Source: Desulfosudaceae bacterium (GTDB taxonomy: Bacteria > Desulfobacterota > Desulfobacteria > Desulfobacterales > Desulfosudaceae). From it: a DNA stretch of 64,000 nucleotides. Shown here one piece after another: positions 1-64,000 of this stretch (positions within the stretch are counted from its first letter, which is position 1; each line of letters starts with the position of its first letter). Where the stretch lies: assembly GCA_963674745.2 (NCBI GenBank), contig CAXXDV010000001.1, positions 2,176,001 through 2,240,000 on the forward strand, read 5' to 3'. Under the pieces are notes generated by a model. The model had not been told where the DNA came from. It ran no database searches and saw only the letters and a list, made by a program, of their open reading frames with translations. A program made the translations under genes and the position numbers.

Positions 1-996
1 CCCGAGTCCGACGATAAGGACGCAGTCAAACAGAGACAAAAGCCGATGGCTGATTCCGAAGACTTTGACATGTTTGCCGAGTTTGATGAGGCGGACACAG
101 CCGAACACTACTGGTTTACGCCCTATAAGATGGAAAAAATACTGGCGGTTCACGATTACCTGGAATCGATTCCGGAAATCGGCAAGGTGATGTCCCTGGG
201 GACCATGCTGAAGGTGGCCAAACGTTTGAATGATGGCAAGCCTTTGGACAGCGTTGAGTTGTCCCTGGTTTATAATGAATTGCCTGAAGAATACAAAAAG
301 ATGCTGATTGCCCCTTATGCCTCCGTGGAACACAACCAGGCCCGCATATCGGTGCGCGTGGTGGACACGGCGGAGACCTTGAGGCGGGATCAGTTGATCC
401 GGAAAATCGAAAAAGACATAACCGCCGGGTTTGGTTTTGACCGGGCAGATGTCCGGGTGACCGGCATGCTGGTGTTATACAACAACGTCCTGCAAAGTCT
501 GTTTGATTCCCAGATCAAGACCCTGGGGCTGGTGCTGCTGGCCCTGATGGCGATGTTTCTGATTCTGTTCCGTTCTTTCAAGTTGTCGCTGATCGCCGTA
601 TTCCCCAACCTGTTGTCCGTCTCGGTCGTGCTGGGCGCCCTGGGCTGGATGAACCTGCCGCTTGATATGATGACCATCACCATCGCTTCAATCAGCGTCG
701 GTATCGCCGTGGATGATACCATTCATTATATCCACCGCTTCAAGGAGGAATACGCGGTCAACCCCGATTATGTGGCTGCCATGCGTAATTGTCACGCCAG
801 TATCGGCTTTGCCATGTACTATACGTCCGTGGCTATTGTTGCCGGATTTTCAATACTGGCCTTTTCGAATTTTATCCCCACGATCTCGTTTGGTCTGCTG
901 ACCGGTCTGGCCATGGTGATCGCGCTTCTGGCCGCCCTGACGCTGCTGCCCCGGCTGATCATTCTGATCAAGCCCTTCGGGCCCCAGGGCGGATAG
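1..996 (+). CDS. MMPL/RND family transporter, C-terminal part (frame open to the window edge)
   Basis: Multi-TM C-terminus with GIAVDDTIH motif typical of MMPL/RND; no stop codon between base 1 and the ATG at 46. Confidence 0.85.
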   Translation, partial: PESDDKDAVKQRQKPMADSEDFDMFAEFDEADTAEHYWFTPYKMEKILAVHDYLESIPEIGKVMSLGTMLKVAKRLNDGKPLDSVELSLVYNELPEEYKKMLIAPYASVEHNQARISVRVVDTAETLRRDQLIRKIEKDITAGFGFDRADVRVTGMLVLYNNVLQSLFDSQIKTLGLVLLALMAMFLILFRSFKLSLIAVFPNLLSVSVVLGALGWMNLPLDMMTITIASISVGIAVDDTIHYIHRFKEEYAVNPDYVAAMRNCHASIGFAMYYTSVAIVAGFSILAFSNFIPTISFGLLTGLAMVIALLAALTLLPRLIILIKPFGPQGG

Positions 997-998
997 CA

Positions 999-2072
999 TC
1001 AGCCCGAGGGGTTCCGCTTGACCGATTGCTGATAGGCTTCTTCATCCATGCGCGACAGTCCTTCCATCAGCAGCCACATGAACTGACCGATTTCGCTCAT
1101 TGATTCTTCTTCGGGCGGAAGCCCGGGGACGAATTTAAAACGGCCCTTTTTCTCTCTTAATACAGCCCAGAAGGCTTCCCTGTCTTCATTCTCGCCGAAC
1201 TTGGCACGGATGGGCTCACCTTCCTTGAAGGTAATGGTTGCCGCTCTGTTGTCGGGCAGCTTGAAGGTCAAAACACCGGTTTTCCGGTTCATGTTAAAGG
1301 CCTGCAGCAGTTCCGAGGGCGGCATTTCCGTCAGGTTGCCGGACATGCCGGATTCCAGTTCGTCCGACCGGGCGATGTTGGTTTTGGACAATCGTTTGGA
1401 GAGCAGGGTCGCAAAATACATCTGTAGGGAGGGAAATCGTCTGATCAGTCGTCGGAAGTTGCGGCTGTTTAAAAAAATGACTTTGGTCGGCTCCACGGCT
1501 TTGATGGTTGCCCCGGCCGCCTCTCCGCTGATCAGGCTCATTTCACCCAGGATTTCGCCCTTACCGAGAAAGGCGATGTTGACGTCATTATTGCCCAGCA
1601 CTTCAACCATGCCGGAAAGAATGACATAGAGATTTTTGCCGGGCTCACCTTCTTGAATGATGACCTCTCCTTTGCTGAACTGTCTGTGCCGGATAAAGGG
1701 GACCAGGTATCGGACTTCGTTCTTTTTCAGTGTTTTAAAAAAAGAAAAGGTGGAAAGGAGTTTGGCGATGTTATCTTTGGCGTTTTCGTGGGGATCTTCT
1801 ATCTCAAAAACATATTCAGCGCTTTTTTCATACCGCATACGGATTTTCCCGCTGCATCCGCTGCAGAAAAAAGTGTTGCCGCTTTCAGTTTCCGGTATAA
1901 AATCGTCAAGGTCACGGATTTTATGTTTGATGTCTTCGGTCAGGATGGTACAGGTCGGTTTCCCTTCCGGCATGTAAAGGGCGATGGCGGATAGCCTGAA
2001 TACGTCGTCCAGATTATAAAAAGGGCAGTTGTCGTCCTCGATGACCTGAAAAAAAGCTTCAATCATGCTCAT
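999..2072 (-). CDS. Cyclic nucleotide-binding domain protein with C-terminal DUF4388-like domain and Cys-containing N-terminus
   Basis: cNMP motifs GEVIIQEGEPG..LYVILSG and GEILGEMSL; SGNLTEMPPSELLQ...KTGVLTF pattern of DUF4388. Confidence 0.8.
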   Translation of the reverse strand: MSMIEAFFQVIEDDNCPFYNLDDVFRLSAIALYMPEGKPTCTILTEDIKHKIRDLDDFIPETESGNTFFCSGCSGKIRMRYEKSAEYVFEIEDPHENAKDNIAKLLSTFSFFKTLKKNEVRYLVPFIRHRQFSKGEVIIQEGEPGKNLYVILSGMVEVLGNNDVNIAFLGKGEILGEMSLISGEAAGATIKAVEPTKVIFLNSRNFRRLIRRFPSLQMYFATLLSKRLSKTNIARSDELESGMSGNLTEMPPSELLQAFNMNRKTGVLTFKLPDNRAATITFKEGEPIRAKFGENEDREAFWAVLREKKGRFKFVPGLPPEEESMSEIGQFMWLLMEGLSRMDEEAYQQSVKRNPSG

Positions 2073-2232
2073 TTTGTCACCCTCACGGTTTAATTAGGTC
2101 GTAAAAGTTAAGCTCAGCGGCTGGTTTTCTGTCGTGGAAGTCTCCCGGCCCAGGTTTTTAGAGCGTTACCAGGGCAAAGTCCGGTTTTTACGCTTCCAGC
2201 ATCATTTTGTTTTTAATCTCAGGATCTTTCGG

Positions 2233-2646
2233 TCAGTCCGATGGATCAGCCGGCGGATCGACCGCTTTCACCGTTGTTGAAATTCCTCCCCGGGACGTGA
2301 AAGTCCCGATAACCATGATGCGATGCGGGGCAATTGCCCCGGACAAATCCTCCAGGATTTTATTCACCACATGCTCATAAAAAATGCCCACGTTTCGATA
2401 CTGCATCAGATAGTATTTGAGTGATTTGAGCTCTACGATCTGACGGTTCGGGGTGTAGGTGATGGTGATACAGCCGAAATCAGGCAGACCGGTCATGGGG
2501 CAGACCGAGGTGAATTCAGGTTGCTTTATCTCGATATCTATGGGTCTTTGTCCCGCGTACTGGTAGGGCATGGCCTCAAGGATATCGGATTTTACCGTAT
2601 CCGGCGACTGAGATGTCAACGGTGATTCGTAATCTTTCTGCGTCAT
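2233..2646 (-). CDS. queF: NADPH-dependent 7-cyano-7-deazaguanine reductase (preQ1 synthase, type 1)
   Basis: PEFTSVCPMTGLPDFG, VELKSLKYYL (QueF motif), FYEH, RGGI. Confidence 0.95.
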   Translation of the reverse strand: MTQKDYESPLTSQSPDTVKSDILEAMPYQYAGQRPIDIEIKQPEFTSVCPMTGLPDFGCITITYTPNRQIVELKSLKYYLMQYRNVGIFYEHVVNKILEDLSGAIAPHRIMVIGTFTSRGGISTTVKAVDPPADPSD

Positions 2647-3057
2647 GTTCTTTTTTACACCAATCTTGGTCCTAAACCATGTCTTTTTTCAAGTGGATAA
2701 CACCACCGGCAACCAACGGCGGCAGCCACAGGGATGCCAGGGCTTTCATTGACTTTTCTTAAAGATGTTTAATATTCATTCCCCCCGAATGTTCAAAAGC
2801 CGAGTGCCCTGGGGCTCCTCTTGCGCTGCCTGGTTAAGTGCCCGGAACTATTTTTTCCAAGGATGTTTGGGTTTATAATAAATGACATTTGACATCTTTA
2901 CGATCTCGATTGGCACTTAACAATTTATTATACCGATTTATTGAAAATTTTCAAAAGAAAAGAAAAACGGCATTAATCACCAGAGGTTGAAAAAAGTATA
3001 TCCATTAGATATAGTCTGATAAACTTGAAACGATCGGTAATAATCAGGAAAAGTACG

Positions 3058-3951
3058 ATGAAAAACAGGAAAAAGAAACCGGCTGCCACCGGTAAAAGCA
3101 GGCTTTGTCCCTGCGGTAGCGGTCTTAAGTACGCGAAATGCTGTCTTCTTTCCGATGAGGGACAGGCGCGGCTGGAACAGTTATATTATGAACGGTTTAA
3201 GATCAGGGTTAAAAATAAAGACGAAATTGAAGGTATTCGCAGCGCCGGCCGCCTTGCCATCGCGACCCTTGACATGGTGGAAGAAGCCTTAAAACCCGGC
3301 ATGACCACTGATGAAATCAACACCCTGGTTCATGACTTTACGATAAAACACAAGGCCGTTCCCGCGCCGTTGAATTACCGCGGGTTCCCCAAGAGTGTCT
3401 GCGTATCGGTCAATGAGGTGATCTGTCACGGCATACCGGGAGATCGCGTCATACAGGAGGGTGATATCGTTAACGTGGACGTAACGCCCATTTTGAACGG
3501 GTATTATGCCGATGTGAACAAAACGTTTTTTGTCGGTACCCCGGGAAAAGACGCGGTCAAGATTGTCAATGTCACCGGCGGCTGTTTAAAGCGTGCCCTG
3601 GCCATGGTTGCGCCCGGACAGACCATTGGTGATATCGGCTGGGCCATACAGAACCACGTCGAACAGCGGGGCTGTTCGGTGGTCAGGGAGTTTGTCGGAC
3701 ACGGTGTGGGGATTGATTTTCACGAGCCGCCCCAGGTGCCTCATTACGGAAGAAAAGGTGAGGGCGTCATGCTGATACCCGGTATGGTCTTCACCATCGA
3801 GCCCATGATCAATCTTGGTAAGAAAGAAATAAAGATTCTGGCCGACAACTGGACCGCCGTCACCCGGGACGGTTCCTTGTCCGCCCAGTTTGAGCAGACC
3901 ATTGTCGTCACCGCTGACGGATATGAAAGCCTGACCCCTTTTGATTTATAG
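3058..3951 (+). CDS. map: Type I methionine aminopeptidase with N-terminal SEC-C motif
   Basis: CPCGSGLKYAKCC (SEC-C); FPKSVCVSVNEVICHGIP, GHGVG, FHEPP, FTIEPMIN, SAQFEQT; start placed at ATG 3058. Confidence 0.95.
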   Translation: MKNRKKKPAATGKSRLCPCGSGLKYAKCCLLSDEGQARLEQLYYERFKIRVKNKDEIEGIRSAGRLAIATLDMVEEALKPGMTTDEINTLVHDFTIKHKAVPAPLNYRGFPKSVCVSVNEVICHGIPGDRVIQEGDIVNVDVTPILNGYYADVNKTFFVGTPGKDAVKIVNVTGGCLKRALAMVAPGQTIGDIGWAIQNHVEQRGCSVVREFVGHGVGIDFHEPPQVPHYGRKGEGVMLIPGMVFTIEPMINLGKKEIKILADNWTAVTRDGSLSAQFEQTIVVTADGYESLTPFDL

Positions 3952-3980
3952 TGTGAACGATCCGGTCGGGATAGCCCGGC

Positions 3981-4505
3981 TTATCCCATGTAGTGGTCCT
4001 GGAAATTCGGTTTGTTCTTGTTCGTTTTCAGCACGCCCCGGGCATTGCAGCTCGGACAACGGATTTCAGACGGCATGTCGGTCATATCGATTTCAATGGG
4101 TGTGGCACATTTGGAACAGTTGATGGTCATGGTTTTTTTCTTGGCCCCGTTGGCCGGCTTTTTATCCTCGTTTTTTTCGGCACCGTCGTCAAACTCGACA
4201 TCAGGGGTTTGGTTCCCCTGATTTTCGATATAGGCCAGCAAGGCCTTGCGGACGCATTTGTTGTCATCTTCGCCGCCGCTGATAAGCGTTAATTGTTCAT
4301 ACTGATCCTTGGTAAGGACAACTCTGGTGTCCAGCACATGGGACGTTTCCAGGGCGGTATTCAATTCTTCCAGCAGCGCGGCCTGTTTGGAAAATTTCAT
4401 ATCGCCGCTGTTTATTTTTTCCTGTATGCTCTGCTTCAGGTCGTCCGCGGAATACCATTCGCCCTCATGCTGGATTTTTCCATTATCAAGATCTATATGG
4501 TCCAT
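3981..4505 (-). CDS. Hypothetical protein with C-terminal zinc ribbon
   Basis: CSKC...CPSC; GGAGGGG RBS before ATG 4505. Confidence 0.7.
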   Translation of the reverse strand: MDHIDLDNGKIQHEGEWYSADDLKQSIQEKINSGDMKFSKQAALLEELNTALETSHVLDTRVVLTKDQYEQLTLISGGEDDNKCVRKALLAYIENQGNQTPDVEFDDGAEKNEDKKPANGAKKKTMTINCSKCATPIEIDMTDMPSEIRCPSCNARGVLKTNKNKPNFQDHYMG

Positions 4506-4852
4506 TTTCCCCTCCAAAATATGATGGCTTCCTGAACCATCCAATATCTTCGCTGCGGTTCATCCCCGGGATTTTCTGTTCCGCCAGAATCCCTGACTTT
4601 TTCGGGGTTTGCAAGGCGCTGATGTTGGACTATTTTTCCGCCACCCAACTTTGACTTTTTACGAGCCTGTCAAATACCGTTATGGAAATATAACATATTA
4701 TATAAACAGATATTTTATGGATGTCAAAGAAAAGATGCATCTTTTCAGGGGATTTGAGCCGGTATATGGGTTTGCCACGACCCCCTGCTTCTGGTATAAC
4801 CTTAAATTCGGATATTATATGGAATTATTATATATAAATACAGAAGAGGCAG

Positions 4853-5872
4853 ATGATGACATATAAACTGGCCATTAATGGATATGGCCGTATCGGGCGG
4901 TGTGTCCTCAGGGCGCTTTATGAATCGGAACGGTTTTCAGAGTTCGAAATCGTCGGTATTAATGAAATTTCCAATATCGAATCCATTGCCCACCTGACGC
5001 GGTTCGATTCCACCCATGGCCGTTTTGACGGCGAGGTGTCTTTTAAGAAAGATACCCTTTTTGTGAACGGCCGTTCCATTGCCGTGTCTTTTGAGAACGA
5101 GCTTAACAGGTTGCCCTGGGGGGATCTCGGTGTGGACGTGGTTATGGAGTGCTCGGGCACGTTCACCCGGCGGGATATTGCCGAAGGACATATTAAAAGC
5201 GGTGCCGGCAAGGTGATTTTCGCCTGTCCGGCGGAGCCGGGTGTGGATGCCACCATTGTTTACGGGATCAATGAGCAGACCCTTAAAAAAAACCATACCA
5301 TTATTTCCAACGCTTCCTGCACCTCCAACTGTATCATACCGGTGATCGACGTGCTGGACCGGCACCTGGACATCAAGCAGGGCATGATCACCACCATTCA
5401 TTCCATGATGAACGATCAGCCGGTGATCGACGCCTATCACAACCGGGACCTGCGCAAGTCGAGGAGTTCCAGCCAGTCGGTGATCCCGGTCAACACCGAG
5501 CTGCCCAGCGGCGTCGACCGCCTGTTGCCCCACCTGGCCGAACGGTTTGAAGCCGTTGCTCTGCGGGTGCCGACGATCAATGTTTCGGCCATGCAGCTGA
5601 CCGCCCAGGTCAACAGCAAAACAGAGGTCCGGGAGGTGAACCGGGTCATGAAATCGGCTGCCGAAGGCCGCCTGGCCGGGATTCTGGGATATACCGAGAT
5701 GCCCCTGGTGTCGTGTGATTTTATTCATGATCCGCGATCGGCAATTGTTGACGGTACCCAGACCCGGGTCATCGGCCGCACGGGTGTCAGCGTACTGGCC
5801 TGGTTCGACAATGAATGGGGATATGCCAACCGCATGCTGGATACGGCCCGGGCGTTGATGACGGCAAAGTAG
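4853..5872 (+). CDS. epd: GAPDH-family enzyme, erythrose-4-phosphate dehydrogenase (Epd/GapB) type
   Basis: AINGYGRIGR; NASCTSNCIIPVI; HSMMNDQPVIDAYH..DLR; SQSVIPV; RVPTINVS; WFDNEWGYANRMLDT. These match Epd better than GapA. Confidence 0.75.
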   Translation: MMTYKLAINGYGRIGRCVLRALYESERFSEFEIVGINEISNIESIAHLTRFDSTHGRFDGEVSFKKDTLFVNGRSIAVSFENELNRLPWGDLGVDVVMECSGTFTRRDIAEGHIKSGAGKVIFACPAEPGVDATIVYGINEQTLKKNHTIISNASCTSNCIIPVIDVLDRHLDIKQGMITTIHSMMNDQPVIDAYHNRDLRKSRSSSQSVIPVNTELPSGVDRLLPHLAERFEAVALRVPTINVSAMQLTAQVNSKTEVREVNRVMKSAAEGRLAGILGYTEMPLVSCDFIHDPRSAIVDGTQTRVIGRTGVSVLAWFDNEWGYANRMLDTARALMTAK

Positions 5873-6130
5873 GTTCAAGGTTTGAGGTCAAGGATCTGGA
5901 GCGTTGACCACTCAAAGACAGACACACCGGAAATTAAATCTAATCATCCAAACTTAAAACATGAACCCGAATCCTGAACCCCGAACCGCCTAATGTCCTT
6001 TGTCTTGGTGGTTGACGGAATGGCTTGTATTTACTATAAATAGTAAATTGCTGATTTTGATTGATTCCTGTCATTGCTTCACAAACGGGGGGACGAAGCG
6101 ACTGTTCTGACAAACATTCAGGGGGAAGGT

Positions 6131-9100
6131 ATGTCTGTATTCTGGTTTATTCTGCTGGTGCTGATCATTAGCCTGTTTTTTAAAACAGAAAAGATTAAAC
6201 AGCAGTTCCTGGCCAAATTGGAATCGATGGAACAATCGATTCAACAACTTCAAACCCGTCTCAAGGTGATGGAAAAAGAACCGTCACCTGAAGATGAAAA
6301 AAGGGCCGCGTCCGAAACGGAGCCGGCACCCCCTGAAACTGAAGAAACCGCCGAGGTCGTGTTTGATCTGGAATTGCGGGAAGAAGAGCCCGTCCCCGGG
6401 TCGGGCTTTGGGACCGGACCGGAAAAATCCAGGCATTCTGTCAGCCCGCCGCCGGTTCCATCCCGGCCGATCCAGCCTCGGGAACCGGCAACGCCCGAAC
6501 CGGTAGCAATTGCTTCTGAAGCGGCAGCCGACCAAAAAGTCGCAGACCGGCCCGGGCTGGCCGAAAAGTGGAAGACGGTAAAAGACAACGTCGACTGGGA
6601 AATGTTCACCGGCACCAAGCTGTTTGCCTGGCTTGCAGGCGTGGCCGCGTTTATTGCCGCCGGTTTTGGTGTAAAATATTCAATTGACAGGAATCTGGTT
6701 CCGCCCATCGTGCGGTTGGTTATTGCGGCTGTGGCGGGTATGGGGCTTATTGGCGCTTCGTTCAGGTTCAACCGCGATCGTTTTGACGTGTTGCGTCATT
6801 CCCTGGGCGCAGGCGGCATCGGTGTGTTGTACAGCGTCATTTTTGCCGCGACGCTCTATTACCATTATATCCCCAAAACAATGGGGTTCTTCTGCCTGAC
6901 GGTGATCTCAGCAGCGGCGTTTGTTCTGGCCGTTCATCACCGGGGCATCACCATTTCCGTTCTCGGCGCGATCGGCGCGTATATTACACCGGTTCTGGTC
7001 AATACAGGCTCCGGGAATCTGGCCATGCTGTTTGTATACCTGGCCATCGTCAATATCGGACTCTTCCAGGTCATCGTCCGGCTCAAGTCCCCGCTTCTGC
7101 TCCTGGTCGCCACGGCCGGCACATTGATCCCCCTTTACCTTGGCTCGCTTTTCGGCGGCACGGTGCCCTCAACCGGTCTGATGGCCGGCGTGTGGATTGC
7201 CGATATGGCTTTATTCAGTATCTTTTTTATACGGATCAGTCAAACCCCGAAAGACAGCAGGTTTCTGCTATGGTCCGGGATAATACTGTATGGCGCTGTC
7301 CTGGTGATGTCGCTGATCACTACACTGGGCCGGCCGGGGAGTGCGCCAATGCTCATGCTGACGGCGGCCGTTGCCGGCGCGGTCGGCCTGTCTTTGAACA
7401 AGGCGGGCTGGAGCAACCTGGTGATCCCTTACGCCGTATGCACGTTTATCGCTGCTTTTCTGTGGACATGGTTGCGGTTCAGGCCGGACAGCGACCCCTG
7501 GTATTTTTTCCTGTTTTTTCTCTACGGTGTTGCCGGAGGCCTGGGGCCGGTCCTGCTGATCAGAAAACACGGGGTAAAATCATCCTTTGTTAACTGGTTC
7601 AAGCTTTTTCCTTTGGCCATTGCCGGTTTGAGCCTGGTGATCCTGTTTAAAAACCCCCAGATATCATTTTGGTTCTGGCCGATGATCATCTGTCTGCAGG
7701 TTCTCGGTATTATTGCCAGCCTTCTGGCCGGCGCGGTCGTTCAAATTGCCGTACTTTCGGTGTTTCTCATTGTCAGCGGTCTGGCCTGGCTTCAGAAAAT
7801 GCCGACCGGCTTTGTCGGGCTCGGATTTTACGGCTTTATTCTGACGGCCGGCGCGGTACTCTGTGTCACCACCTTTCTGGTGATGCTTAAATTGCCCGAA
7901 TGGACCCGCTATCTGCGTTTGGGCCAGGAAGAGCAGGTCGGAGACAAGGCTGCTGCCACAGGCCTGACCGAATGGATGGCGGCCACCCCGGTCATCGGCG
8001 GATTTGTCCTGCTAACGGCTGCCTTTATCGCCCAGCGACCGTTGGCTCCGCATCCCGGCATGGCCACGCTGGTCTGTTTTCTCGTCCTGGCCCTGGCCAT
8101 TTGCCGGCGGATTGCTTTTCAGCCCATCGGAATGGTGGCCCTCGTTTCCGCCATTGTCGCCCAGGCCGCCTGGATGATCCATCCCGGCAATACCATTGGG
8201 CTGCATTTTTCAACCCTGGCCTGGGCCGGCGCCTTGTTCCTCAGCGCGCTGATTCTCCCTTTCCTGGTTTATGCTTCCCCGGAAAAGTGGAAAAACATAT
8301 GGATGACCGGGGCTTTTTTTGAAGTCTGTCAGGCCCTGTTCATTATCTGGGGAGCGGATCATCTCTGGGAGCGCGAGTTTTCCGGCTGGCTGCCCTTGTT
8401 CCTGGCGGTCTTAAAGCTCCCGGTCGTGGCGATACTGCTGAAACGGCTGCAAGGAAAGGCCGAACGCAACGCGATTCTGGCCTGGCATGGCGGGGTACTG
8501 CTTTTTTACGTGTCGGCCGTGCCGATCATGCTGCTTGATCAGGGCTGGATCGGACTGACGCTGGTGTTTGAAGCCTCGGCCCTGCTCTGGCTGAACCGGC
8601 GAATAGAGCATCCGGGCCTGCGCCGGGTCGCCATGGCCATGGCGCCGGTGGGGCTGTTCCTTTTATTGACCTATCTACCGCGCATGAAAGGGCCGGACAG
8701 CCTGATGATTTTAAACGCCCCTGTCCTGGCCACGGCCGCCTGCGTCGTTGCCCTGGCATTTGCCGTCAGGCTGTCTTCTTTTCCAGACCGGCTGCTGGGA
8801 AAGGTGGATCTGCCGGGATACTTTTTGTGGCTGAGTGTGGGCACGGGATTTTACCTGGCCAATCTCCTGGTGGCTGATATTTTCGGCGGGCCGCAAACCG
8901 GTTATGACCTGATACCGAAATGTTATTTCAAGGCCAGCCTGGTGCGGTCAATCTGCAGCAGCCTGATGTGGGCGGGATTCGGTGCTGTTTTGTGGCGTGT
9001 TAAAGGGGTCCCGGCCAAAATGCGCTGGGCGGGAATGATTATCCTGTGTCTGGGCACGGGATGGCTGCTGTCATTCCCTTTATTCCAGGCCCGGGCCGTC

Positions 9101-9994
9101 GCTTCCATGCGGCCCCTGTTCAACCTCGGGCTGCTGGCTTATCTGCCTTTGATGGCGGTCCTGTTTTATCTGTATTTAAGGGAACAAGCGGACAAGCCGC
9201 CGCTGAATATGAAAAACCTGTTTCTGGCCCTGTTTCTGATCGCCGGATTCATGCTCCTGTCCATGGAAAAAAGCACCCTGCTTCAGCCCGGCAATTCGTT
9301 TTCGATCGTTTTTCACCGGACCTTCTCGATGGCGGTGAGTTCAGCGGCGGGATGGATATTATACGGCCTTGGTATGCTGATATGGCCCCGTCGGCTGGAC
9401 AAACCGTTTCGATTGGCCGGACTGATTCTGATCATGCTGGGGCTGGCCAAGTCGGTCATCCTGCCCTTTCAATTCAGATCCGTTTTCGGCGCCCTGACGC
9501 CGATCCTTAACTGGCCGACGTTTCTGTATGCCGGTTGCCTGGGAATGATCGTGTTTCTGATCCGCCGCAAAGATGATGAAAACTGGCCGGTGGCCGCTGT
9601 CTCTTCACGCCTCTGGTGGATGATCGTTTTACTGGTGATGGCGTTTTATGTGTTGAATGTTGAAATTGCCAGCGCCTTTGGCATCAGCGGCCGTTCGTTC
9701 AGTCTGAGGACCCACGGCAGTTTTGCGCATCAATTGGGTTACAGCCTGGGTTGGCTGTTTTTTTCAGTCGGTATGCTGGTCTCCGGCATCAAATGGCAGG
9801 TGGTGAAACTGCGCTGGGCGGCGCTGATCCTTCTGGTATTAACGACATTGAAAATTTTTTTCAAAGATCTCTGGTCGCTGGGTCAGGGATACCGTGTGGC
9901 CGCTTTCGTCGGGCTGGCGGTGGTCTTATATCTGGTTTCGTTTCTTTATCAACGCTATTTATCCGATGGGAGCAAAAATGCCGAAAAAACGTGA
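6131..9994 (+). CDS. Large polytopic membrane protein, DUF2339-like
   Basis: N-terminal TM, coiled coil and Pro-rich linker; WE..G..LFAWLAG; many TMs; C-terminal YSLGWL...KIFFKDLWSL...RVAAFVGL..VSFLYQR. Confidence 0.8.
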   Translation: MSVFWFILLVLIISLFFKTEKIKQQFLAKLESMEQSIQQLQTRLKVMEKEPSPEDEKRAASETEPAPPETEETAEVVFDLELREEEPVPGSGFGTGPEKSRHSVSPPPVPSRPIQPREPATPEPVAIASEAAADQKVADRPGLAEKWKTVKDNVDWEMFTGTKLFAWLAGVAAFIAAGFGVKYSIDRNLVPPIVRLVIAAVAGMGLIGASFRFNRDRFDVLRHSLGAGGIGVLYSVIFAATLYYHYIPKTMGFFCLTVISAAAFVLAVHHRGITISVLGAIGAYITPVLVNTGSGNLAMLFVYLAIVNIGLFQVIVRLKSPLLLLVATAGTLIPLYLGSLFGGTVPSTGLMAGVWIADMALFSIFFIRISQTPKDSRFLLWSGIILYGAVLVMSLITTLGRPGSAPMLMLTAAVAGAVGLSLNKAGWSNLVIPYAVCTFIAAFLWTWLRFRPDSDPWYFFLFFLYGVAGGLGPVLLIRKHGVKSSFVNWFKLFPLAIAGLSLVILFKNPQISFWFWPMIICLQVLGIIASLLAGAVVQIAVLSVFLIVSGLAWLQKMPTGFVGLGFYGFILTAGAVLCVTTFLVMLKLPEWTRYLRLGQEEQVGDKAAATGLTEWMAATPVIGGFVLLTAAFIAQRPLAPHPGMATLVCFLVLALAICRRIAFQPIGMVALVSAIVAQAAWMIHPGNTIGLHFSTLAWAGALFLSALILPFLVYASPEKWKNIWMTGAFFEVCQALFIIWGADHLWEREFSGWLPLFLAVLKLPVVAILLKRLQGKAERNAILAWHGGVLLFYVSAVPIMLLDQGWIGLTLVFEASALLWLNRRIEHPGLRRVAMAMAPVGLFLLLTYLPRMKGPDSLMILNAPVLATAACVVALAFAVRLSSFPDRLLGKVDLPGYFLWLSVGTGFYLANLLVADIFGGPQTGYDLIPKCYFKASLVRSICSSLMWAGFGAVLWRVKGVPAKMRWAGMIILCLGTGWLLSFPLFQARAVASMRPLFNLGLLAYLPLMAVLFYLYLREQADKPPLNMKNLFLALFLIAGFMLLSMEKSTLLQPGNSFSIVFHRTFSMAVSSAAGWILYGLGMLIWPRRLDKPFRLAGLILIMLGLAKSVILPFQFRSVFGALTPILNWPTFLYAGCLGMIVFLIRRKDDENWPVAAVSSRLWWMIVLLVMAFYVLNVEIASAFGISGRSFSLRTHGSFAHQLGYSLGWLFFSVGMLVSGIKWQVVKLRWAALILLVLTTLKIFFKDLWSLGQGYRVAAFVGLAVVLYLVSFLYQRYLSDGSKNAEKT

Positions 9995-12797
9995 TCTGTT
10001 TTTATGGTGTCTGATTCTTTCGCTGAGTGCGATTACCGATGGCCGGGCGGATAGCCGATATGCCCTCACGCCGGCAAACGGCCCGGCGATAAGCAAACCA
10101 GGATCCATTGAAAACCCGGCGATCGTTTACGTTGAATCGTCACCGGTTTTTATATCTGTTGTCGAACCGGCCGTGAGCGTGGCGGAGACCAGTCAATATA
10201 AACCGGTAAACAGGTGGCAGGCCCAGGCCCGGGTCGACGTTCCTTCTCCAGGCCTGGTTGAGTCCACCCTGATACCGGAACTGCATCAGGTGCGGGCGGT
10301 AAAAGGCGGCCGGGAGGGTAATCAGCTGGACCTCTGCCTTCTGGGTCCGGATGGCAAGCCCCGGGGATTTGAGCTGTTCTGGCGGGAGAAGGGGCGGCAG
10401 GAAACGGTTGCTCTTAAACAGGCAAAGGTCGAACTGCTGGACGGCCGGCGCTTGCTCTGGGAGGGCGTTGTGCCGGATCAGTACATGGTAAATAAAATCA
10501 TTATCGATATTGCCGACAGTAATTATGTGGGCAAAGTGGATGTTGAGGCGCTGAATGATTCCGGATGGATCTTTCTGGTGAAGAATGCCGCTCTCTATAA
10601 AAACAACCGGTTAAACCAGGCTGAAATATCAATATTAGATGGTCCGTATCAACGGTTCAGATTATACTTCAGCGGATATGATGAAAAGTTTCGTGACAGG
10701 CCGCTTTTTGTCAGTCGCGTTCAAGCGGTCGGCACACGTTCCGGAAGAGATTACGAAAACACATCCTTTCAGTCTGAATTTGAAGAGATTACGGAAGACC
10801 GGGCAACCGTCGTCCGTGTACGGCTTCCGGGTTCAGGTATATGGATAAATGATATAAAGATAGCGACCGACGCCCTTTTCCAGGGGGAATGGCAGCTGGG
10901 ACGTGAAACCAATGTGCTCGGCAAACGGGAATTTTCAGTTATTTCAAGCGGTCGTGTCAGCCATGTCGGCGAAAACCAACAGACGCTTATGCTTGATGTC
11001 AACCAGCGGTGGCCGGATCAGATTCTGACGATCAGGATGGCTGCCAGAGATTATTTCGGCCGGATTCGGTCCGTGGACATTCGGGCCAGAATACCACGGA
11101 TGACCTTTTTTGCCGATTCAGCCGGACGCTATACCGTTCGCTCCGGCTGTGGAAACGCAAAGCCCGTTCTCGATATGGCCGGAGACCGCGGCCGCAGGAT
11201 CGATCACCAGCTTGTGCTTACGGGCATCACCCGAAATCTCAAGCGCATACACGACAACCTGGCGGAGAAATATCGCATCACCGGAGGGCCTTTTCATCAG
11301 GACGGTTATGCCTGGAAAGCGGATGTCCGGGTCGATGAGCCGGGGTTCTACCAGGTGGTTCTAAATAAACGCGTTTGTCTTGAAGAAAAATTATCCGCCC
11401 TGAGACTGGTCAGGGACAACAATCAGGTCCCCTATTTTCTGGGGTTCGAGGAAGAACGATATGTGCGGCTTGAAGCGTCGGAAGAATATGACGCCAATCA
11501 GAATCGCACTGTTTATACGGTCAGGCTTCCCTTTGCCTCATCACACTGGGCTGCCATTAAGCTGAGTGCCGAAGGCCTTTTTGAACGGACGCTTGTTTTT
11601 CAGAAGCATGTCCCGGGAATGATCGGATGGCAGCCATGGAAGACCCGGCGCTGGGTCGGCCGGCAGGGGCGAAAAACCGATTTCATTCTGGGGCTGAATG
11701 ATTTCCCCCGGGATCAGGATGAGGTCCGGCTGATTGTTGACCACGGGGACGATCAGCCTCTGGACATCCAATCCGTTTCGGCGGGCTACAGCGCCCGGGA
11801 TCTTTTTTTTCTGGCTTCGACACCGGGTACCTATACCTTGTTCGGTGGGAATCCGGACGCGTCGGCGGTCTCTTACAAAGATTTTGAAATGATAAAAGAT
11901 GAACTGCTGGCCGCAGTTCCGAGACAGGTCAAAATGGGGGATGTCGAATCCGTACAGACCGCCGGAGAAGAAAACCCGTCGGGAAAAGATATGGGCGGAC
12001 CTTTTGATGATAGCGGGTATACCTGGGCCTCATCTCTTGGAGAGATCACAAAGTCCGGTTTTTATCAGTTGCGGCTTAACCAGCAGGCGTCCCTTGAAAA
12101 TAACCGTCATGGTTTAAGGCTGGTCAGAGATAATCAGCAGGTGCCCTATTTTCTGGGAGGGCTCCAGCAGAGAGGGGTGGCACTGTCCGTTGAGAAAGAA
12201 TATGAACGCGACAGGAACGAAACGACCTGGACGGTCAAACTGCCTCGAGCTTCCGCTCATTGGCACAAGCTTCGCATGACCGCGGAAGGCGTGTTCAGCC
12301 GGGATCTTGTGCTTGAGGTCCGGAAGCCCGGGAATACCGGCTGGCAGGTGTGGAAAAGAGTTGAATGGACAAACCGGCATGCGGGTGAAACGGTTCTGGA
12401 AACCCCGTTAGCGGCATTTCCAAAGGGACAGACGGAAATCCGCCTGGTCATGCGGCATGGTGACAACAAGCCGATTGACGTTAAGAAGGTAGAGGCGGTT
12501 TACACCACCCGGGACATGTTTTTTATTGCCGGTCAGGGTGACGGTTACCGGCTGGTCGGTGGCAATCCTGCGGCTTCGGCACCTTCCTATGACCTGGCGC
12601 TGATCAGGGACCATGTTCTGAAAAAAGAACCGATAAAGATCTCCATGGATGAAATGGAGACGTTAAAGCCGGCAGCATGGAAAACAAAAATCAGCCACAC
12701 CTTCAGTGAGCAGGGATGGGGCCTTTATGCGGTTCTGGGGCTGGTGACCTTGATCCTGCTGATTGTCATCGTGCGGCTGTTTCCCAAGGAGGACTAA
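9978..12797 (+). CDS. Exported, C-terminally anchored protein with internally repeated DUF3999-like modules
   Basis: Signal peptide; duplicated LRLVRDNxQVPYFLG / HGDxxPxD / GGNP.A.A..YD modules; C-terminal TM; overlaps the DUF2339 stop codon. Confidence 0.7.
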   Translation: MPKKRDLFLWCLILSLSAITDGRADSRYALTPANGPAISKPGSIENPAIVYVESSPVFISVVEPAVSVAETSQYKPVNRWQAQARVDVPSPGLVESTLIPELHQVRAVKGGREGNQLDLCLLGPDGKPRGFELFWREKGRQETVALKQAKVELLDGRRLLWEGVVPDQYMVNKIIIDIADSNYVGKVDVEALNDSGWIFLVKNAALYKNNRLNQAEISILDGPYQRFRLYFSGYDEKFRDRPLFVSRVQAVGTRSGRDYENTSFQSEFEEITEDRATVVRVRLPGSGIWINDIKIATDALFQGEWQLGRETNVLGKREFSVISSGRVSHVGENQQTLMLDVNQRWPDQILTIRMAARDYFGRIRSVDIRARIPRMTFFADSAGRYTVRSGCGNAKPVLDMAGDRGRRIDHQLVLTGITRNLKRIHDNLAEKYRITGGPFHQDGYAWKADVRVDEPGFYQVVLNKRVCLEEKLSALRLVRDNNQVPYFLGFEEERYVRLEASEEYDANQNRTVYTVRLPFASSHWAAIKLSAEGLFERTLVFQKHVPGMIGWQPWKTRRWVGRQGRKTDFILGLNDFPRDQDEVRLIVDHGDDQPLDIQSVSAGYSARDLFFLASTPGTYTLFGGNPDASAVSYKDFEMIKDELLAAVPRQVKMGDVESVQTAGEENPSGKDMGGPFDDSGYTWASSLGEITKSGFYQLRLNQQASLENNRHGLRLVRDNQQVPYFLGGLQQRGVALSVEKEYERDRNETTWTVKLPRASAHWHKLRMTAEGVFSRDLVLEVRKPGNTGWQVWKRVEWTNRHAGETVLETPLAAFPKGQTEIRLVMRHGDNKPIDVKKVEAVYTTRDMFFIAGQGDGYRLVGGNPAASAPSYDLALIRDHVLKKEPIKISMDEMETLKPAAWKTKISHTFSEQGWGLYAVLGLVTLILLIVIVRLFPKED

Positions 12798-12974
12798 AGA
12801 CGCGCAGACGGACGGTCTCCAGTCCAATGCCACTCACGCTGGATCCGCCGTGATTTCCGGATTTCCGGGGACATCCATGATAAGTAAAGTCAAGGGAAAA
12901 AAAGAGTTTTCCCATCCGCCAAAGAATACCCCCTGGTGGTTATGTTCCCGGTTCTCCGCGTAAGCTCTTTTTAA

Positions 12975-13170
12975 TCTGTGTCTATTCGATCGACGGTCTG
13001 CCGCGACCAGACATCCATTTGCTGTATCAGCCGCTTTATCCTTAATAAATAAAGCGGCGTCACAGAAGATTGAGTTTGGGTTAAAACCCGCCGGCCTCGA
13101 AACAGTATAAAAGATTGTATCTCGATCGGCTGTTCGATCACACAGTCCCCAAAACGCGAGGCCCGGCGGG
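12975..13170 (-). ncRNA. Candidate IS110 bridge/seek RNA with two stem-loop domains
   Basis: Stem 13087-13099/13157-13170 with inner hairpin 13124-13128/13135-13139; stem 12975-12980/13061-13066 with hairpin 13030-13039/13049-13058; loop 9-mer 13010-13018 is identical to element end 12870-12878. Confidence 0.7.
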
Positions 13171-13206
13171 AAAGCAACAGACGGATAAACCGTTATTTTA
13201 TAAAAT

Positions 13207-14244
13207 CTATGCCGCTTCCTGTTCTTCTCCTTTCGGCAGTTCAAACGTCTTTTGTCCTTTATCAACCGCAAGCATGTAGGCGACAAGCTTTCGTGCTACC
13301 GCCAGCGTGGCCCGGTTTTTATTGCCTTTCTCGATCTCTCGGGCATGCACCTCGGCCAGTTGCGGGTTCCAGTAAGGTGCCAGTTTGGCCGCTTCGACCA
13401 ATATCGTTTGTAAATGTTTGTTTCGCTTCTTCGATATTGGGCCTCTCATATTTTTGCCGGCCGACTCTCTTTGAGCGCTGCATAACCCGCAATAACTGAC
13501 AGCTTTCCGGGCCGATGAAAAACGGCCAGGATCTCCGATCTCCAGTGCCCAGGTCAGGGCCGTAACCTCTCCGACACCCCTGATGGACATCAGTCGATCC
13601 ACCCGTTCTTTTATCTGCTCATTATTGCGGAGCACCTTTAACAGTTTTTTTTGGATATCGGTAAACATCTCATATCCGGATCGGGACATGCGCAGCAGGT
13701 TTATTACCGACTCGGGCACATCTTCCATGTTCTCCAGCAACTCACGAAAATATTTTTTCCGGTGCAGTCTGCTTTTGGTGTATTCCGCGCCGCATTCCAT
13801 CAGGAGGCCGGATATTTTGTTTTGCATACGAACCGCCTCTCTGACGATATGATTGCGATAACGGAGAATGCGGCGCAACTCCCGCATATCCTCAGGCATC
13901 ATGTAACACTCCGGCAATAAATCGCACCGCAACAGATCGGCAATCATTCGCGCGTCTACTTTGTCGTTTTTCTTTTTGGATGCAGAAATAGCCTTGAGCA
14001 TCTGGGGATGGGCGACCTTCAACTCCTCAGCATACGGTTTTAAAAAATCATAAATCCATCCTGAAAACATCGTTGCTTCCATGGCGCCTGTCCACGGCCC
14101 TGGCAGACCATCTGCCCAGTGGGTTAAAGCGGAACGCGTAGCGGATATCACCCCTTGTCCGATAACGGTTCCGTCTTGTTGTTTAATGCAATAAGCGATA
14201 GTTTTCTTGTGAATGTCCAGTCCGATATAGTATGATTTTTTCAT
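13207..14244 (-). CDS. IS110-family transposase/recombinase (DEDD RuvC-like plus Tnp20 domain)
   Basis: IGLDIHK, MEAT, KNDKVDA (DEDD); SIRGVGEVTA; YCGL...ESAG catalytic Ser; ALAVARKL-type C-terminus; GGAGG RBS before ATG 14244. Confidence 0.95.
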   Translation of the reverse strand: MKKSYYIGLDIHKKTIAYCIKQQDGTVIGQGVISATRSALTHWADGLPGPWTGAMEATMFSGWIYDFLKPYAEELKVAHPQMLKAISASKKKNDKVDARMIADLLRCDLLPECYMMPEDMRELRRILRYRNHIVREAVRMQNKISGLLMECGAEYTKSRLHRKKYFRELLENMEDVPESVINLLRMSRSGYEMFTDIQKKLLKVLRNNEQIKERVDRLMSIRGVGEVTALTWALEIGDPGRFSSARKAVSYCGLCSAQRESAGKNMRGPISKKRNKHLQTILVEAAKLAPYWNPQLAEVHAREIEKGNKNRATLAVARKLVAYMLAVDKGQKTFELPKGEEQEAA

Positions 14245-14245
14245 G

Positions 14246-14340
14246 GGAGACCTCCTTGTTTGTGGATTCAGATTCTGAGCAAGCCCAGTGCCTGTCTCAG
14301 CCGGTATTTTAAATACCACATCTGCCACCGGGAGGTCTCC
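14246..14340 (-). promoter_or_regulatory. 10-bp inverted repeat able to sequester the transposase RBS
   Basis: GGAGACCTCC (14246-14255) / GGAGGTCTCC (14331-14340); the first arm contains the GGAGG RBS on the minus strand. Confidence 0.55.
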
Positions 14341-14581
14341 TCTCTCAATTAACTTACTTATGCATTCAAACAGTATAATTATTTATTCATGTAATATATA
14401 GTTACAAAGAAATAGAGATGTCCCCAGAATTGCAGAATTGCAATATAGTCTTAGTTCGGGGTTGGGACTGGGTCTGCCAGTACTAAAATTTAGCACAATA
14501 ATGGATAATTTTGATGATTGGGTACTTGATCATTTTTTTAATGATGGTGATATTTGTGAATGATGGATATGGTGTGATTAG

Positions 14582-14779
14582 ATGAACCTATCAAGCATTT
14601 TATATTATATTGGTGCGTTTTTTCTAATTGTGACAGGACTTTGCGGAGCTTTAATTACGATTAGAATAAATTGGATTAAAAACAAGGATCAAAATATTGA
14701 CCTTTTAATAGGCAAAATTGCTTTTTTTTCAATATGTTTAGCTATTATTTTCATATTTATTGGTGTTGGTATTAGTTAG
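14582..14779 (+). CDS. Small AT-rich two-TM hypothetical protein
   Basis: 65-aa ORF with two hydrophobic segments in a visibly AT-rich patch. Confidence 0.55.
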   Translation: MNLSSILYYIGAFFLIVTGLCGALITIRINWIKNKDQNIDLLIGKIAFFSICLAIIFIFIGVGIS

Positions 14780-14928
14780 TGCCCATCCAAAAATATTAAA
14801 TTTGGGGACAAATAGGGTCTATAATTTTATGCGTTTTTTCTATAGTATAGTGCGTTGACTCGTCATGGGCAACCTTCGGTTGGCCCATGGCACCCAATTG
14901 ATTTTTGCAGCACCTCAAACCCCGCCCC

Positions 14929-14991
14929 TTAATCACTTAATCACTTAATCACTTAATCACATAACCACTTAATCACATAACCACTTAACAC
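14929..14991. repeat. Tandem octamer repeat (TTAATCAC/ATAACCAC), about 8 units
   Basis: Directly visible. Confidence 0.9.
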
Positions 14992-15007
14992 ATTAAAACC
15001 TAAAACC

Positions 15008-15871
15008 TTAACACCCCCTCGACCCCTCGACCCCTTGACTCCTCGAACCCTTTCTTTTCGCCACGAATTTGACGATCAAATCCGAAAAGAAATGGGTCAG
15101 GTGTCCGTTGCTGATGCGGTGGTTAAAATACAGGTATCGGGCCATCAGCCCCGGCACCACCATGAACCTTTTTTTCTTGATGGCTTTGACGATGGTCCGG
15201 GCCACGTATTCGGGCTTGAGCAGCCCGGCCATGCTTTTCACGGCCCGGGCCTCAGGCGGCAGGGTGGGGGCTTCTTCGGCCACAAAGGGCGTGTCCACTT
15301 CCGGCGGGCAGACCACGGTCACGTCGATGTTCATCAGTTTCAGCTCGCTGCGCAGGCACTCGGAGAGCCCCACCAGGGCGTACTTGCTGGTGCTGTAAAG
15401 GCTGTAGCCGAACATGCCGATCAGGCCGGCCTCTGAAGAGAGGTTGACGATATGGCCCCGGCCGGATTTGCGCATATAAGGCAGAAGCGCGGCAATGGTA
15501 TTGCGCGTGCCGTAAACGTTGATCTTCATGACCCTGTCAAAATCTTCGTAGGAAATGTTTTCAAAATAGTCGGCCGTTCCGATGCCGGCGCTGTTGATCA
15601 GAATGTCCGGTACACCGAATTGATCAACGGCGGTTTTAATTTTGTGCTGCACATCGTCATTGTCGGCCACGTCCATGGATATGGTGTCGATTCGCTGGTT
15701 TTTGTCAACACTTCCGGTTTCAAGCTTTTGCCTGGCTTTGTCCAGTCCACCCTGTTTCCGGGCAAACAGTATCAGGCTGCACCCTTCAGCAACAAGCAGG
15801 CGGGCGGTTTCAAGGCCGATGCCGCTGGAGCCGCCGGTAATATAGGCGAGTTTTCCGGAAAAAAAAGCCAT
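15008..15871 (-). CDS. Short-chain dehydrogenase/reductase, 3-ketodihydrosphingosine-reductase-like subgroup
   Basis: TGGSSGIG, NSAG, YSTSK; CPPEVDTP...E and GYSLY resemble KDSR-like SDRs. Confidence 0.85.
   Translation of the reverse strand: MAFFSGKLAYITGGSSGIGLETARLLVAEGCSLILFARKQGGLDKARQKLETGSVDKNQRIDTISMDVADNDDVQHKIKTAVDQFGVPDILINSAGIGTADYFENISYEDFDRVMKINVYGTRNTIAALLPYMRKSGRGHIVNLSSEAGLIGMFGYSLYSTSKYALVGLSECLRSELKLMNIDVTVVCPPEVDTPFVAEEAPTLPPEARAVKSMAGLLKPEYVARTIVKAIKKKRFMVVPGLMARYLYFNHRISNGHLTHFFSDLIVKFVAKRKGSRSQGVEGSRGC
15015..15051. repeat. Degenerate octamer repeat (CCCCTCGA/CCCCTTGA) overlapping the SDR 3' end
   Basis: Directly visible; encodes the low-complexity tail KGSRSQGVEGSRG. 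Confidence 0.8.
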
Positions 15872-15885
15872 GGTGTTTTCTCCTT

Positions 15886-16896
15886 TTATTTGCGCATGGT
15901 TTGTTCTATATACGTCCTGGTCCGGTTCATACCTTCGGCATAAGAAACCCGAGGGGTATAACCGAGTTCACGGGTGACACGCCGGTTGGGAAAGCGGTTG
16001 TCGGAACCGACCAGGTTAAAGGCTTCCCGGGTCAGGGGGGGGCGTTTTTTGATCCGGAAAAGTTTCCACAGGGCCTCAAAAACGAAGGCGCTGACGGCGG
16101 CTGCGGACCGTGGCACAGATCCGGGGCTTCTGGCGCCGATCATCTGTGCCAGGTCCGAAAAGTACTGGTGCCAGCTTACATCAAGGCCGTCACTGGCGTT
16201 GTAAACGCGCCCGATGGATTTATCATCCACACCGGCCAGGATAAGAATGTCGGCCACGTTGTCAACATAGGCCAGTCCGGCATTCCCCCTGCCGCCGGAA
16301 ATCAGGCCCGGCGCGCCGGTTTTTAAAACATTGACAATATCATGCAGCCAGGGACCGGAGCCCGGCCCGTATACATTGCCCGGCCGCACCACGGTCAAAC
16401 GAAGGCATTTGTCCCGGTAATATTCCCGGGCCAGTTTTTCCTGGGCCTGTTTGGTGCGGCTGTAGGGACCGAACGCTTTGCCGTAGCCGGTGTCCTCGGG
16501 GCAGGGCCCTTTGCTGATATTATCGCCATATACGATGACGCTGGCCGTCAGCACCACCCGGCTGTTGTTTTTAATGGCTTCTTCAAATACCAGGCGACTG
16601 CCGTCGACCGTATACTTCCAGTAAAGTGTTTCATCTCCCCAGTCGGAGACCACGGCTGCCAGATGGATAATGGTGCCCGCGCCGGAAACTGCCTTTGCGA
16701 CCGCTTTGGGATCGGAAATATCGCCCCGGGCGATTTCCACGGTCTGCCCCCATTCATCCGGCAGATTTTCGTCCGGCAGGACCAGTGCCCGAACCGTGAT
16801 GCCGGCGTCCAGCAGTTTGGTCACCACCCTGCGGCCGATAAAACCGGTAGCACCGGTCACCAGCACCGGCTGGGCGATATTCGCAATGGTTTTCAT
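15886..16896 (-). CDS. NAD-dependent epimerase/dehydratase (extended SDR, 3-beta-HSD/OleD-like)
   Basis: VTGATGFIG, IHLAA, YSRTK, RPGNVYGP, YVDNVA. Confidence 0.85.
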   Translation of the reverse strand: MKTIANIAQPVLVTGATGFIGRRVVTKLLDAGITVRALVLPDENLPDEWGQTVEIARGDISDPKAVAKAVSGAGTIIHLAAVVSDWGDETLYWKYTVDGSRLVFEEAIKNNSRVVLTASVIVYGDNISKGPCPEDTGYGKAFGPYSRTKQAQEKLAREYYRDKCLRLTVVRPGNVYGPGSGPWLHDIVNVLKTGAPGLISGGRGNAGLAYVDNVADILILAGVDDKSIGRVYNASDGLDVSWHQYFSDLAQMIGARSPGSVPRSAAAVSAFVFEALWKLFRIKKRPPLTREAFNLVGSDNRFPNRRVTRELGYTPRVSYAEGMNRTRTYIEQTMRK

Positions 16897-16906
16897 ATTA
16901 TTTTCC

Positions 16907-17833
16907 TCAAACCTCAATATCATAACCGTTAAATATTTTTCGGCATTGCTCGACGGCGTCATTGGACATGAATTTTGTCATGGCCGGGTCGTCCCGGCAG
17001 GGATTGTCGCTGCCGATCTTGTCGGTTTTTTCATGCCAGAGCGGGTTGTAGGCCAGAAGGGCGGCCTGCTTCACCCCCAGGCGGCTTAAAAACACGGCGA
17101 TTTGCCGCATATTGTCTTCGGTGTCGGTCATGCCAGGAATCAAAGGCGTCCGCGGCAGCAGCCTCTTGCCATCTTCAGGCGTCATCTTAATAAGACGCTC
17201 GAAGTTCTCCAGGATTTTTTTGTTGGATACGCCGCAGTGTCGATGGTGGAGGGATTCGTCATAAATCTTGATGTCATAATAGATGCTGTCGACAAACGGA
17301 TAAATCAGTTCCCGAAAGAGGTCCATGTTAAACATGCCGCAGGTTTCCACCAGGGTGTGAATTCCGTTTCTTTTGAGTATGGACAGGAGCCGGCCGGCAT
17401 AGTCGGCAAACAGGGTCGGTTCACCGCCGGACAGGGTCACCCCTCCGCCGGAAGCGTCAAAAAAAGGCTTGTCCGGCATGATCTTTTCAAGCACCGCTTC
17501 TACGGTCATGTCCTGCCCCACGCGGCTCAGGGCGCCTGACGGGCAGGCGTCGACGCAGGCAAAACAGAGGGTGCATTTTTCCCGGTTGATGTAATTCTGG
17601 TGTTCCGTTGACAGGGCCTTTTCCGGACAGATTTCACGGCAGGTGCCGCAGCCGATGCAGGTGCCGGCGTCAAACGATATTTCCACGCCGGACCGTTTGC
17701 TTTCGGGATTGTGGCACCAGGCGCATGACAGGGGGCAGCCCTTGAAGAACACCACCGAGCGGATGCCCGGGCCGTCATCCAGGCTGTTGCCTTTAATTTC
17801 CAGGATCAGGGGTGTGGTTGTTTCGGTCGTCAT
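16907..17833 (-). CDS. Glycyl-radical enzyme activating protein (radical SAM with ferredoxin insert)
   Basis: DGPGIRSVVFFKGCPLSCAWCHNPES; two CxxCxxCxxxCP motifs; GGVTLSGGEP. Confidence 0.95.
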   Translation of the reverse strand: MTTETTTPLILEIKGNSLDDGPGIRSVVFFKGCPLSCAWCHNPESKRSGVEISFDAGTCIGCGTCREICPEKALSTEHQNYINREKCTLCFACVDACPSGALSRVGQDMTVEAVLEKIMPDKPFFDASGGGVTLSGGEPTLFADYAGRLLSILKRNGIHTLVETCGMFNMDLFRELIYPFVDSIYYDIKIYDESLHHRHCGVSNKKILENFERLIKMTPEDGKRLLPRTPLIPGMTDTEDNMRQIAVFLSRLGVKQAALLAYNPLWHEKTDKIGSDNPCRDDPAMTKFMSNDAVEQCRKIFNGYDIEV

Positions 17834-17848
17834 AAAACCATCCTTTTT

Positions 17849-20797
17849 CTACATGCCGTATTCGGCCCGTTCGATCAGTTCCAGCTGCATGTCGCGATTG
17901 AGCGTTACAAAGTAGGCATTATACCCGGAAATGCGGACCAGCAGGTTCTGGTAGCTTTCCGGGTGGGCCATGGCGTCCTTGAGCGTCTCGGAAGACACCA
18001 CGTTGAATTGTATCTGCATGCCGCCCAGGTCGCTGTAGGCCTTGGCATAGGAATAAATAGTATCCACCGCCTGCTGGTGACTGTCCCCCGGGGCGGGCAC
18101 GACCTTGACGTTAAAGGCGATATTGTTGTTCATGTTGGCCGTTTCCAGGAGCGAGACATCCCGGATGTTGTCAAGGATGTTCTTGGACGCGTGCGGCTCG
18201 GGCGTCAGACCCGGAGTGAAGGCCTTGCCGGCCAGTCGGCCCGAAGGCAGGGCGCCGGTAAGCGTGCCGAAGGCCACGTGATTGGACATTGACCAGAAGC
18301 CGGCTGTGTATTTTCCGCCGCGGTAATTGGTGTGCGCCCAGAACAGGTCGTGGGCCAGTTTGGTGACCCGGTTGGCCATGGCCAGCGCCTCGGCATTGCC
18401 GGATCCGAACAGGGGGACCCGGGTTCGCGCCATGGCGGCCAGGTCCGGCCGGTCGGTAAAATCGGCCCTCACGGCCTGAAGCAGCTCCGGGAAACGGATC
18501 TTTTTTTCTTCAAAAACCAGCTTTTTGATCACCATCAGTGAGTCGGTGATATCGGCCAGGCCGATGCAGGCCGTTCCCGACGAGTTGTACAGGGCGCCGC
18601 CTTTGGTCACATCTTTGCCGCTGGTAATGGGGCCTTCGATCAGGGCCGAAATATAGGGGGTGGGCCGCAGGGCCTGGTGTGCTTCGCCCAGCAGGTTGTT
18701 GTATTCGCAGGACTGGTCGGCAAGAAACCCGAGTTGGTGTGCAAAGGCATCATAAAAGGATTCAAAGTCGGCAAAAGCGCCGGTGGTGATATCGCCGGTT
18801 TCCGGGCCCAGCTGCCATCGCATGAGCGGGTGGTAGCCGTTGTTCAAGGCCATTTCCAGGGCAGCCACCATGTTGAACATCATGCAGTTGGTGTGGCCGA
18901 TGTGCCGGCCGGACAGGGTCGGCTCCACACAGCCGGTGGCCGACCAGTCCCGTAAATGCTCTATGGGGTAATTGAATTCCGCCAGGGAGGCCATGACCGT
19001 TTCATCGTTGTGGATGGATGGCGTGGCGGTGGTGTTGAGGTTGACTTCGCACAACCGTTTTAAATAGGTATCGCTGTTCTTCTTGTGGTTGTAACGGGCA
19101 TTGACGTTGGGGTCGCGGATACAGAGTATCTCGGTGACTTTGAGGAAAATATAGGTCATATCATTGACCGCGTCTTCGCCCTCGGGCGTTACCCCGCCCA
19201 GGGTAATGGCCTGGTCCGAGGAACTGCCGCCGAACAGGTAATTGCCGATGTCCGGAATCAGGGGCAGGTGGTCGGTGCAGCGCATGTAAAAACAGCCGAT
19301 TAATTCGATGGCGTGGCGGATGTAGTCCCGGCGTTCATTTTCGGTTTCCCGTTTTTCCATATCGGCCAGAAAATAGGGCTGCAGCCACTGGTCCAGTCGT
19401 CCCAGGGAAAACCCGGCATTGGTATTTTCCATGTGCACGCCCACCCACAGGATCCACATGGCGTTGACGGCTTCGTCCAGGGTGGTACAGGGGTGCGCCG
19501 GTACCCGGGCACAGATATCGGCCAGCCGCGACAGTTCTTGTTTGCGGACCGGATCGCTTTCCTGATCGGATTCTTTTTTGGCCTGTGCCGAAAGGTTGGC
19601 GGCATAGGCGTTGATACCTTCCAGGCAGAGTTTCATGGCGGCCAGGGTGTCCTGTTTTTCCTGGTTTCCCGGGGGCGTGTTGTCAAGCTCATGATCGATC
19701 TCGGCCATGATGCCGGACGTGCCCATGGCCAGAATTTTGGGGTAGTTGATGATGCTGTGCGACAGGGCCACGGTCTTCCACAAAAAGCAGGCGGCAAAAC
19801 GCTCATCCAGTTTCTGGCACAGGGGATAGTCTTTGTTGTCCCTGACCCATTCCCTGAAATTGCGATGCAGCCAGAAAGGAAAGACCTTGCGGTGCAGGAT
19901 TTCGACCGTTTCCGGATCCACGTCATAGGGGTTGAGCGGCCGAAACGGCGCGGTAATCAGTTCGCCCCAGATCATGGTGCCGTGGGCGTCGGGATAAATG
20001 ACCACCCCCACTTCCCGGGCGGTGGTCGTGCCGGCCACCAGATCGTTTTTACGGATGATGGGTTTACGGTTTTCCATCAGGTATTTAAATGCCCGGGCCT
20101 GACGCAGCTCGGCCGCAACCGGCCGGCTTGATCTATCGGTTTCAAATCCGTTTTCCCGATACCATTCGGTCAGCAGCAGAGGCCGTTCATGACAGATGGC
20201 GGCCCGCTCGGTCAGGTGAATATTGAGGAATGCCGAAAGACGCGGAAAGTCCTCCAGGCTGTATCCGGACAGATAGGCGTCTTCCAGAAAGCGCACGCCC
20301 GGATCTTTGATATCGGCCGACAGCAGCATGGTTTTTTTGGCCTTGAGGCTGTTTTGGGCTGCCTGGTCGCGGTCATAATCCCTGTTCTGGCGGCGGGTTT
20401 CTTTTTTGAGCTTGCTGATCTGGGGCCCTTTGAGCAGCAAAGAGAGGTAGAAGTTGAAAAGCTGGAGGTAACCCAGATTGCCGCGGGTAACCATACGGTT
20501 TTCCATCAGGGTCAGCATCAGCTCATTGGGCGGTCGCGTGGCGGCTTCTTTTAAAACGCTTTCATCGGTGAATATGAGCTGGGCGTCAAGTAGCTCCGGC
20601 CATTTTTTCAAAACCCGGACCCGGTTGTTTTCAACACGCAGGGCCTGGCGGACGCTGTTGCTTTCCGTGCGAATGCCGAATGTAAAGCCAAACGGTCCGA
20701 AATCGGAACTCAGGTGCCGGTTCAGCGATGGGCGGTGGTTGAAATTGAAGGCAAAAAACCGGAAAAACAGGTTGGCCAGAATGTTGGTGGTATTCAT
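17849..20797 (-). CDS. Glycyl radical enzyme (PFL2/eliminase-like) with ~150-170 aa N-terminal extension, SCP2-like
   Basis: Cys loop TGCVEP; Gly loop LVRISGYNAYF; SLGRLDQ; QIQFNVV; 982 aa. Confidence 0.9.
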   Translation of the reverse strand: MNTTNILANLFFRFFAFNFNHRPSLNRHLSSDFGPFGFTFGIRTESNSVRQALRVENNRVRVLKKWPELLDAQLIFTDESVLKEAATRPPNELMLTLMENRMVTRGNLGYLQLFNFYLSLLLKGPQISKLKKETRRQNRDYDRDQAAQNSLKAKKTMLLSADIKDPGVRFLEDAYLSGYSLEDFPRLSAFLNIHLTERAAICHERPLLLTEWYRENGFETDRSSRPVAAELRQARAFKYLMENRKPIIRKNDLVAGTTTAREVGVVIYPDAHGTMIWGELITAPFRPLNPYDVDPETVEILHRKVFPFWLHRNFREWVRDNKDYPLCQKLDERFAACFLWKTVALSHSIINYPKILAMGTSGIMAEIDHELDNTPPGNQEKQDTLAAMKLCLEGINAYAANLSAQAKKESDQESDPVRKQELSRLADICARVPAHPCTTLDEAVNAMWILWVGVHMENTNAGFSLGRLDQWLQPYFLADMEKRETENERRDYIRHAIELIGCFYMRCTDHLPLIPDIGNYLFGGSSSDQAITLGGVTPEGEDAVNDMTYIFLKVTEILCIRDPNVNARYNHKKNSDTYLKRLCEVNLNTTATPSIHNDETVMASLAEFNYPIEHLRDWSATGCVEPTLSGRHIGHTNCMMFNMVAALEMALNNGYHPLMRWQLGPETGDITTGAFADFESFYDAFAHQLGFLADQSCEYNNLLGEAHQALRPTPYISALIEGPITSGKDVTKGGALYNSSGTACIGLADITDSLMVIKKLVFEEKKIRFPELLQAVRADFTDRPDLAAMARTRVPLFGSGNAEALAMANRVTKLAHDLFWAHTNYRGGKYTAGFWSMSNHVAFGTLTGALPSGRLAGKAFTPGLTPEPHASKNILDNIRDVSLLETANMNNNIAFNVKVVPAPGDSHQQAVDTIYSYAKAYSDLGGMQIQFNVVSSETLKDAMAHPESYQNLLVRISGYNAYFVTLNRDMQLELIERAEYGM

Positions 20798-20920
20798 AAA
20801 ACGTCCTCTTTTATGCGATGTTTTGAAAAGGTATTCGATCGCGTCGTGGTTTTTTTTGGGTAAGCGCTCACAAGCAACCGTTTCATTGACATAAAGCCAT
20901 GCGTCATATCGCTATATCCG

Positions 20921-21607
20921 TTATCCCGGCATGATGGCTGCCAGGGGGTCGCCCTGGTCAAGACGCTGCCGGATCTGTAATATTTCGTTGCTGATTTCCT
21001 GCAAACGGGTGTCGACAAAAATATCCGCCTCGTTGGTGACCTCGTGAAACAGGCGGCTGTTATACAGTGTGATCAGGCCGTGCAGGTCAGACCAGTATTT
21101 GATCAGCATGTACTGGATGCCTTTCATGCCCTCGATGTTGTCAATGCCCAGGTAGTCGATGACCGGCTGCGCAAACTGGTCCAGACATTTCAAGGCGGTC
21201 TGTTTTTCAAAGTGGGCGGTGGCTTCTATCTCCGTACCCACGTAGTCCAGGTATTTGGGGGTGTTCAGGTTAAACATGAGATCATAATAGCCGGGATAGG
21301 TCAGCCCGAATTCGACATAGGCCCGGATCATACCTGAAAATTGCGCTTCGATATGATCGGATTTATCATATTGGGTCTTGAGCATGTCGTACAGTGTTTC
21401 AAATCCCCGTACCCGGATCATCAGGTTCAATTCGTCTTTACTGGAATAATAATTGTAGATGGTCGTAGCCGTGACGCCGAGTCTGGATGCTATTTTGCGA
21501 ATGCTCAGGTTGTCAAAGCCCTGTTTTAAGATAATATCCAGGGCGATATCCAGTATCCGGTTCCGGAATTTTTCAACTTCGGCTTTGGGCATGGGGGCTT
21601 TGGGCAT
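20921..21607 (-). CDS. TetR/AcrR family transcriptional regulator
   Basis: ILDIALDII..QGFDNLSIRKIASRLGVTATTIYNYYSSKDEL. Confidence 0.95.
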   Translation of the reverse strand: MPKAPMPKAEVEKFRNRILDIALDIILKQGFDNLSIRKIASRLGVTATTIYNYYSSKDELNLMIRVRGFETLYDMLKTQYDKSDHIEAQFSGMIRAYVEFGLTYPGYYDLMFNLNTPKYLDYVGTEIEATAHFEKQTALKCLDQFAQPVIDYLGIDNIEGMKGIQYMLIKYWSDLHGLITLYNSRLFHEVTNEADIFVDTRLQEISNEILQIRQRLDQGDPLAAIMPG

Positions 21608-21626
21608 AAGTTCTACCAGGTTTGTT

Positions 21627-21668
21627 AAAATAACACCGTTATCTTAACGCTGTTATTTTTAAAGTCAA
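21627..21668 (-). promoter_or_regulatory. Palindromic operator overlapping a putative sigma70 promoter of tetR
   Basis: AAAATAACACCGTTATCTTAACGCTGTTATTTT (two TAAC-N3-GTTA boxes); TTGACT (21663-21668) and TAAGAT (21641-21646) on the minus strand. Confidence 0.6.
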
Positions 21669-21788
21669 GAAAATTCTGATATGGTATGTCATGTTTTAAC
21701 TTTTGGTGATTGTAAATGGACCGGCACCATCATAAAATGTGATAACATTTTGTTTGGTAAATCATGAAGTATAAAAAGGAGCCTATTT

Positions 21789-22436
21789 ATGCGTAAATTT
21801 GTTTTGATGGCATTCTGCATGGTTTTAATCGGGCAGATCTGTTTTGCGGCTGATACCCTCGTCCTTGAGAAAGCCAGGGAGTTGATCTCCAGGCAGCAGT
21901 ATGACCTGGCCATTGCGATTCTGCAAAATTATATCCCGGAAAACCCGAATTATGCCGAAGGTTATCTTTTGATGGCACAGGCATATCACTGGAAAAAAGA
22001 GCTGTATAAATCCAAGGCGTTTTATACCCAGGCAGCCGCCCTTAATAATCAGTACCGGTTAGCAATCGTCCCTTTGCTTGATGAATTAAAAGATTGGGAA
22101 GGGATCATCGACATTGTTGAACCGGAAATGCGCACCGGTAACAAGCTGGAGCCTTCCGCTCTGGGCGCCCTGGCCACTTCCTACCGCCAACTCGAACAAA
22201 AGAAAAAAGCAGCTGAAATAGTAGAGAAATTAAGCGAAACAACTTATGCGGACCAGGATGACGAAGATTATAAAAATTATATCCTGGCCTATGCCCGCCT
22301 GTGGGATGGAGATAAAGACGGCGCCAAAGCAAAATTGAAGCTGATTAAAAACAGCGCTTACCGTCAGTACGCCCGGACGCATGAAAAGTTCAGCGTGCTG
22401 TTCCAGGATCCGGAGTTTTTGGAAATTACGCGGTGA
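21789..22436 (+). CDS. Exported TPR-repeat protein
   Basis: Signal peptide; AIAILQNY..ENPNYAEGYLLMAQAY TPR-like pattern. Confidence 0.7.
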   Translation: MRKFVLMAFCMVLIGQICFAADTLVLEKARELISRQQYDLAIAILQNYIPENPNYAEGYLLMAQAYHWKKELYKSKAFYTQAAALNNQYRLAIVPLLDELKDWEGIIDIVEPEMRTGNKLEPSALGALATSYRQLEQKKKAAEIVEKLSETTYADQDDEDYKNYILAYARLWDGDKDGAKAKLKLIKNSAYRQYARTHEKFSVLFQDPEFLEITR

Positions 22437-22458
22437 CGTTCAAAAAGCAGGTTATGTC

Positions 22459-23238
22459 ATGACGCTTTCCTCGTCGGAGATAGCGGAACTCAGCGCGGCC
22501 GCCAGGGTCCTTGAAAAACCGGGCTTGGCCGCTAAGATCGGTGATGTTTTCGGCGCTCCCATTGAAAAGGGCTTTGCCCTGCTGCCCCAAAAGTGGGAAC
22601 TGGTGGTTAATGAGGCCGCCAGAAAATCAATCGAAAAAGCGCTCGATGTGGCCTTGTGGACCATGGATCACGACCGGCCCGAGCCGCCGTCAAACCGGTG
22701 GCATAAGCTGGCGGTTGGAACGGCCGGAGCGGCCGGCGGGGCCTTCGGCTTGGCCTCGCTTTCCATTGAACTGCCGGTCTCGACCACAATTATGCTTCGG
22801 TCAATCGCGGATATTGCCCGGAGCCAGGGCGAAGACTTGAGATCACCGGAAGCCAGACTCCAGTGCGTTCAGGTCCTGGCACTCGGGGGCCGTTCCCAAA
22901 ACGATGATGCCGCCGAAACCGGATACTTCGCTGCCCGGGCGGCAATGGCCAGTGCTGTTTCCGAGGCCGCTCAGCATCTGGCACAGAAAGGGTTTACCGG
23001 TAAAGGGGCGCCGGCAATTGTCCGGCTTATTTCGCAGATCGCCTCACGCTTTTCCATCGTCGTTTCCGAGAAAATGGCCGCCCAGGCGGTGCCGCTGGTC
23101 GGTGCCTTTAGCGGGGCAATGATCAATACCATCTTTATCGATCATTTCCAGAACATGGGCAAAGGGCACTTTACCATCCGCCGGCTGGAGCGCTTTCATG
23201 GGCCGGAGGAAGTCAGGCGGGCTTACGCGTCTTTATAA
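22459..23238 (+). CDS. EcsC family protein
   Basis: ELPVSTTIMLRSIADIARSQGED; AAQAVPLVGA..GA.IN..F..HFQ..GHFTIRRLER. Confidence 0.85.
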   Translation: MTLSSSEIAELSAAARVLEKPGLAAKIGDVFGAPIEKGFALLPQKWELVVNEAARKSIEKALDVALWTMDHDRPEPPSNRWHKLAVGTAGAAGGAFGLASLSIELPVSTTIMLRSIADIARSQGEDLRSPEARLQCVQVLALGGRSQNDDAAETGYFAARAAMASAVSEAAQHLAQKGFTGKGAPAIVRLISQIASRFSIVVSEKMAAQAVPLVGAFSGAMINTIFIDHFQNMGKGHFTIRRLERFHGPEEVRRAYASL

Positions 23239-23268
23239 GCGTTAGCCCGGATAACCCTGGGAATTGAA

Positions 23269-23304
23269 AGGGCCCCCCCTGTGGGCGCCCACAGGGGGGG
23301 CCCT
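23269..23304. repeat. Perfect 36-bp GC-rich palindrome with no spacer
   Basis: AGGGCCCCCCCTGTGGGC|GCCCACAGGGGGGGCCCT. Confidence 0.9.
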
Positions 23305-23391
23305 ACTTGCGACAATTTGTATCCTATAAATAAATTCATCTGTGTCGAAAAATTTCATGAAATATCCGGTTCGGGGGTGAAGGGCGACAGA

Positions 23392-24204
23392 ATGAAGGTG
23401 ACAGTTCAGGGGATAGACGTGTTTGTGCGAGAGGCCGGAGAGGGGCCGTCGGTTCTGTTTCTGCATGGCAACCCGGACAGCGCCGATATCTGGGATGACG
23501 TTATCAAGCGTTTGGAAAAGCATTTCCGGTGCTTTGCCCCGGATCTCCCGGGTTTCGGACGATCCGGACCGGGGTCTGATTTCGATTGTGGATTTTCCAG
23601 TTTGGGGAAATTTACCGGTGAACTGGTGGCGGCCCTGGGGCTAGGCGATAAAATTTTTCTGGTGGCCCATGATTTTGGCGGTGCGTTTGCCATGGCCTGG
23701 GCCGCCGTGGAGCCGCAACGGGTCAAGCGGATGGCCGTTATCAACCACCCGTTTTTTGTGGGGGGATATTCCTGGCATTTTCTGGCCAGGGTCTGGCGGA
23801 CACCCTGGCTGGGTGAGTTGAGCACATGGTTCATGGACTGGCGCCTTTTTTTTTATATTGTATTGAAGCTCGGCTCGAAAAAACTGTCAGGAGAAAAGAT
23901 TCGGTCCGCCAGGGCGCAGGTGACCCCGGCCATGAAGAAAATGGTTTTGAAGTTATACCGGGCCGCGAATGCGGAAGATTTTCAGAGATGGCAGCCGGCC
24001 ATGCGCCGGGCAACCGCGTTGATCCCCACGCTTGTGCTCTGGGGAAGGCATGACCCGTTTATACCTTCATGGGTGGCCGATACATTCGGTGCAGATACGG
24101 TCCGTCGTTTCGAGACCTCAGGCCACTGGCTGCCGGCTGAAGCCCCCGAGGCGGTAGCGGACGAACTGCTGCGGTTTTTTTCCGAACCGGACATGAAAGG
24201 CTAA
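23392..24204 (+). CDS. Alpha/beta hydrolase (epoxide hydrolase/haloalkane dehalogenase-like)
   Basis: LHGNPD, APDLPGFG, AHDFGG (Asp nucleophile), GHW. Confidence 0.9.
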   Translation: MKVTVQGIDVFVREAGEGPSVLFLHGNPDSADIWDDVIKRLEKHFRCFAPDLPGFGRSGPGSDFDCGFSSLGKFTGELVAALGLGDKIFLVAHDFGGAFAMAWAAVEPQRVKRMAVINHPFFVGGYSWHFLARVWRTPWLGELSTWFMDWRLFFYIVLKLGSKKLSGEKIRSARAQVTPAMKKMVLKLYRAANAEDFQRWQPAMRRATALIPTLVLWGRHDPFIPSWVADTFGADTVRRFETSGHWLPAEAPEAVADELLRFFSEPDMKG

Positions 24205-24280
24205 CCCGGATATTTTATGGAATATCCGGGTTAAGGGGAAGATATGAGCATTTCATCCATTAGAAGAAAAGCGATATAAA

Positions 24281-24311
24281 AAACCCGGCATCAGAAACTG
24301 ATGACGGGTTT
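24281..24311. terminator. Putative bidirectional intrinsic terminator
   Basis: AAACCCGGCATCAG-AAA-CTGATGACGGGTTT between convergent genes. Confidence 0.6.
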
Positions 24312-24375
24312 CTTTGTTATGACGCGCTTTTCAAAAAGTCACTGTTTGTAGCTGGTAATGAATCAATGCCGGCTG

Positions 24376-24741
24376 TTAATGGCCACCGCACTGATGATCG
24401 CCATCATGACCACCGGCGCAGGCATTGTCACCGGTCACCAGATTTTTATCAAGAAAGCGTTTAACCAGGGCTTCGGGCTCTTCCACCGGCGCACCGGTAA
24501 CGACTTCAATGCCGGCCTGGTTAAACAGGTCGATGGCCCGATGCCCCATGCCGCCGGCGATGACCACGTTCGCACCCTGGTCGTGCAGCCATTTTGGCAG
24601 CACACCGGGTTCATGGGGGGGCGGCAGAAGCACTTCTTTGCCGACGATCTGATTGTCTTCGACATTAATGATGGCAAATTCCTGGCAATGACCGAAGTGA
24701 AGGGTGAGTTTACCACCTGCCATTGGTATTGCAAATTTCAT
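24376..24741 (-). CDS. NifB/NifX-family (dinitrogenase FeMo-cofactor biosynthesis domain) protein
   Basis: HFGHCQEF, PPPHEPGVLP, AGGMG, C-terminal NAC. Confidence 0.9.
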   Translation of the reverse strand: MKFAIPMAGGKLTLHFGHCQEFAIINVEDNQIVGKEVLLPPPHEPGVLPKWLHDQGANVVIAGGMGHRAIDLFNQAGIEVVTGAPVEEPEALVKRFLDKNLVTGDNACAGGHDGDHQCGGH

Positions 24742-24774
24742 AACCGATTCTCCATTTCTGACTGTTAACGTAAT

Positions 24775-25647
24775 TTAATTATTCTTTAAATTCATAAGTT
24801 CACCGATTTTTTTCCAAACCGACCGTATCGCTTCGGCGGCTGCACCGCTTGAAAAACCCACCAAAGGTTTCTGGGCGACCATGGCGGCGGTCATGTCCTT
24901 ATCATATGGAATAGCGCCGACATATGCCATATTTTTTTTCCGGGCATAGGCAATAATGGTATCCGACATTTCCGGGTTGATATCGTACTTATTAATGCAG
25001 GCCATGGCCGGTACCCTTAAAAAAGCGGCCAGTTCATTGACCCGTTTTAAATCGTGCAGACCGGACATGGTTGGTTCTGAAATGACCAGCACCGCACTGG
25101 CCCCGGTAACGGAAGAAATCACCGGGCAGCCGATCCCGGGCGGGCCATCCAGGATGATCAAATCATGCCCCTGTTGTTCGGCCAGATCTTTGGCTTCTTT
25201 CCGGAGCAGGCTTACCAGCAGCCCGGAGTTTTCTTCCGCGATGCCGAGCCGGGCATGGACCATGGGCCCGTAGTCGGTGTCGGACACAAACCACTGTCCG
25301 CACACCTGTCGGGGGAAGTCAATGGCTTTGACAGGACAGAAATAGACACAAACACCGCAACCTTCGCAGGAAATCTTATTCACCACAAAGTCTTCGCTGA
25401 TGGCATCAAAACGGCAACGCTCACGGCATTCGCCGCACTGCGTGCATCGGTCGGGATCGATTACAGCGATCCGTCCCCCTTTGAATTCTTCACGCCTTTT
25501 AATGTCCGGAGGAAGAACCAGATGCAGGTCGGCTGCGTCCACATCGGCATCAACGATGACCTTGTTTTTTGCCAGGAACGCGAAAGACGCTGTAATGCTG
25601 GTTTTTCCCGTTCCACCCTTGCCGCTTATAATGGTCAGTTCTTTCAT
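24775..25647 (-). CDS. MinD-superfamily P-loop ATPase with inserted ferredoxin domain (COG1149)
   Basis: SGKGGTGKT, DADVDAADL, two 4Fe-4S motifs, ENSG.LV, DGPPGIGCP. Confidence 0.92.
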   Translation of the reverse strand: MKELTIISGKGGTGKTSITASFAFLAKNKVIVDADVDAADLHLVLPPDIKRREEFKGGRIAVIDPDRCTQCGECRERCRFDAISEDFVVNKISCEGCGVCVYFCPVKAIDFPRQVCGQWFVSDTDYGPMVHARLGIAEENSGLLVSLLRKEAKDLAEQQGHDLIILDGPPGIGCPVISSVTGASAVLVISEPTMSGLHDLKRVNELAAFLRVPAMACINKYDINPEMSDTIIAYARKKNMAYVGAIPYDKDMTAAMVAQKPLVGFSSGAAAEAIRSVWKKIGELMNLKNN

Positions 25648-25659
25648 GAACGCTCTCGA

Positions 25660-26496
25660 TTATCCGATTGTCTGTTCAATGTCAGTCATGAGCTGCCTGA
25701 ATTGTTGTTTGATTTCAGGAATGGCCTGACTCATCAGGATCCCCCGGGAATAGTTTTCCGCGATGTCCCGCCGGTCAGGGATTTTCATTAATACGGGAAT
25801 GCCCTCGCGTTCGGCGTATTTCTCAGTTTCATCGGTCCCGGCATCGCACCGGTTGATGACGATGCCAAAGGGCAGCCCCATGAGGCGCGCGGCTTCCACG
25901 GCCAGTTTCAGGTCATTTAAACCGAACGGCGTCGGCTCCGTAACCAGCAAAACAAAATCAGAACCGGTCATGGCGGTGATGACCGGGCAGGAGGTCCCGG
26001 GCGGCGCGTCAATAATATTGATCATATGATCGTCGATCTTTTCCTTTACGCGGTCGATCAGCGGCGGTGACATGGCTTCCCCTACCCGCAGGCTGCCGTA
26101 AACCAGTTCAACGTTGCCGTTGGTTCCAATGATCAATTCACCCAGCTCCCGGCTTCCGGCGGAAATGGCTTTTTCCGGGCAGGCCATCAGGCAGCCTTCA
26201 CAACTGTGACACATTTCCGGGAATGTCAGCACGGCCTTGCCCATCTGGACAATAGCGGAAAACTGGCATATCTCGTCGCAGGCGCCGCAGCTGTTACAGC
26301 GGTCCAGATCCACTTCGGGGACCATCGTTGTTACGGTGGTCCGCTTTTCATTCTCAGGTTTTAAGAAAATATGCGCGTTAGGCTCTTCAACGTCACAATC
26401 GAGCAGCCTGACCGGTGTCTCAAGCGATATGGCCAGGTTCGTGGCCACCGTGGTTTTTCCGGTTCCGCCTTTGCCTGATGCTATGGTGATAATCAT
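25660..26496 (-). CDS. MinD-superfamily P-loop ATPase with ferredoxin domain (COG1149, second paralog)
   Basis: SGKGGTGKT, DCDVEEPN, 4Fe-4S motifs, DAPPGTSCP, EPTPFGLNDL. Confidence 0.92.
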   Translation of the reverse strand: MIITIASGKGGTGKTTVATNLAISLETPVRLLDCDVEEPNAHIFLKPENEKRTTVTTMVPEVDLDRCNSCGACDEICQFSAIVQMGKAVLTFPEMCHSCEGCLMACPEKAISAGSRELGELIIGTNGNVELVYGSLRVGEAMSPPLIDRVKEKIDDHMINIIDAPPGTSCPVITAMTGSDFVLLVTEPTPFGLNDLKLAVEAARLMGLPFGIVINRCDAGTDETEKYAEREGIPVLMKIPDRRDIAENYSRGILMSQAIPEIKQQFRQLMTDIEQTIG

Positions 26497-26525
26497 TGAT
26501 CAGTTCCTAACAGTATGCGATACAA

Positions 26526-27161
26526 TTATTTTTTTTCGTCCAGTTCTTTAATTCTTTCTTCAACAGCCACCATCTGCTGTCTTAAATAAGCGGCCTGTTC
26601 TTTTAAGTCGGTCAGGGTTTCTGCCCTTGAAATTTCCGGTCCTGGTGACGGCGGCATTACGCCGGTCATGCCACGACCGCCGCCCATGCCCCGACCACCC
26701 CCACCGCCCATGCCGCGGCCACCGCCCATGCCGCGGCCGCAACCACCACCGCCCATGCCACGACCACCACCCATTGACCCCGGCATCTGTTGTGCAGCAG
26801 TCGGCGCCGGGCCTGATGTCCCGGCTGTTGCCGATGGCGCGGAACCGCCATGCTGCTTAAACGCTTCCAGCGCGTCTTTAACGGCTCCCGCATATCCGGT
26901 GAATACATTGATGCCGGCCGCTTCAAAAACCTGTGACGCTTTTGGGCCGCAATTGCCGGTCAAAACGGCCTGGACATCCTGATCCGCCAGAAATCCGGCG
27001 GCCTGAATCCCGGCGCCGCTGGACAATTCGGCATTGGCGTTGGCAAAAGCCTTGTAGCCCATATCGCTGGTATCCACAACAATAAAAAAAGGACACCGTC
27101 CGAATCGGGAATCGACTTCAGACTCTAAACGGTCTCCGGTTGAACTGATGGCTATTTTCAT
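26526..27161 (-). CDS. NifB/NifX-family protein with Gly/Arg/Met-rich tail and coiled coil
   Basis: DSRFGRCPFF, GAGIQAA, TGNCGPKA; GGGRGM repeats. Confidence 0.88.
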   Translation of the reverse strand: MKIAISSTGDRLESEVDSRFGRCPFFIVVDTSDMGYKAFANANAELSSGAGIQAAGFLADQDVQAVLTGNCGPKASQVFEAAGINVFTGYAGAVKDALEAFKQHGGSAPSATAGTSGPAPTAAQQMPGSMGGGRGMGGGGCGRGMGGGRGMGGGGGRGMGGGRGMTGVMPPSPGPEISRAETLTDLKEQAAYLRQQMVAVEERIKELDEKK

Positions 27162-27232
27162 TTCACACTCCTTGATTGTATTTTTTGATGTTTTATTTAT
27201 GATGAAAACGAATATTCAAAGAAAAAACCTGA

Positions 27233-28225
27233 TCAAAAAGTCATTTCTTCCCCAACCTTGAGGTCATGATATTTTTCGCCCAGTTCCTTTTTAAACTGTT
27301 GCAGACTCCAGTCCGAGCTGTCATGGGGTGACAAGGCGACAAATTCCGGGTTAACCGCCTTGATGGCCTCAACGGCGGATTTCACGTCCGCTTCGTTGAT
27401 ACCGTTCCAGGGCGGCCGGTCATTACCCACCAGGCTTTGCAGGTTGATGGGGCCGACCATGATTCTGCCGCCGTTAACAGGATAGTGCAACCCACCGATA
27501 ATGCCGTATATGGGGGCGTCAAACAGGGCCTTGGCCCTTTCCAGGATACGCTCAACGGTCTGGTGCCCGCAGCCGATAATGATGACGATGCCTTTGCCTT
27601 CGACATTGACGGCCAGGCTGTGCTCGCGGGTGTATCCCATCAGGTAGAGGTTCCTGGGAATGACACCGATGCTGGCCACCCCCGGTGCCAGTTTTCTTGG
27701 GGCCTTGACAACTTCCGGGACCGGTCCCGGGTTAAAGGGCGAGGCGGTAATCTTTCCCGGCGCATAGACGGGTACTTTTGGAACGGTTACGTTGCCCTGA
27801 GACAGGCTGAACATTTTGTTACGTTGCTCGTTCATCCCGCCGACATGATCCAGATGAAGGTGGCTGATAAAAAAAGCGTCGATATCCTCCGGCGAAACCC
27901 CCAGGACATTCATATTATTGAGCAAAGGAGAAGGATGCGTTTTGTTTTTATTAAATCCCACATCCATCAATATGGTTGTGTCGTCCGCTTTGACCAGGTA
28001 GGAAACCCCGGCTTCAGTTTTCAAGCGATCGTCATCGGTGTAAAAGTCAACCAGGGGTAATATGGTCAGGTTTTTGACGGTTCCGATACCCGTCATTTTT
28101 TCATTACGAACGGCTGCCAGTTCGGCGGCTACCCTTTTGTTGCCGGCATGGAGTTTGACCAGTGTCAGCAGAAAGGCAAGTCCTGCCAGGGCAATAATCG
28201 CCAGCAGTAAATATAAAACTATCAT
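27233..28225 (-). CDS. MBL-fold metallo-hydrolase with N-terminal TM anchor
   Basis: SHLHLDHVGG, GCGH, GGLH. Confidence 0.85.
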   Translation of the reverse strand: MIVLYLLLAIIALAGLAFLLTLVKLHAGNKRVAAELAAVRNEKMTGIGTVKNLTILPLVDFYTDDDRLKTEAGVSYLVKADDTTILMDVGFNKNKTHPSPLLNNMNVLGVSPEDIDAFFISHLHLDHVGGMNEQRNKMFSLSQGNVTVPKVPVYAPGKITASPFNPGPVPEVVKAPRKLAPGVASIGVIPRNLYLMGYTREHSLAVNVEGKGIVIIIGCGHQTVERILERAKALFDAPIYGIIGGLHYPVNGGRIMVGPINLQSLVGNDRPPWNGINEADVKSAVEAIKAVNPEFVALSPHDSSDWSLQQFKKELGEKYHDLKVGEEMTF

Positions 28226-28237
28226 TGGACGTCTCCT

Positions 28238-28618
28238 TTACGCCAGGACTTCAGGTTTATAGCCATCAGGAAGATGGGCGCTGCCTTTGACGCAGGTCAG
28301 GCCGGTTTCCTGGTGCACTTTCTTCATGATTTCATCAATATGATCGCAGAATCCGCCGTCAGCCATGTCCCAGCCGTTGTCCGTTTTTTTGGCAAAGGTG
28401 CAGGTGCAGAAATGAATGGCGTCGGTACCTTTTGATTTCAGAATTTTGGCCAGGTTAACCGTATCGTCTCCCGGGCATCGGCAGGTAAAGACACCTGACA
28501 GGCGCGTTTGCTCATAACGCGCAAAGCCTTCTTTGGTATCGGTAAGGCAGTTTATGCAGGACGTCAGCGGGCAACGGTTTTCGTTTTTTTCACACCTGAT
28601 GATGGCAACCTTGGTCAT
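28238..28618 (-). CDS. CGGC-domain-like Cys-rich protein
   Basis: IIRC..C...C; FTCRCPG; IHFCTC; C-terminal GSAH; GAGGAG RBS. Confidence 0.75.
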   Translation of the reverse strand: MTKVAIIRCEKNENRCPLTSCINCLTDTKEGFARYEQTRLSGVFTCRCPGDDTVNLAKILKSKGTDAIHFCTCTFAKKTDNGWDMADGGFCDHIDEIMKKVHQETGLTCVKGSAHLPDGYKPEVLA

Positions 28619-28692
28619 TGCGGCTCCTCGTTTAAAAAGGTTATTAATATACGGCCTTGTTTTTAACTGCCGGGAAAGCCGCTTTTGGTTAA

Positions 28693-28814
28693 TTATGAGC
28701 ATATACTCAAAATAAAAAATAGTACCCCCCGCCTGTTCTGTCAAGGTGTATTTATAAAATAATGTCATCTTCGGGGAAGCGCTGCACCGAATTATTATGG
28801 TCATATGATCATTA
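28693..28814. promoter_or_regulatory. Two copies of an imperfect 20-bp palindrome in the divergent promoter region
   Basis: TTATGAGCATATACTCAAAA (28693-28712) and TTATGGTCATATGATCATTA (28795-28814); TTGACA at 28821. Confidence 0.6.
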
Positions 28815-28881
28815 TTCCTCTTGACACTTTGGTATAAAAGGATTACTGTTTTAGTCAAAAGACCAGAAAGGTAGCTTGACA

Positions 28882-29214
28882 ATGCCCAGAAACAAAATAC
28901 CCCGATTCGTAGCCGGTTATCCTTTAATCAGCGCTTTTGTGCCGGAAGACCGGGTGCCGGCAGGCGAAAACACCCTTTCGGTAGAAGGGATGGAGGCGAT
29001 CCGGTTGTCGGATTTTGAAAAACTCGATCAGGCCACGGCCGCCGATATCATGGGTGTTTCCAGGCAGACCTACGGACGGATACTCTCAGAAGCGAGGTCG
29101 GTTGTTTCAGAAGCATTGTTGACCGGTAAACGGCTCCGTATCGACGGCGGTGTATATGAGATGCGCGGTGGTCAGGGGCAGTGTCGCCGGAGAAGAAGGC
29201 GTGGAAGGAGGTGA
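28882..29214 (+). CDS. DUF134 family putative DNA-binding protein
   Basis: MPR..; EAIRLSD...DQ..AA..MGVSRQTYGRIL..AR..V..AL..GK.LRIDGG. Confidence 0.9.
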   Translation: MPRNKIPRFVAGYPLISAFVPEDRVPAGENTLSVEGMEAIRLSDFEKLDQATAADIMGVSRQTYGRILSEARSVVSEALLTGKRLRIDGGVYEMRGGQGQCRRRRRRGRR

Positions 29215-29219
29215 TGAGC

Positions 29220-29459
29220 ATGCCCAGAGGAGATGGAAGCGGTCCGGAAGGCCAGGGACCGAGAACAGGCAGAGGCGCAGGCAATTGCGGTCAGAAGGAC
29301 AGGCAGCAAAAGCCGGCCGGTCGCGGCAGCGGACAAGGCCAGGGACAAGGCCAGGGACAAGGCCAGGGACAAGGCCAGGGACAAGGCCAGGGACAAGGCC
29401 AGGGACAAGGACAAGGTAAAGGACAGGGTAAAGGACAGGGACGCGGTCGCCAGCGATAA
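29220..29459 (+). CDS. Small Gly-rich protein (DUF5320-like N-terminus) with GQ repeat
   Basis: MPRGDGSGPEGQGPRTGRGAGNC; GGAGG RBS. Confidence 0.7.
   Translation: MPRGDGSGPEGQGPRTGRGAGNCGQKDRQQKPAGRGSGQGQGQGQGQGQGQGQGQGQGQGQGQGQGKGQGKGQGRGRQR
29331..29438 (+). repeat. 12-bp tandem repeat GGACAAGGCCAG, 6 perfect plus 3 degenerate copies
   Basis: Directly visible; encodes (GQ)n. Confidence 0.95.
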
Positions 29460-29523
29460 GCGAGTTAACTTCGCTGAGACGGTAATAAACGATATCAATA
29501 TAATAAAATATGAGGTGATAATT

Positions 29524-29838
29524 ATGCCAGGTTTTGATGGATCCGGGCCTCAGGGAATGGGGCCGATGACAGGTGGGGCGCGGGGGTATTGTAACCCTGC
29601 GGCCCCGGGATATCCGGCCGGTAATGGAATGGGCCGGGGAATGGCTTATGGCCGGGGTTTCAGAGGTGGTTTCGGCCGGGGGCGTGGTTTCCGCCGCGGC
29701 TTTGGTGGCGGCGGGTATCCGCCTGCTTATACCGGGTCGGAAGATTCGGAACTGAGCGCCTTAAAAGCACAGGCAACAGCCGTAAAAAATACGTTGGATG
29801 AAATCAACCGTCGTATTTCCGAACTGGAGAATGTGTAA
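29524..29838 (+). CDS. DUF5320 family protein
   Basis: MPGFDGSGPQGMGPMTGGARGYC; RG-rich middle; C-terminal coiled coil. Confidence 0.85.
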   Translation: MPGFDGSGPQGMGPMTGGARGYCNPAAPGYPAGNGMGRGMAYGRGFRGGFGRGRGFRRGFGGGGYPPAYTGSEDSELSALKAQATAVKNTLDEINRRISELENV

Positions 29839-29860
29839 GGGTGTCCTTCAGAATAAACAA

Positions 29861-29896
29861 AAAACCCCCTGCTGTATATGTTCAGCAGGGGGTTTT
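29861..29896. terminator. Bidirectional intrinsic terminator
   Basis: AAAACCCCCTGCTG-N8-CAGCAGGGGGTTTT. Confidence 0.8.
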
Positions 29897-29911
29897 GTAT
29901 GGCTTTAAGTC

Positions 29912-30490
29912 TTACTGCCCGGTTTCGGCCAGATCGTAAAGAAATTGGTTCACCAGTTTTTCGTGATCATTGCGGCCAATCTCGCTGACCAGCTTTTCTG
30001 AAGCGGAATTAATTGCCAGCTCAATCAGTTCTGTCCGAAACGCCTTTCTGGCTTCAATAAACTGGTTGTTTATATTCTTTTTTGCGGCTTCGAGCATATA
30101 CTCACTCTGCTCCCGGGCGTTTTCAATAATTTTTTCCTTTATCTTTTCGCCCTCTTCGGCCAGTCTTGTTTTAATGGCTTGAATATGCGCATCCCCGGCG
30201 ACAACCAACTCTTCGACCCGGCGTAGTTCTGTTTCCGTTGCTTCTTTTTTCTGTGTCAACTGGTTAATTTCTTCAGAAATTGTTTCCCGTTGGCTCGTAA
30301 AAAAGTTTTTTACCGGATTTTTCAGCAACTTGACAAGGATGAGCACCAAAATGACAAAGTTGACGCACATCATAATTAAATCATAGGTTGGTCGCCAGCT
30401 CTGGCCCGCCCCTTCATTGCCGGCAAAGGCCGACTGGACGGTGAAACAAACCAGGCCCAGGGCCGTTATCGTTATTATTTTCTTTGTCAT
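29912..30490 (-). CDS. atpF: F0F1 ATP synthase subunit b-like protein, stand-alone
   Basis: VNFVILVLILVKLLKNPVKNFF..R...I; long charged helix; DHEKLVNQFL; N-terminal hydrophobic leader. Confidence 0.7.
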   Translation of the reverse strand: MTKKIITITALGLVCFTVQSAFAGNEGAGQSWRPTYDLIMMCVNFVILVLILVKLLKNPVKNFFTSQRETISEEINQLTQKKEATETELRRVEELVVAGDAHIQAIKTRLAEEGEKIKEKIIENAREQSEYMLEAAKKNINNQFIEARKAFRTELIELAINSASEKLVSEIGRNDHEKLVNQFLYDLAETGQ

Positions 30491-30908
30491 ATTAACAACC
30501 CGAAGTGATATCATTTTTCTCCCTCTCGATTCACCCGGCAGAGTCCCCAAGCCGATTTTTTGTTGTTTAATCTTTATGCTCGTGCTCAGGGGATCGGGAT
30601 CTCCTTTTTTGAAAGTAACCTACTCGTTTTAAGTTGCGCTTGTCAATAATTTTGTCAAGCATAAAAAAACGGCGAGACGGTTGGGCATGTGCTATAATTA
30701 CCCGGATTGTCGGTTTAAAACAATTTTTTCCTGAAGTCAGAAATAAGGACCCGGCAAGTGCGGGACGTTTTGTTTCTTGACAGTAGATTTGTTCAGTTGT
30801 AGAAAAATTGAAGTTTGGTGCCGGAATGATGTATTGTAACCCAGTCTCAAGCGGGATATCTCAATAACGGCTTTTGACGCGTGTGTTAACTTTAAACAAG
30901 GTATAAAA

Positions 30909-31592
30909 ATGGAAGCTGAGAAGATTATTGCCGAGGCGGTAGGCCGGGAGCAGCGGGCGTTGTCTGAATATGAGTCAAAACAGGTACTCCAGGCTTATGG
31001 GATACCGGTTACCAGGGAAAAGCTGGCCGGCAGCCTTCAGGAAGCGATTGTCGCTGCCGGTGAAATCGGATATCCCGTTGTACTCAAGGCCTGTTCACCG
31101 GACTTGATGCACAAGAGTGAGGGCGGGCTTGTCCTGGTGGGGCTGGCTGATGAAAATCAGTTGAAAGAAGCATATGAGACACTGGCCGGACGGTTGAAGG
31201 ACGCCACGGCTGAGATCCTGGTTCAGGAGATGATCAGCGGCAACCGGGAAATGGTTGTCGGCATGAACCGGGATCCGCAGTTCGGTCCCTGCGTCATGTT
31301 GGGGCTGGGTGGTGTAATGACCGAAATTTTGAAGGATACGGTTTTCCGGATGGCGCCCATTGATGCCATTGAAGCGGCCGATATGACCGACCAGCTCCGC
31401 TCCAAAAAAATGCTGGAAGCGTTTCGCGGCCAGGCGCCTGTTGACAGGGAGGCCCTGTATAACTGTTTGATAGCCGCCGGTCAGATCGGGCTGGATCATG
31501 AGACGGTTCAGGAAATCGATATTAATCCCCTGCTGATTTCTCCCGAGGGAAAGATCACCGCTGTCGACGCGTTAATTGTCTTAAGGAGCTAA
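30909..31592 (+). CDS. Acyl/acetate-CoA ligase (ADP-forming), beta (ATP-grasp) subunit
   Basis: LSEYESK..L..YGIP, IGYPVVLK, HKSE.G.V, DPQFGP, EIDINPL. Confidence 0.9.
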   Translation: MEAEKIIAEAVGREQRALSEYESKQVLQAYGIPVTREKLAGSLQEAIVAAGEIGYPVVLKACSPDLMHKSEGGLVLVGLADENQLKEAYETLAGRLKDATAEILVQEMISGNREMVVGMNRDPQFGPCVMLGLGGVMTEILKDTVFRMAPIDAIEAADMTDQLRSKKMLEAFRGQAPVDREALYNCLIAAGQIGLDHETVQEIDINPLLISPEGKITAVDALIVLRS

Positions 31593-31597
31593 GCCGG

Positions 31598-33067
31598 ATG
31601 TCGTTTTCAGTTGAAGATCATCGTCTGTACCCCCTGACCTCACCCAAAAGTCTGGCTTTTTTCGGCGCCTCAAACAACTATTCGTCGATGGGGACCATTA
31701 TTCTCCGGGCTTTGCTGGATTTCGGTTATGAAGGAGCGGTCTTTCCGGTTCATCTGTCGGAAACAACCGTCCAGGAACACGAGGCGTATAAACGAGTTGA
31801 AGACCTGCCGGCGGTGCCGGATCTGGCGGTCATTGTGCTGCCCACACGAATTGTCGGCGAAACGCTGGAAGCCTGCGGGAAAAAGGGAATCCATAACGCC
31901 ATTATCGTTTCCGGCGGTTTTAAGGAAACGGGCTCCGAAGGCGCTGAGCGCGAGAAAGAACTGATTGAAATCGCCGACAGGTACGGTATAAAAATTATCG
32001 GGCCCAACTGTCTGGGCGTTACCAACACACACCATCGGTTGAATACAACGCCTCATCGTTATTATGGTGAGCCGGGTTTTATCGGCCTGGTTTCACAGTC
32101 CGGCAGTTTTGTGACCCAGATGTTCTCCTACCTGCAAAATCTGGGACTGGGATTCAGTACGGCCTTCAGCATCGGCAACGAGGCCAACACGGACCTGGTT
32201 GATTGCCTGGAGTATCTCGGCGCCTGTCCCCACACGAAAGTGATTGCCCTTTATGTGGAAGCGATTCACCGGGGCCGTGATTTTGTCGAGACGGCCCGCC
32301 GGATCACGCCGCATAAGCCCATCGTAGCCCTGTATATCGGCGGTTCTGAAACCGGCCGCAAGGCGGCGCTTTCTCATACCGGCTCCTTGTCCGGGCCGGA
32401 CGAACTGTATGAAGGTATTTTCCGCCAAAGCGGTGTGGTGCGCGCGGCCTCTCTGGCGGAATTGTTTGATTTCTGCATGGCCCTGGGCCAATTGCCGGCG
32501 CCGGCCGGCGGCAAGGTGTTTGTGCAGACCCATTCCGGCGGTCCCGGCGCGGTGGCGGCGGATGCCTGTGGCCGGGCGGGGTTGTGCCTGCCTGAACCGG
32601 GAGATGCGACCCGGCAGAAAATTGCAGAATTCGTACCGGCTACCGGCAGTATCAGGAATCCCATTGATGTCACTTTTACAAAAGATATTGTGCAGTTTTT
32701 TTCGGCACTGCCCCAGGCCTTGCTCGAGGATCCGGAATGTCAGCTGCTGCTGCTCTATTACTACCTGCCTGCGGATATGATAAAAGGGGCTTTGCTCCGG
32801 ATGGGGGTTCCCCGGCAGGAACTGGATTCGAAAGTCGCTGAAATAGCGCAAATGATGTCACAGAACATCAGGCGGATAATTGATGAGCAGAACAAACCGG
32901 TGGTCTGTTTTTCCTATCAGGGGAGAAATGAAACCGCCATGCAGATGCTGGCGCAGGCCGGTATCCCCTTTTATCAGGGGCCGGAAGAGGCCGTTCGATC
33001 CATCGGTGCCATGAATCACTACCGCCGATATAAGCAAAAGCTGGCGATGCAAGACGGAACGGTTTAA
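31598..33067 (+). CDS. Acyl/acetate-CoA ligase (ADP-forming), alpha (CoA-binding) subunit
   Basis: GPNCLG, SQSGS, SIGNEA, SHTGSL (phospho-His), NPIDV. Confidence 0.9.
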   Translation: MSFSVEDHRLYPLTSPKSLAFFGASNNYSSMGTIILRALLDFGYEGAVFPVHLSETTVQEHEAYKRVEDLPAVPDLAVIVLPTRIVGETLEACGKKGIHNAIIVSGGFKETGSEGAEREKELIEIADRYGIKIIGPNCLGVTNTHHRLNTTPHRYYGEPGFIGLVSQSGSFVTQMFSYLQNLGLGFSTAFSIGNEANTDLVDCLEYLGACPHTKVIALYVEAIHRGRDFVETARRITPHKPIVALYIGGSETGRKAALSHTGSLSGPDELYEGIFRQSGVVRAASLAELFDFCMALGQLPAPAGGKVFVQTHSGGPGAVAADACGRAGLCLPEPGDATRQKIAEFVPATGSIRNPIDVTFTKDIVQFFSALPQALLEDPECQLLLLYYYLPADMIKGALLRMGVPRQELDSKVAEIAQMMSQNIRRIIDEQNKPVVCFSYQGRNETAMQMLAQAGIPFYQGPEEAVRSIGAMNHYRRYKQKLAMQDGTV

Positions 33068-33249
33068 GGGCCCGGACGCCAGGGACAGATATGTCGTTTT
33101 TCATCTTGCCGGTGTTATGGGGTCGGCTCTGAGGGTGTTTTTTATTGCTTTTCTACAGGATTTTTTTTATAATTTTCATGATTTAGTTTGGAGAAAGGGG
33201 CTTTTCAAACAATCATCAACCGCATCACCTAAACTTTCGACCACATTTT

Positions 33250-33573
33250 ATGAACTTAAAAAAACTTTCCGAGATACACGGGCTAACAGTCGAAGAGTTT
33301 GCGGGGATTCTGGAAGTGTTTGTCGATACGGCAAAAGAGGACATTGAAAAAATTCAGACGGCCGTTGAAGAACAGGACCTGCTCTCCGCCGAAAGAGCGG
33401 CGCACTCTTTGAAGGGCGCTTCCGGCAACCTGGGGTTTGAAAAAATGTTTGAAATGGCGCGGGCCGTGGAAGTCAATGCGGAAAAAGGCGAGTTTGAGCA
33501 GATCAAAAGCGCGCTTCCACGTTTAACCCGGGAACTGGAAGAAATTATAACCCAGTTAAGTGCCGCCGTTTGA
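33250..33573 (+). CDS. Hpt domain protein
   Basis: AAHSLKGASGNLG. Confidence 0.9.
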   Translation: MNLKKLSEIHGLTVEEFAGILEVFVDTAKEDIEKIQTAVEEQDLLSAERAAHSLKGASGNLGFEKMFEMARAVEVNAEKGEFEQIKSALPRLTRELEEIITQLSAAV

Positions 33574-33696
33574 GCCCGTGCTTTTCCAGCCGGCGATCCG
33601 GTTTTGCGTTTGATCCAGGCGGTTTTTTCTGGTATTAAAGATTGGGGTGAACAGATCTTTTCTTGTCAACATCAATGAGCTCTATACGGGTATGTT

Positions 33697-34815
33697 ATGG
33701 AAGATTCCCAGAAAAAATTTTCTATCCTGGTTGTAGATGATAATCTCCTTAACTTAAAACTGCTGGCAACGACACTGGACAACCACGGGTATAAAACCTT
33801 CACCGCTCTGGATGGTCCTACCGCGCGCCATTTTGCCGAAAACGAATCCCCGGATTTAATCCTGCTGGATGTCAAAATGCCGGGGGAGGACGGTTTTGAA
33901 GTCATCACACGTTTAAAGCAGAACCCCGTGACCGCTTCCATTCCCGTCATTTTTCTGTCCGGGGTCAGTGAGCTGGAGTCAAAACTGACCGGTTTTGATC
34001 TGGGGGCTGTTGACTATATTACCAAGCCGTTTCATCCACTGGAAGTACTGGCGCGGGTTCAACTTCATCTCAAACTGTCCGTGGCCACCAATTCTCTGAT
34101 CAGCAACCAGGCGGATAAACTCAAACAGATCACCGAAGCCCAGTCTTCGATGCTGACCACCCCTGAAACCCAGCCCAAGGCCGGATTCGGTGTTTATTAT
34201 TGCGCCCTGGAAGAAGCCGGCGGTGATTTCTACGATGTACTGCCGGTCTCAGAAGATATTTACGGGTATTTTGTGGCTGATTTTTCCGGGCATGATATTA
34301 AGACCAGCTATATGACATCGTCCGTAAAAGCACTTCTGAAACAAAACTGCACTCCTGTTTACCGGCCGCTGGAAAGTATAAAAATAATAAATGATGTTTT
34401 ATTGAAAATACTGCCGGAAGATAAGTTCCTGACCGCCTGTTACGCCTGCCTGAACCGGAAAACCAGGAACATGACCATCATCAGTGCCGGTCATCCGCCG
34501 GTTGTCTTCGCGGCTGCCAAAGGCAAGCCCAAGTTTGTCAGCTTAAAAGGCGATGTGCTGGGCAGTTTTTCAGATGTCGCTTTCGGGCAGAAGCAGCTTA
34601 AAGTCTCCACCGGCGATCGGTTTTATATCTATTCCGACGGATTGATCGAATCATCAAAAAAGAAGCGGTTGCCGGATGACAGCGAGTTGCTGGAAGCCTG
34701 CCAAAAAGTGGCGGATGTGCCCGTCAGAAACGCGCCCGAGGAAATCGCAAAGATCATGGGAAAAGACACATCACGTTGTGAGGACGATGTGATCGTTCTG
34801 TCCATAGAGGTTTAA
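33697..34815 (+). CDS. Response regulator fused to PP2C/SpoIIE phosphatase (RsbU-like)
   Basis: VVDD, LLDVKMP, DYITKPF; GGDFYD, ADFSGH, SAGHPP, YSDGL, DDV. Confidence 0.92.
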   Translation: MEDSQKKFSILVVDDNLLNLKLLATTLDNHGYKTFTALDGPTARHFAENESPDLILLDVKMPGEDGFEVITRLKQNPVTASIPVIFLSGVSELESKLTGFDLGAVDYITKPFHPLEVLARVQLHLKLSVATNSLISNQADKLKQITEAQSSMLTTPETQPKAGFGVYYCALEEAGGDFYDVLPVSEDIYGYFVADFSGHDIKTSYMTSSVKALLKQNCTPVYRPLESIKIINDVLLKILPEDKFLTACYACLNRKTRNMTIISAGHPPVVFAAAKGKPKFVSLKGDVLGSFSDVAFGQKQLKVSTGDRFYIYSDGLIESSKKKRLPDDSELLEACQKVADVPVRNAPEEIAKIMGKDTSRCEDDVIVLSIEV

Positions 34816-34825
34816 GAGTGGATAT

Positions 34826-36178
34826 ATGGCTGAAAAAGAAAATATATTCATTTCTCAGGATAAGAACCGCCTGGTTGTGCACTTCCCATCCCACCTGAAT
34901 CATATTAATCGGATTGAAGAGGAAACCCGCAATTTTCTTAATAAAAACGGGCTGTCCGGCGATCTTTTCCCCGTCTGCCTGGCCATGCGTGAAGGCCTTT
35001 TAAATGCCGTCAAGCACGGTAATCTGTCCGATCCTAAAAAAACCGTGAAATATAGCCTGACCTTTTCCGACGATATTCTCACCATGGAAATCGAAGATCA
35101 GGGTGACGGTTTTGACTGGAAGTCTGTCCAGAATATCCGTCCTTCAGAAGAATGTGAACACGGCCGGGGCATATTCATTATGCGGCGGTATTTTTCTGAG
35201 TTTCAATACAATAGTAAGGGCAATCGGCTGACCCTCAAAAAATACAGCCGTTCTGACAACCGTAAGGGGGAAAAACCCACCAGCCGGTTGGAAGAACTGG
35301 CCCAGGCCATCCTGCAATCACCGGAGCGGATCGAAACGACTTCGAAAGAAGAGATGTTCCGGTTGATTGAATGCCTTTACGTCCGCAATAACCGTCTGGC
35401 GCTTCAGAATGCCGAACTTCGTCGTTCCCAGACCTGGCTCAGCGGTCATGCCCGGTCCGAGGTAACGACCGGCAGACCGGCGGAGCGGCACAGCAGCCTG
35501 TTTCAACATAACCCGGCCGGTACAATTACCGTGGATGAGGAAGGACGGATTACCGAGTACAGCCTGGCGAAAAGGGCCGTCAGCGGACGGCTGCCGGAAA
35601 TCGGGTCAGTCATGTACAAAGATTACGCCGCCAAACATAAGATCGATATGCATACGGAACTGTTGGGCTGCATTAATTCTGCCGATCCCAAAGAATTTCC
35701 GGATATGGAATACGAAGACAAAACATATTATATCCGAATATCGCCGTTTCCCGGTGGGGCCATTATTACCTCTCTGGACATCACCTCTCTGAAAAAGGCC
35801 GAAAGAAAATATATCCGTCTGGTAAGGGCAATAGATCAATCCCGCGACGAAATGGTGGTGTTTGATCATAAAGGATATGCGGAATATGCCAACGCTGCTT
35901 TTTTAAACAACCGGGATGTTTCGCTGGATACGATCATTGATAGGAAATACGATGACATCCGGATGGAAATAATCGGCCGGTCATTTGCGGATAAAATGGG
36001 ACAGGTGTTGAGATACGGTGAGCCCTGGAGCGGCTGCTTGACCAGACCGTTTAATAACGGCCGGGAAGACGTATTTGTATCTATAAAACCGGTCAAAGAC
36101 GACAATGATGTCGTCATGGGGTATGTCGCTGTCAGCAGACCAGGGACAGGCGACCATACATCTAAAGCAGACGAATGA
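34826..36178 (+). CDS. RsbW-like HATPase (anti-sigma/Ser kinase) fused to coiled coil and PAS domains
   Basis: EGLLNAVKHGN, EDQGDGFD, HGRGIFIM; LQNAELRRSQ coil; PAS-like YANAAF...W.G. Confidence 0.75.
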   Translation: MAEKENIFISQDKNRLVVHFPSHLNHINRIEEETRNFLNKNGLSGDLFPVCLAMREGLLNAVKHGNLSDPKKTVKYSLTFSDDILTMEIEDQGDGFDWKSVQNIRPSEECEHGRGIFIMRRYFSEFQYNSKGNRLTLKKYSRSDNRKGEKPTSRLEELAQAILQSPERIETTSKEEMFRLIECLYVRNNRLALQNAELRRSQTWLSGHARSEVTTGRPAERHSSLFQHNPAGTITVDEEGRITEYSLAKRAVSGRLPEIGSVMYKDYAAKHKIDMHTELLGCINSADPKEFPDMEYEDKTYYIRISPFPGGAIITSLDITSLKKAERKYIRLVRAIDQSRDEMVVFDHKGYAEYANAAFLNNRDVSLDTIIDRKYDDIRMEIIGRSFADKMGQVLRYGEPWSGCLTRPFNNGREDVFVSIKPVKDDNDVVMGYVAVSRPGTGDHTSKADE

Positions 36179-36372
36179 TCGGGGCCATCGCCGGAGACAT
36201 CATCGGTTCAGTCTATGAACACCGACCGATCAAAACAAAGGATTTCCCGCTTTTTGACGACCGGTGCGCTTTTACGGATGATTCGGTGCTTACCATTGCT
36301 GTCGCCGAAGCCGTTCTGTCCGGCACCGGTTACGCCGTTTCCTTATCGTTTCGCGCCAGGTATTACAAATAG
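36175..36372 (+). pseudogene. ADP-ribosylglycohydrolase (DraG/ARH family) N-terminal fragment
   Basis: MIGAIAGDIIGSVYE...FTDDSVLT.AVAEA, then a stop after 65 aa; the family is normally several-fold longer. Confidence 0.85.
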
Positions 36373-36419
36373 TCTATTTAGTTAATCGCCCGAATAGTGG
36401 TAGTAAATAAGTGATATGA

Positions 36420-36650
36420 GGATCCAAGGGGTCAAGGGGCCAAGGGGCCGAGAACGGCCTTTATATACAAGTGCTTGACGAGTTTCTCAGTGCTTGGTTG
36501 ACAAGTTGAAACCAGGACGTTTTTCATAGGCAGCCAAATTTTTTTAGAAAAATTAGCACTAACAAAATTTATGTGTTAAAAATTCAGGAAATATTTTGAT
36601 AACAAACACTTGACCCCTTGAATCCTTGAACCCTTGACCTCTTGAACCCT
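36420..36650. repeat. Inverted arrays of degenerate octamers (CAAGGGGT... / ...CCCTTGA) flanking an AT-rich spacer
   Basis: GGATCCAAGGGGTCAAGGGGCCAAGGGGCC (36420-36449) versus TTGACCCCTTGAATCCTTGAACCCTTGACCTCTTGAACCCT (36610-36650). Confidence 0.75.
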
Positions 36651-36796
36651 GTGTGCCCACTAAATTGGAGAAGAGCTGTCTATTTCTTTGCGCCATGACC
36701 CTGTATTTTAAAAAGCATGCGTCCGCTCTTTACAAGATGGGAAAACATGATAAATAAGGTAGCAAATATCATACAATGTTGGAAAGCGAGTGAACT

Positions 36797-37816
36797 ATGA
36801 AACTTGGTATCGTGGGTCTGGACGGAGCCGGCAAGACAACCCTGTTCGAGGCCCTGACACGCTCGGCCGAGGACGCCGGGCATAAAAACGAAGACCGCCT
36901 GGCGGTGATTTACGTGCCGGATCAGCGGGTGGATGTGCTGACCGGGATGTATAAGCCGCGCAAGACGATTTACGCCCAGATCGAATATTGCCTGCCTGCC
37001 GGGATAAAGAAAAATGACCGGGAGGCCCGCTGGAATGCAGTTCGGGAGTGTGACGCCCTGATCAACGTGGTCCGGAATTTCCAGATACCGGGAGGCGAGG
37101 CGCCGGCGCCGTATAAGGATATGGCCACTCTGGATGAAGAATTTATCCTGGCCGATTACATGGTGGTCGAAAAAAGGCTGGAACGCATCGAAGCCGATAA
37201 AAAAAGGGGCAAGAAAGCCGACGCGGTTGAGATTTCGCTGCTAGAACAGGCCCGCAAGATGCTGGAGAACAACCAGCCCCTGCGTCTGAACACCGATATA
37301 ACAGGCTCGCCATTGATGCGGGGGTTTACCTTCCTCTCCGGAAAACCGGTCCTGGCCCTGTTGAACAATGAAGATGATGACATGGCCCTGCCTGCCGGAG
37401 ATCCGCCCCCGGGTGTTGAAACCATGGTGGTCAGGGGAAAGCTGGAGCATGAAATATCCCGCATGTCCGACGAAGAGGCCGCCGAGTTTCTAAAGGAGTT
37501 TGACATCACCGAGCCGGCCACCGCCCGGGCCATCAAACGGTCTTATGAGACACTGGGGCTGCTCTCTTTTTTTACGGTGGGGGAGGATGAAGTCCGGGCC
37601 TGGACAATCAAAAAAGAGACACCGGCGGTTAAAGCAGCCGGGGTGATTCATTCAGATATTGAGAAGGGGTTTATCCGGGCCGAAATTGTTTCTTACGATG
37701 ACCTGATCAGCGCCGGCAGTTATGCCGAGGCCAGAAAAAAAGGCACCACCCGGCTGGAAGGTAAGACCTATGTCATGGCGGACGGTGATGTGGTGAATTT
37801 CCGTTTTAATGTTTAG
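36797..37816 (+). CDS. YchF/OLA1-like ATPase (DUF933 C-terminus)
   Basis: GIVGLDGAGKTTLF; FFTVGEDEVRAWT; AAGVIHSDIEKGFIRAE; DGDVVNFRFNV. Confidence 0.88.
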   Translation: MKLGIVGLDGAGKTTLFEALTRSAEDAGHKNEDRLAVIYVPDQRVDVLTGMYKPRKTIYAQIEYCLPAGIKKNDREARWNAVRECDALINVVRNFQIPGGEAPAPYKDMATLDEEFILADYMVVEKRLERIEADKKRGKKADAVEISLLEQARKMLENNQPLRLNTDITGSPLMRGFTFLSGKPVLALLNNEDDDMALPAGDPPPGVETMVVRGKLEHEISRMSDEEAAEFLKEFDITEPATARAIKRSYETLGLLSFFTVGEDEVRAWTIKKETPAVKAAGVIHSDIEKGFIRAEIVSYDDLISAGSYAEARKKGTTRLEGKTYVMADGDVVNFRFNV

Positions 37817-37825
37817 GGGGTTGTT

Positions 37826-38668
37826 GTGATTATTGATTTTCATACCCATATTTTCCCTGAATCGATTCGAAACAACCGGGCCGATTTCTTCAAGGGTGAG
37901 TCGGCCTTCCGCCTGCTGTATGAACCTGAAAAATCAAAAATCGCCAGTGCCGAAGACCTGATCGCGCAGATGGATGAAAGCGGTGTGGACATGGCCGTTA
38001 CCTTTGGTTTCCCCTGGGAATCCCCGGAACTGGCCCGGGAACACAATGATTATATTATCGAGGCCCAGAAACGCTATCCCGAACGGCTGGCCGGTTTGTG
38101 CTGCGTGGGCATGTATCGCGGTGATCCCGCCCGTGAGGTGGCGCGGTGTCTGGATGCCGGACTTTACGGCGTGGGCGAACTGGCCTTCTATCACTCCGGA
38201 ATAGACGAAGAGGCCATCGGGCTGCTGGAACCCGTCATGGCGATCTGCCGCGATCGCGACAAACCGGTCATGATCCACACCAACGAGCCCGTTGGTCATC
38301 AGTATCCCGGCAAGAGCCCCCTTACCGTGGGGCAGATTTATGACCTGGCCGCCGCGTTTCCGGATAACCGCATCGTCCTGGCCCACTGGGGGGGCGGTGT
38401 CTTTTTTTACAATCTGTTGAAGCGGGAAGCAAAAGAGGTGCTAAAAAACGTCTGGTATGATACCGCCGCTTCGCCCTTTCTGTATGATGTCGATATTTAT
38501 AAAACCGCCTGCGCCCTGACCGGACCGGATAAGATCCTGTGGGGTACGGATTTCCCCCTGCTCAAACCGGCCCGTTATTTCAAAGAACTCAACCAGGCCC
38601 GAATTTCTGAAACTGACCGGGCCGCTATTGTTGGCGGCAATGCCGCTGCTGCTTTGGGACTGACGTAA
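37826..38668 (+). CDS. Amidohydrolase family protein
   Basis: IDFHTH, GVGEL, LAHWGGG, YDTAA, WGTDFP. Confidence 0.88.
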   Translation: MIIDFHTHIFPESIRNNRADFFKGESAFRLLYEPEKSKIASAEDLIAQMDESGVDMAVTFGFPWESPELAREHNDYIIEAQKRYPERLAGLCCVGMYRGDPAREVARCLDAGLYGVGELAFYHSGIDEEAIGLLEPVMAICRDRDKPVMIHTNEPVGHQYPGKSPLTVGQIYDLAAAFPDNRIVLAHWGGGVFFYNLLKREAKEVLKNVWYDTAASPFLYDVDIYKTACALTGPDKILWGTDFPLLKPARYFKELNQARISETDRAAIVGGNAAAALGLT

Positions 38669-38794
38669 GATGCGGGTCGTCTCGTTACGTACGAGATTTA
38701 AATAATATTACATAAAGCCTGTGTTCGTCCCTCCTCTGTTCATACAGAAAACTGAAAAACAGGTCCTATAAGGATCGAAGTTTACCCGGTTCGT

Positions 38795-40360
38795 TTATTC
38801 TGTACGTATTATCTCAATCCCATTCAGTGATCTCAAATCATACAAATCAGGACGGCGGTCATGAAGCGGTCTGACGGTTGATAAATGCCGCTGATGGGCC
38901 AAAGCGGAAATGGCCAGTTCGGAAACTACCACCGCCTCGACGTTGGGGTCTGCTTCCCCTTCGACGCCTTTTTCCGGAAAGGAGAAATCGCTGGGCGTCA
39001 GGATGGCGGCCTGGCTGTAATGCATAAAAGAGCCGGCATCCGTGCGCATACTCCCGACACTGCCGGTCATGACGACATATACGAAATTTTCAACGGCCCG
39101 GGCCTGGGCGCAATGTCGGACACGATAATACGCCTTTTTTTCTTCAGTATAGTAAGGGACAAAGATCACTTCCGTTCCGGAAAGGGTTAACAGGCGAGAG
39201 ACTTCCGGGAATTCGATATCATAACAGATCTGAATGGCGATGCGGGCCAGGGGCGTGTCAAACACGCGGATTCCCTCGCCGGGCTGGATATCCCCTTCTA
39301 CACGTTCCGCCGGAGTGATGTGAAGCTTGTCCTGAGTATAGATGTTGCCATGAGGCGTAAACAGATGCGCTGTGTTAAAATATAGCCCATCCCGCAGAAC
39401 GGGGTGTGATCCGCCGATGATGTAAATATTATATTTCATGGCAAATCGCTTAAGCGTATCGATATATTGATCCGTCATGGACGCCAGCTTCTGGATCATC
39501 TCTTTAAAGGTCATGCCTGTCATGCAGCTGAACATAGAATATGTGAAATACTCGGGAAAGAGCAGGAAATGGCAGTGCCAGGCATCGGCCGAATTGACGA
39601 AGAACTCGACGGTCTCTTCGAGGTCTTCCCAGCCGTTGATACGGCGCATGGGGTACTGGGCGGCACACACGCGTATCCGTCGGGCCCTCTGTTTTACAGG
39701 ACTGGCGGCCGTAATCCTTTTCTTGGAAATATCGAAATCGGGGTTGGGCATCTCCAGGAAGGTCGAATAATTCAGGCTGGACTTGTCAACGGTGATGTCC
39801 AGCTGCACATTCTTTACCTGGTATCCGGCCTTCAGGTGCGCGTTCAAGGCAAAATCCTTCAGTTCTCCCCGAGTCACTTTTTCTATGTACTGTTCCGCCG
39901 ACATCTTTCCGGCGTGCTCTTTGTAACCGGGGATTCGTCCATAAGCGATCATCCGGCGCAGATTGTATCGCTTCAAGAGAACCTTACGGCGTTTATATAA
40001 AAGGCCGGACACACCCCTGCGCCGGAAGTCGGGATGAACGGCCATATCCGCCCCGTAGAGTGTGTCGCCGTCGGGATTGTGCGTGCTGAACGTGCTGGCT
40101 CCGGTAAGTTCATCCACCGTATACCAGAACTCATCGTCGATGCTGATGATCGTAGAGGTGGCGTATCCGACGATCCGGCTACCTGCCACGGCCACAAACT
40201 GGCCGTCCGGAAACGCTGCAAATTGCATTTCATAGATGCGCGGTGGATAGATGAATTCCGGAGGATAATCGCTGTAGGCCGCCCGGCTGCACTCGATAAT
40301 TGCGGGGATATCATCCGACCGCCATCGGCGTGTTGTGATTTTGGTACTTGTTTTGCTCAT
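38795..40360 (-). CDS. Bifunctional GNAT acetyltransferase / carbon-nitrogen hydrolase (nitrilase superfamily)
   Basis: VHPDFRRRGVS (GNAT motif A); nitrilase triad FPEY, QDKLH, ICYD; ARAVEN. Confidence 0.9.
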   Translation of the reverse strand: MSKTSTKITTRRWRSDDIPAIIECSRAAYSDYPPEFIYPPRIYEMQFAAFPDGQFVAVAGSRIVGYATSTIISIDDEFWYTVDELTGASTFSTHNPDGDTLYGADMAVHPDFRRRGVSGLLYKRRKVLLKRYNLRRMIAYGRIPGYKEHAGKMSAEQYIEKVTRGELKDFALNAHLKAGYQVKNVQLDITVDKSSLNYSTFLEMPNPDFDISKKRITAASPVKQRARRIRVCAAQYPMRRINGWEDLEETVEFFVNSADAWHCHFLLFPEYFTYSMFSCMTGMTFKEMIQKLASMTDQYIDTLKRFAMKYNIYIIGGSHPVLRDGLYFNTAHLFTPHGNIYTQDKLHITPAERVEGDIQPGEGIRVFDTPLARIAIQICYDIEFPEVSRLLTLSGTEVIFVPYYTEEKKAYYRVRHCAQARAVENFVYVVMTGSVGSMRTDAGSFMHYSQAAILTPSDFSFPEKGVEGEADPNVEAVVVSELAISALAHQRHLSTVRPLHDRRPDLYDLRSLNGIEIIRTE

Positions 40361-40602
40361 TGGTTGTTGCCTCTCCGTTCTTTTTGTTCCACGAGACCGC
40401 ACAGATGCGTGCAAATCCCTGTAAACGCACTTTCCATTAAAAATAAACGGTTTTCACCGGTACGCATTCCCACTTGATCCGTTTTTTTTAACAAAAACGC
40501 ATATCAACATTATATCTTTGAGCGCTTGATGCGGTATTTCCCGGTGTCCTGCATTTCTCGTTTCCTGTCGGAAATACCCGCAGGCAGCAAACGATTTGTT
40601 GT

Positions 40603-41913
40603 TTATACAGTGACAACCCCGGGCAGGGGTTTGATAAAATTCTGGCGGAGACTATATGTGTAGGCGCCCTGATTGGGTATCATGAGCACGTCCCCGGGTT
40701 GAATATCACCGCCCCAATAAGAATATCCCCATACATCATGAGGCGTACAGAGAGAACCGAGAATGAGGCATCTTTTTTCCTTTATTTCCGGACGTGTCAG
40801 GTTCAGTATCGGCGCGTAATCAGTTTCAAATCGTTCCCAGCCGATGGCATTCGTTCCCGCATCCGTGATTACAAGGTCGTTCGCCTTCTTGTCCACCACG
40901 GTAACAAAGAGATGCATGGCATCGTTGCAAATCCAGCGTCCCGGCTCAAAACAGACCCGGCAGGGAAACACGGCCCTGAGACTCTCCCGGACAGCAGCGC
41001 CCAGGGTTTCGGCAAAATCGCTGATCGGACAGGCAGGCAGGCGGTAATGCGTCTCCCCGTTGTCAACTGGTGTGCCACAAGCCTTTTTCACCAGTCCGAC
41101 CGGTGTTCCGGCAGGCTGGAGCCATTCACCCTGCTCGGGCCAGTACCCACCCCCGATATCGACAAATTCGATTCGTTTCCGCCAGTCTTCCGGTTTCTTT
41201 TCAAGCGCGTCTCCCAGAAGATGCAGAAAACGCACCTGTGCATCCGGCGTGAGATTCCAACTGGTATGAAACTGCAACCCTTTCAATAAGACATGACGGC
41301 ACTGCAATCCTTTTTCCCAGAATTCTTCCAGCGCATCCAGCGGAATGCCGAATTTGCGCCACAGACCGGATGTGTCCGTAGTCAGTCTCACACCGGCCCG
41401 CACGGTCTGATTCGCCCGGGACGCTATACGCTCTAATCGTGTCAATTCATTGAAGCTGTCAATCAAAACGACCACACGATCCGCATTGTTCACCGCAAGT
41501 ATCAATTCATGATCGGTCTTACCCGGACCGCTGAAAATAATATCATCAGCGCCAAGCATCAGGGCCATATCGAGCTCCAGGCCACTGGATACATCCAGTC
41601 CGAAACCTGTTGAAAGAAGCGTCCGGGCCGCATCCGGATGATTGTTGCTTTTTACGGCATAATAAAAAGACACGTCCGGCAGTACATTCTGAAATTCTTT
41701 CATGAAATGCCGGGAACGCTCTTTCAGCCCGGATGTTTCCAGAAGATAAAGAGGCGGCACATGATCTTTAAGTATGCGCCTGTACCTGTCGCCACAATTG
41801 AAATAATACGCTACAAAGGATATCAGGTCTTTTTCCGGAAACACCGGTGTGTTTTCATTCAGTAAGAAATCATCCGGGTAGCCCATGTTTTCGTAATCTC
41901 TTTCGTTTCTCAA
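40603..41913 (-). CDS. PLP-dependent decarboxylase, fold type III (Orn/DAP/Arg decarboxylase family)
   Basis: YAVKSN (PLP Lys), DVSSGLE, SGPGK, KFG, DIGGG, EPGR, GSLC..HD, GAY. Confidence 0.9.
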   Translation of the reverse strand: MRNERDYENMGYPDDFLLNENTPVFPEKDLISFVAYYFNCGDRYRRILKDHVPPLYLLETSGLKERSRHFMKEFQNVLPDVSFYYAVKSNNHPDAARTLLSTGFGLDVSSGLELDMALMLGADDIIFSGPGKTDHELILAVNNADRVVVLIDSFNELTRLERIASRANQTVRAGVRLTTDTSGLWRKFGIPLDALEEFWEKGLQCRHVLLKGLQFHTSWNLTPDAQVRFLHLLGDALEKKPEDWRKRIEFVDIGGGYWPEQGEWLQPAGTPVGLVKKACGTPVDNGETHYRLPACPISDFAETLGAAVRESLRAVFPCRVCFEPGRWICNDAMHLFVTVVDKKANDLVITDAGTNAIGWERFETDYAPILNLTRPEIKEKRCLILGSLCTPHDVWGYSYWGGDIQPGDVLMIPNQGAYTYSLRQNFIKPLPGVVTV

Positions 41914-43217
41914 TCCGATTCATATTCGAATACGATATTATTTATAATGTCCTGGCATTCGGCACCAATATCATCCATACCAGGCGCAATGATCACATGG
42001 CCCAACTGCCAGGCGTCATAATCTTCCGGCGGCGTCCGGACAACATGTCCGGGTTTTTTGGATATAAATATTTCCCGCACCCGTGGATCGCCTTCAATAC
42101 CCCTGGTATTCACCTGCTTCAATACCCCTTCCTGCATCGAGAATAATCGTACCCCGGTATACGGCGTGTTATCATCCGGATCATCTATCCGGACAGGATA
42201 CTGGCGCGCGAAGTCAATATTCAGCTTCAGGATATCCATGTTCCGGCAGTTTTTGAGAAGAAAGGGAAGGCAATCGCCACCCGGTCGAGGGGTCATTTCC
42301 AGAAATATGATTTGATCATTGCAAGTCATGATGTCTACCATGCAGACAGCGCGGGAAATCCCCAGGGCTTCAGCGCCCCGCACCAGCAGGTTTTCGAAAT
42401 CCGTTTCCCGGATCAAATCGGGTAAGTGATTGACAAGCGTATATGCCCGGGTCGTTCCAAATGGGCCGCCATCAAACGGTGTCTTTCGACACAACCGCAG
42501 CACCCTGGCCCGATGGTTTTCAATTATGAAATCACCGCTGTACTCAACGCCGTCCACATATTCTTCGGCCATGATGTCAGGTCGACCGGCAGCAACACGA
42601 CTGTACATGCGATGAAACGACCGTAAATCCAGACCCTCCCGTATTGTCCGGTATGCGCTCCAGCATTCACTTTCAGTCCGGCAGATAAAAACCAGTTCGC
42701 TGCCGCTTCCACTGACCGGTTTTATTACCAGCGGTTTTCCAATGGTGTTCAAAACTTCAACCACTTCTTTTTCGGAACGCACAAGCCTCGCTCTTGGACA
42801 TGGCACACCGGCCGTATGCCATGCCGTGCGTGTCAGGTGTTTGTTCCGGCATTTCCGAATGGCGTCCGGCGAGGGATAAGACAATTCATATTCCCGCGCA
42901 AGTATCGCCGTCAGTTCCATCGATTCACAGTCAAAACAGGCGATCCCGTTTAGCGACAGGCCTTCGCGGTCTATATGATTCTGAAGGTGTTGTCGAACCA
43001 GACTTACATCTGTAAGCCGGCAAAGAATTTCATCGTGGAAAAGAAGGGGGGGTAAACCCGCGGACGCACGGACAGCCGGATCGGTAATAAACAACGCTTC
43101 ACCGGGGCAGGCCTGCCTTATCCACTCAATATAGTCGGCGGTAGAACCAACGACCAGCACTTTAGATTCAAACGGCATGGTCCATTGCCCGAACGTATGT
43201 ATCTGTTGTTTCTGCAT
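41910..43217 (-). CDS. ATP-grasp domain protein (L-amino-acid-ligase-like)
   Basis: CRNK..R; PLVIKPVSGSGS..V; EEYVDGVEYS; LEMTPRPGGD. Confidence 0.85.
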   Translation of the reverse strand: MQKQQIHTFGQWTMPFESKVLVVGSTADYIEWIRQACPGEALFITDPAVRASAGLPPLLFHDEILCRLTDVSLVRQHLQNHIDREGLSLNGIACFDCESMELTAILAREYELSYPSPDAIRKCRNKHLTRTAWHTAGVPCPRARLVRSEKEVVEVLNTIGKPLVIKPVSGSGSELVFICRTESECWSAYRTIREGLDLRSFHRMYSRVAAGRPDIMAEEYVDGVEYSGDFIIENHRARVLRLCRKTPFDGGPFGTTRAYTLVNHLPDLIRETDFENLLVRGAEALGISRAVCMVDIMTCNDQIIFLEMTPRPGGDCLPFLLKNCRNMDILKLNIDFARQYPVRIDDPDDNTPYTGVRLFSMQEGVLKQVNTRGIEGDPRVREIFISKKPGHVVRTPPEDYDAWQLGHVIIAPGMDDIGAECQDIINNIVFEYESD

Positions 43218-44136
43218 GCGTTACAAATGGAATATCCATTTTGAAAAGTGGTCTGGGCGTCAGTCGAAACCGTTCCTTCCACCCGAAATCACCGCACAGA
43301 AAATCAACGGATATCATATGTTCACGGCATGCCCGTTCCATATGATGCAAGTTGATCAGTTTGGCCACACCGGGAAAATCGGCGTTCGTTCCACCGGCAA
43401 GAAGGGTATAGCGCCCCTTATAGACCGAGCCCATGTCCACGGCAGCCAGCTTGCCGCCCAGTTCCACGGCCGTGATCCGGAGCATGCCGTTATCTTGGAG
43501 CCAGTTCGCAAGATTTTGAAAGGCGCGAAGGAAACGGGCATCACTGAAATATGATGCCTCTCTGAATGTCTTCTGATTAAGTTTAAACAATCTGTCCAGA
43601 TCCGGCAGGCTGTCATATCTCCACGTAACGCCAATCGACTCCAGGCGATTCACCTCCTGCAGGATTTTTTTACGCGACTTGCCGGGAAATTGGTCAAGAT
43701 AAGTCTTGAATGAATATTGATAATCACCAGGGTAGAACAAGTACCCCATCTCATCTATTACCTGTAGCTCAACGCACATATTCAGGGACTCGCCGGTCAG
43801 GTAACGGATATGCGCCTGGCCCGGTATGTGTTCCACCAAAGCATGGAACACATTTTCATCTCTTGAGATAATGCGGTTTTGTTCAAGCCATGTCCCTCCC
43901 GCCCATAGTTCACCGGGGAAATGTGCGTATGTACGCGTCTCCATCATCCGGCTCAACGCCAGCATACCGGCAACTTGATCACCATCTTCAGCAATGATAA
44001 AGTGCGGTTTGTGGTTGAACTCACGCTGGAAAGACGCCCGTACCGGCCACAGGTCAAATACCTTTTCCTTCGGCCAGGCCTTTGTCCAGCAGCGTTCTGC
44101 CTCTTCCAGATCGTCGCATATCCGCACATTAAACAT
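43168..44136 (-). CDS. GNAT-family N-acyltransferase (tandem-GNAT/FemAB-like fold)
   Basis: YL..F.GKSRKKI; GGTNADFPGVAKLINLHHME.AC; VDFLCGDFGWKERF. Confidence 0.75.
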   Translation of the reverse strand: MFNVRICDDLEEAERCWTKAWPKEKVFDLWPVRASFQREFNHKPHFIIAEDGDQVAGMLALSRMMETRTYAHFPGELWAGGTWLEQNRIISRDENVFHALVEHIPGQAHIRYLTGESLNMCVELQVIDEMGYLFYPGDYQYSFKTYLDQFPGKSRKKILQEVNRLESIGVTWRYDSLPDLDRLFKLNQKTFREASYFSDARFLRAFQNLANWLQDNGMLRITAVELGGKLAAVDMGSVYKGRYTLLAGGTNADFPGVAKLINLHHMERACREHMISVDFLCGDFGWKERFRLTPRPLFKMDIPFVTHAETTDTYVRAMDHAV

Positions 44137-44147
44137 GACGCTACTCC

Positions 44148-44594
44148 TTACTGCCTGAGTGTCACATTAAGCTGGCTGTGTGTCCCGCCAAAGAAGGCCT
44201 GGGCAAACGCTCTGACTACTTCAGGGTCGTACGGCTTGCAACTGAACACGTCCAGATACGTGCTGTTGGTCAGATTTGCAAAATGAGCTGAAATAAGTGA
44301 TGTTTCAATCAGCTGAACCATTGAGTATCCGGCTACTCGCTCATCTTCGCCGAAATGAACCACCTGGGTTTCCCCAAAACGTTTCATTTCTATGAGATCA
44401 CACAACTCTTTTACAAAACGTTTGATTTCGTCTGCGTCTCTGATTTTCATGGGATCGCAGTCATAAATGTCGATTGCGGAGGCAATACCCCATACGTTCA
44501 TGGCGATTGCTTTTTGTTTGATGAACGAATAGCAGTTGTCATCCTTTTCTTCGTCCGGATACGCTCCTCTTTCCCCCTCAACCAAATTTTTCAT
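44148..44594 (-). CDS. Pyruvoyl-dependent S-adenosylmethionine decarboxylase (SpeD/SpeH)-like proenzyme
   Basis: IDIYDCD; GYS.VQLIETSLISAHF; YLDVFSCK. Confidence 0.85.
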   Translation of the reverse strand: MKNLVEGERGAYPDEEKDDNCYSFIKQKAIAMNVWGIASAIDIYDCDPMKIRDADEIKRFVKELCDLIEMKRFGETQVVHFGEDERVAGYSMVQLIETSLISAHFANLTNSTYLDVFSCKPYDPEVVRAFAQAFFGGTHSQLNVTLRQ

Positions 44595-44645
44595 TTTTTA
44601 CTCTCCCTTCGATCTTGAAGTATTGAACGAAAACGTTACGCTTCG

Positions 44646-44786
44646 TTATGAATTTTCTTCCCACATCTTGTCCTTTAGTGTTTTCTGCCTGTGATGCCGC
44701 TTTCCGGACTTTTTGTCTTTTTTTTTGTTGAAATCCATTTCATCGTCCAGGGTATTCATGTGCCTGTTCTTTTTCTTTTTAGACAT
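44646..44786 (-). CDS. Small Lys-rich peptide (46 aa), first ORF of the sigma54 operon
   Basis: GAGGT RBS upstream of ATG 44786; MSKKKKNRHMNTLDDEMDFNKKKDKKSGKRHHRQKTLKDKMWEENS. Confidence 0.6.
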   Translation of the reverse strand: MSKKKKNRHMNTLDDEMDFNKKKDKKSGKRHHRQKTLKDKMWEENS

Positions 44787-44862
44787 GTGAACCTCAAAAT
44801 ATTGTACCTGTTTCAACCGGCTGATTAATATCTCGTCCCGATCAATTCCTTTTAATGTGCAT

Positions 44863-44878
44863 AGCATTTTATGTGCCA
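44863..44878 (-). promoter_or_regulatory. Sigma54 (-24/-12) promoter
   Basis: TGGCACATAAAATGCT = GG-N10-GC; adjacent to a divergent enhancer-binding protein gene. Confidence 0.85.
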
Positions 44879-45203
44879 GTACGTTAAAAATATTTAACAA
44901 ACTGAATTTATTTGATTATATTTTTCAGGAAGGGCTTGGGGAAAATGCGTAAACGCAAAAATATGGTATTACTATGCCGATTTATTTTTTTTAGGAAACT
45001 TATTGCTTATTTATGGCGGGCTATGTTATAATTGTCAGAATTTGAAGTAATGAGACTCAGGAAAACTGAAAAGCGGTGCAGGAAGTTTTATTATACATTA
45101 CATTTGTATAGCTTAATAGTAAGGTACAATAAATTTTATGACTTCGGATTAACGCTGTCAAGCTTAAAAAAGTGGAATTTTTATTCCGATTTAGGGAAAA
45201 ATA

Positions 45204-46619
45204 ATGATTATTCGTTTAGTCCTGGCTTTAGACGACAGGCACCTGCAGAAGAAACTGGAAAAAGAGTTTACCGGTCCGGATATTCAAACAGAAAAATACG
45301 GCCACCTGAAGGACGCATGGCAGAAAGTAGAGCGCAGTTGCGGTGATGTTATCATCATCAGCGAATCGAGACTCTTGCAGCCGGTTGAAACCGGTATCGC
45401 TAATTTGAATAACCTCCCTGAAAACCCTGTCACGATCATCCTTCATCACTCCGATTCGTCTGAAAAAATGGCCCAGTTAACAGCCGCCGGTGCCGATGTC
45501 GTTCTTTCCACAGGTATTTCACATCAGAGCCTGGTAGAGGCAATAGATACCACACTGGAGTCCAGGCGACAATTTGTTCAAAAAGAGTCCCTGGCACGTC
45601 GCGGTATTATCTCTCCCCGCCTGGGCGATTTTGTAATGGACAGCGAGGTCATGCGGATTTTTATCTCTGAAGTGCAGCAGATCGTTCAGAGTGATTCACC
45701 CATCCTTATCACCGGAGAAACCGGAGTGGGGAAGGAGCATCTTGCCAAAGCCATTCATGCCGAAAGCGTAAGGTCAAACGGTCCTTTTGTAACTGTCAAC
45801 ACAACGGCCTTTCCGGACCAACTCCTGGAAAGTGAATTGTTCGGCCATGAGCAGGGTGCATTTACGGGTGCAACCCGATATCGCCGCGGTTCCTTTGAGC
45901 AGGCTCACGGCGGCACCCTTTTTCTTGATGAAATCGGGGATATGCCTCTCCATTTGCAGGCCAAGCTCTTACGCGTTCTTCAGGATTATGAAGTCAAACC
46001 CCTTGGAAGTGAAAAGTCGATCTGGGTGGATATTCGTGTTATTGCTGCAACAAATAAAGATTTGGAAAAAGAGATCGAAAAAGGCAATTTCCGTCTGGAT
46101 CTGTATTACCGTTTAAGCGTTCTGTCTCTAACGATTCCCCCACTGCGTGAACGTCGTGAAGACATCCCGGCGCTTTCCCGGCGTTTTATTAATTACAACC
46201 GATACAAACTGAACAAAGACCCCTACCGATTGTCCCAGGATGCTATCGATGTCCTTTGCGCTTACGAATGGCCGGGGAACACGCGAGAACTGATGAACAT
46301 CATTGAACGGGCCATGCTTCTTTCACAACATAACGAGATTACGCTAAAAGATCTGCCACAGATATTCCACAGAGGCATAAATATCACGTCCGATATACCG
46401 GACATTGCCCCGTTTTTATTTGTCAACGGGATGAAAAACAAAACCCTTCCTGAAATCCTTGAGGCCGTCCGGGATCATGTTGAAAAAAAATATATTGAAA
46501 TGGTTTTGACTGAGACCGCCGGCCGCGTCGGGAGGGCTGCCGGTAAAGCCGGAATTAATCAAAGAGGGTTTTATAATAAGATGAAGAAATACGGATTACG
46601 GAAAGAAGACTTTAAATAA
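45204..46619 (+). CDS. Sigma54-dependent enhancer-binding activator with degenerate receiver-like N-terminus
   Basis: GETGVGKE, ESELFGH..GAFTGA, LFLDEIG, WPGNTREL, C-terminal HTH; receiver lacks the canonical phospho-Asp. Confidence 0.92.
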   Translation: MIIRLVLALDDRHLQKKLEKEFTGPDIQTEKYGHLKDAWQKVERSCGDVIIISESRLLQPVETGIANLNNLPENPVTIILHHSDSSEKMAQLTAAGADVVLSTGISHQSLVEAIDTTLESRRQFVQKESLARRGIISPRLGDFVMDSEVMRIFISEVQQIVQSDSPILITGETGVGKEHLAKAIHAESVRSNGPFVTVNTTAFPDQLLESELFGHEQGAFTGATRYRRGSFEQAHGGTLFLDEIGDMPLHLQAKLLRVLQDYEVKPLGSEKSIWVDIRVIAATNKDLEKEIEKGNFRLDLYYRLSVLSLTIPPLRERREDIPALSRRFINYNRYKLNKDPYRLSQDAIDVLCAYEWPGNTRELMNIIERAMLLSQHNEITLKDLPQIFHRGINITSDIPDIAPFLFVNGMKNKTLPEILEAVRDHVEKKYIEMVLTETAGRVGRAAGKAGINQRGFYNKMKKYGLRKEDFK

Positions 46620-46800
46620 TGAGACAATGATAAAAAAGACGGTTCGTCCACTTTTTCCCCGATACCTTCGAGCTTCTTGAGCGGGTACGATGTTGCTGTT
46701 TTATAACACAAATATTGACCATTAACGTTATTTTTGATATATAGACATAAAATATAGGTGGTTAGTCCTTAACCAGGGTTAAATTATCAGGCAGGCAAAC

Positions 46801-47352
46801 ATGAAAAAACGATCATGCAGCATTATTTTTTTGTCCATTGTCGGTATGATGATTTGTTTTTCGGCCACAGTGCGGGCTGATGATGAAAAGGCCCCCGAGC
46901 GGATAACGGACATGGTGGGTATCTATGGGAAGAAAACGGTTCTTTTCCATATTATCGGGGGGGATAACAATAATTTTACGATCCGGGTTGAAAACATACT
47001 GATGAAATCCCCGAATCCGTTGCGCGGGATTAATGAGGCCTACCTTGACATTGCCACGATTCGTCATGACATGAAAAGATTCAGGGTGACGATTGACGAA
47101 CTGGAGAAGCGCCTCAAGCAATACGATGAGGAACAGGCGGCTTCAGAGCAGCGGAAAACACAAGAACACTTGAAGAAGCAGGAAATCGCCAGACAAAGAG
47201 AACTGGAGAGACGAAAACGATTAATGGAAGAAGCCACCCTGGAAAGCGCATTTGAAGAAGCCATCGGTAAGCCGATTGAGGAGGAAGCAACCTCTCCAGA
47301 GGGAGAAGCTGAAGAAGACGCTGCAGAAGAAACTGAAGCAGAAGCAGAATGA
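46801..47352 (+). CDS. Exported hypothetical protein with coiled coil and acidic tail
   Basis: Signal peptide (VRA-D); charged helix; Glu/Ala-rich C-terminus. Confidence 0.65.
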   Translation: MKKRSCSIIFLSIVGMMICFSATVRADDEKAPERITDMVGIYGKKTVLFHIIGGDNNNFTIRVENILMKSPNPLRGINEAYLDIATIRHDMKRFRVTIDELEKRLKQYDEEQAASEQRKTQEHLKKQEIARQRELERRKRLMEEATLESAFEEAIGKPIEEEATSPEGEAEEDAAEETEAEAE

Positions 47353-47396
47353 TTTATAGATGGTAGGCCAGGGACAATAATCCGGGCCTATGCCCT

Positions 47397-48092
47397 CTAT
47401 TCGTCGAGCAGGAGCGCTTCGATGGCATCACTCTCGGGGCAATCCGGCAACACATAACCGCCGAAAAGCGCCGAACCCACCCAGCGCGCCTCATCACGGA
47501 GCAGCATCTCTCCCAGCTTGAAAGCCACATAGGCGTCGAGGTGATCATCATCCAATCCGGCCTGTTCAGGAAAACCAAGGGCCTGAGCAACAATGGCCGT
47601 TTCACTTTTGCTGCCCTTGTATCGTTTCAAGGGGTGTTTGATCTTTTTGTCAGCCCACCAGACCGCTATGGCTAAAGCCGGATGCACTTCAACTAAACAA
47701 TGACCATTGTTGATGCTGCTCACAAGTTTCAAACGACCCGGCGTAGCGCCGAATGGATAGCCCAATGTATGACAGGTAATTGACCAATGCGGCAGGAGGG
47801 CAAAATGTTCGGAATTGACAGCGTTGTTTTCGACTTGGCCTTTTTCTACCCGGGAAGATATCCATTTGCGGACGCTCTTGTCGATTTTGCGGTCATAAAA
47901 GTCATCGGAATCAAATCCCAGCGGTGCATCCCAGGCAATCAGCACATTTTCGTTCTTTTCCAGCAACTGATAAACCCAGGAGCGAAGTGCCTGGGGGGAG
48001 AGACGATCAAAGCAGTCATCACCGTGACAAATCACCGTATCCTTGGATGGCGCAGGGTCGACACCGACGATGTACCAGTTATTTTCTGTCAT
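47397..48092 (-). CDS. DUF429-like predicted RNase H-fold nuclease
   Basis: VGVD, WDAPLGF, VEVHPALA, DDHLDA. Confidence 0.65.
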   Translation of the reverse strand: MTENNWYIVGVDPAPSKDTVICHGDDCFDRLSPQALRSWVYQLLEKNENVLIAWDAPLGFDSDDFYDRKIDKSVRKWISSRVEKGQVENNAVNSEHFALLPHWSITCHTLGYPFGATPGRLKLVSSINNGHCLVEVHPALAIAVWWADKKIKHPLKRYKGSKSETAIVAQALGFPEQAGLDDDHLDAYVAFKLGEMLLRDEARWVGSALFGGYVLPDCPESDAIEALLLDE

Positions 48093-48514
48093 AAGCCTTC
48101 AGTCGTTGAAAAATTGATTGTTCTAATGAATTTTCCCGTTTAGGGGCCGGGCGCCGTATCAATCGATAAGATCCCCTGATCTTGTCGCTGAGCGGGTGAA
48201 AGTGCCGCTGATTTTTTTATATATAGCTATTTGTAGCGGGGGTGTCAACTAAACACAGCACTAAACACAGCATCAAGAAAACCGGAAAGCAGATGTTTTT
48301 TTTGTGCCGACAAATAATGATATACTCAAAACGATATCATTGATTCGACTGAAATGATGTGATTTGATGTGGTTACCCGGTCGCTGGTTTCGTAAAAAGT
48401 CCAAATGTTTAATCCCGTCACCGGCCGGGTCTCGAAAAAGAAACGCCGTGACTGCTTAACGATCAATACGCCAGGGCAATAAAAGATGAAGCAAATTACC
48501 AAAGAGGGAAGATC

Positions 48515-49603
48515 ATGACCGAAGATATTTATGTCAAGCTGGGTGAGCGGCTGAATCAGAATTTCATGAAGCTGCCGCTGGGGGAGCCGGTACTGGCGTT
48601 TTTGAAAAAAGCCTTTCTGCCTGAGCAGGCGGAGATAGCCGCCAATCTGCCCATGGGCGCGCATCCTCTGGAACACTTGGCAGGCGTGTTGGGGCGTGAC
48701 CCAAACGAGCTGTTTGAGATGCTTGACCGCATGGCGGACAAAGGCCTTGTTTTTATCCACCGGGATGATGCGGGCGTTCATCATTACTCCCTTCCGCCTT
48801 TTTTTCCGGGAATTGTGGAGTTTCAGACCATGCGCGGCACGGAGAGTCCCGAAGACGTGGAAATGGCCGAAACAATCGGGCGCATGCTTAATTATCTGGA
48901 CGAGGTGGGCGAGGACCTGTTCAAGAACCCGGAAGTGGCCAACAAGGTGCTGCCCGCAGGTCTGCGGACCCTGACCGTGGAAAAAGAACTCCCCCCGGAT
49001 ACGACCGTTATGCCCTTTGAACAGGTCAGCGCCATTGTCCGGCAGGAAGCCTCTTTCGCAGTGGTTTACTGCCATTGCCGGCACCAGGCAAAATTGACCG
49101 GTAACCCCTGCCGGGTTGAAAACGTTCCCGAACGGACCTGTTTTTATTTCGGCCAGGTGGCCGATTTCATGATCGAGCGGGGATTTGCCCGACGGGTGTC
49201 AAAGGAGGCGTGTCTTGAAATTTTAAAACAGTGTGAAGCCGCCGGGCTGGTTCATAATATCAACAATTACCTCGGCCGTTCCCTGGTGCTCTGTAACTGC
49301 TGCAGCTGCTGCTGTGATTTTCTGGCCCGCATGAAAAAATACCGCGGGCTGCAAAGTGTGGCCCCGTCCAATTTCATTGTCAGCCTGGACCCGGAAAACT
49401 GTACCGGCTGCGGCACCTGTGTTGAGCGTTGCCAGATGGAGGCCCTGACCCTGGTTGATGACAAGGTGTCTTTAACGGAAAGCTACTGTATCGGCTGCGG
49501 CAACTGCGTGTCCGTCTGCCCGACCGAAACCCTTAAAATGGTGCGGCATTCCGACGCCCGCCCGGTTGAACTGAAATTTGATTTCCCCGGACTGGGGCTT
49601 TAA
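48515..49603 (+). CDS. 4Fe-4S dicluster-binding protein with N-terminal winged-helix-like region
   Basis: CHCR, GLVH, CNCCSCCC, CTGCGTCVERC, CIGCGNCVSVCP. Confidence 0.85.
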   Translation: MTEDIYVKLGERLNQNFMKLPLGEPVLAFLKKAFLPEQAEIAANLPMGAHPLEHLAGVLGRDPNELFEMLDRMADKGLVFIHRDDAGVHHYSLPPFFPGIVEFQTMRGTESPEDVEMAETIGRMLNYLDEVGEDLFKNPEVANKVLPAGLRTLTVEKELPPDTTVMPFEQVSAIVRQEASFAVVYCHCRHQAKLTGNPCRVENVPERTCFYFGQVADFMIERGFARRVSKEACLEILKQCEAAGLVHNINNYLGRSLVLCNCCSCCCDFLARMKKYRGLQSVAPSNFIVSLDPENCTGCGTCVERCQMEALTLVDDKVSLTESYCIGCGNCVSVCPTETLKMVRHSDARPVELKFDFPGLGL

Positions 49604-49610
49604 TACAATA

Positions 49611-49752
49611 GGGTATCTCTAAAAATTAGAATTTTGGTTCGAGGTCAAGGCGTGCGAGAATTTTAACCGGAGGAATACATAGACGTATTTCGAGGATTAA
49701 AATTTGAGCACAACGCCGACATCGGGCCAAAAGGCAATTTTTAGCGGTGCCC
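49611..49752. mobile_element. MITE-like non-autonomous element (142 bp) with terminal inverted repeats
   Basis: GGGTATCTCTAAAAATT ... AATTTTTAGCGGTGCCC; nested internal palindromes; no ORF. Confidence 0.7.
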
Positions 49753-49773
49753 AATATTCAAAACAACCTGTTT

Positions 49774-50877
49774 TCAGCGCAGGCGTTTTTGGGCGGCGTT
49801 TATGCGTTGAAGGATCAGGCTCTCAAACCGGTCGGCCTGGTCCTTGAATGTGATGCCGGCATCGAGCACGGCAAAGTCGCAACTTAATTCCGGCAGGCGC
49901 TGTTCGCTGAACTTGACGTAATCCTTTCCGCTGGTCACCATTAGCTCTGCCGCGCTTTTTCGTGCCGCCCGGAAGATCTCGGACAAGTCGGCGGCGGTAT
50001 AGTCATGATGGTCCCGGAAGAACCGGTGCCCCGCAATTTCAACCCCCTTTTGCCGGAGACTGTTCAGAAACGAGGGGTTGTCGGCCAGGCCGCTGAAAAC
50101 AAAAGCGCGCCGGTTGGCCAGGGCCTCGATACCCGGTATGGATCCTTCCGTTGGTGAGACCGTGCCAAAGGCAATCCAGTGCGTAATCACCGGTGTGTGG
50201 CAGGCGTAAAAGGCCGGTTTGTCCTGAATCCAGGTTTTCAGTCTTCGGGGATGCGGCGCGTCGGGATTGTCGGACCGGGTGAACACGATGATGTCTGCCA
50301 GCCTGATGGTCGCCAATGGCTCCCTGAGCGGACCGGCCGGCAGCAGGAGGCGGTTTCCCAGCGGCCGGACGTTGTCCAGCAGCACGATATCAATGTCCCG
50401 GGCCAGCTGAAAATGCTGGAACCCGTCATCCAGCAGGACCACGTCCGGGGAAAACCGTTGGATGGCCTGCATGGCGATGTCGTATCTTTTTCGTCCCACG
50501 GCCACGGGAACGTTGGCCAGCCGGCGGGCCATAAGCAACGGTTCATCGCCCGAGCGATCAGCCGCCATGAGGATGTCCCGCCCGTTGCTTACCAGGCCGC
50601 CTTGGGCGGAGGCGCTGCCCCGGTAGCCCCGGCTGACGATCAGCGGGGTCATTCCCGCTTGCTGCAGTCGCCTGGCCAGGTAAATGGTCATGGGCGTTTT
50701 GCCGGTACCGCCGGTGGTCAAATTACCGATGGAAATCGTCGGGCAGGGCAATCGTTTTGTTTTAAGGATATTGGCGGTATACAGCTTTCTCCGTAAAAAG
50801 GCGGCCGGGCCGTATAGCCAGGAGGCGGGAAGAAGGGCGGCCGTCGTCGGGTTTGATCTGTTGTTCATGGTCTTCAT
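49774..50877 (-). CDS. lpxK: Tetraacyldisaccharide 4'-kinase
   Basis: IGNLTTGGTGKTP, SRGYR, GDEPLL, LDDGFQH, LLPAGPLREP, FRDHH. Confidence 0.95.
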   Translation of the reverse strand: MKTMNNRSNPTTAALLPASWLYGPAAFLRRKLYTANILKTKRLPCPTISIGNLTTGGTGKTPMTIYLARRLQQAGMTPLIVSRGYRGSASAQGGLVSNGRDILMAADRSGDEPLLMARRLANVPVAVGRKRYDIAMQAIQRFSPDVVLLDDGFQHFQLARDIDIVLLDNVRPLGNRLLLPAGPLREPLATIRLADIIVFTRSDNPDAPHPRRLKTWIQDKPAFYACHTPVITHWIAFGTVSPTEGSIPGIEALANRRAFVFSGLADNPSFLNSLRQKGVEIAGHRFFRDHHDYTAADLSEIFRAARKSAAELMVTSGKDYVKFSEQRLPELSCDFAVLDAGITFKDQADRFESLILQRINAAQKRLR

Positions 50878-50901
50878 GTTTTGTTGCCGCTAAGGCGAAA
50901 A

Positions 50902-51978
50902 TTATCCGAACCTTACCAGTACCCCCCAGGCCACGAAAAGAAGCACGATATTGGCCGACCAGGCGGCGATAATGGGCGGCAGAACCCCGCTATACCCCAG
51001 AGAAATAGAAAACCCGTAGAGCATCATGTAAGCGAAAGAAATACCGATGCCGTAAGTGATGGTAGCGGCCATTCCGCCCAGGGTCCTGCCGGACGCGCCC
51101 AGCCCGGTGCCCAGCAGGCTCATCAGCAGGCAGATAAAGGGAAAGGCGATTTTGGCGTGCAGGTCCACCTGGAATGAAGCTGTGCTGTAACCTTCTCCGG
51201 CAACCTTTTTGATATGACGAAGCAGCTCGAAGAACCCCATTTCTTCCGCGCTTTTTACCGCCCGGCCCAGGTCTTCCGGGCTGATATCGATTTCAATCGT
51301 CTGGCGCCATTTGGCCGATGCCTGTTGCAGATCACCGTTTTTGTCAAAGCGGTTGTCCATGACACCGGTTAAATGCCATTTTGATTCCGAATAAACCGCC
51401 CTGCGCGCATCGACGCGTCGCACCAGGCGGAAGGTATCGTCAAAAAAATTAAGGGTTACGCCAAAGGCGGAGACCTTTTCCGGATTGTACCAGTTAATAT
51501 GCATGATGACGCGGCTGTCTTTTATCCATATGTCGTTTCGTTTGATTTTGGTCGAAGCCTTGTGCCGGACTTTTTTCAGCCAGATGAAGTTGGCCTGGCT
51601 GATGGTGACCGGGACAACCATCTCCGATAAAATAAACAGCAACAGGCAGAAACCGGCACCGGTTACCATTGCGGGCTTCAGCAGGGCGCCGGCGCCCAGA
51701 CCGCTGCTTTTCAAAGCAATGATTTCATTGTGCCGCTTCATCAGCCCGAAAACGATCAGGGTCGCGATCAGGGCCGCGGCGGGGGTAATCTGGACCACCA
51801 CCAGCGGTATCTTGAGCAGAAAAAAAGTCAGAAATTCAGAAAGGGGCAGGCCGGATTCCAGGACTTTATCAATCTTGCCCAGAAAGTCGATGGCAATATA
51901 GACCACAACGACTACCGTCGCGATAACGGCGAATTGTTTCAGGATTTCTTTGAAAATGTATTTAAACAGTATGGACAT
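50902..51978 (-). CDS. lptG: LPS export ABC transporter permease LptG
   Basis: YjgP/YjgQ family: NEIIALKSSG, HAKIAFPF, LPPIIAAW; second of the pair. Confidence 0.85.
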   Translation of the reverse strand: MSILFKYIFKEILKQFAVIATVVVVVYIAIDFLGKIDKVLESGLPLSEFLTFFLLKIPLVVVQITPAAALIATLIVFGLMKRHNEIIALKSSGLGAGALLKPAMVTGAGFCLLLFILSEMVVPVTISQANFIWLKKVRHKASTKIKRNDIWIKDSRVIMHINWYNPEKVSAFGVTLNFFDDTFRLVRRVDARRAVYSESKWHLTGVMDNRFDKNGDLQQASAKWRQTIEIDISPEDLGRAVKSAEEMGFFELLRHIKKVAGEGYSTASFQVDLHAKIAFPFICLLMSLLGTGLGASGRTLGGMAATITYGIGISFAYMMLYGFSISLGYSGVLPPIIAAWSANIVLLFVAWGVLVRFG

Positions 51979-52002
51979 TGCCCTAAGAACCCTTTCGGTC
52001 GG

Positions 52003-53151
52003 TTAATGCAGACGTCTGAAGGCACGGTTCAGTTCATCAGAAACGGTACGGTCACTGGCGGAAAGGAACATCAGGTAGACCGCCAGGCCGGTCATAACGA
52101 TATCCGGCATCCACATGCCCAAAGCCGGCGTCAGCGTTCCTTTTTCAGCCAGTATTTCGCCTGCGGACAACAGGAGATAGTATGCCAGAAAACAGATCAG
52201 CGCCAGGCCGACGCCCGATGATTTCCTGCTGGCCCGGGCCTGCAGCCCCAGCGGCACCGCCAGCAGGCCCAGCGCGATACAGGCAAAAGGGATGGAAAAT
52301 TTTCTATAGTATTCCAGTTGGACATCAAAGTAGTCTTTGTGCCGGGGGGCCTCGTTTTTAATAAATTCTCGCAGTTCATTAATGGTCATGGCTCTTTCAT
52401 CTACACGATGGGCCCTTCGTGAGGCCGGCTGCTGCAGGTCGAGGTTGACCGCATACTGTTTAAAACGGACACTCTGGAACGTCTTTTTTTCCGCATTGGC
52501 CTGGTTGATAATGCCGTATGAAAGATTAAGCCGAAAAATTTTGGTGTCCGTATCAAAGAAAAATTTTCCGGAAGGTGCGCAGATGGTTACGGCCTTGCCG
52601 GCGGTCTGTCGATCTTCTATGAAAATGTCGGACAGCGTATTGGTTTTTTTATTCAACTGGCCGATATAGAGCGTAATGTTGTTGAAGCTGTTGATGAATT
52701 CCTGTTCTTTTAAGCCCATGGCGGGACTTGAGGTAATGGTTTGATATGTAAGGGTCTCCATCGCGGTTTTTCCCCTGGGCATGAACCAGACAGACACCAT
52801 GGCCGTCAGCAGAGCTGTTACCAGGCAGAAAAACATGGTGGGATAAAGCAGGCGATAGATACTGATGCCGCTGGATTTTATGGCAGTGATCTCATTGTCG
52901 CCGGAAACCCTCAAGAGGGCCAGCAAAACGGCGATCATGGTGGATATGGGAATGACATATCCGAGAAAATGCGGCATGGAGTAAAGCAGCAACAGCAGGA
53001 CCGGCGTGATAGCGATGTTGTAGTTGACGATGAAATCAATAATATCAAGTAGTTCGTGGGTCATAAAGACGGATGTGAAAAAAATGATACTGGTCGCAAA
53101 ATAGGGTAAAAACTGTCTGAAAATATATCTGTCCAGTGCGGTCGGTTTCAT
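52003..53151 (-). CDS. lptF: LPS export ABC transporter permease LptF
   Basis: LDRYIF, DNEITAIKSSGIS, RKFSIPFAC, AVPLG. Confidence 0.85.
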   Translation of the reverse strand: MKPTALDRYIFRQFLPYFATSIIFFTSVFMTHELLDIIDFIVNYNIAITPVLLLLLYSMPHFLGYVIPISTMIAVLLALLRVSGDNEITAIKSSGISIYRLLYPTMFFCLVTALLTAMVSVWFMPRGKTAMETLTYQTITSSPAMGLKEQEFINSFNNITLYIGQLNKKTNTLSDIFIEDRQTAGKAVTICAPSGKFFFDTDTKIFRLNLSYGIINQANAEKKTFQSVRFKQYAVNLDLQQPASRRAHRVDERAMTINELREFIKNEAPRHKDYFDVQLEYYRKFSIPFACIALGLLAVPLGLQARASRKSSGVGLALICFLAYYLLLSAGEILAEKGTLTPALGMWMPDIVMTGLAVYLMFLSASDRTVSDELNRAFRRLH

Positions 53152-53163
53152 GTGAGATCCGGA

Positions 53164-54309
53164 TTAAAGCGTTTTGCCTTTGGCGCTTCTGGTAAAAATA
53201 GCAAAAAGAGCGGTTCCGAACAACATTATAATCCCGGCCAGAGGAAACGCCTGCCGGAGAGAAAGAAAATCCATGGCCAGGCCCGCGACCGAAGCGCCGA
53301 AAAACATACCCATACTGTGGGCCATGGTCAGCATGGACATGATCGTGCCCATGGCTTTAGCATCATCCCCCTTGATGACGGCCATGGCCATGAGTGGCGG
53401 CATGGCAATGCCGCCGCCGATACCGAAAGCCACACTGGCGGAAAACAGTGCCCAGAAGCTTTCCGCCCAGTGAAAGGAGAAAATGGCGGCGGTGACGATA
53501 ACGCCACCGATGATCGCCATTCTTTTCTTGTTTGACCTGTCGGCCAGCATGCCCATGGGGACCTGCAAAACGCCGCTGATAAAAATACCCAGCATCACCA
53601 GAATTCCCGTCCGGGTGCTGGACAGGCCGCTATCTGTTGCCAGTACGGGCAGGAAACACCAGAGGGTACCGATACAGAAAACATAAACAAACCGAAGAAT
53701 CAGAAGGCCTGACAAAAACCGGTCTTTTAACAGCTCCGACCAGGGAATCCGGATGACGGCACGGCCGACAGCCGCCTCTTCTTTTATGGGCGGCAGGCAG
53801 AAAAAGCTGAGCAGAAAACCGGTAAACGACAGAATGCCCATAACGATGAAGGCCGCGTCTATACCACAGGAATCGTTTAGAAAGCCGCCCATGATAGGGC
53901 CGATGCTGAGACTGCCGAAAACCGACAGGTTGAACAGCCCCATGGTAAAGCCTTCACTGTCTTTGGGCGTTATCTCACCGATATAGGCCTGGGCGACCGG
54001 CATGATCATGGCCGAGGCGATCCCCTGAAAAAACCGGGCCGTAATAAGCCCCGAGATGGTATCGGAAAAAATAAAGGCAATGGAGACAATGGCGTACCCC
54101 AGAAGGCCGGCTGTAATATAGGGTTTTCTACCGGTTTTGTCGGAAAGAGACCCGAATACCGGCAGCAAAACGGTTCTGGATAGAGAAAATACGGAAAAGA
54201 CGAAACCGATATAAAGGCCGCTGGCCCCGAGGCTCTCGGCGTATACCGGAAGCAGGGGGACGACGATGCCCACTCCCATTACAGCGCTGAAAATGGAAAA
54301 AAAGAGCAC
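53164..54309 (-). CDS. MFS transporter (start may lie slightly upstream)
   Basis: GSLSDKTGRK motif A, ARFFQG, about 12 TM. Confidence 0.9.
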   Translation of the reverse strand: MLFFSIFSAVMGVGIVVPLLPVYAESLGASGLYIGFVFSVFSLSRTVLLPVFGSLSDKTGRKPYITAGLLGYAIVSIAFIFSDTISGLITARFFQGIASAMIMPVAQAYIGEITPKDSEGFTMGLFNLSVFGSLSIGPIMGGFLNDSCGIDAAFIVMGILSFTGFLLSFFCLPPIKEEAAVGRAVIRIPWSELLKDRFLSGLLILRFVYVFCIGTLWCFLPVLATDSGLSSTRTGILVMLGIFISGVLQVPMGMLADRSNKKRMAIIGGVIVTAAIFSFHWAESFWALFSASVAFGIGGGIAMPPLMAMAVIKGDDAKAMGTIMSMLTMAHSMGMFFGASVAGLAMDFLSLRQAFPLAGIIMLFGTALFAIFTRSAKGKTL

Positions 54310-54344
54310 TGAAAATATTTTTTTATCCAGCTGTTTAATGTGTA

Positions 54345-54722
54345 TTATTCCTTAACGGCGATGCATTCTATTTCCACCAGCGCGCCGAGGGGCAGGGCCG
54401 CTACCTGAACGGTAGACCTTGCGGGTTTGTGCGGGTCAAGAAAGTCGGCATAAATTTGGTTGAAAACACCAAAATCATTTATATCAGTCAGAAAAACCGT
54501 GGTTTTAACGATGTCCTCAAGCCTGAACCCGGCAGCTTCCAGAACGGCCGCCATGTTGCTCAGCAATTGGCGGGTCTGGCGTTGTAAGTCGTCTCCGGCC
54601 AGTTTTCCGGTTTCCGGAATAAGCCCGATTTGACCGGAACAGTACAGGGTATCCCCGGTTTTTATCGCCTGTGAATACGGGCCGACGGCAGCCGGCGCTT
54701 TATCGGTTGAGATGGGTTCCAT
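54345..54722 (-). CDS. ridA: RidA (YjgF/YER057c/UK114) family imine deaminase
   Basis: APAAVGPYSQA, SGQI, KTTVFL, PARSTVQVAALP.GALVEIE. Confidence 0.92.
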   Translation of the reverse strand: MEPISTDKAPAAVGPYSQAIKTGDTLYCSGQIGLIPETGKLAGDDLQRQTRQLLSNMAAVLEAAGFRLEDIVKTTVFLTDINDFGVFNQIYADFLDPHKPARSTVQVAALPLGALVEIECIAVKE

Positions 54723-54726
54723 ATGG

Positions 54727-56077
54727 CTATACGTTTTTGTGCTTTTCAACCACGTTTTCCACCAGTGACCGGATTTGGGCCAGCCGCGCTTCGGTCATGG
54801 CTTCAAATCGTAACACCAGGGCGGGCTGCGTGTTTGAAGCACGCACCAACCCCCACCCGTCATCGAAAAGGACCCTGACGCCGTCAATGTCAACGACATT
54901 GTATTCTTTTTTAAAATAAGCGGTTACCCGGGCCACCAGGTCGAATTTTTCTTCGTCCGGGCATTCTACCCGAATTTCCGGCGTGGTAAAGGTTTGGGGA
55001 ATATCGGTCAGCAGGCCGGATAATGATTTGCCCGATGCGGCCATCAGTTCCAGCAGCCGGCAGGAGGCATAAACAGCGTCGTCATATCCCAGATAGCGGT
55101 CGGCAAAGAATATATGCCCGCTCATTTCACCGGCCAGGGCCGCATTTTCCTGTTTCATTTTGGTTTTGATCAACGAATGGCCGGTTTTCCACATGATGGC
55201 CCTGCCGCCGTGTTTTTCAATGTCGTCATACATTACTTTGGAACATTTGACCTCTGATATAAATGTTGCCCCGGGTTTGCGGGTCAGAATTTCCCGGGCG
55301 AACAGGATGATGAGCTTGTCGCCGTAGACAATTTTGCCGGTTTCGTCCACCACGCCGATGCGATCACCGTCGCCATCATATCCGATGCCGAGATCAAGCC
55401 CCTTTTCCCTAACCAGGGCGATCAGGTCGGTCATGTTGTCCAGGACGGTGGGGTCGGCTTCGTGGTTGGGAAAACGACCATCCATGTCACAAAACAGGTC
55501 GTGAACCTCGCATCCCAGATTCCGTAAAATGGGGACGGCCACCACCCCGGCGGTCCCCGTTGCCGGCATCAACGCCCACCTTTAAGGATCCGGCCAGGGA
55601 AATATTGCTTTCAACAAAGGCTTTGTAAGGCGTTACGGCGTCCGCCTGTGACAGCTCCCCCTGACCTTCCCGGAAAGCCTGGCTGGTAATGATGTCCCGT
55701 ATTTTCAGGATTTCTTTTCCAAAAATCGAGTCCATATCCAGGCAGAGTTTAAAACCGTTGTATTCCGGCGGGTTGTGGCTGGCGGTAACCATAACGCCGC
55801 CGCCGGTTGATAAATGGTTGATGGCAAAGTAAAAAACCGGTGTCGGGCAGACGCCGATATCTACCACATCGCATCCGGAATCAAGCAGGCCCTGGATGAC
55901 TTGCTGAGAATAAGTGGTTGACGTCAGTCGACAATCCCGGCCCACCGCCGCAAAAGAACGGCCATGGTCCTGCAGGTAAGTGCCGATGGCTTTGCCCAGC
56001 AGCAGGACCTCGGCTTCATTAAAGTCTTCGCCCGCAACACCCCTGATATCATATTCCCTGAAAATTTTGGGATCCAT
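54727..56077 (-). CDS. Phosphomannomutase/phosphoglucomutase, split by a +1 frameshift at 55555-55558
   Basis: IFREYDIRG, TASHNP, DGDGDR, GEMSGH, RASNT; removing one base from the G4 run restores DAGNGTAG. Confidence 0.9.
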
Positions 56078-56253
56078 CTTGTTCTCTCCTTGTGATCATT
56101 TACCAAAGATTATCCTGTTCCGGTGTAAAATGCAAGATGAGCCAAGCCGTTTGTATTGTTCTTGAAACATATGCGTTTTCTGTGATAAATATTGGTTAGG
56201 CTTAAATGACCGGCAGGAAAATGAATCAACTCTGATAATCATGGGCAATCGCT

Positions 56254-58074
56254 ATGTCTGAAGACCTTCAAAAACTGTTTTCAACCAAAAAAGTCTGTCA
56301 GCTTTTGATTAAAAAAAGCGTTATCACCAGGAAAACCGCCGAAGAAATTCTTAAAAACCAGGGCGATTACCGGGAGATGCTGGAAAAAAGAAGAAGCGCC
56401 CGCGCGACATCGGCACCCCCGGGAATACGGATCAACAATCCGGTAACCATAGTGGACATTATTGTCGCCATGAATCTGCCGAGGAGTGACCGGAATATCG
56501 GTCAGGTTGACGAGGAACTGATCTTTCAGCTTCTGGCCACCGAATGGGACATCCCTTTCAAGAAGATCGATCCGGTCAAGCTTGATATGGAACTGGTTAC
56601 CAATACGATCCCCCGCTCATTTGCCATGAATTATCTGGCGGTGCCGATTGATATTGAAAAGGACTGCCTGATTGTCGCCACCCCCAACCCGTTTAACCTG
56701 GAGGTGTTTAATGATATTGCCCGGGCGGTAAAACGAAAAGTCGTTCCGGTGGTCAGCACCAAGACCGATATTATCCGGACCATAAATGAATTTTTCGGGT
56801 TTAAAAAATCCATTGCCGCGGCCGCGGTCCAGTTTGAAGCCCCGGTAGTGGACCTGGGGAACCTGGAACAGTTTGTCAGCATGGCCGGTGATGATGAGCT
56901 GCCTTCCAATGACAGCCATATCGTCAATGCCGTAAACCATCTGTTCGCGTATGCTTTTGATCAGCGGGCCAGTGATATTCATATTGAGCCGAAACGGGAG
57001 ATCACCGAGATTCGTATGCGCATCGACGGTGTGCTTCATTCGGTTTACAAGATTCCCAAAAAAGTGCATTACGCCATTACCAGCCGGATTAAGAACATGG
57101 CCAGGATGGACATGGCGGAGAAAAGAAAACCCCAGGATGGCCGTATCAAGATAGAGCGTGGAAAAACCGAAGCTGAAATCCGTGTTTCGACGGTACCGGT
57201 TGCCTTTGGTGAAAAATGCGTCATGCGTGTCATGGATCCGGATATTCTGTTGCAGGATGTGGAAGGGCTGGGTTTTGCCAAAGACGAACTGTCCGCCTAT
57301 CAGCAGATTATTAATAAACCCAACGGTGTGTTGCTGGTCTGCGGTCCCACGGGCAGCGGCAAATCGACGACCCTGTATTCCACACTGCGATATCTGGCCA
57401 CCCCCGACGTCAATATCGTGACAGTCGAAGACCCGGTAGAAATGATACACGAACAGTTCAATCAGATATCGGTTCAGCCTGCCGCGGGCGTTACTTTCGG
57501 TTCTATTCTGCGGCATATTTTACGTCAGGACCCGGACATTATCATGATCGGTGAAATGCGGGACCTGGAAACAGCCCAAAATGCAATCCAGGCTTCTCTG
57601 ACCGGACATTTTGTCATGAGCACACTGCATACCAATGATGCACCGTCGGCCATTGTTCGGCTGCTGGACATGGGGGTTCAGCATTTTCTGATTCAGGCGG
57701 CCCTGGCCGGTGTCATGGCCCAGCGGCTGGTCAGAAGGGTGTGTGATAACTGTCGGGAGACGTTTGAAATCGATGCCGGTGAACTTGAAGCCATGGGCAT
57801 TCAGACCGGAAAGGCGGGTCCGGTCAGGCTTTATCAGGGAAAGGGCTGTACCAAATGCCGCTACACCGGCTATCGCGGCAGAATCGGCGTTTTTGAATTA
57901 ATGCCGTATACCGATGCCCTCCGGAAAGCCACGACCCTTCGTGCCGACTTACATAAGATAAGGCAGATCAGCAGGGACGAGGGGATGCATACCCTGCGGG
58001 AAGACGCCATCAGAAAGATGCTCAACGGTGATACCACCTACCAGGAGGTGCTTCGGGTGACCTGGGACTATTAA
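56254..58074 (+). CDS. GspE/PilB family secretion/pilus assembly ATPase
   Basis: ASDIHIEP, PQDGR, GPTGSGKSTT, EDPVE, RQDPD, STLHTN, tetracysteine motif. Confidence 0.93.
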   Translation: MSEDLQKLFSTKKVCQLLIKKSVITRKTAEEILKNQGDYREMLEKRRSARATSAPPGIRINNPVTIVDIIVAMNLPRSDRNIGQVDEELIFQLLATEWDIPFKKIDPVKLDMELVTNTIPRSFAMNYLAVPIDIEKDCLIVATPNPFNLEVFNDIARAVKRKVVPVVSTKTDIIRTINEFFGFKKSIAAAAVQFEAPVVDLGNLEQFVSMAGDDELPSNDSHIVNAVNHLFAYAFDQRASDIHIEPKREITEIRMRIDGVLHSVYKIPKKVHYAITSRIKNMARMDMAEKRKPQDGRIKIERGKTEAEIRVSTVPVAFGEKCVMRVMDPDILLQDVEGLGFAKDELSAYQQIINKPNGVLLVCGPTGSGKSTTLYSTLRYLATPDVNIVTVEDPVEMIHEQFNQISVQPAAGVTFGSILRHILRQDPDIIMIGEMRDLETAQNAIQASLTGHFVMSTLHTNDAPSAIVRLLDMGVQHFLIQAALAGVMAQRLVRRVCDNCRETFEIDAGELEAMGIQTGKAGPVRLYQGKGCTKCRYTGYRGRIGVFELMPYTDALRKATTLRADLHKIRQISRDEGMHTLREDAIRKMLNGDTTYQEVLRVTWDY

Positions 58075-58084
58075 GCGTTTTGGT

Positions 58085-59194
58085 TTACAGCACGCTTCTA
58101 AATAAAGCACCCTTGCGGATAGGTTCCGTTGACTTGGTTACGATGGCGGTCGAAGTCGTATTTTCTGTGACCAGGACCAGCAATTTTCCATAAACACTTT
58201 CGGCGAGATTGATTTTCTGTTTATTTCTTTCGTATGAATCCTGGTGATACACCTCATAACGTTGTCCGATTTTTACACCGTCTTTTTTTCCTTTATTGAG
58301 AAAAACAATCGTGTAGTCACTGGACATTTTAATATGATCTTGCGCCAGCAGTACTTTCCCGGATAACCCTTCCGGTGAGGGGACAATCGGAATTTCCTTG
58401 CTGCGTTTCTCCTGGGGCATTACAAGACATTCGGAACTGATGGTGTCAAGCGCTTTGGTTATTTTTGCCATCACATACTGCGGCTCAACAGAGGTAACTT
58501 CGGCAGTCGCAATGATCCGATACTGATATCCCACATATTCGTCCGTGTCGGGGTCTTTAATTTTTATCAGGGGTTTATATACGCTGAACAGCTCTCCGAT
58601 GACATAATCGCCGGTAATGGACTTGATATAAATCGTATCGTTTTGGCTTATCATGGTTTTTTTGGACCCCACGGCTTTGATAATAGTCCCTGCGGCCAGA
58701 GGGTCGTTAAGGACTTTTTTGATCATGCCTGTGGGGGGCGGGAGCTTTTTGATAAAATCAATGAAGGCGATTCCCGGATACAGAAAATAAACCGGTTTGG
58801 TAAGCGATGCCGAACCGATGTCTCCGGCGGTGGCAACAACCGGGGGGCCTTCAGGTCTTGAGCTTTCAGGCTCGAGCCCTTCGGCTTCATCTCCTTCAGG
58901 GCCGACGATGGCCTCTGTGCGTTGATGCAGCCGGATTTTCTGTCCCGGGCGTAACTCATGTGGGTTGGTGAGTTGTTCATTCTGCCCCCACATGGCCGGC
59001 CATTCCCATTCCGAGCCATAAAATTTTTTGGATAAGCCCCACAGGGTGTCCCCTTTTTGTACGGTATAGTAAAACCCCGGGGCGTATTCATTGTCATTTT
59101 GCTGGCTTCCTTCGGCAAAGGCCATGGAAGATATTAAGAAACAGACGGTCATTACGAAAACAATGGAGGGGATGATTGTTTTTTTGCCTGCCAT
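58085..59194 (-). CDS. Exported LysM peptidoglycan-binding protein
   Basis: Signal peptide; YTVQKGDTLWGLS...W..N..L.NPH.L.PGQ. Confidence 0.88.
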   Translation of the reverse strand: MAGKKTIIPSIVFVMTVCFLISSMAFAEGSQQNDNEYAPGFYYTVQKGDTLWGLSKKFYGSEWEWPAMWGQNEQLTNPHELRPGQKIRLHQRTEAIVGPEGDEAEGLEPESSRPEGPPVVATAGDIGSASLTKPVYFLYPGIAFIDFIKKLPPPTGMIKKVLNDPLAAGTIIKAVGSKKTMISQNDTIYIKSITGDYVIGELFSVYKPLIKIKDPDTDEYVGYQYRIIATAEVTSVEPQYVMAKITKALDTISSECLVMPQEKRSKEIPIVPSPEGLSGKVLLAQDHIKMSSDYTIVFLNKGKKDGVKIGQRYEVYHQDSYERNKQKINLAESVYGKLLVLVTENTTSTAIVTKSTEPIRKGALFRSVL

Positions 59195-59310
59195 AGCTCA
59201 CCTATTGCGTTTGGATTTGTTTTTTTGTATGAATCCCGAATGACTAACTTTATCGTCGACGAAATGTTTTTGTCAAGGACTTTAGTGTTTCAAAGGATTT
59301 AAAGCCCATA

Positions 59311-61035
59311 CTAATCCACCATGCTGGCGGCATCTCCTCCGGGAAGCCCCAGTTCCCAGGCGCGCAGTACGCGACGAAGCAGTTTGCCGCTACGGGTTCG
59401 GGGGAGATTGTCAATAAACGTAATTTCATCAATGCTGATGTCCGGCGCGATGGCCGCTTTTACGAACATTTTGATTTCGTGGTTCAGCCGACGGGAGGCG
59501 GGATAATCTTTTTTGATGATTACAAAGGCTTTTAACACCGAGGTGCCGGTTTCACGGTCTTTCCCCTTGGCGATAATCGCCGCCTCAACAACCGCCGGAT
59601 GCTGGCAGAGGACCTGCTCAATCTCAAACGGACCGACAGATCTGTTTTCACCGGTTTTAAGAATATCGTCGAGCCGACCCTGGTGATAAAAATAGCCTTC
59701 TTCGTCTTTTAAGGCGATATCACCGGTCAGAAACCAGCCGTTGATAAAATAGTCCTCAAAGCGTTGCCGGTCCTGCCACAACCCCTTCATCATACCGGGC
59801 CACCCGGTTTTCAGGGCCAGTTGCCCCAGGGAAAGAGAAGGCAGCTCCTCACCGTTGTCATCAAGCACGGTGGCAATGACACCCGGCAGCGGTTTGCCTA
59901 TGGCGCCGGGCTTGATGTCCAGGGCAGGTAGATTGGCCAGGCAGATAATGCCGGTTTCCGACATCCACCAGGTGTCATGAGGGCTGTTGCCGAGATGCTT
60001 TTTTACCCAGTAGAACAGATCCGGCATCAACGGTGAACCCACCGTGGCGATATGACACAGCGTGTCCAGATGATAACGTGCGGGCAGATCGTCTCCGGCC
60101 TCAATCAGTGTCCGGATGGTGTGCGGGGTTGTGTACCAGATCGATACCCGGTTTGTCTCCAGCGTGCGGTAACAGTTTGCCGCCGTAAAGGGCGTTTCGG
60201 AAACAACCGAGGTGACGCCGCACAACCAGGGCGCAAAGGCACCGTAAACCGTGCCGGTGACCCAGGCCGGGTCGGCATCCGTCCAGAGCACATCATCGTC
60301 AGACAGGTCCAGTGCCCACCTGGCCGAGGCGTACATACCGATCATGTCACCGTGACTGTGAATGATGCCTTTGGGCGGGCGGGTAGAGCCGGAGGTATAG
60401 ATAATGTACAGCGGCGTTTCCATGGGTACTTGCCGGGGCGCGGTGTCGACCGGCAGCGCATCCGGTTTGTCTTCGATAATAATTTCATTGCTGTGAGAGC
60501 CGGAACCGGCCGTTGTCAGAAAAACGGCGCCAATGGCAGTCGCGCTTTCCGATGGAATGGTTTCGACCAGATCCGGATTGGTCAGGATGCCCTTTGGGGA
60601 GATGTCGGCCAGACGGGTTTCCAGTTCATTATATCCGGAACTGGCGAACATCGGGCAGAAAATAATGCCGGCCCGGGCACAGGCGGCCATGGCAAAGAAG
60701 AACTCTCTGCAGGGCGGCAGAAAAATCATCAGGCGGTCGCCGACCGCAAAGCCGTTTCGGGTAAAAAAGGCCGCCCATTGAGCTGATTTGTTTCGCAGCT
60801 GCCGGTAAGAGAAGATGCTTACCTGTCCATTTTTTTCAAAGATCAGGGCCGGGTGATCGCATTTATCCGGGTGGTCTGCCCACTTGTCGATGGATTCAGC
60901 GATGATGTTGGTCGGAGATGCCGGGTTTAAGCCCAACTCGTTTTCAATGTCGGTCCAGTTAAATGATTGGCACACCTGTTCGTAATTGTTCAGGTTGGCG
61001 TTGGGGTTCTGGGCCGGTACCCGGGCTTTGATCAT
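59311..61035 (-). CDS. AMP-forming acyl-CoA synthetase, AcsA-like
   Basis: YTSGST.PPKG, DTWWMSETG, FLTGD, GRLDD, TRSGK. Confidence 0.88.
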   Translation of the reverse strand: MIKARVPAQNPNANLNNYEQVCQSFNWTDIENELGLNPASPTNIIAESIDKWADHPDKCDHPALIFEKNGQVSIFSYRQLRNKSAQWAAFFTRNGFAVGDRLMIFLPPCREFFFAMAACARAGIIFCPMFASSGYNELETRLADISPKGILTNPDLVETIPSESATAIGAVFLTTAGSGSHSNEIIIEDKPDALPVDTAPRQVPMETPLYIIYTSGSTRPPKGIIHSHGDMIGMYASARWALDLSDDDVLWTDADPAWVTGTVYGAFAPWLCGVTSVVSETPFTAANCYRTLETNRVSIWYTTPHTIRTLIEAGDDLPARYHLDTLCHIATVGSPLMPDLFYWVKKHLGNSPHDTWWMSETGIICLANLPALDIKPGAIGKPLPGVIATVLDDNGEELPSLSLGQLALKTGWPGMMKGLWQDRQRFEDYFINGWFLTGDIALKDEEGYFYHQGRLDDILKTGENRSVGPFEIEQVLCQHPAVVEAAIIAKGKDRETGTSVLKAFVIIKKDYPASRRLNHEIKMFVKAAIAPDISIDEITFIDNLPRTRSGKLLRRVLRAWELGLPGGDAASMVD

Positions 61036-62072
61036 GACAGGACTCCATATGGCTGATGCGTTGCGAACAGTTGCGCGACCAGATCGTTAACCGGTTCTGT
61101 GCCTGACGGAATCATATCTTCAACCCCGAATGGCGTCTCGGACGTCAGGGCTTCGAGTACGGCTTTGACCGAAGCGGCGTTGGCTCCGGGGTCATATCCG
61201 CCTTCCAGAGACAATAATATAGGAATGTTGCCGACGTTTTCGGCCAGCCGCCTGATCAGGGCGGTTAACATAAAATAAGTTCTTTCCGTCCAGACCGATC
61301 GGCCCAGGGGATCGTCCCTGTGGGCGTCAAAGCCTGCCGCGATCAGTATCAGGGAAGGGTTGTAATTGGTAAACAGCGGTGTCAGGACAGTCTGATACAG
61401 GCAGGCCACATCCTCGTCGACCAGTTTTCTGGGCAGGGGAATATTTATTGTAAATCCCTGTCCCTTACCTTCTCCAACGTCCGTGAAATCTCCGGAATAG
61501 GGAAACAGCATCAGGTCATGGGATGATAGATACAACACGTTGTCTTCCTGATAAAAGACATCATTCAAACCGTTGCCGTGATGAACGTCCCAGTCGATGA
61601 TCAGTATCCTTTCCGTCGCGTAATGTGCTTGGGCGTAACGGGCGGCAATGGCCAGGTTGTTGAACAGGCAGAAGCCGGTTGTGCGGTCAGGAAGGGCGTG
61701 ATGACCCGGTGGCCGGACCAGGGCGAAAAACGCCTGGCAGGTGCCCTGCATCAGATAGTCGATTCCCTGCATGCAGGCGCCGGCCGCCAGCCAGGCCGCC
61801 AGATAGGACTGACTGCTGACCGGCGTGTCCGGTGCCAGGCTGGTGAGTTTCTGCTCAGCGGTTTTGAGGATTTTTTTTACGTGGCCGGGCGAGTGAACCA
61901 GCTCAAGCTGGTCTAAAGCGGCCGGCTCCGGGGTTACCGCCAACAACGTTCCATCGAAAGAACGGTCGAGCATTCTGTAAATCGAGCTCAGCCGGGCCGG
62001 ACTTTCCGGATGGGCATGACCGGTTTTATGGTTTAAAAAACGGTCGTCCCTGGTCACGGCGATACGACGCAT
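61032..62072 (-). CDS. Histone deacetylase family (AcuC/AphA-like) Zn-dependent deacylase
   Basis: HPESPARL, RPPGHHA, GFCLFNN, DWDVHHGNG, AGFDAH, LEGGY. Confidence 0.92.
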   Translation of the reverse strand: MRRIAVTRDDRFLNHKTGHAHPESPARLSSIYRMLDRSFDGTLLAVTPEPAALDQLELVHSPGHVKKILKTAEQKLTSLAPDTPVSSQSYLAAWLAAGACMQGIDYLMQGTCQAFFALVRPPGHHALPDRTTGFCLFNNLAIAARYAQAHYATERILIIDWDVHHGNGLNDVFYQEDNVLYLSSHDLMLFPYSGDFTDVGEGKGQGFTINIPLPRKLVDEDVACLYQTVLTPLFTNYNPSLILIAAGFDAHRDDPLGRSVWTERTYFMLTALIRRLAENVGNIPILLSLEGGYDPGANAASVKAVLEALTSETPFGVEDMIPSGTEPVNDLVAQLFATHQPYGVLS

Positions 62073-62100
62073 ATCTGAATATCCTTGCCACAAACGCCGG

Positions 62101-63998
62101 TTACAGCGTGGAAATGTCAACTTTGTTCTCGATCAGTTTGTCGATGACCGATTCATCCGCAATGGTCGATGTGTCCCCCAGCTCATCCAGCTTATCGGCC
62201 GCGATCTTTTTCAGGATGCGGCGCATGATTTTACCGCTGCGGGTTTTGGGCAGCCCTTCCGCCCACTGGATAACATCGATGGTGGCGATCGGCCCGATTT
62301 CTTTGCGGACCAGGGAGACCAGTTCTTTTTTAAGTTCATTCGACGGTTCGCACCCGGTTTTGAGAATGACAAAGGCGTAAATACCCTGGCCTTTGATTGA
62401 ATGGGGAAATCCCACCACGGCGGCTTCAGCTATGTGGTCATGCAACACCAGGGCGGACTCCAGTTCGGCCGTGCCCAGGCGATGGCCGGATACGTTGATG
62501 ACGTCGTCGATTCGGCCGATGATCCAGAAATAGTCGTCTGCATCTTTTTTGGCGGCATCACCGGTGAAATACATGCCCGGGCCTGGCTGAAATAGGTGGA
62601 AATAAACCGTTCATGGTCGCCGAAAACCGTTCGGGCCATGCCCGGCCAGGGCTTGCGGATGCAGAGAAAGCCTTCTTCATCCGGGTGTTTGACTTCATCG
62701 CCGGCGTCATCGAGAATGATCGGGTCGACCCCGAAAAACGGAAAGGCGCAGGATCCCGGCTTGATCGGCGCCACCCCGGGCAGGGGGGTCAGCATGTGGC
62801 CGCCGGTTTCGGTCTGCCACCAGGTGTCGATAATGGGGCACCAGTCCCGGCCGATATGGTGGTGATACCAGCGCCATGCTTCGGGGTTGATGGGTTCGCC
62901 CACCGTTCCCAGCAGCCGCAGGCTGGACAGGTCGTGTTTTTTGACATGGCTTTCGCCTTCCTTGGCCAGGGCCCGGATGGCGGTCGGCGCGGTATAAAAT
63001 TTATTGACCCTGTATTTTTCCACAATGGCCCAGAAACGGTCAAAATCCGGATAGCTGGGTACTCCTTCAAACATGACGCTGGTAAATCCGTTGACCAGCG
63101 GTCCGTAGACAATATAGCTGTGTCCGGTGATCCAGCCGATATCCGCCGTGCACCAGAAGACATCTTCGGGTGTGAGGTCAAAAACATATTCCTGGGTCAT
63201 GGCCGTGTAGACCAGGTAGCCACCGTGAGTGTGAACGACGCCTTTGGGCTTGCCCGTGCTGCCACTGGTATAAAGGATAAACAGGGGGTCTTCGGCGTCC
63301 ATGGGCTCAGGCGCCACGTAATCGGGCAGGCCGGGTGCCGAAACGATTTCATGCCACCAGCATTCCCGTTCCGGGTCAAGAGCGATTCCGGCGTCGGTCC
63401 GATTGACGACGATGACTGATTTGACGTCGGGGCATTTTTTCAGGGCCGCGTCCACGTTGTTTTTCAGCGGCACCGGTTTTCCGGAGCGATAACCACCGTC
63501 GGCCGTGATAACCACTTTGGCACCGCAATCGCCAATGCGGTTGGCAATGGCTTCGGCGCTGAAACCGCCGAACACGACGCCGTGAATGGCCCCGATGCGG
63601 GCGCAGGCCAGCATGGCCACCGGCAGTTCGATGATCATGGGCAGGTAGATGATGACCCGGTCGCCTTTCTGAACGCCCTTTTCCTTCAGGGCCGCGGCAA
63701 AAGCGTTGACCTGCCGGTAAAGATCACCATAGGTGTAGGCTTTCGTCTCTTCGGGATTGTCGCCTTCCCAGTAATAGGCGATTTTTTCCGCAATTTTGTC
63801 CAGGTGACGATCCAGGCAGTTAAACGAGGCGTTGATTTTGCCGCCGCCGAACCATTCAATCTGCGCCTCGTTAAAATCATAACGCAGGACGGAATCCCAT
63901 TTTTTTTCCCAGGTCAGGTAGTGTTCGGCCTGTCGGGTCCAGAAAGTTTCCGGGCTGTCTATGGATTCCCGGTACATTTCCCGGTAGGCGTCTATTCC
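62101..63998 (-). CDS. acs: Acetyl-CoA synthetase (AMP-forming), 5' truncated by the window edge, -1 frameshift near 62579-62581
   Basis: [42 protein letters not shown]-terminal part ([28 protein letters not shown]) in another frame. Confidence 0.92.
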
Positions 63999-64000
63999 CT

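Follow-up and report, generated by a model that had tools for sequence, protein, structure and literature searches.

The window (the whole stretch of DNA analysed, 64,000 nucleotides) carries on its minus strand an intact insertion sequence of the IS110 family and IS1111 group, of the RNA-guided kind already known. The full account, in which an IS1111-group element of 1499 bp stands at TATACT-GT-CCCCGGAA in a palindrome arm and is guided by RNA, is one that we hold to be highly probable. The boundaries were placed at 14369 and 12871 because of a second identical copy, conserved ends (79 homologous loci), 21 uninterrupted TATACTGTCCCCGGAA sites and the RNA guides.

12871..14369, minus strand: insertion sequence, 1499 bp with one copy of the GT core counted, at the right end (identical copies, homologue ends, uninterrupted sites in relatives)
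13207..14244, minus strand: transposase/recombinase gene, 345 aa, with DEDD motifs GLD, MEAT and NDKVDA and serine motif GLCSAQRESAG
14246..14340, minus strand: 5' leader hairpin, GGAGACCUCC (14340-14331) pairing with GGAGGUCUCC (14255-14246), 10 nt, 100% complementary
14354..14361, minus strand: left subterminal inverted repeat ATAAGTAA, partner of 12880..12887
12880..12887, minus strand: right subterminal inverted repeat TTACTTAT, 8 nt, 100% complementary to its partner (inverted-repeat search)
12888..12893, minus strand: -35-like hexamer TTGACT

An earlier note, made from the letters alone, had read the element as an intact, RNA-guided recombinase of IS110/IS1111 type whose non-coding RNA lies 3' of its gene, a reading that the analysis supported; both IS110-family domains are present (PF01548 at 1.6e-20, PF02371 at 2.9e-20), the NF033542 equivalog scored 210.8 bits against a cut-off of 140, and the motifs are conserved. 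GLD, MEAT and ND..DA align with IS621, to which the overall match is weak (E 7e-8). When 80 entries were scanned (the 79 loci plus the window copy), nearly all carried the E and D..D motifs, and 79 the serine motif. The serine sits in ESAG and is followed by A instead of G, giving SA where SG or TG is usual; the IS1111-group motif GL-P----S(T)G takes the form GLCSAQRESAG here, S replacing P and A replacing G, and this form is conserved in the homologues. An occasional TA in the C-terminal serine motif of IS1111 has been noted in the literature. The GGAGGUCUCC arm of the leader hairpin overlaps the ribosome-binding site, and the structured 5' leader may limit translation.

Within the genome, the element has only 2 matches. 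Comparison of both copies revealed identity exactly over 14377-12863 and differing flanks beyond, the outer 8 nt on each side of the shared stretch being target sequence. The assembly unitig of the repeat (from the probable source run) covers 12867-14377 at a depth of 21, against 11.3 and 7.8 for its flanks. The element begins TTGAATGCATAAG and closes ...ACTTATCATGGAT-GT; among the homologous loci, the left-end motif was present at 72 of 79 and the right-end motif at 62 of 79, the left end reading TTGAATG at 53 of 67. GT closes the homologue left flanks shown, ahead of the left end (almost always as TGT; TGG in L007), and most of the right flanks shown start with CCC. Terminal inverted repeats are absent and TGT stands at both junctions with no longer duplication, a trait of the IS110 family; non-coding DNA extends for 336 nt downstream of the transposase gene versus 125 nt upstream, a trait of the IS1111 group. 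By eye, the subterminal pair ATAAGTAA/TTACTTAT extends to about 12 bp with one indel; the literature gives 7-17 bp for such repeats in the IS1111 group. None of 23 sequencing runs listed is recorded as RNA, and neither an empty site nor a circle junction was found in the contigs of 4 runs. A joint that skips 12914-13002 was seen in single contigs of runs X1 and X3, its shorter side spanning just 22-28 letters at a minimum likeness of 88; it was attributed to related elements of other organisms and not to a variant form of the present copy.

The target, TATACT-GT-CCCCGGAA, belongs to a palindromic intergenic repeat, of which it makes up the outer portion of one arm.

14370..14377, minus strand: left target half TATACT plus core GT (GT at 14371-14370), the same beside both copies, equal to the target-loop 3' guide and abutting CCCCGGAA in empty sites
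12863..12870, minus strand: right target half CCCCGGAA, the same beside both copies and complementary to the 5' guide; homologue right flanks vary with the guides
12872-12871, minus strand: right-hand copy of the GT core
14378..14425, minus strand: rest of the target palindrome, outside the element, with a degenerate left arm GGGGACATCTCTATTTC (14425-14409), a loop and an inner right arm GAATAAATAAT (14388-14378)

When the outer 8 + 8 nt were joined as a 16-mer, 60 uninterrupted sites with at most 1 mismatch (21 of these without any) were recovered from 12 of the 31 genomes, and the reversed control pattern gave 4 hits in the same search. The element's own genome holds 0 perfect uninterrupted sites and 5 with one mismatch; an orthologous empty site of this locus was not found among the 30 relatives searched. 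The core lies within TGT, most likely as GT, the exact base not being fixed. The right junction reads TGA or TGC at 4 loci and AGT at 3, leaving G as the sole invariant base, and 5 loci show TGT there although the guide predicts A.

A bridge/seekRNA is predicted 3' of the recombinase gene, with the target-binding stem-loop preceding the donor domain as the earlier note had read it.

13087..13170, minus strand: target-binding stem-loop, with outer stem 13170-13157 paired with 13099-13087 and an inner hairpin; the stems covary and the guides track the flanks
13154-13145, minus strand: target 5' guide UUUUGGGGAC
13109-13102, minus strand: target 3' guide UAUACUGU, then UU (13101-13100), matching the first left-end bases
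13009..13078, minus strand: predicted donor-binding domain, with a variable hairpin (13065-13022)
13075-13068, minus strand: candidate donor 5' guide ACUCAAUC, overlapping the alternative CAAAC (13078-13074)
13018-13011, minus strand: donor 3' guide AUGGAUGU, then CU (13010-13009)
12994..13009, minus strand: conserved third hairpin UGGUC...GACC, with compensatory change in 5 of 7 pairs
12894..12913, minus strand: conserved terminator-like hairpin GGGAAAAC...UUUUCCC, directly before the -35

In the homologue alignment, which was made from trimmed RNAs and replaced a first MAFFT alignment of whole downstream regions that was too gappy, the stems comprise 30 pairs with 96.4% of cells paired and compensatory change in 17 pairs; none of 500 shuffles reached the observed covariation, and slid controls gave at most 8. 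A scan of 12500-14800 against Rfam, with E up to 1, returned no family, Rfam 15 seemingly holding no matching model, and five homologous loci (L004, L007, L018, L023 and L067) had no such RNA within 700 nt downstream. The extra hairpin that the earlier note saw in the donor domain is present, and is a trait already described for many IS1111 RNAs in PMC11208160.

Of the four mapped guide segments, three are well supported. UUUUGGGGAC pairs with the right flank GTCCCCGGAA through two rU-dG wobbles, as had been proposed, and UAUACUGU, the second target guide that the earlier note had missed, is identical to the left target TATACTGT; the two guides match opposite strands and overlap at the core, as in bridge/seekRNAs. 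Covariation of loop and flank across homologues, a check that the note had called for, was found on each side: the 3' guide agreed with the left flank of its own locus at 4.29 of 6 positions, compared with 2.18 for shuffled flanks (n=52), and for pairing of the 5' guide with the corresponding right flank the figure was 6.27 of 9, compared with 5.35 (n=45), with 0 of 5000 shuffles reaching the observed value in either case, on a base of 62 distinct guide pairs and with permutation statistics that are inflated by the shared ancestry of the homologues. In the donor domain, AUGGAUGU(C) at 13018-13010, already picked out as a donor guide, matches the right end, and the right-end variant CATAGATG is accompanied by AAUAGAUGUC in the RNA at 6/6 loci, versus 0/56 others. 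The left-end variant TTAAATG is accompanied by ACUUAAU in the RNA at 4/4 loci, versus 0/63 others, a covariation at one position only. ACUCAAUC pairs at 6 of 8 positions and is unchanged in 7 loci with left end TAGAATG and 1 with TTTAATG; its assignment as left-end donor guide is the less certain. CAAAC is an alternative ranked second for this role, its variants CUAAC and CCUAAAC not following the left-end variants.

We considered improbable, given these data, that target choice falls to the first hairpin alone, working as a short seekRNA, with mainly the protein reading the ends via the subterminal inverted repeats and the second domain being structural or regulatory. The second domain is highly conserved, AUGGAUGU tracks the right-end variant at 6/6 loci and ACUCAAU one left-end variant at 4/4, and donor-loop bridge RNAs were predicted for 93% of IS1111 elements, according to PMC11208160; in favour of this reading stand the weakness of the donor 5' guide and a report, in PMC11187229, that IS1111 transposases co-purified mainly with target-matching RNAs of 82-96 nt, the first hairpin here having 84 nt.

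For the element's extent, the earlier note had given 12863..14425; an IS110/IS1111 element does lie there, with a true extent of 12871-14369 and a left boundary at 14369, not at about 14414. Its model ran from TC-TATT (about 14414) to ATGGATG-TC (12870), with a TC core, junction ATGGATGTCTATT, donor guides ATGGATGTC and AATAGAC and target GGGGACATC-TC-CCCGGAA, and it retains almost no credibility. Every string was indeed found on the minus strand where it had been placed (ATGGATG-TC-CCCGGAA at 12878-12863, GGGGACATCTCTATT at 14425-14411, ATGGATGTC at 13018-13010, AATAGAC at 12986-12980 and TTTTGGGGAC at 13154-13145), and an inverted repeat spanning the element is made up of GGGGACATC and GATGTCCCC. 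This repeat is real (12855-12875 against 14417-14437, 21 nt, 81% complementary by inverted-repeat search), but it is the palindromic target that explains it, the right flank and last element bases being paired with the other arm of the palindrome. GGGGACATCTCTATTTC, taken as the left end, is that other arm, about 45 nt outside the element; GGGGACATC... (14425-14409), taken as an end, lies outside the shared stretch and is missing beside copy B, which is without everything left of 14377. Homologue left ends begin TTGAATG directly after TGT, the genome holds 0 sites within 2 mismatches of the supposed target, and AATAGAC, which was to be the right donor guide, matches the mistaken end only and is not conserved in the aligned RNAs. 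The second copy, the homologues and the empty sites, to which the note had itself looked for a check, contradict the TC core and those boundaries. The case illustrates how, with one copy to hand, a palindromic target may lead to wrongly called ends.

Equally implausible is that the whole shared 1515 bp is the element, with the first loop as donor loop, junction GTCCCCGGAA/TATACTGTTT and a target read elsewhere: both 10-mers do stand at the edges of the shared stretch and match the first loop, yet TATACTGT runs directly into CCCCGGAA at 21 perfect sites of relatives and 5 one-mismatch sites here, the homologues change these positions together with the loop but keep the ends TTGAATG... and ...CATGGATGT, and the junction-like 20-mer is absent from the genome within 2 mismatches.

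For the 1499-bp element guided by both RNA domains, we infer a mechanism that takes in expression and binding of the RNA, circle formation, a junction promoter and exact cleavage positions. The DEDD/serine recombinase would be guided by the RNA encoded 3' of its gene; the target pairings of the first domain would overlap at GT, and the second, multi-branched domain would read the joined ends of the excised circle likewise, AUGGAUGU matching the right end plus core and, less certainly, ACUCAAUC the core plus left end. Directly after the 3' guides, UU matches the left end and CU, with one wobble, the right target, in each case the partner DNA; these two-base extensions resemble the handshake guides of IS621. 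Excision should yield a circle junction ...CATGGAT-GT-TTGAATGC..., that is ...TTATCATGGAT-GT-TTGAATGCATAAG, in place of the ATGGATG-TC-TATT predicted earlier. TTGACT, correctly noted as a -35-like hexamer in the right end at 12893-12888, would then lie 17 nt upstream of TTGAAT (14369-14364) in TG-n-TTGAAT, and the junction may, judging from sequence, serve as a promoter; TATTTC, the -10 proposed before, was not supported. In 38 aligned right ends, TTGA is invariant and C nearly so, and the columns from hexamer to end are free of gaps.

The conserved repeat arm of about 25 nt, with a consensus of about AAATAG-N-TATACTGTCCCCGGAATT, occurs in several families. The repeat-rich region at C3:1.50-1.63 Mb was considered as an integron-like cassette array and rejected: Pfam searches of 65 of its 109 called ORFs gave an unremarkable mixture of genes (oxidoreductases, kinases, aminotransferases, Druantia DruA, a BglII-type nuclease) with no array logic. 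A same-strand gene end lies at most 400 nt upstream of 13 of 21 repeat arms. The repeats were classed as intergenic palindromic repeats. A broader proposal is offered tentatively, and we think it rather doubtful as a whole: that the element belongs to a large, little-described IS1111 lineage of sediment bacteria whose members all track variants of this one repeat arm by retuning both target guides, that the arm may end an unrecognised mobile or recombination element, and that, as the natural junctions hint, donor and target may carry different bases after the core G, with resolution in either direction. Were the arm such an end, the insertion sequence could be a parasite guided by RNA and evolving in step with a second family of repeats.

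The find leaves the working picture of the family unchanged, and provides a cleanly bounded natural IS1111-type bridge-RNA system with four guide segments mapped. About 60 natural guide variants from homologues show the positions that are read, with rU-dG wobbles, a base that is unpaired or bulged next to the core G, and 2-nt partner-matching extensions; they offer useful comparative material for the engineering of IS1111-type recombinases, on which less work has been done than on IS621.

Among known systems, ISPpu9 and ISPpu10 of Pseudomonas putida (PMC12288879) share the insertion of an IS110-family element at one set point within repetitive extragenic palindromes, in many cases paired inverted repeats, and a structured 5' leader that may limit translation, although host and repeat family are unrelated to those here. 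A hybrid promoter is plausible for this element but is not made by ISPpu9 circles; a satellite like the ssr9 of ISPpu9 was not seen, 2 genome places matching the element. With IS621 of the IS110 group (Durrant et al. 2024, PMC11208160; Hiraizumi et al. 2024, PMC11208158), the element shares two loops that would each read both strands around a 2-nt core, an overlap of the guide pairings there, a guide followed by two further bases that match partner DNA, and a putative promoter split between right and left ends. It differs in that the IS621 RNA lies 5' of the gene and not 3', the core is CT instead of GT, and the donor loop is unlike the multi-branched one here; the guide order relative to the gene is inverted, and would map onto IS621 if the site were read on the other strand. 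The IS1111 seekRNA elements ISEc11, ISKpn4, ISPa11 and ISPst6 (Siddiquee et al. 2024, PMC11187229) share the longer non-coding region 3' of the transposase gene, subterminal inverted repeats, a highly specific target, and a top-strand match 5' of the bottom-strand match in one hairpin, overlapping in the target. Their transposases span 330-350 aa, compared with 345 aa here, and carry GL-P----S/TG where this one has GLCSAQRESAG; their targets are others, whereas the target here is a palindromic intergenic repeat of this bacterial family.

Judged by its sequence, the window element belongs to the IS1111 group, is intact and carries a bridge/seekRNA on its 3' side, a kind already known. The earlier note had recognised the system and half of the guides, and all of the strings that it quoted are present where it placed them, but its left end, core, junction, right donor guide and -10 did not hold. 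Exactly two places in the element's own genome (5.55 Mb in 3 contigs) match the element, each at 100% identity; tblastn found no further close copy of the transposase in that genome, whose other IS110-family genes are only 24-30% identical. The two copies have 1515 bp in common without a difference, from window position 14377 (TATACTGTTTGAATG...) to 12863 (...CATGGATGTCCCCGGAA), and their flanks are unlike outside these limits. In an assembly of the probable source run, a repeat unitig extends over 12867-14377 at depth 21, with flanks at 11.3 and 7.8. Since the identity of the copies stops at 14377, where the unitig also ends, the left end proposed earlier, GGGGACATC-TC-TATT (14425-14411), lies beyond the common stretch and hence is not element.

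Of 79 homologous loci (L-numbers; transposases 62-73% identical to that of the window), 72 carry the left-end motif TTGAATGCATAAGTAAG, and TTGAC..ACTTATCATGGATGT, the motif of the right end, was found in 62. Ahead of the left end, the flanks shown finish in GT (nearly always TGT; TGG in L007), and CCC starts most of the right flanks shown. The outer 8 + 8 nt constitute a target, TATACTGT+CCCCGGAA, which is seen uninterrupted elsewhere: at no more than one mismatch, 60 such sites were found in 12 of 31 genomes (30 relatives and the own genome), compared with 4 matches for a reversed control pattern. Nine of the 12 same-family genomes have the target at this threshold, and 21 perfect sites are spread over 7 relatives. 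The own genome has no perfect uninterrupted copy and five one-mismatch copies, every one in C3:1.50-1.56 Mb (C3 being its third contig); in L038, L071 and L077, an unbroken copy of the locus's own target lies a few tens of bases off. Together, the empty sites and the conserved homologue ends give the layout left target-TGT-[TTGAATGC ... CATGGA]-TGT-right target, by which the outer 8 + 8 nt belong to the target and not to the element; counting one core copy, the element is placed at 14369-12871 (1499 bp).

Features of the element and its flanks (window coordinates)
14425-14409: left target arm, degenerate, GGGGACATCTCTATTTC
Right target arm: GAATAAATAAT-TATACTGT / CCCCGGAA, interrupted by the element
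14361-14354 and 12887-12880: subterminal inverted repeats ATAAGTAA/TTACTTAT (inverted repeat I18)
14246-14340, minus strand: leader hairpin, GGAGACCUCC + GGAGGUCUCC, perfect 10 bp (inverted repeat I9), spanning the ribosome-binding site
13170-13157 with 13099-13087, minus strand: RNA helix 1, bounding the internal loop together with helix 2
13154-13145, minus strand: 5' target guide UUUUGGGGAC, complementary to GTCCCCGGAA, two rU-dG wobbles included
13109-13102, minus strand: 3' target guide UAUACUGU, identical to left target plus core
13075-13068, minus strand: candidate donor 5' guide ACUCAAUC, 6 of 8 positions pairing with G-TTTGAAT
13065-13022, minus strand: variable hairpin between the two donor segments
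13018-13011, minus strand: donor 3' guide AUGGAUGU, equal to right end plus core
12913-12894, minus strand: conserved terminator-like hairpin, upstream of the -35
12893-12888, minus strand: -35-like TTGACT, followed by 17 nt to the core

The target 16-mer is the outer portion of a ~25-nt arm, about AAATAG-N-TATACTGTCCCCGGAATT, a consensus which we drew from the own-genome target-scan matches. A loose scan for this arm (at most 7 mismatches of 25) gave 56 matches, 27 of them within C3:1.50-1.68 Mb, where the best are concentrated; several arms form inverted pairs spaced 13-160 nt apart, with their GGGG ends outermost. Palindromic target arms account for inverted repeat I1 across the element (21 nt, 81%), which made the left arm resemble an end. 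The second, identical copy of the element lies within the repeat-rich C3 region. Arms are concentrated in about 125 kb of this contig (C3:1,501,500-1,623,700; repeat loci L082-L088), single or paired and intergenic throughout, and also occur at window 14378-14425; among 12 same-family genomes, 9 have several copies of the 16-mer core, with a maximum of 21 sites in the relative G006. Two defence-type genes lie in the same region, a Druantia DruA homologue (C3:1,512,206-1,513,402; PF14236, 5.7e-88) and a BglII-type restriction endonuclease (C3:1,560,158-1,560,664; PF09195, 2.4e-40). Another short repeat, of about 40-100 nt, at window positions of about 14912-15058, directly 3' of a minus-strand dehydrogenase gene (15008-15871), has numerous matches in the own genome (e.g. 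C1:359141, C3:1066845 and C3:1108375) and in relatives, forming tandem arrays of 36-38-nt units in the relative G028.

A well-aligned region of ~300 nt 3' of the stop codon is common to homologues (38 sequences), and evidence for four helices and a basal extension comes from both RNAalifold and a direct count. Pairing holds in 96.4% of cells over 30 pairs, 17 of which exhibit compensatory change; none of 500 shuffles matched this, and controls slid by 1-3 columns gave at most 8 compensatory pairs. The 5' target guide, wobbles included, had been correctly assigned in the earlier note; the second guide, which it left unassigned, is UAUACUGU. Covariation of loop and flank, proposed there as a check, was examined in the 72 entries from which the loop was recovered, out of 81 (79 loci and two own copies), yielding 62 distinct guide pairs; one representative per pair was used, and flanks were shuffled 5000 times. 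Guides follow flanks on either side: over the 6 nt before TGT, the 3' guide and the left flank of the same locus agree at 4.29 positions on average, versus 2.18 when shuffled (n=52), and over the 9 nt after TGT, 6.27 positions of the 5' guide pair with the own right flank, versus 5.35 (n=45), with 0/5000 shuffles reaching either value, though kinship of the loci inflates both statistics. The 5'-guide contrast is the smaller because many targets are alike. Clear cases are L010 (AAAUAGGGAC versus GTCCCTATTT; GGCGCUGU versus GGCGCTGT), L075 (UAUGAGGC versus GCCTCATAA), L078 (CCUUGGAC versus GTCCAAGG) and L059 (UUUUCGUGU versus TTTTCGTGT). A related transposase is encoded at five loci from acidobacterial assemblies (L004, L007, L018, L023 and L067), and the left end is present at four of these; no such RNA was found within 700 nt downstream, where the sequence is conserved among the five and looks coding.

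The two target pairings share GT, at 14371-14370 and 12872-12871. Under the rule described for IS621, by which the core is included in both guides (PMC11208160), this overlap makes GT the most likely core, in place of the TC proposed earlier, though natural junctions blur it. The right junction is TGA in L028, L030 and L031 and TGC in L075, each in agreement with its own 5' guide (GGGGUC, GAGGC); in L014, L025, L047, L053 and L063, a TGT right junction is seen despite a U-type guide (GGGGUC; GGGUC in L014), although L053 reads TGTACCCC. A mismatch within the crossover region, resolved either way, would account for the T/A cases, but not for L052, L054 and L059, in which the right junction is CATGGA-AGT-CCC, the RNA retains AUGGAUGU and the left junction retains TGT; these AGT junctions are accounted for by neither a GT nor a TG core. 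G is the sole junction base that never varies among the homologous loci.

The excised circle is predicted to carry the junction ...CATGGAT-GT-TTGAATGC..., rather than the misplaced ATGGATG-TC-TATT. At the donor 3' guide, right end CATAGATG is accompanied by RNA AAUAGAUGUC in 6/6 loci, and in 0/56 of the rest; at the candidate left-end guide, RNA ACUUAAU is present in 4/4 loci with left end TTAAATG, and in 0/63 others. The ACUCAAUC segment is the best candidate for the left-end guide, provisionally so because it is unchanged in 7 loci with TAGAATG and 1 with TTTAATG. AATAGAC (12986-12980), previously taken as the right donor guide, had been matched to the mistaken end and is unconserved in homologues. 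The closing pairs of the variable hairpin covary, with 19 double changes at pair 121/181. Among 38 aligned right ends, the TTGA of the -35-like element is invariant and its C nearly so, and columns are gapless from there to the end. In the circle, the bases next after the core would be TTGAAT, with TG ahead of it. TATTTC is not supported as the -10, and a junction promoter is plausible; a consensus promoter scan of the integrated copy gave 2 sites versus 2.0 expected, nothing above chance.

The gene at 14244-13207, on the minus strand, encodes a 345-aa protein with both IS110-family transposase domains (Pfam PF01548, 1.6e-20; PF02371, 2.9e-20), scoring 210.8 bits against NCBIfam NF033542, 'IS110 family RNA-guided transposase' (cut-off 140). 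Its GLD, MEAT and NDKVDA motifs fall on the DEDD residues of the solved IS621 and ISCro4 proteins in a weak alignment (E about 7e-8) and, with the serine motif GLCSAQRESAG, are kept across homologues. Residues of about 155-265 weakly match an NCBIfam TIGR-Tas RNA-guided endonuclease model (24.4 bits, cut-off 100); IS110 is reportedly mentioned in a paper on TIGR-Tas. The leader hairpin over the ribosome-binding site may limit translation from read-through transcripts.

In IS1111 seekRNAs as described by Siddiquee et al. (PMC11187229), the top-strand match lies 5' of the bottom-strand match and both overlap in the target, the same guide order and overlap as in the target loop of the window RNA; many IS1111 RNAs are described as holding donor-binding bases in a multi-loop (Durrant et al., PMC11208160). 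The left end starts with the two bases that follow UAUACUGU, UU, and the CU after AUGGAUGU pairs, one wobble included, with the two bases that open the right target; in IS621, a 2-nt handshake guide is described as pairing with partner DNA (PMC11208158). With the site read from its other strand, the guide arrangement as a whole would be equivalent to that described for IS621: on the bottom strand, the left guide would correspond to the 5' guide, and the right guide plus core plus 2-nt handshake guide to the 3' guide.
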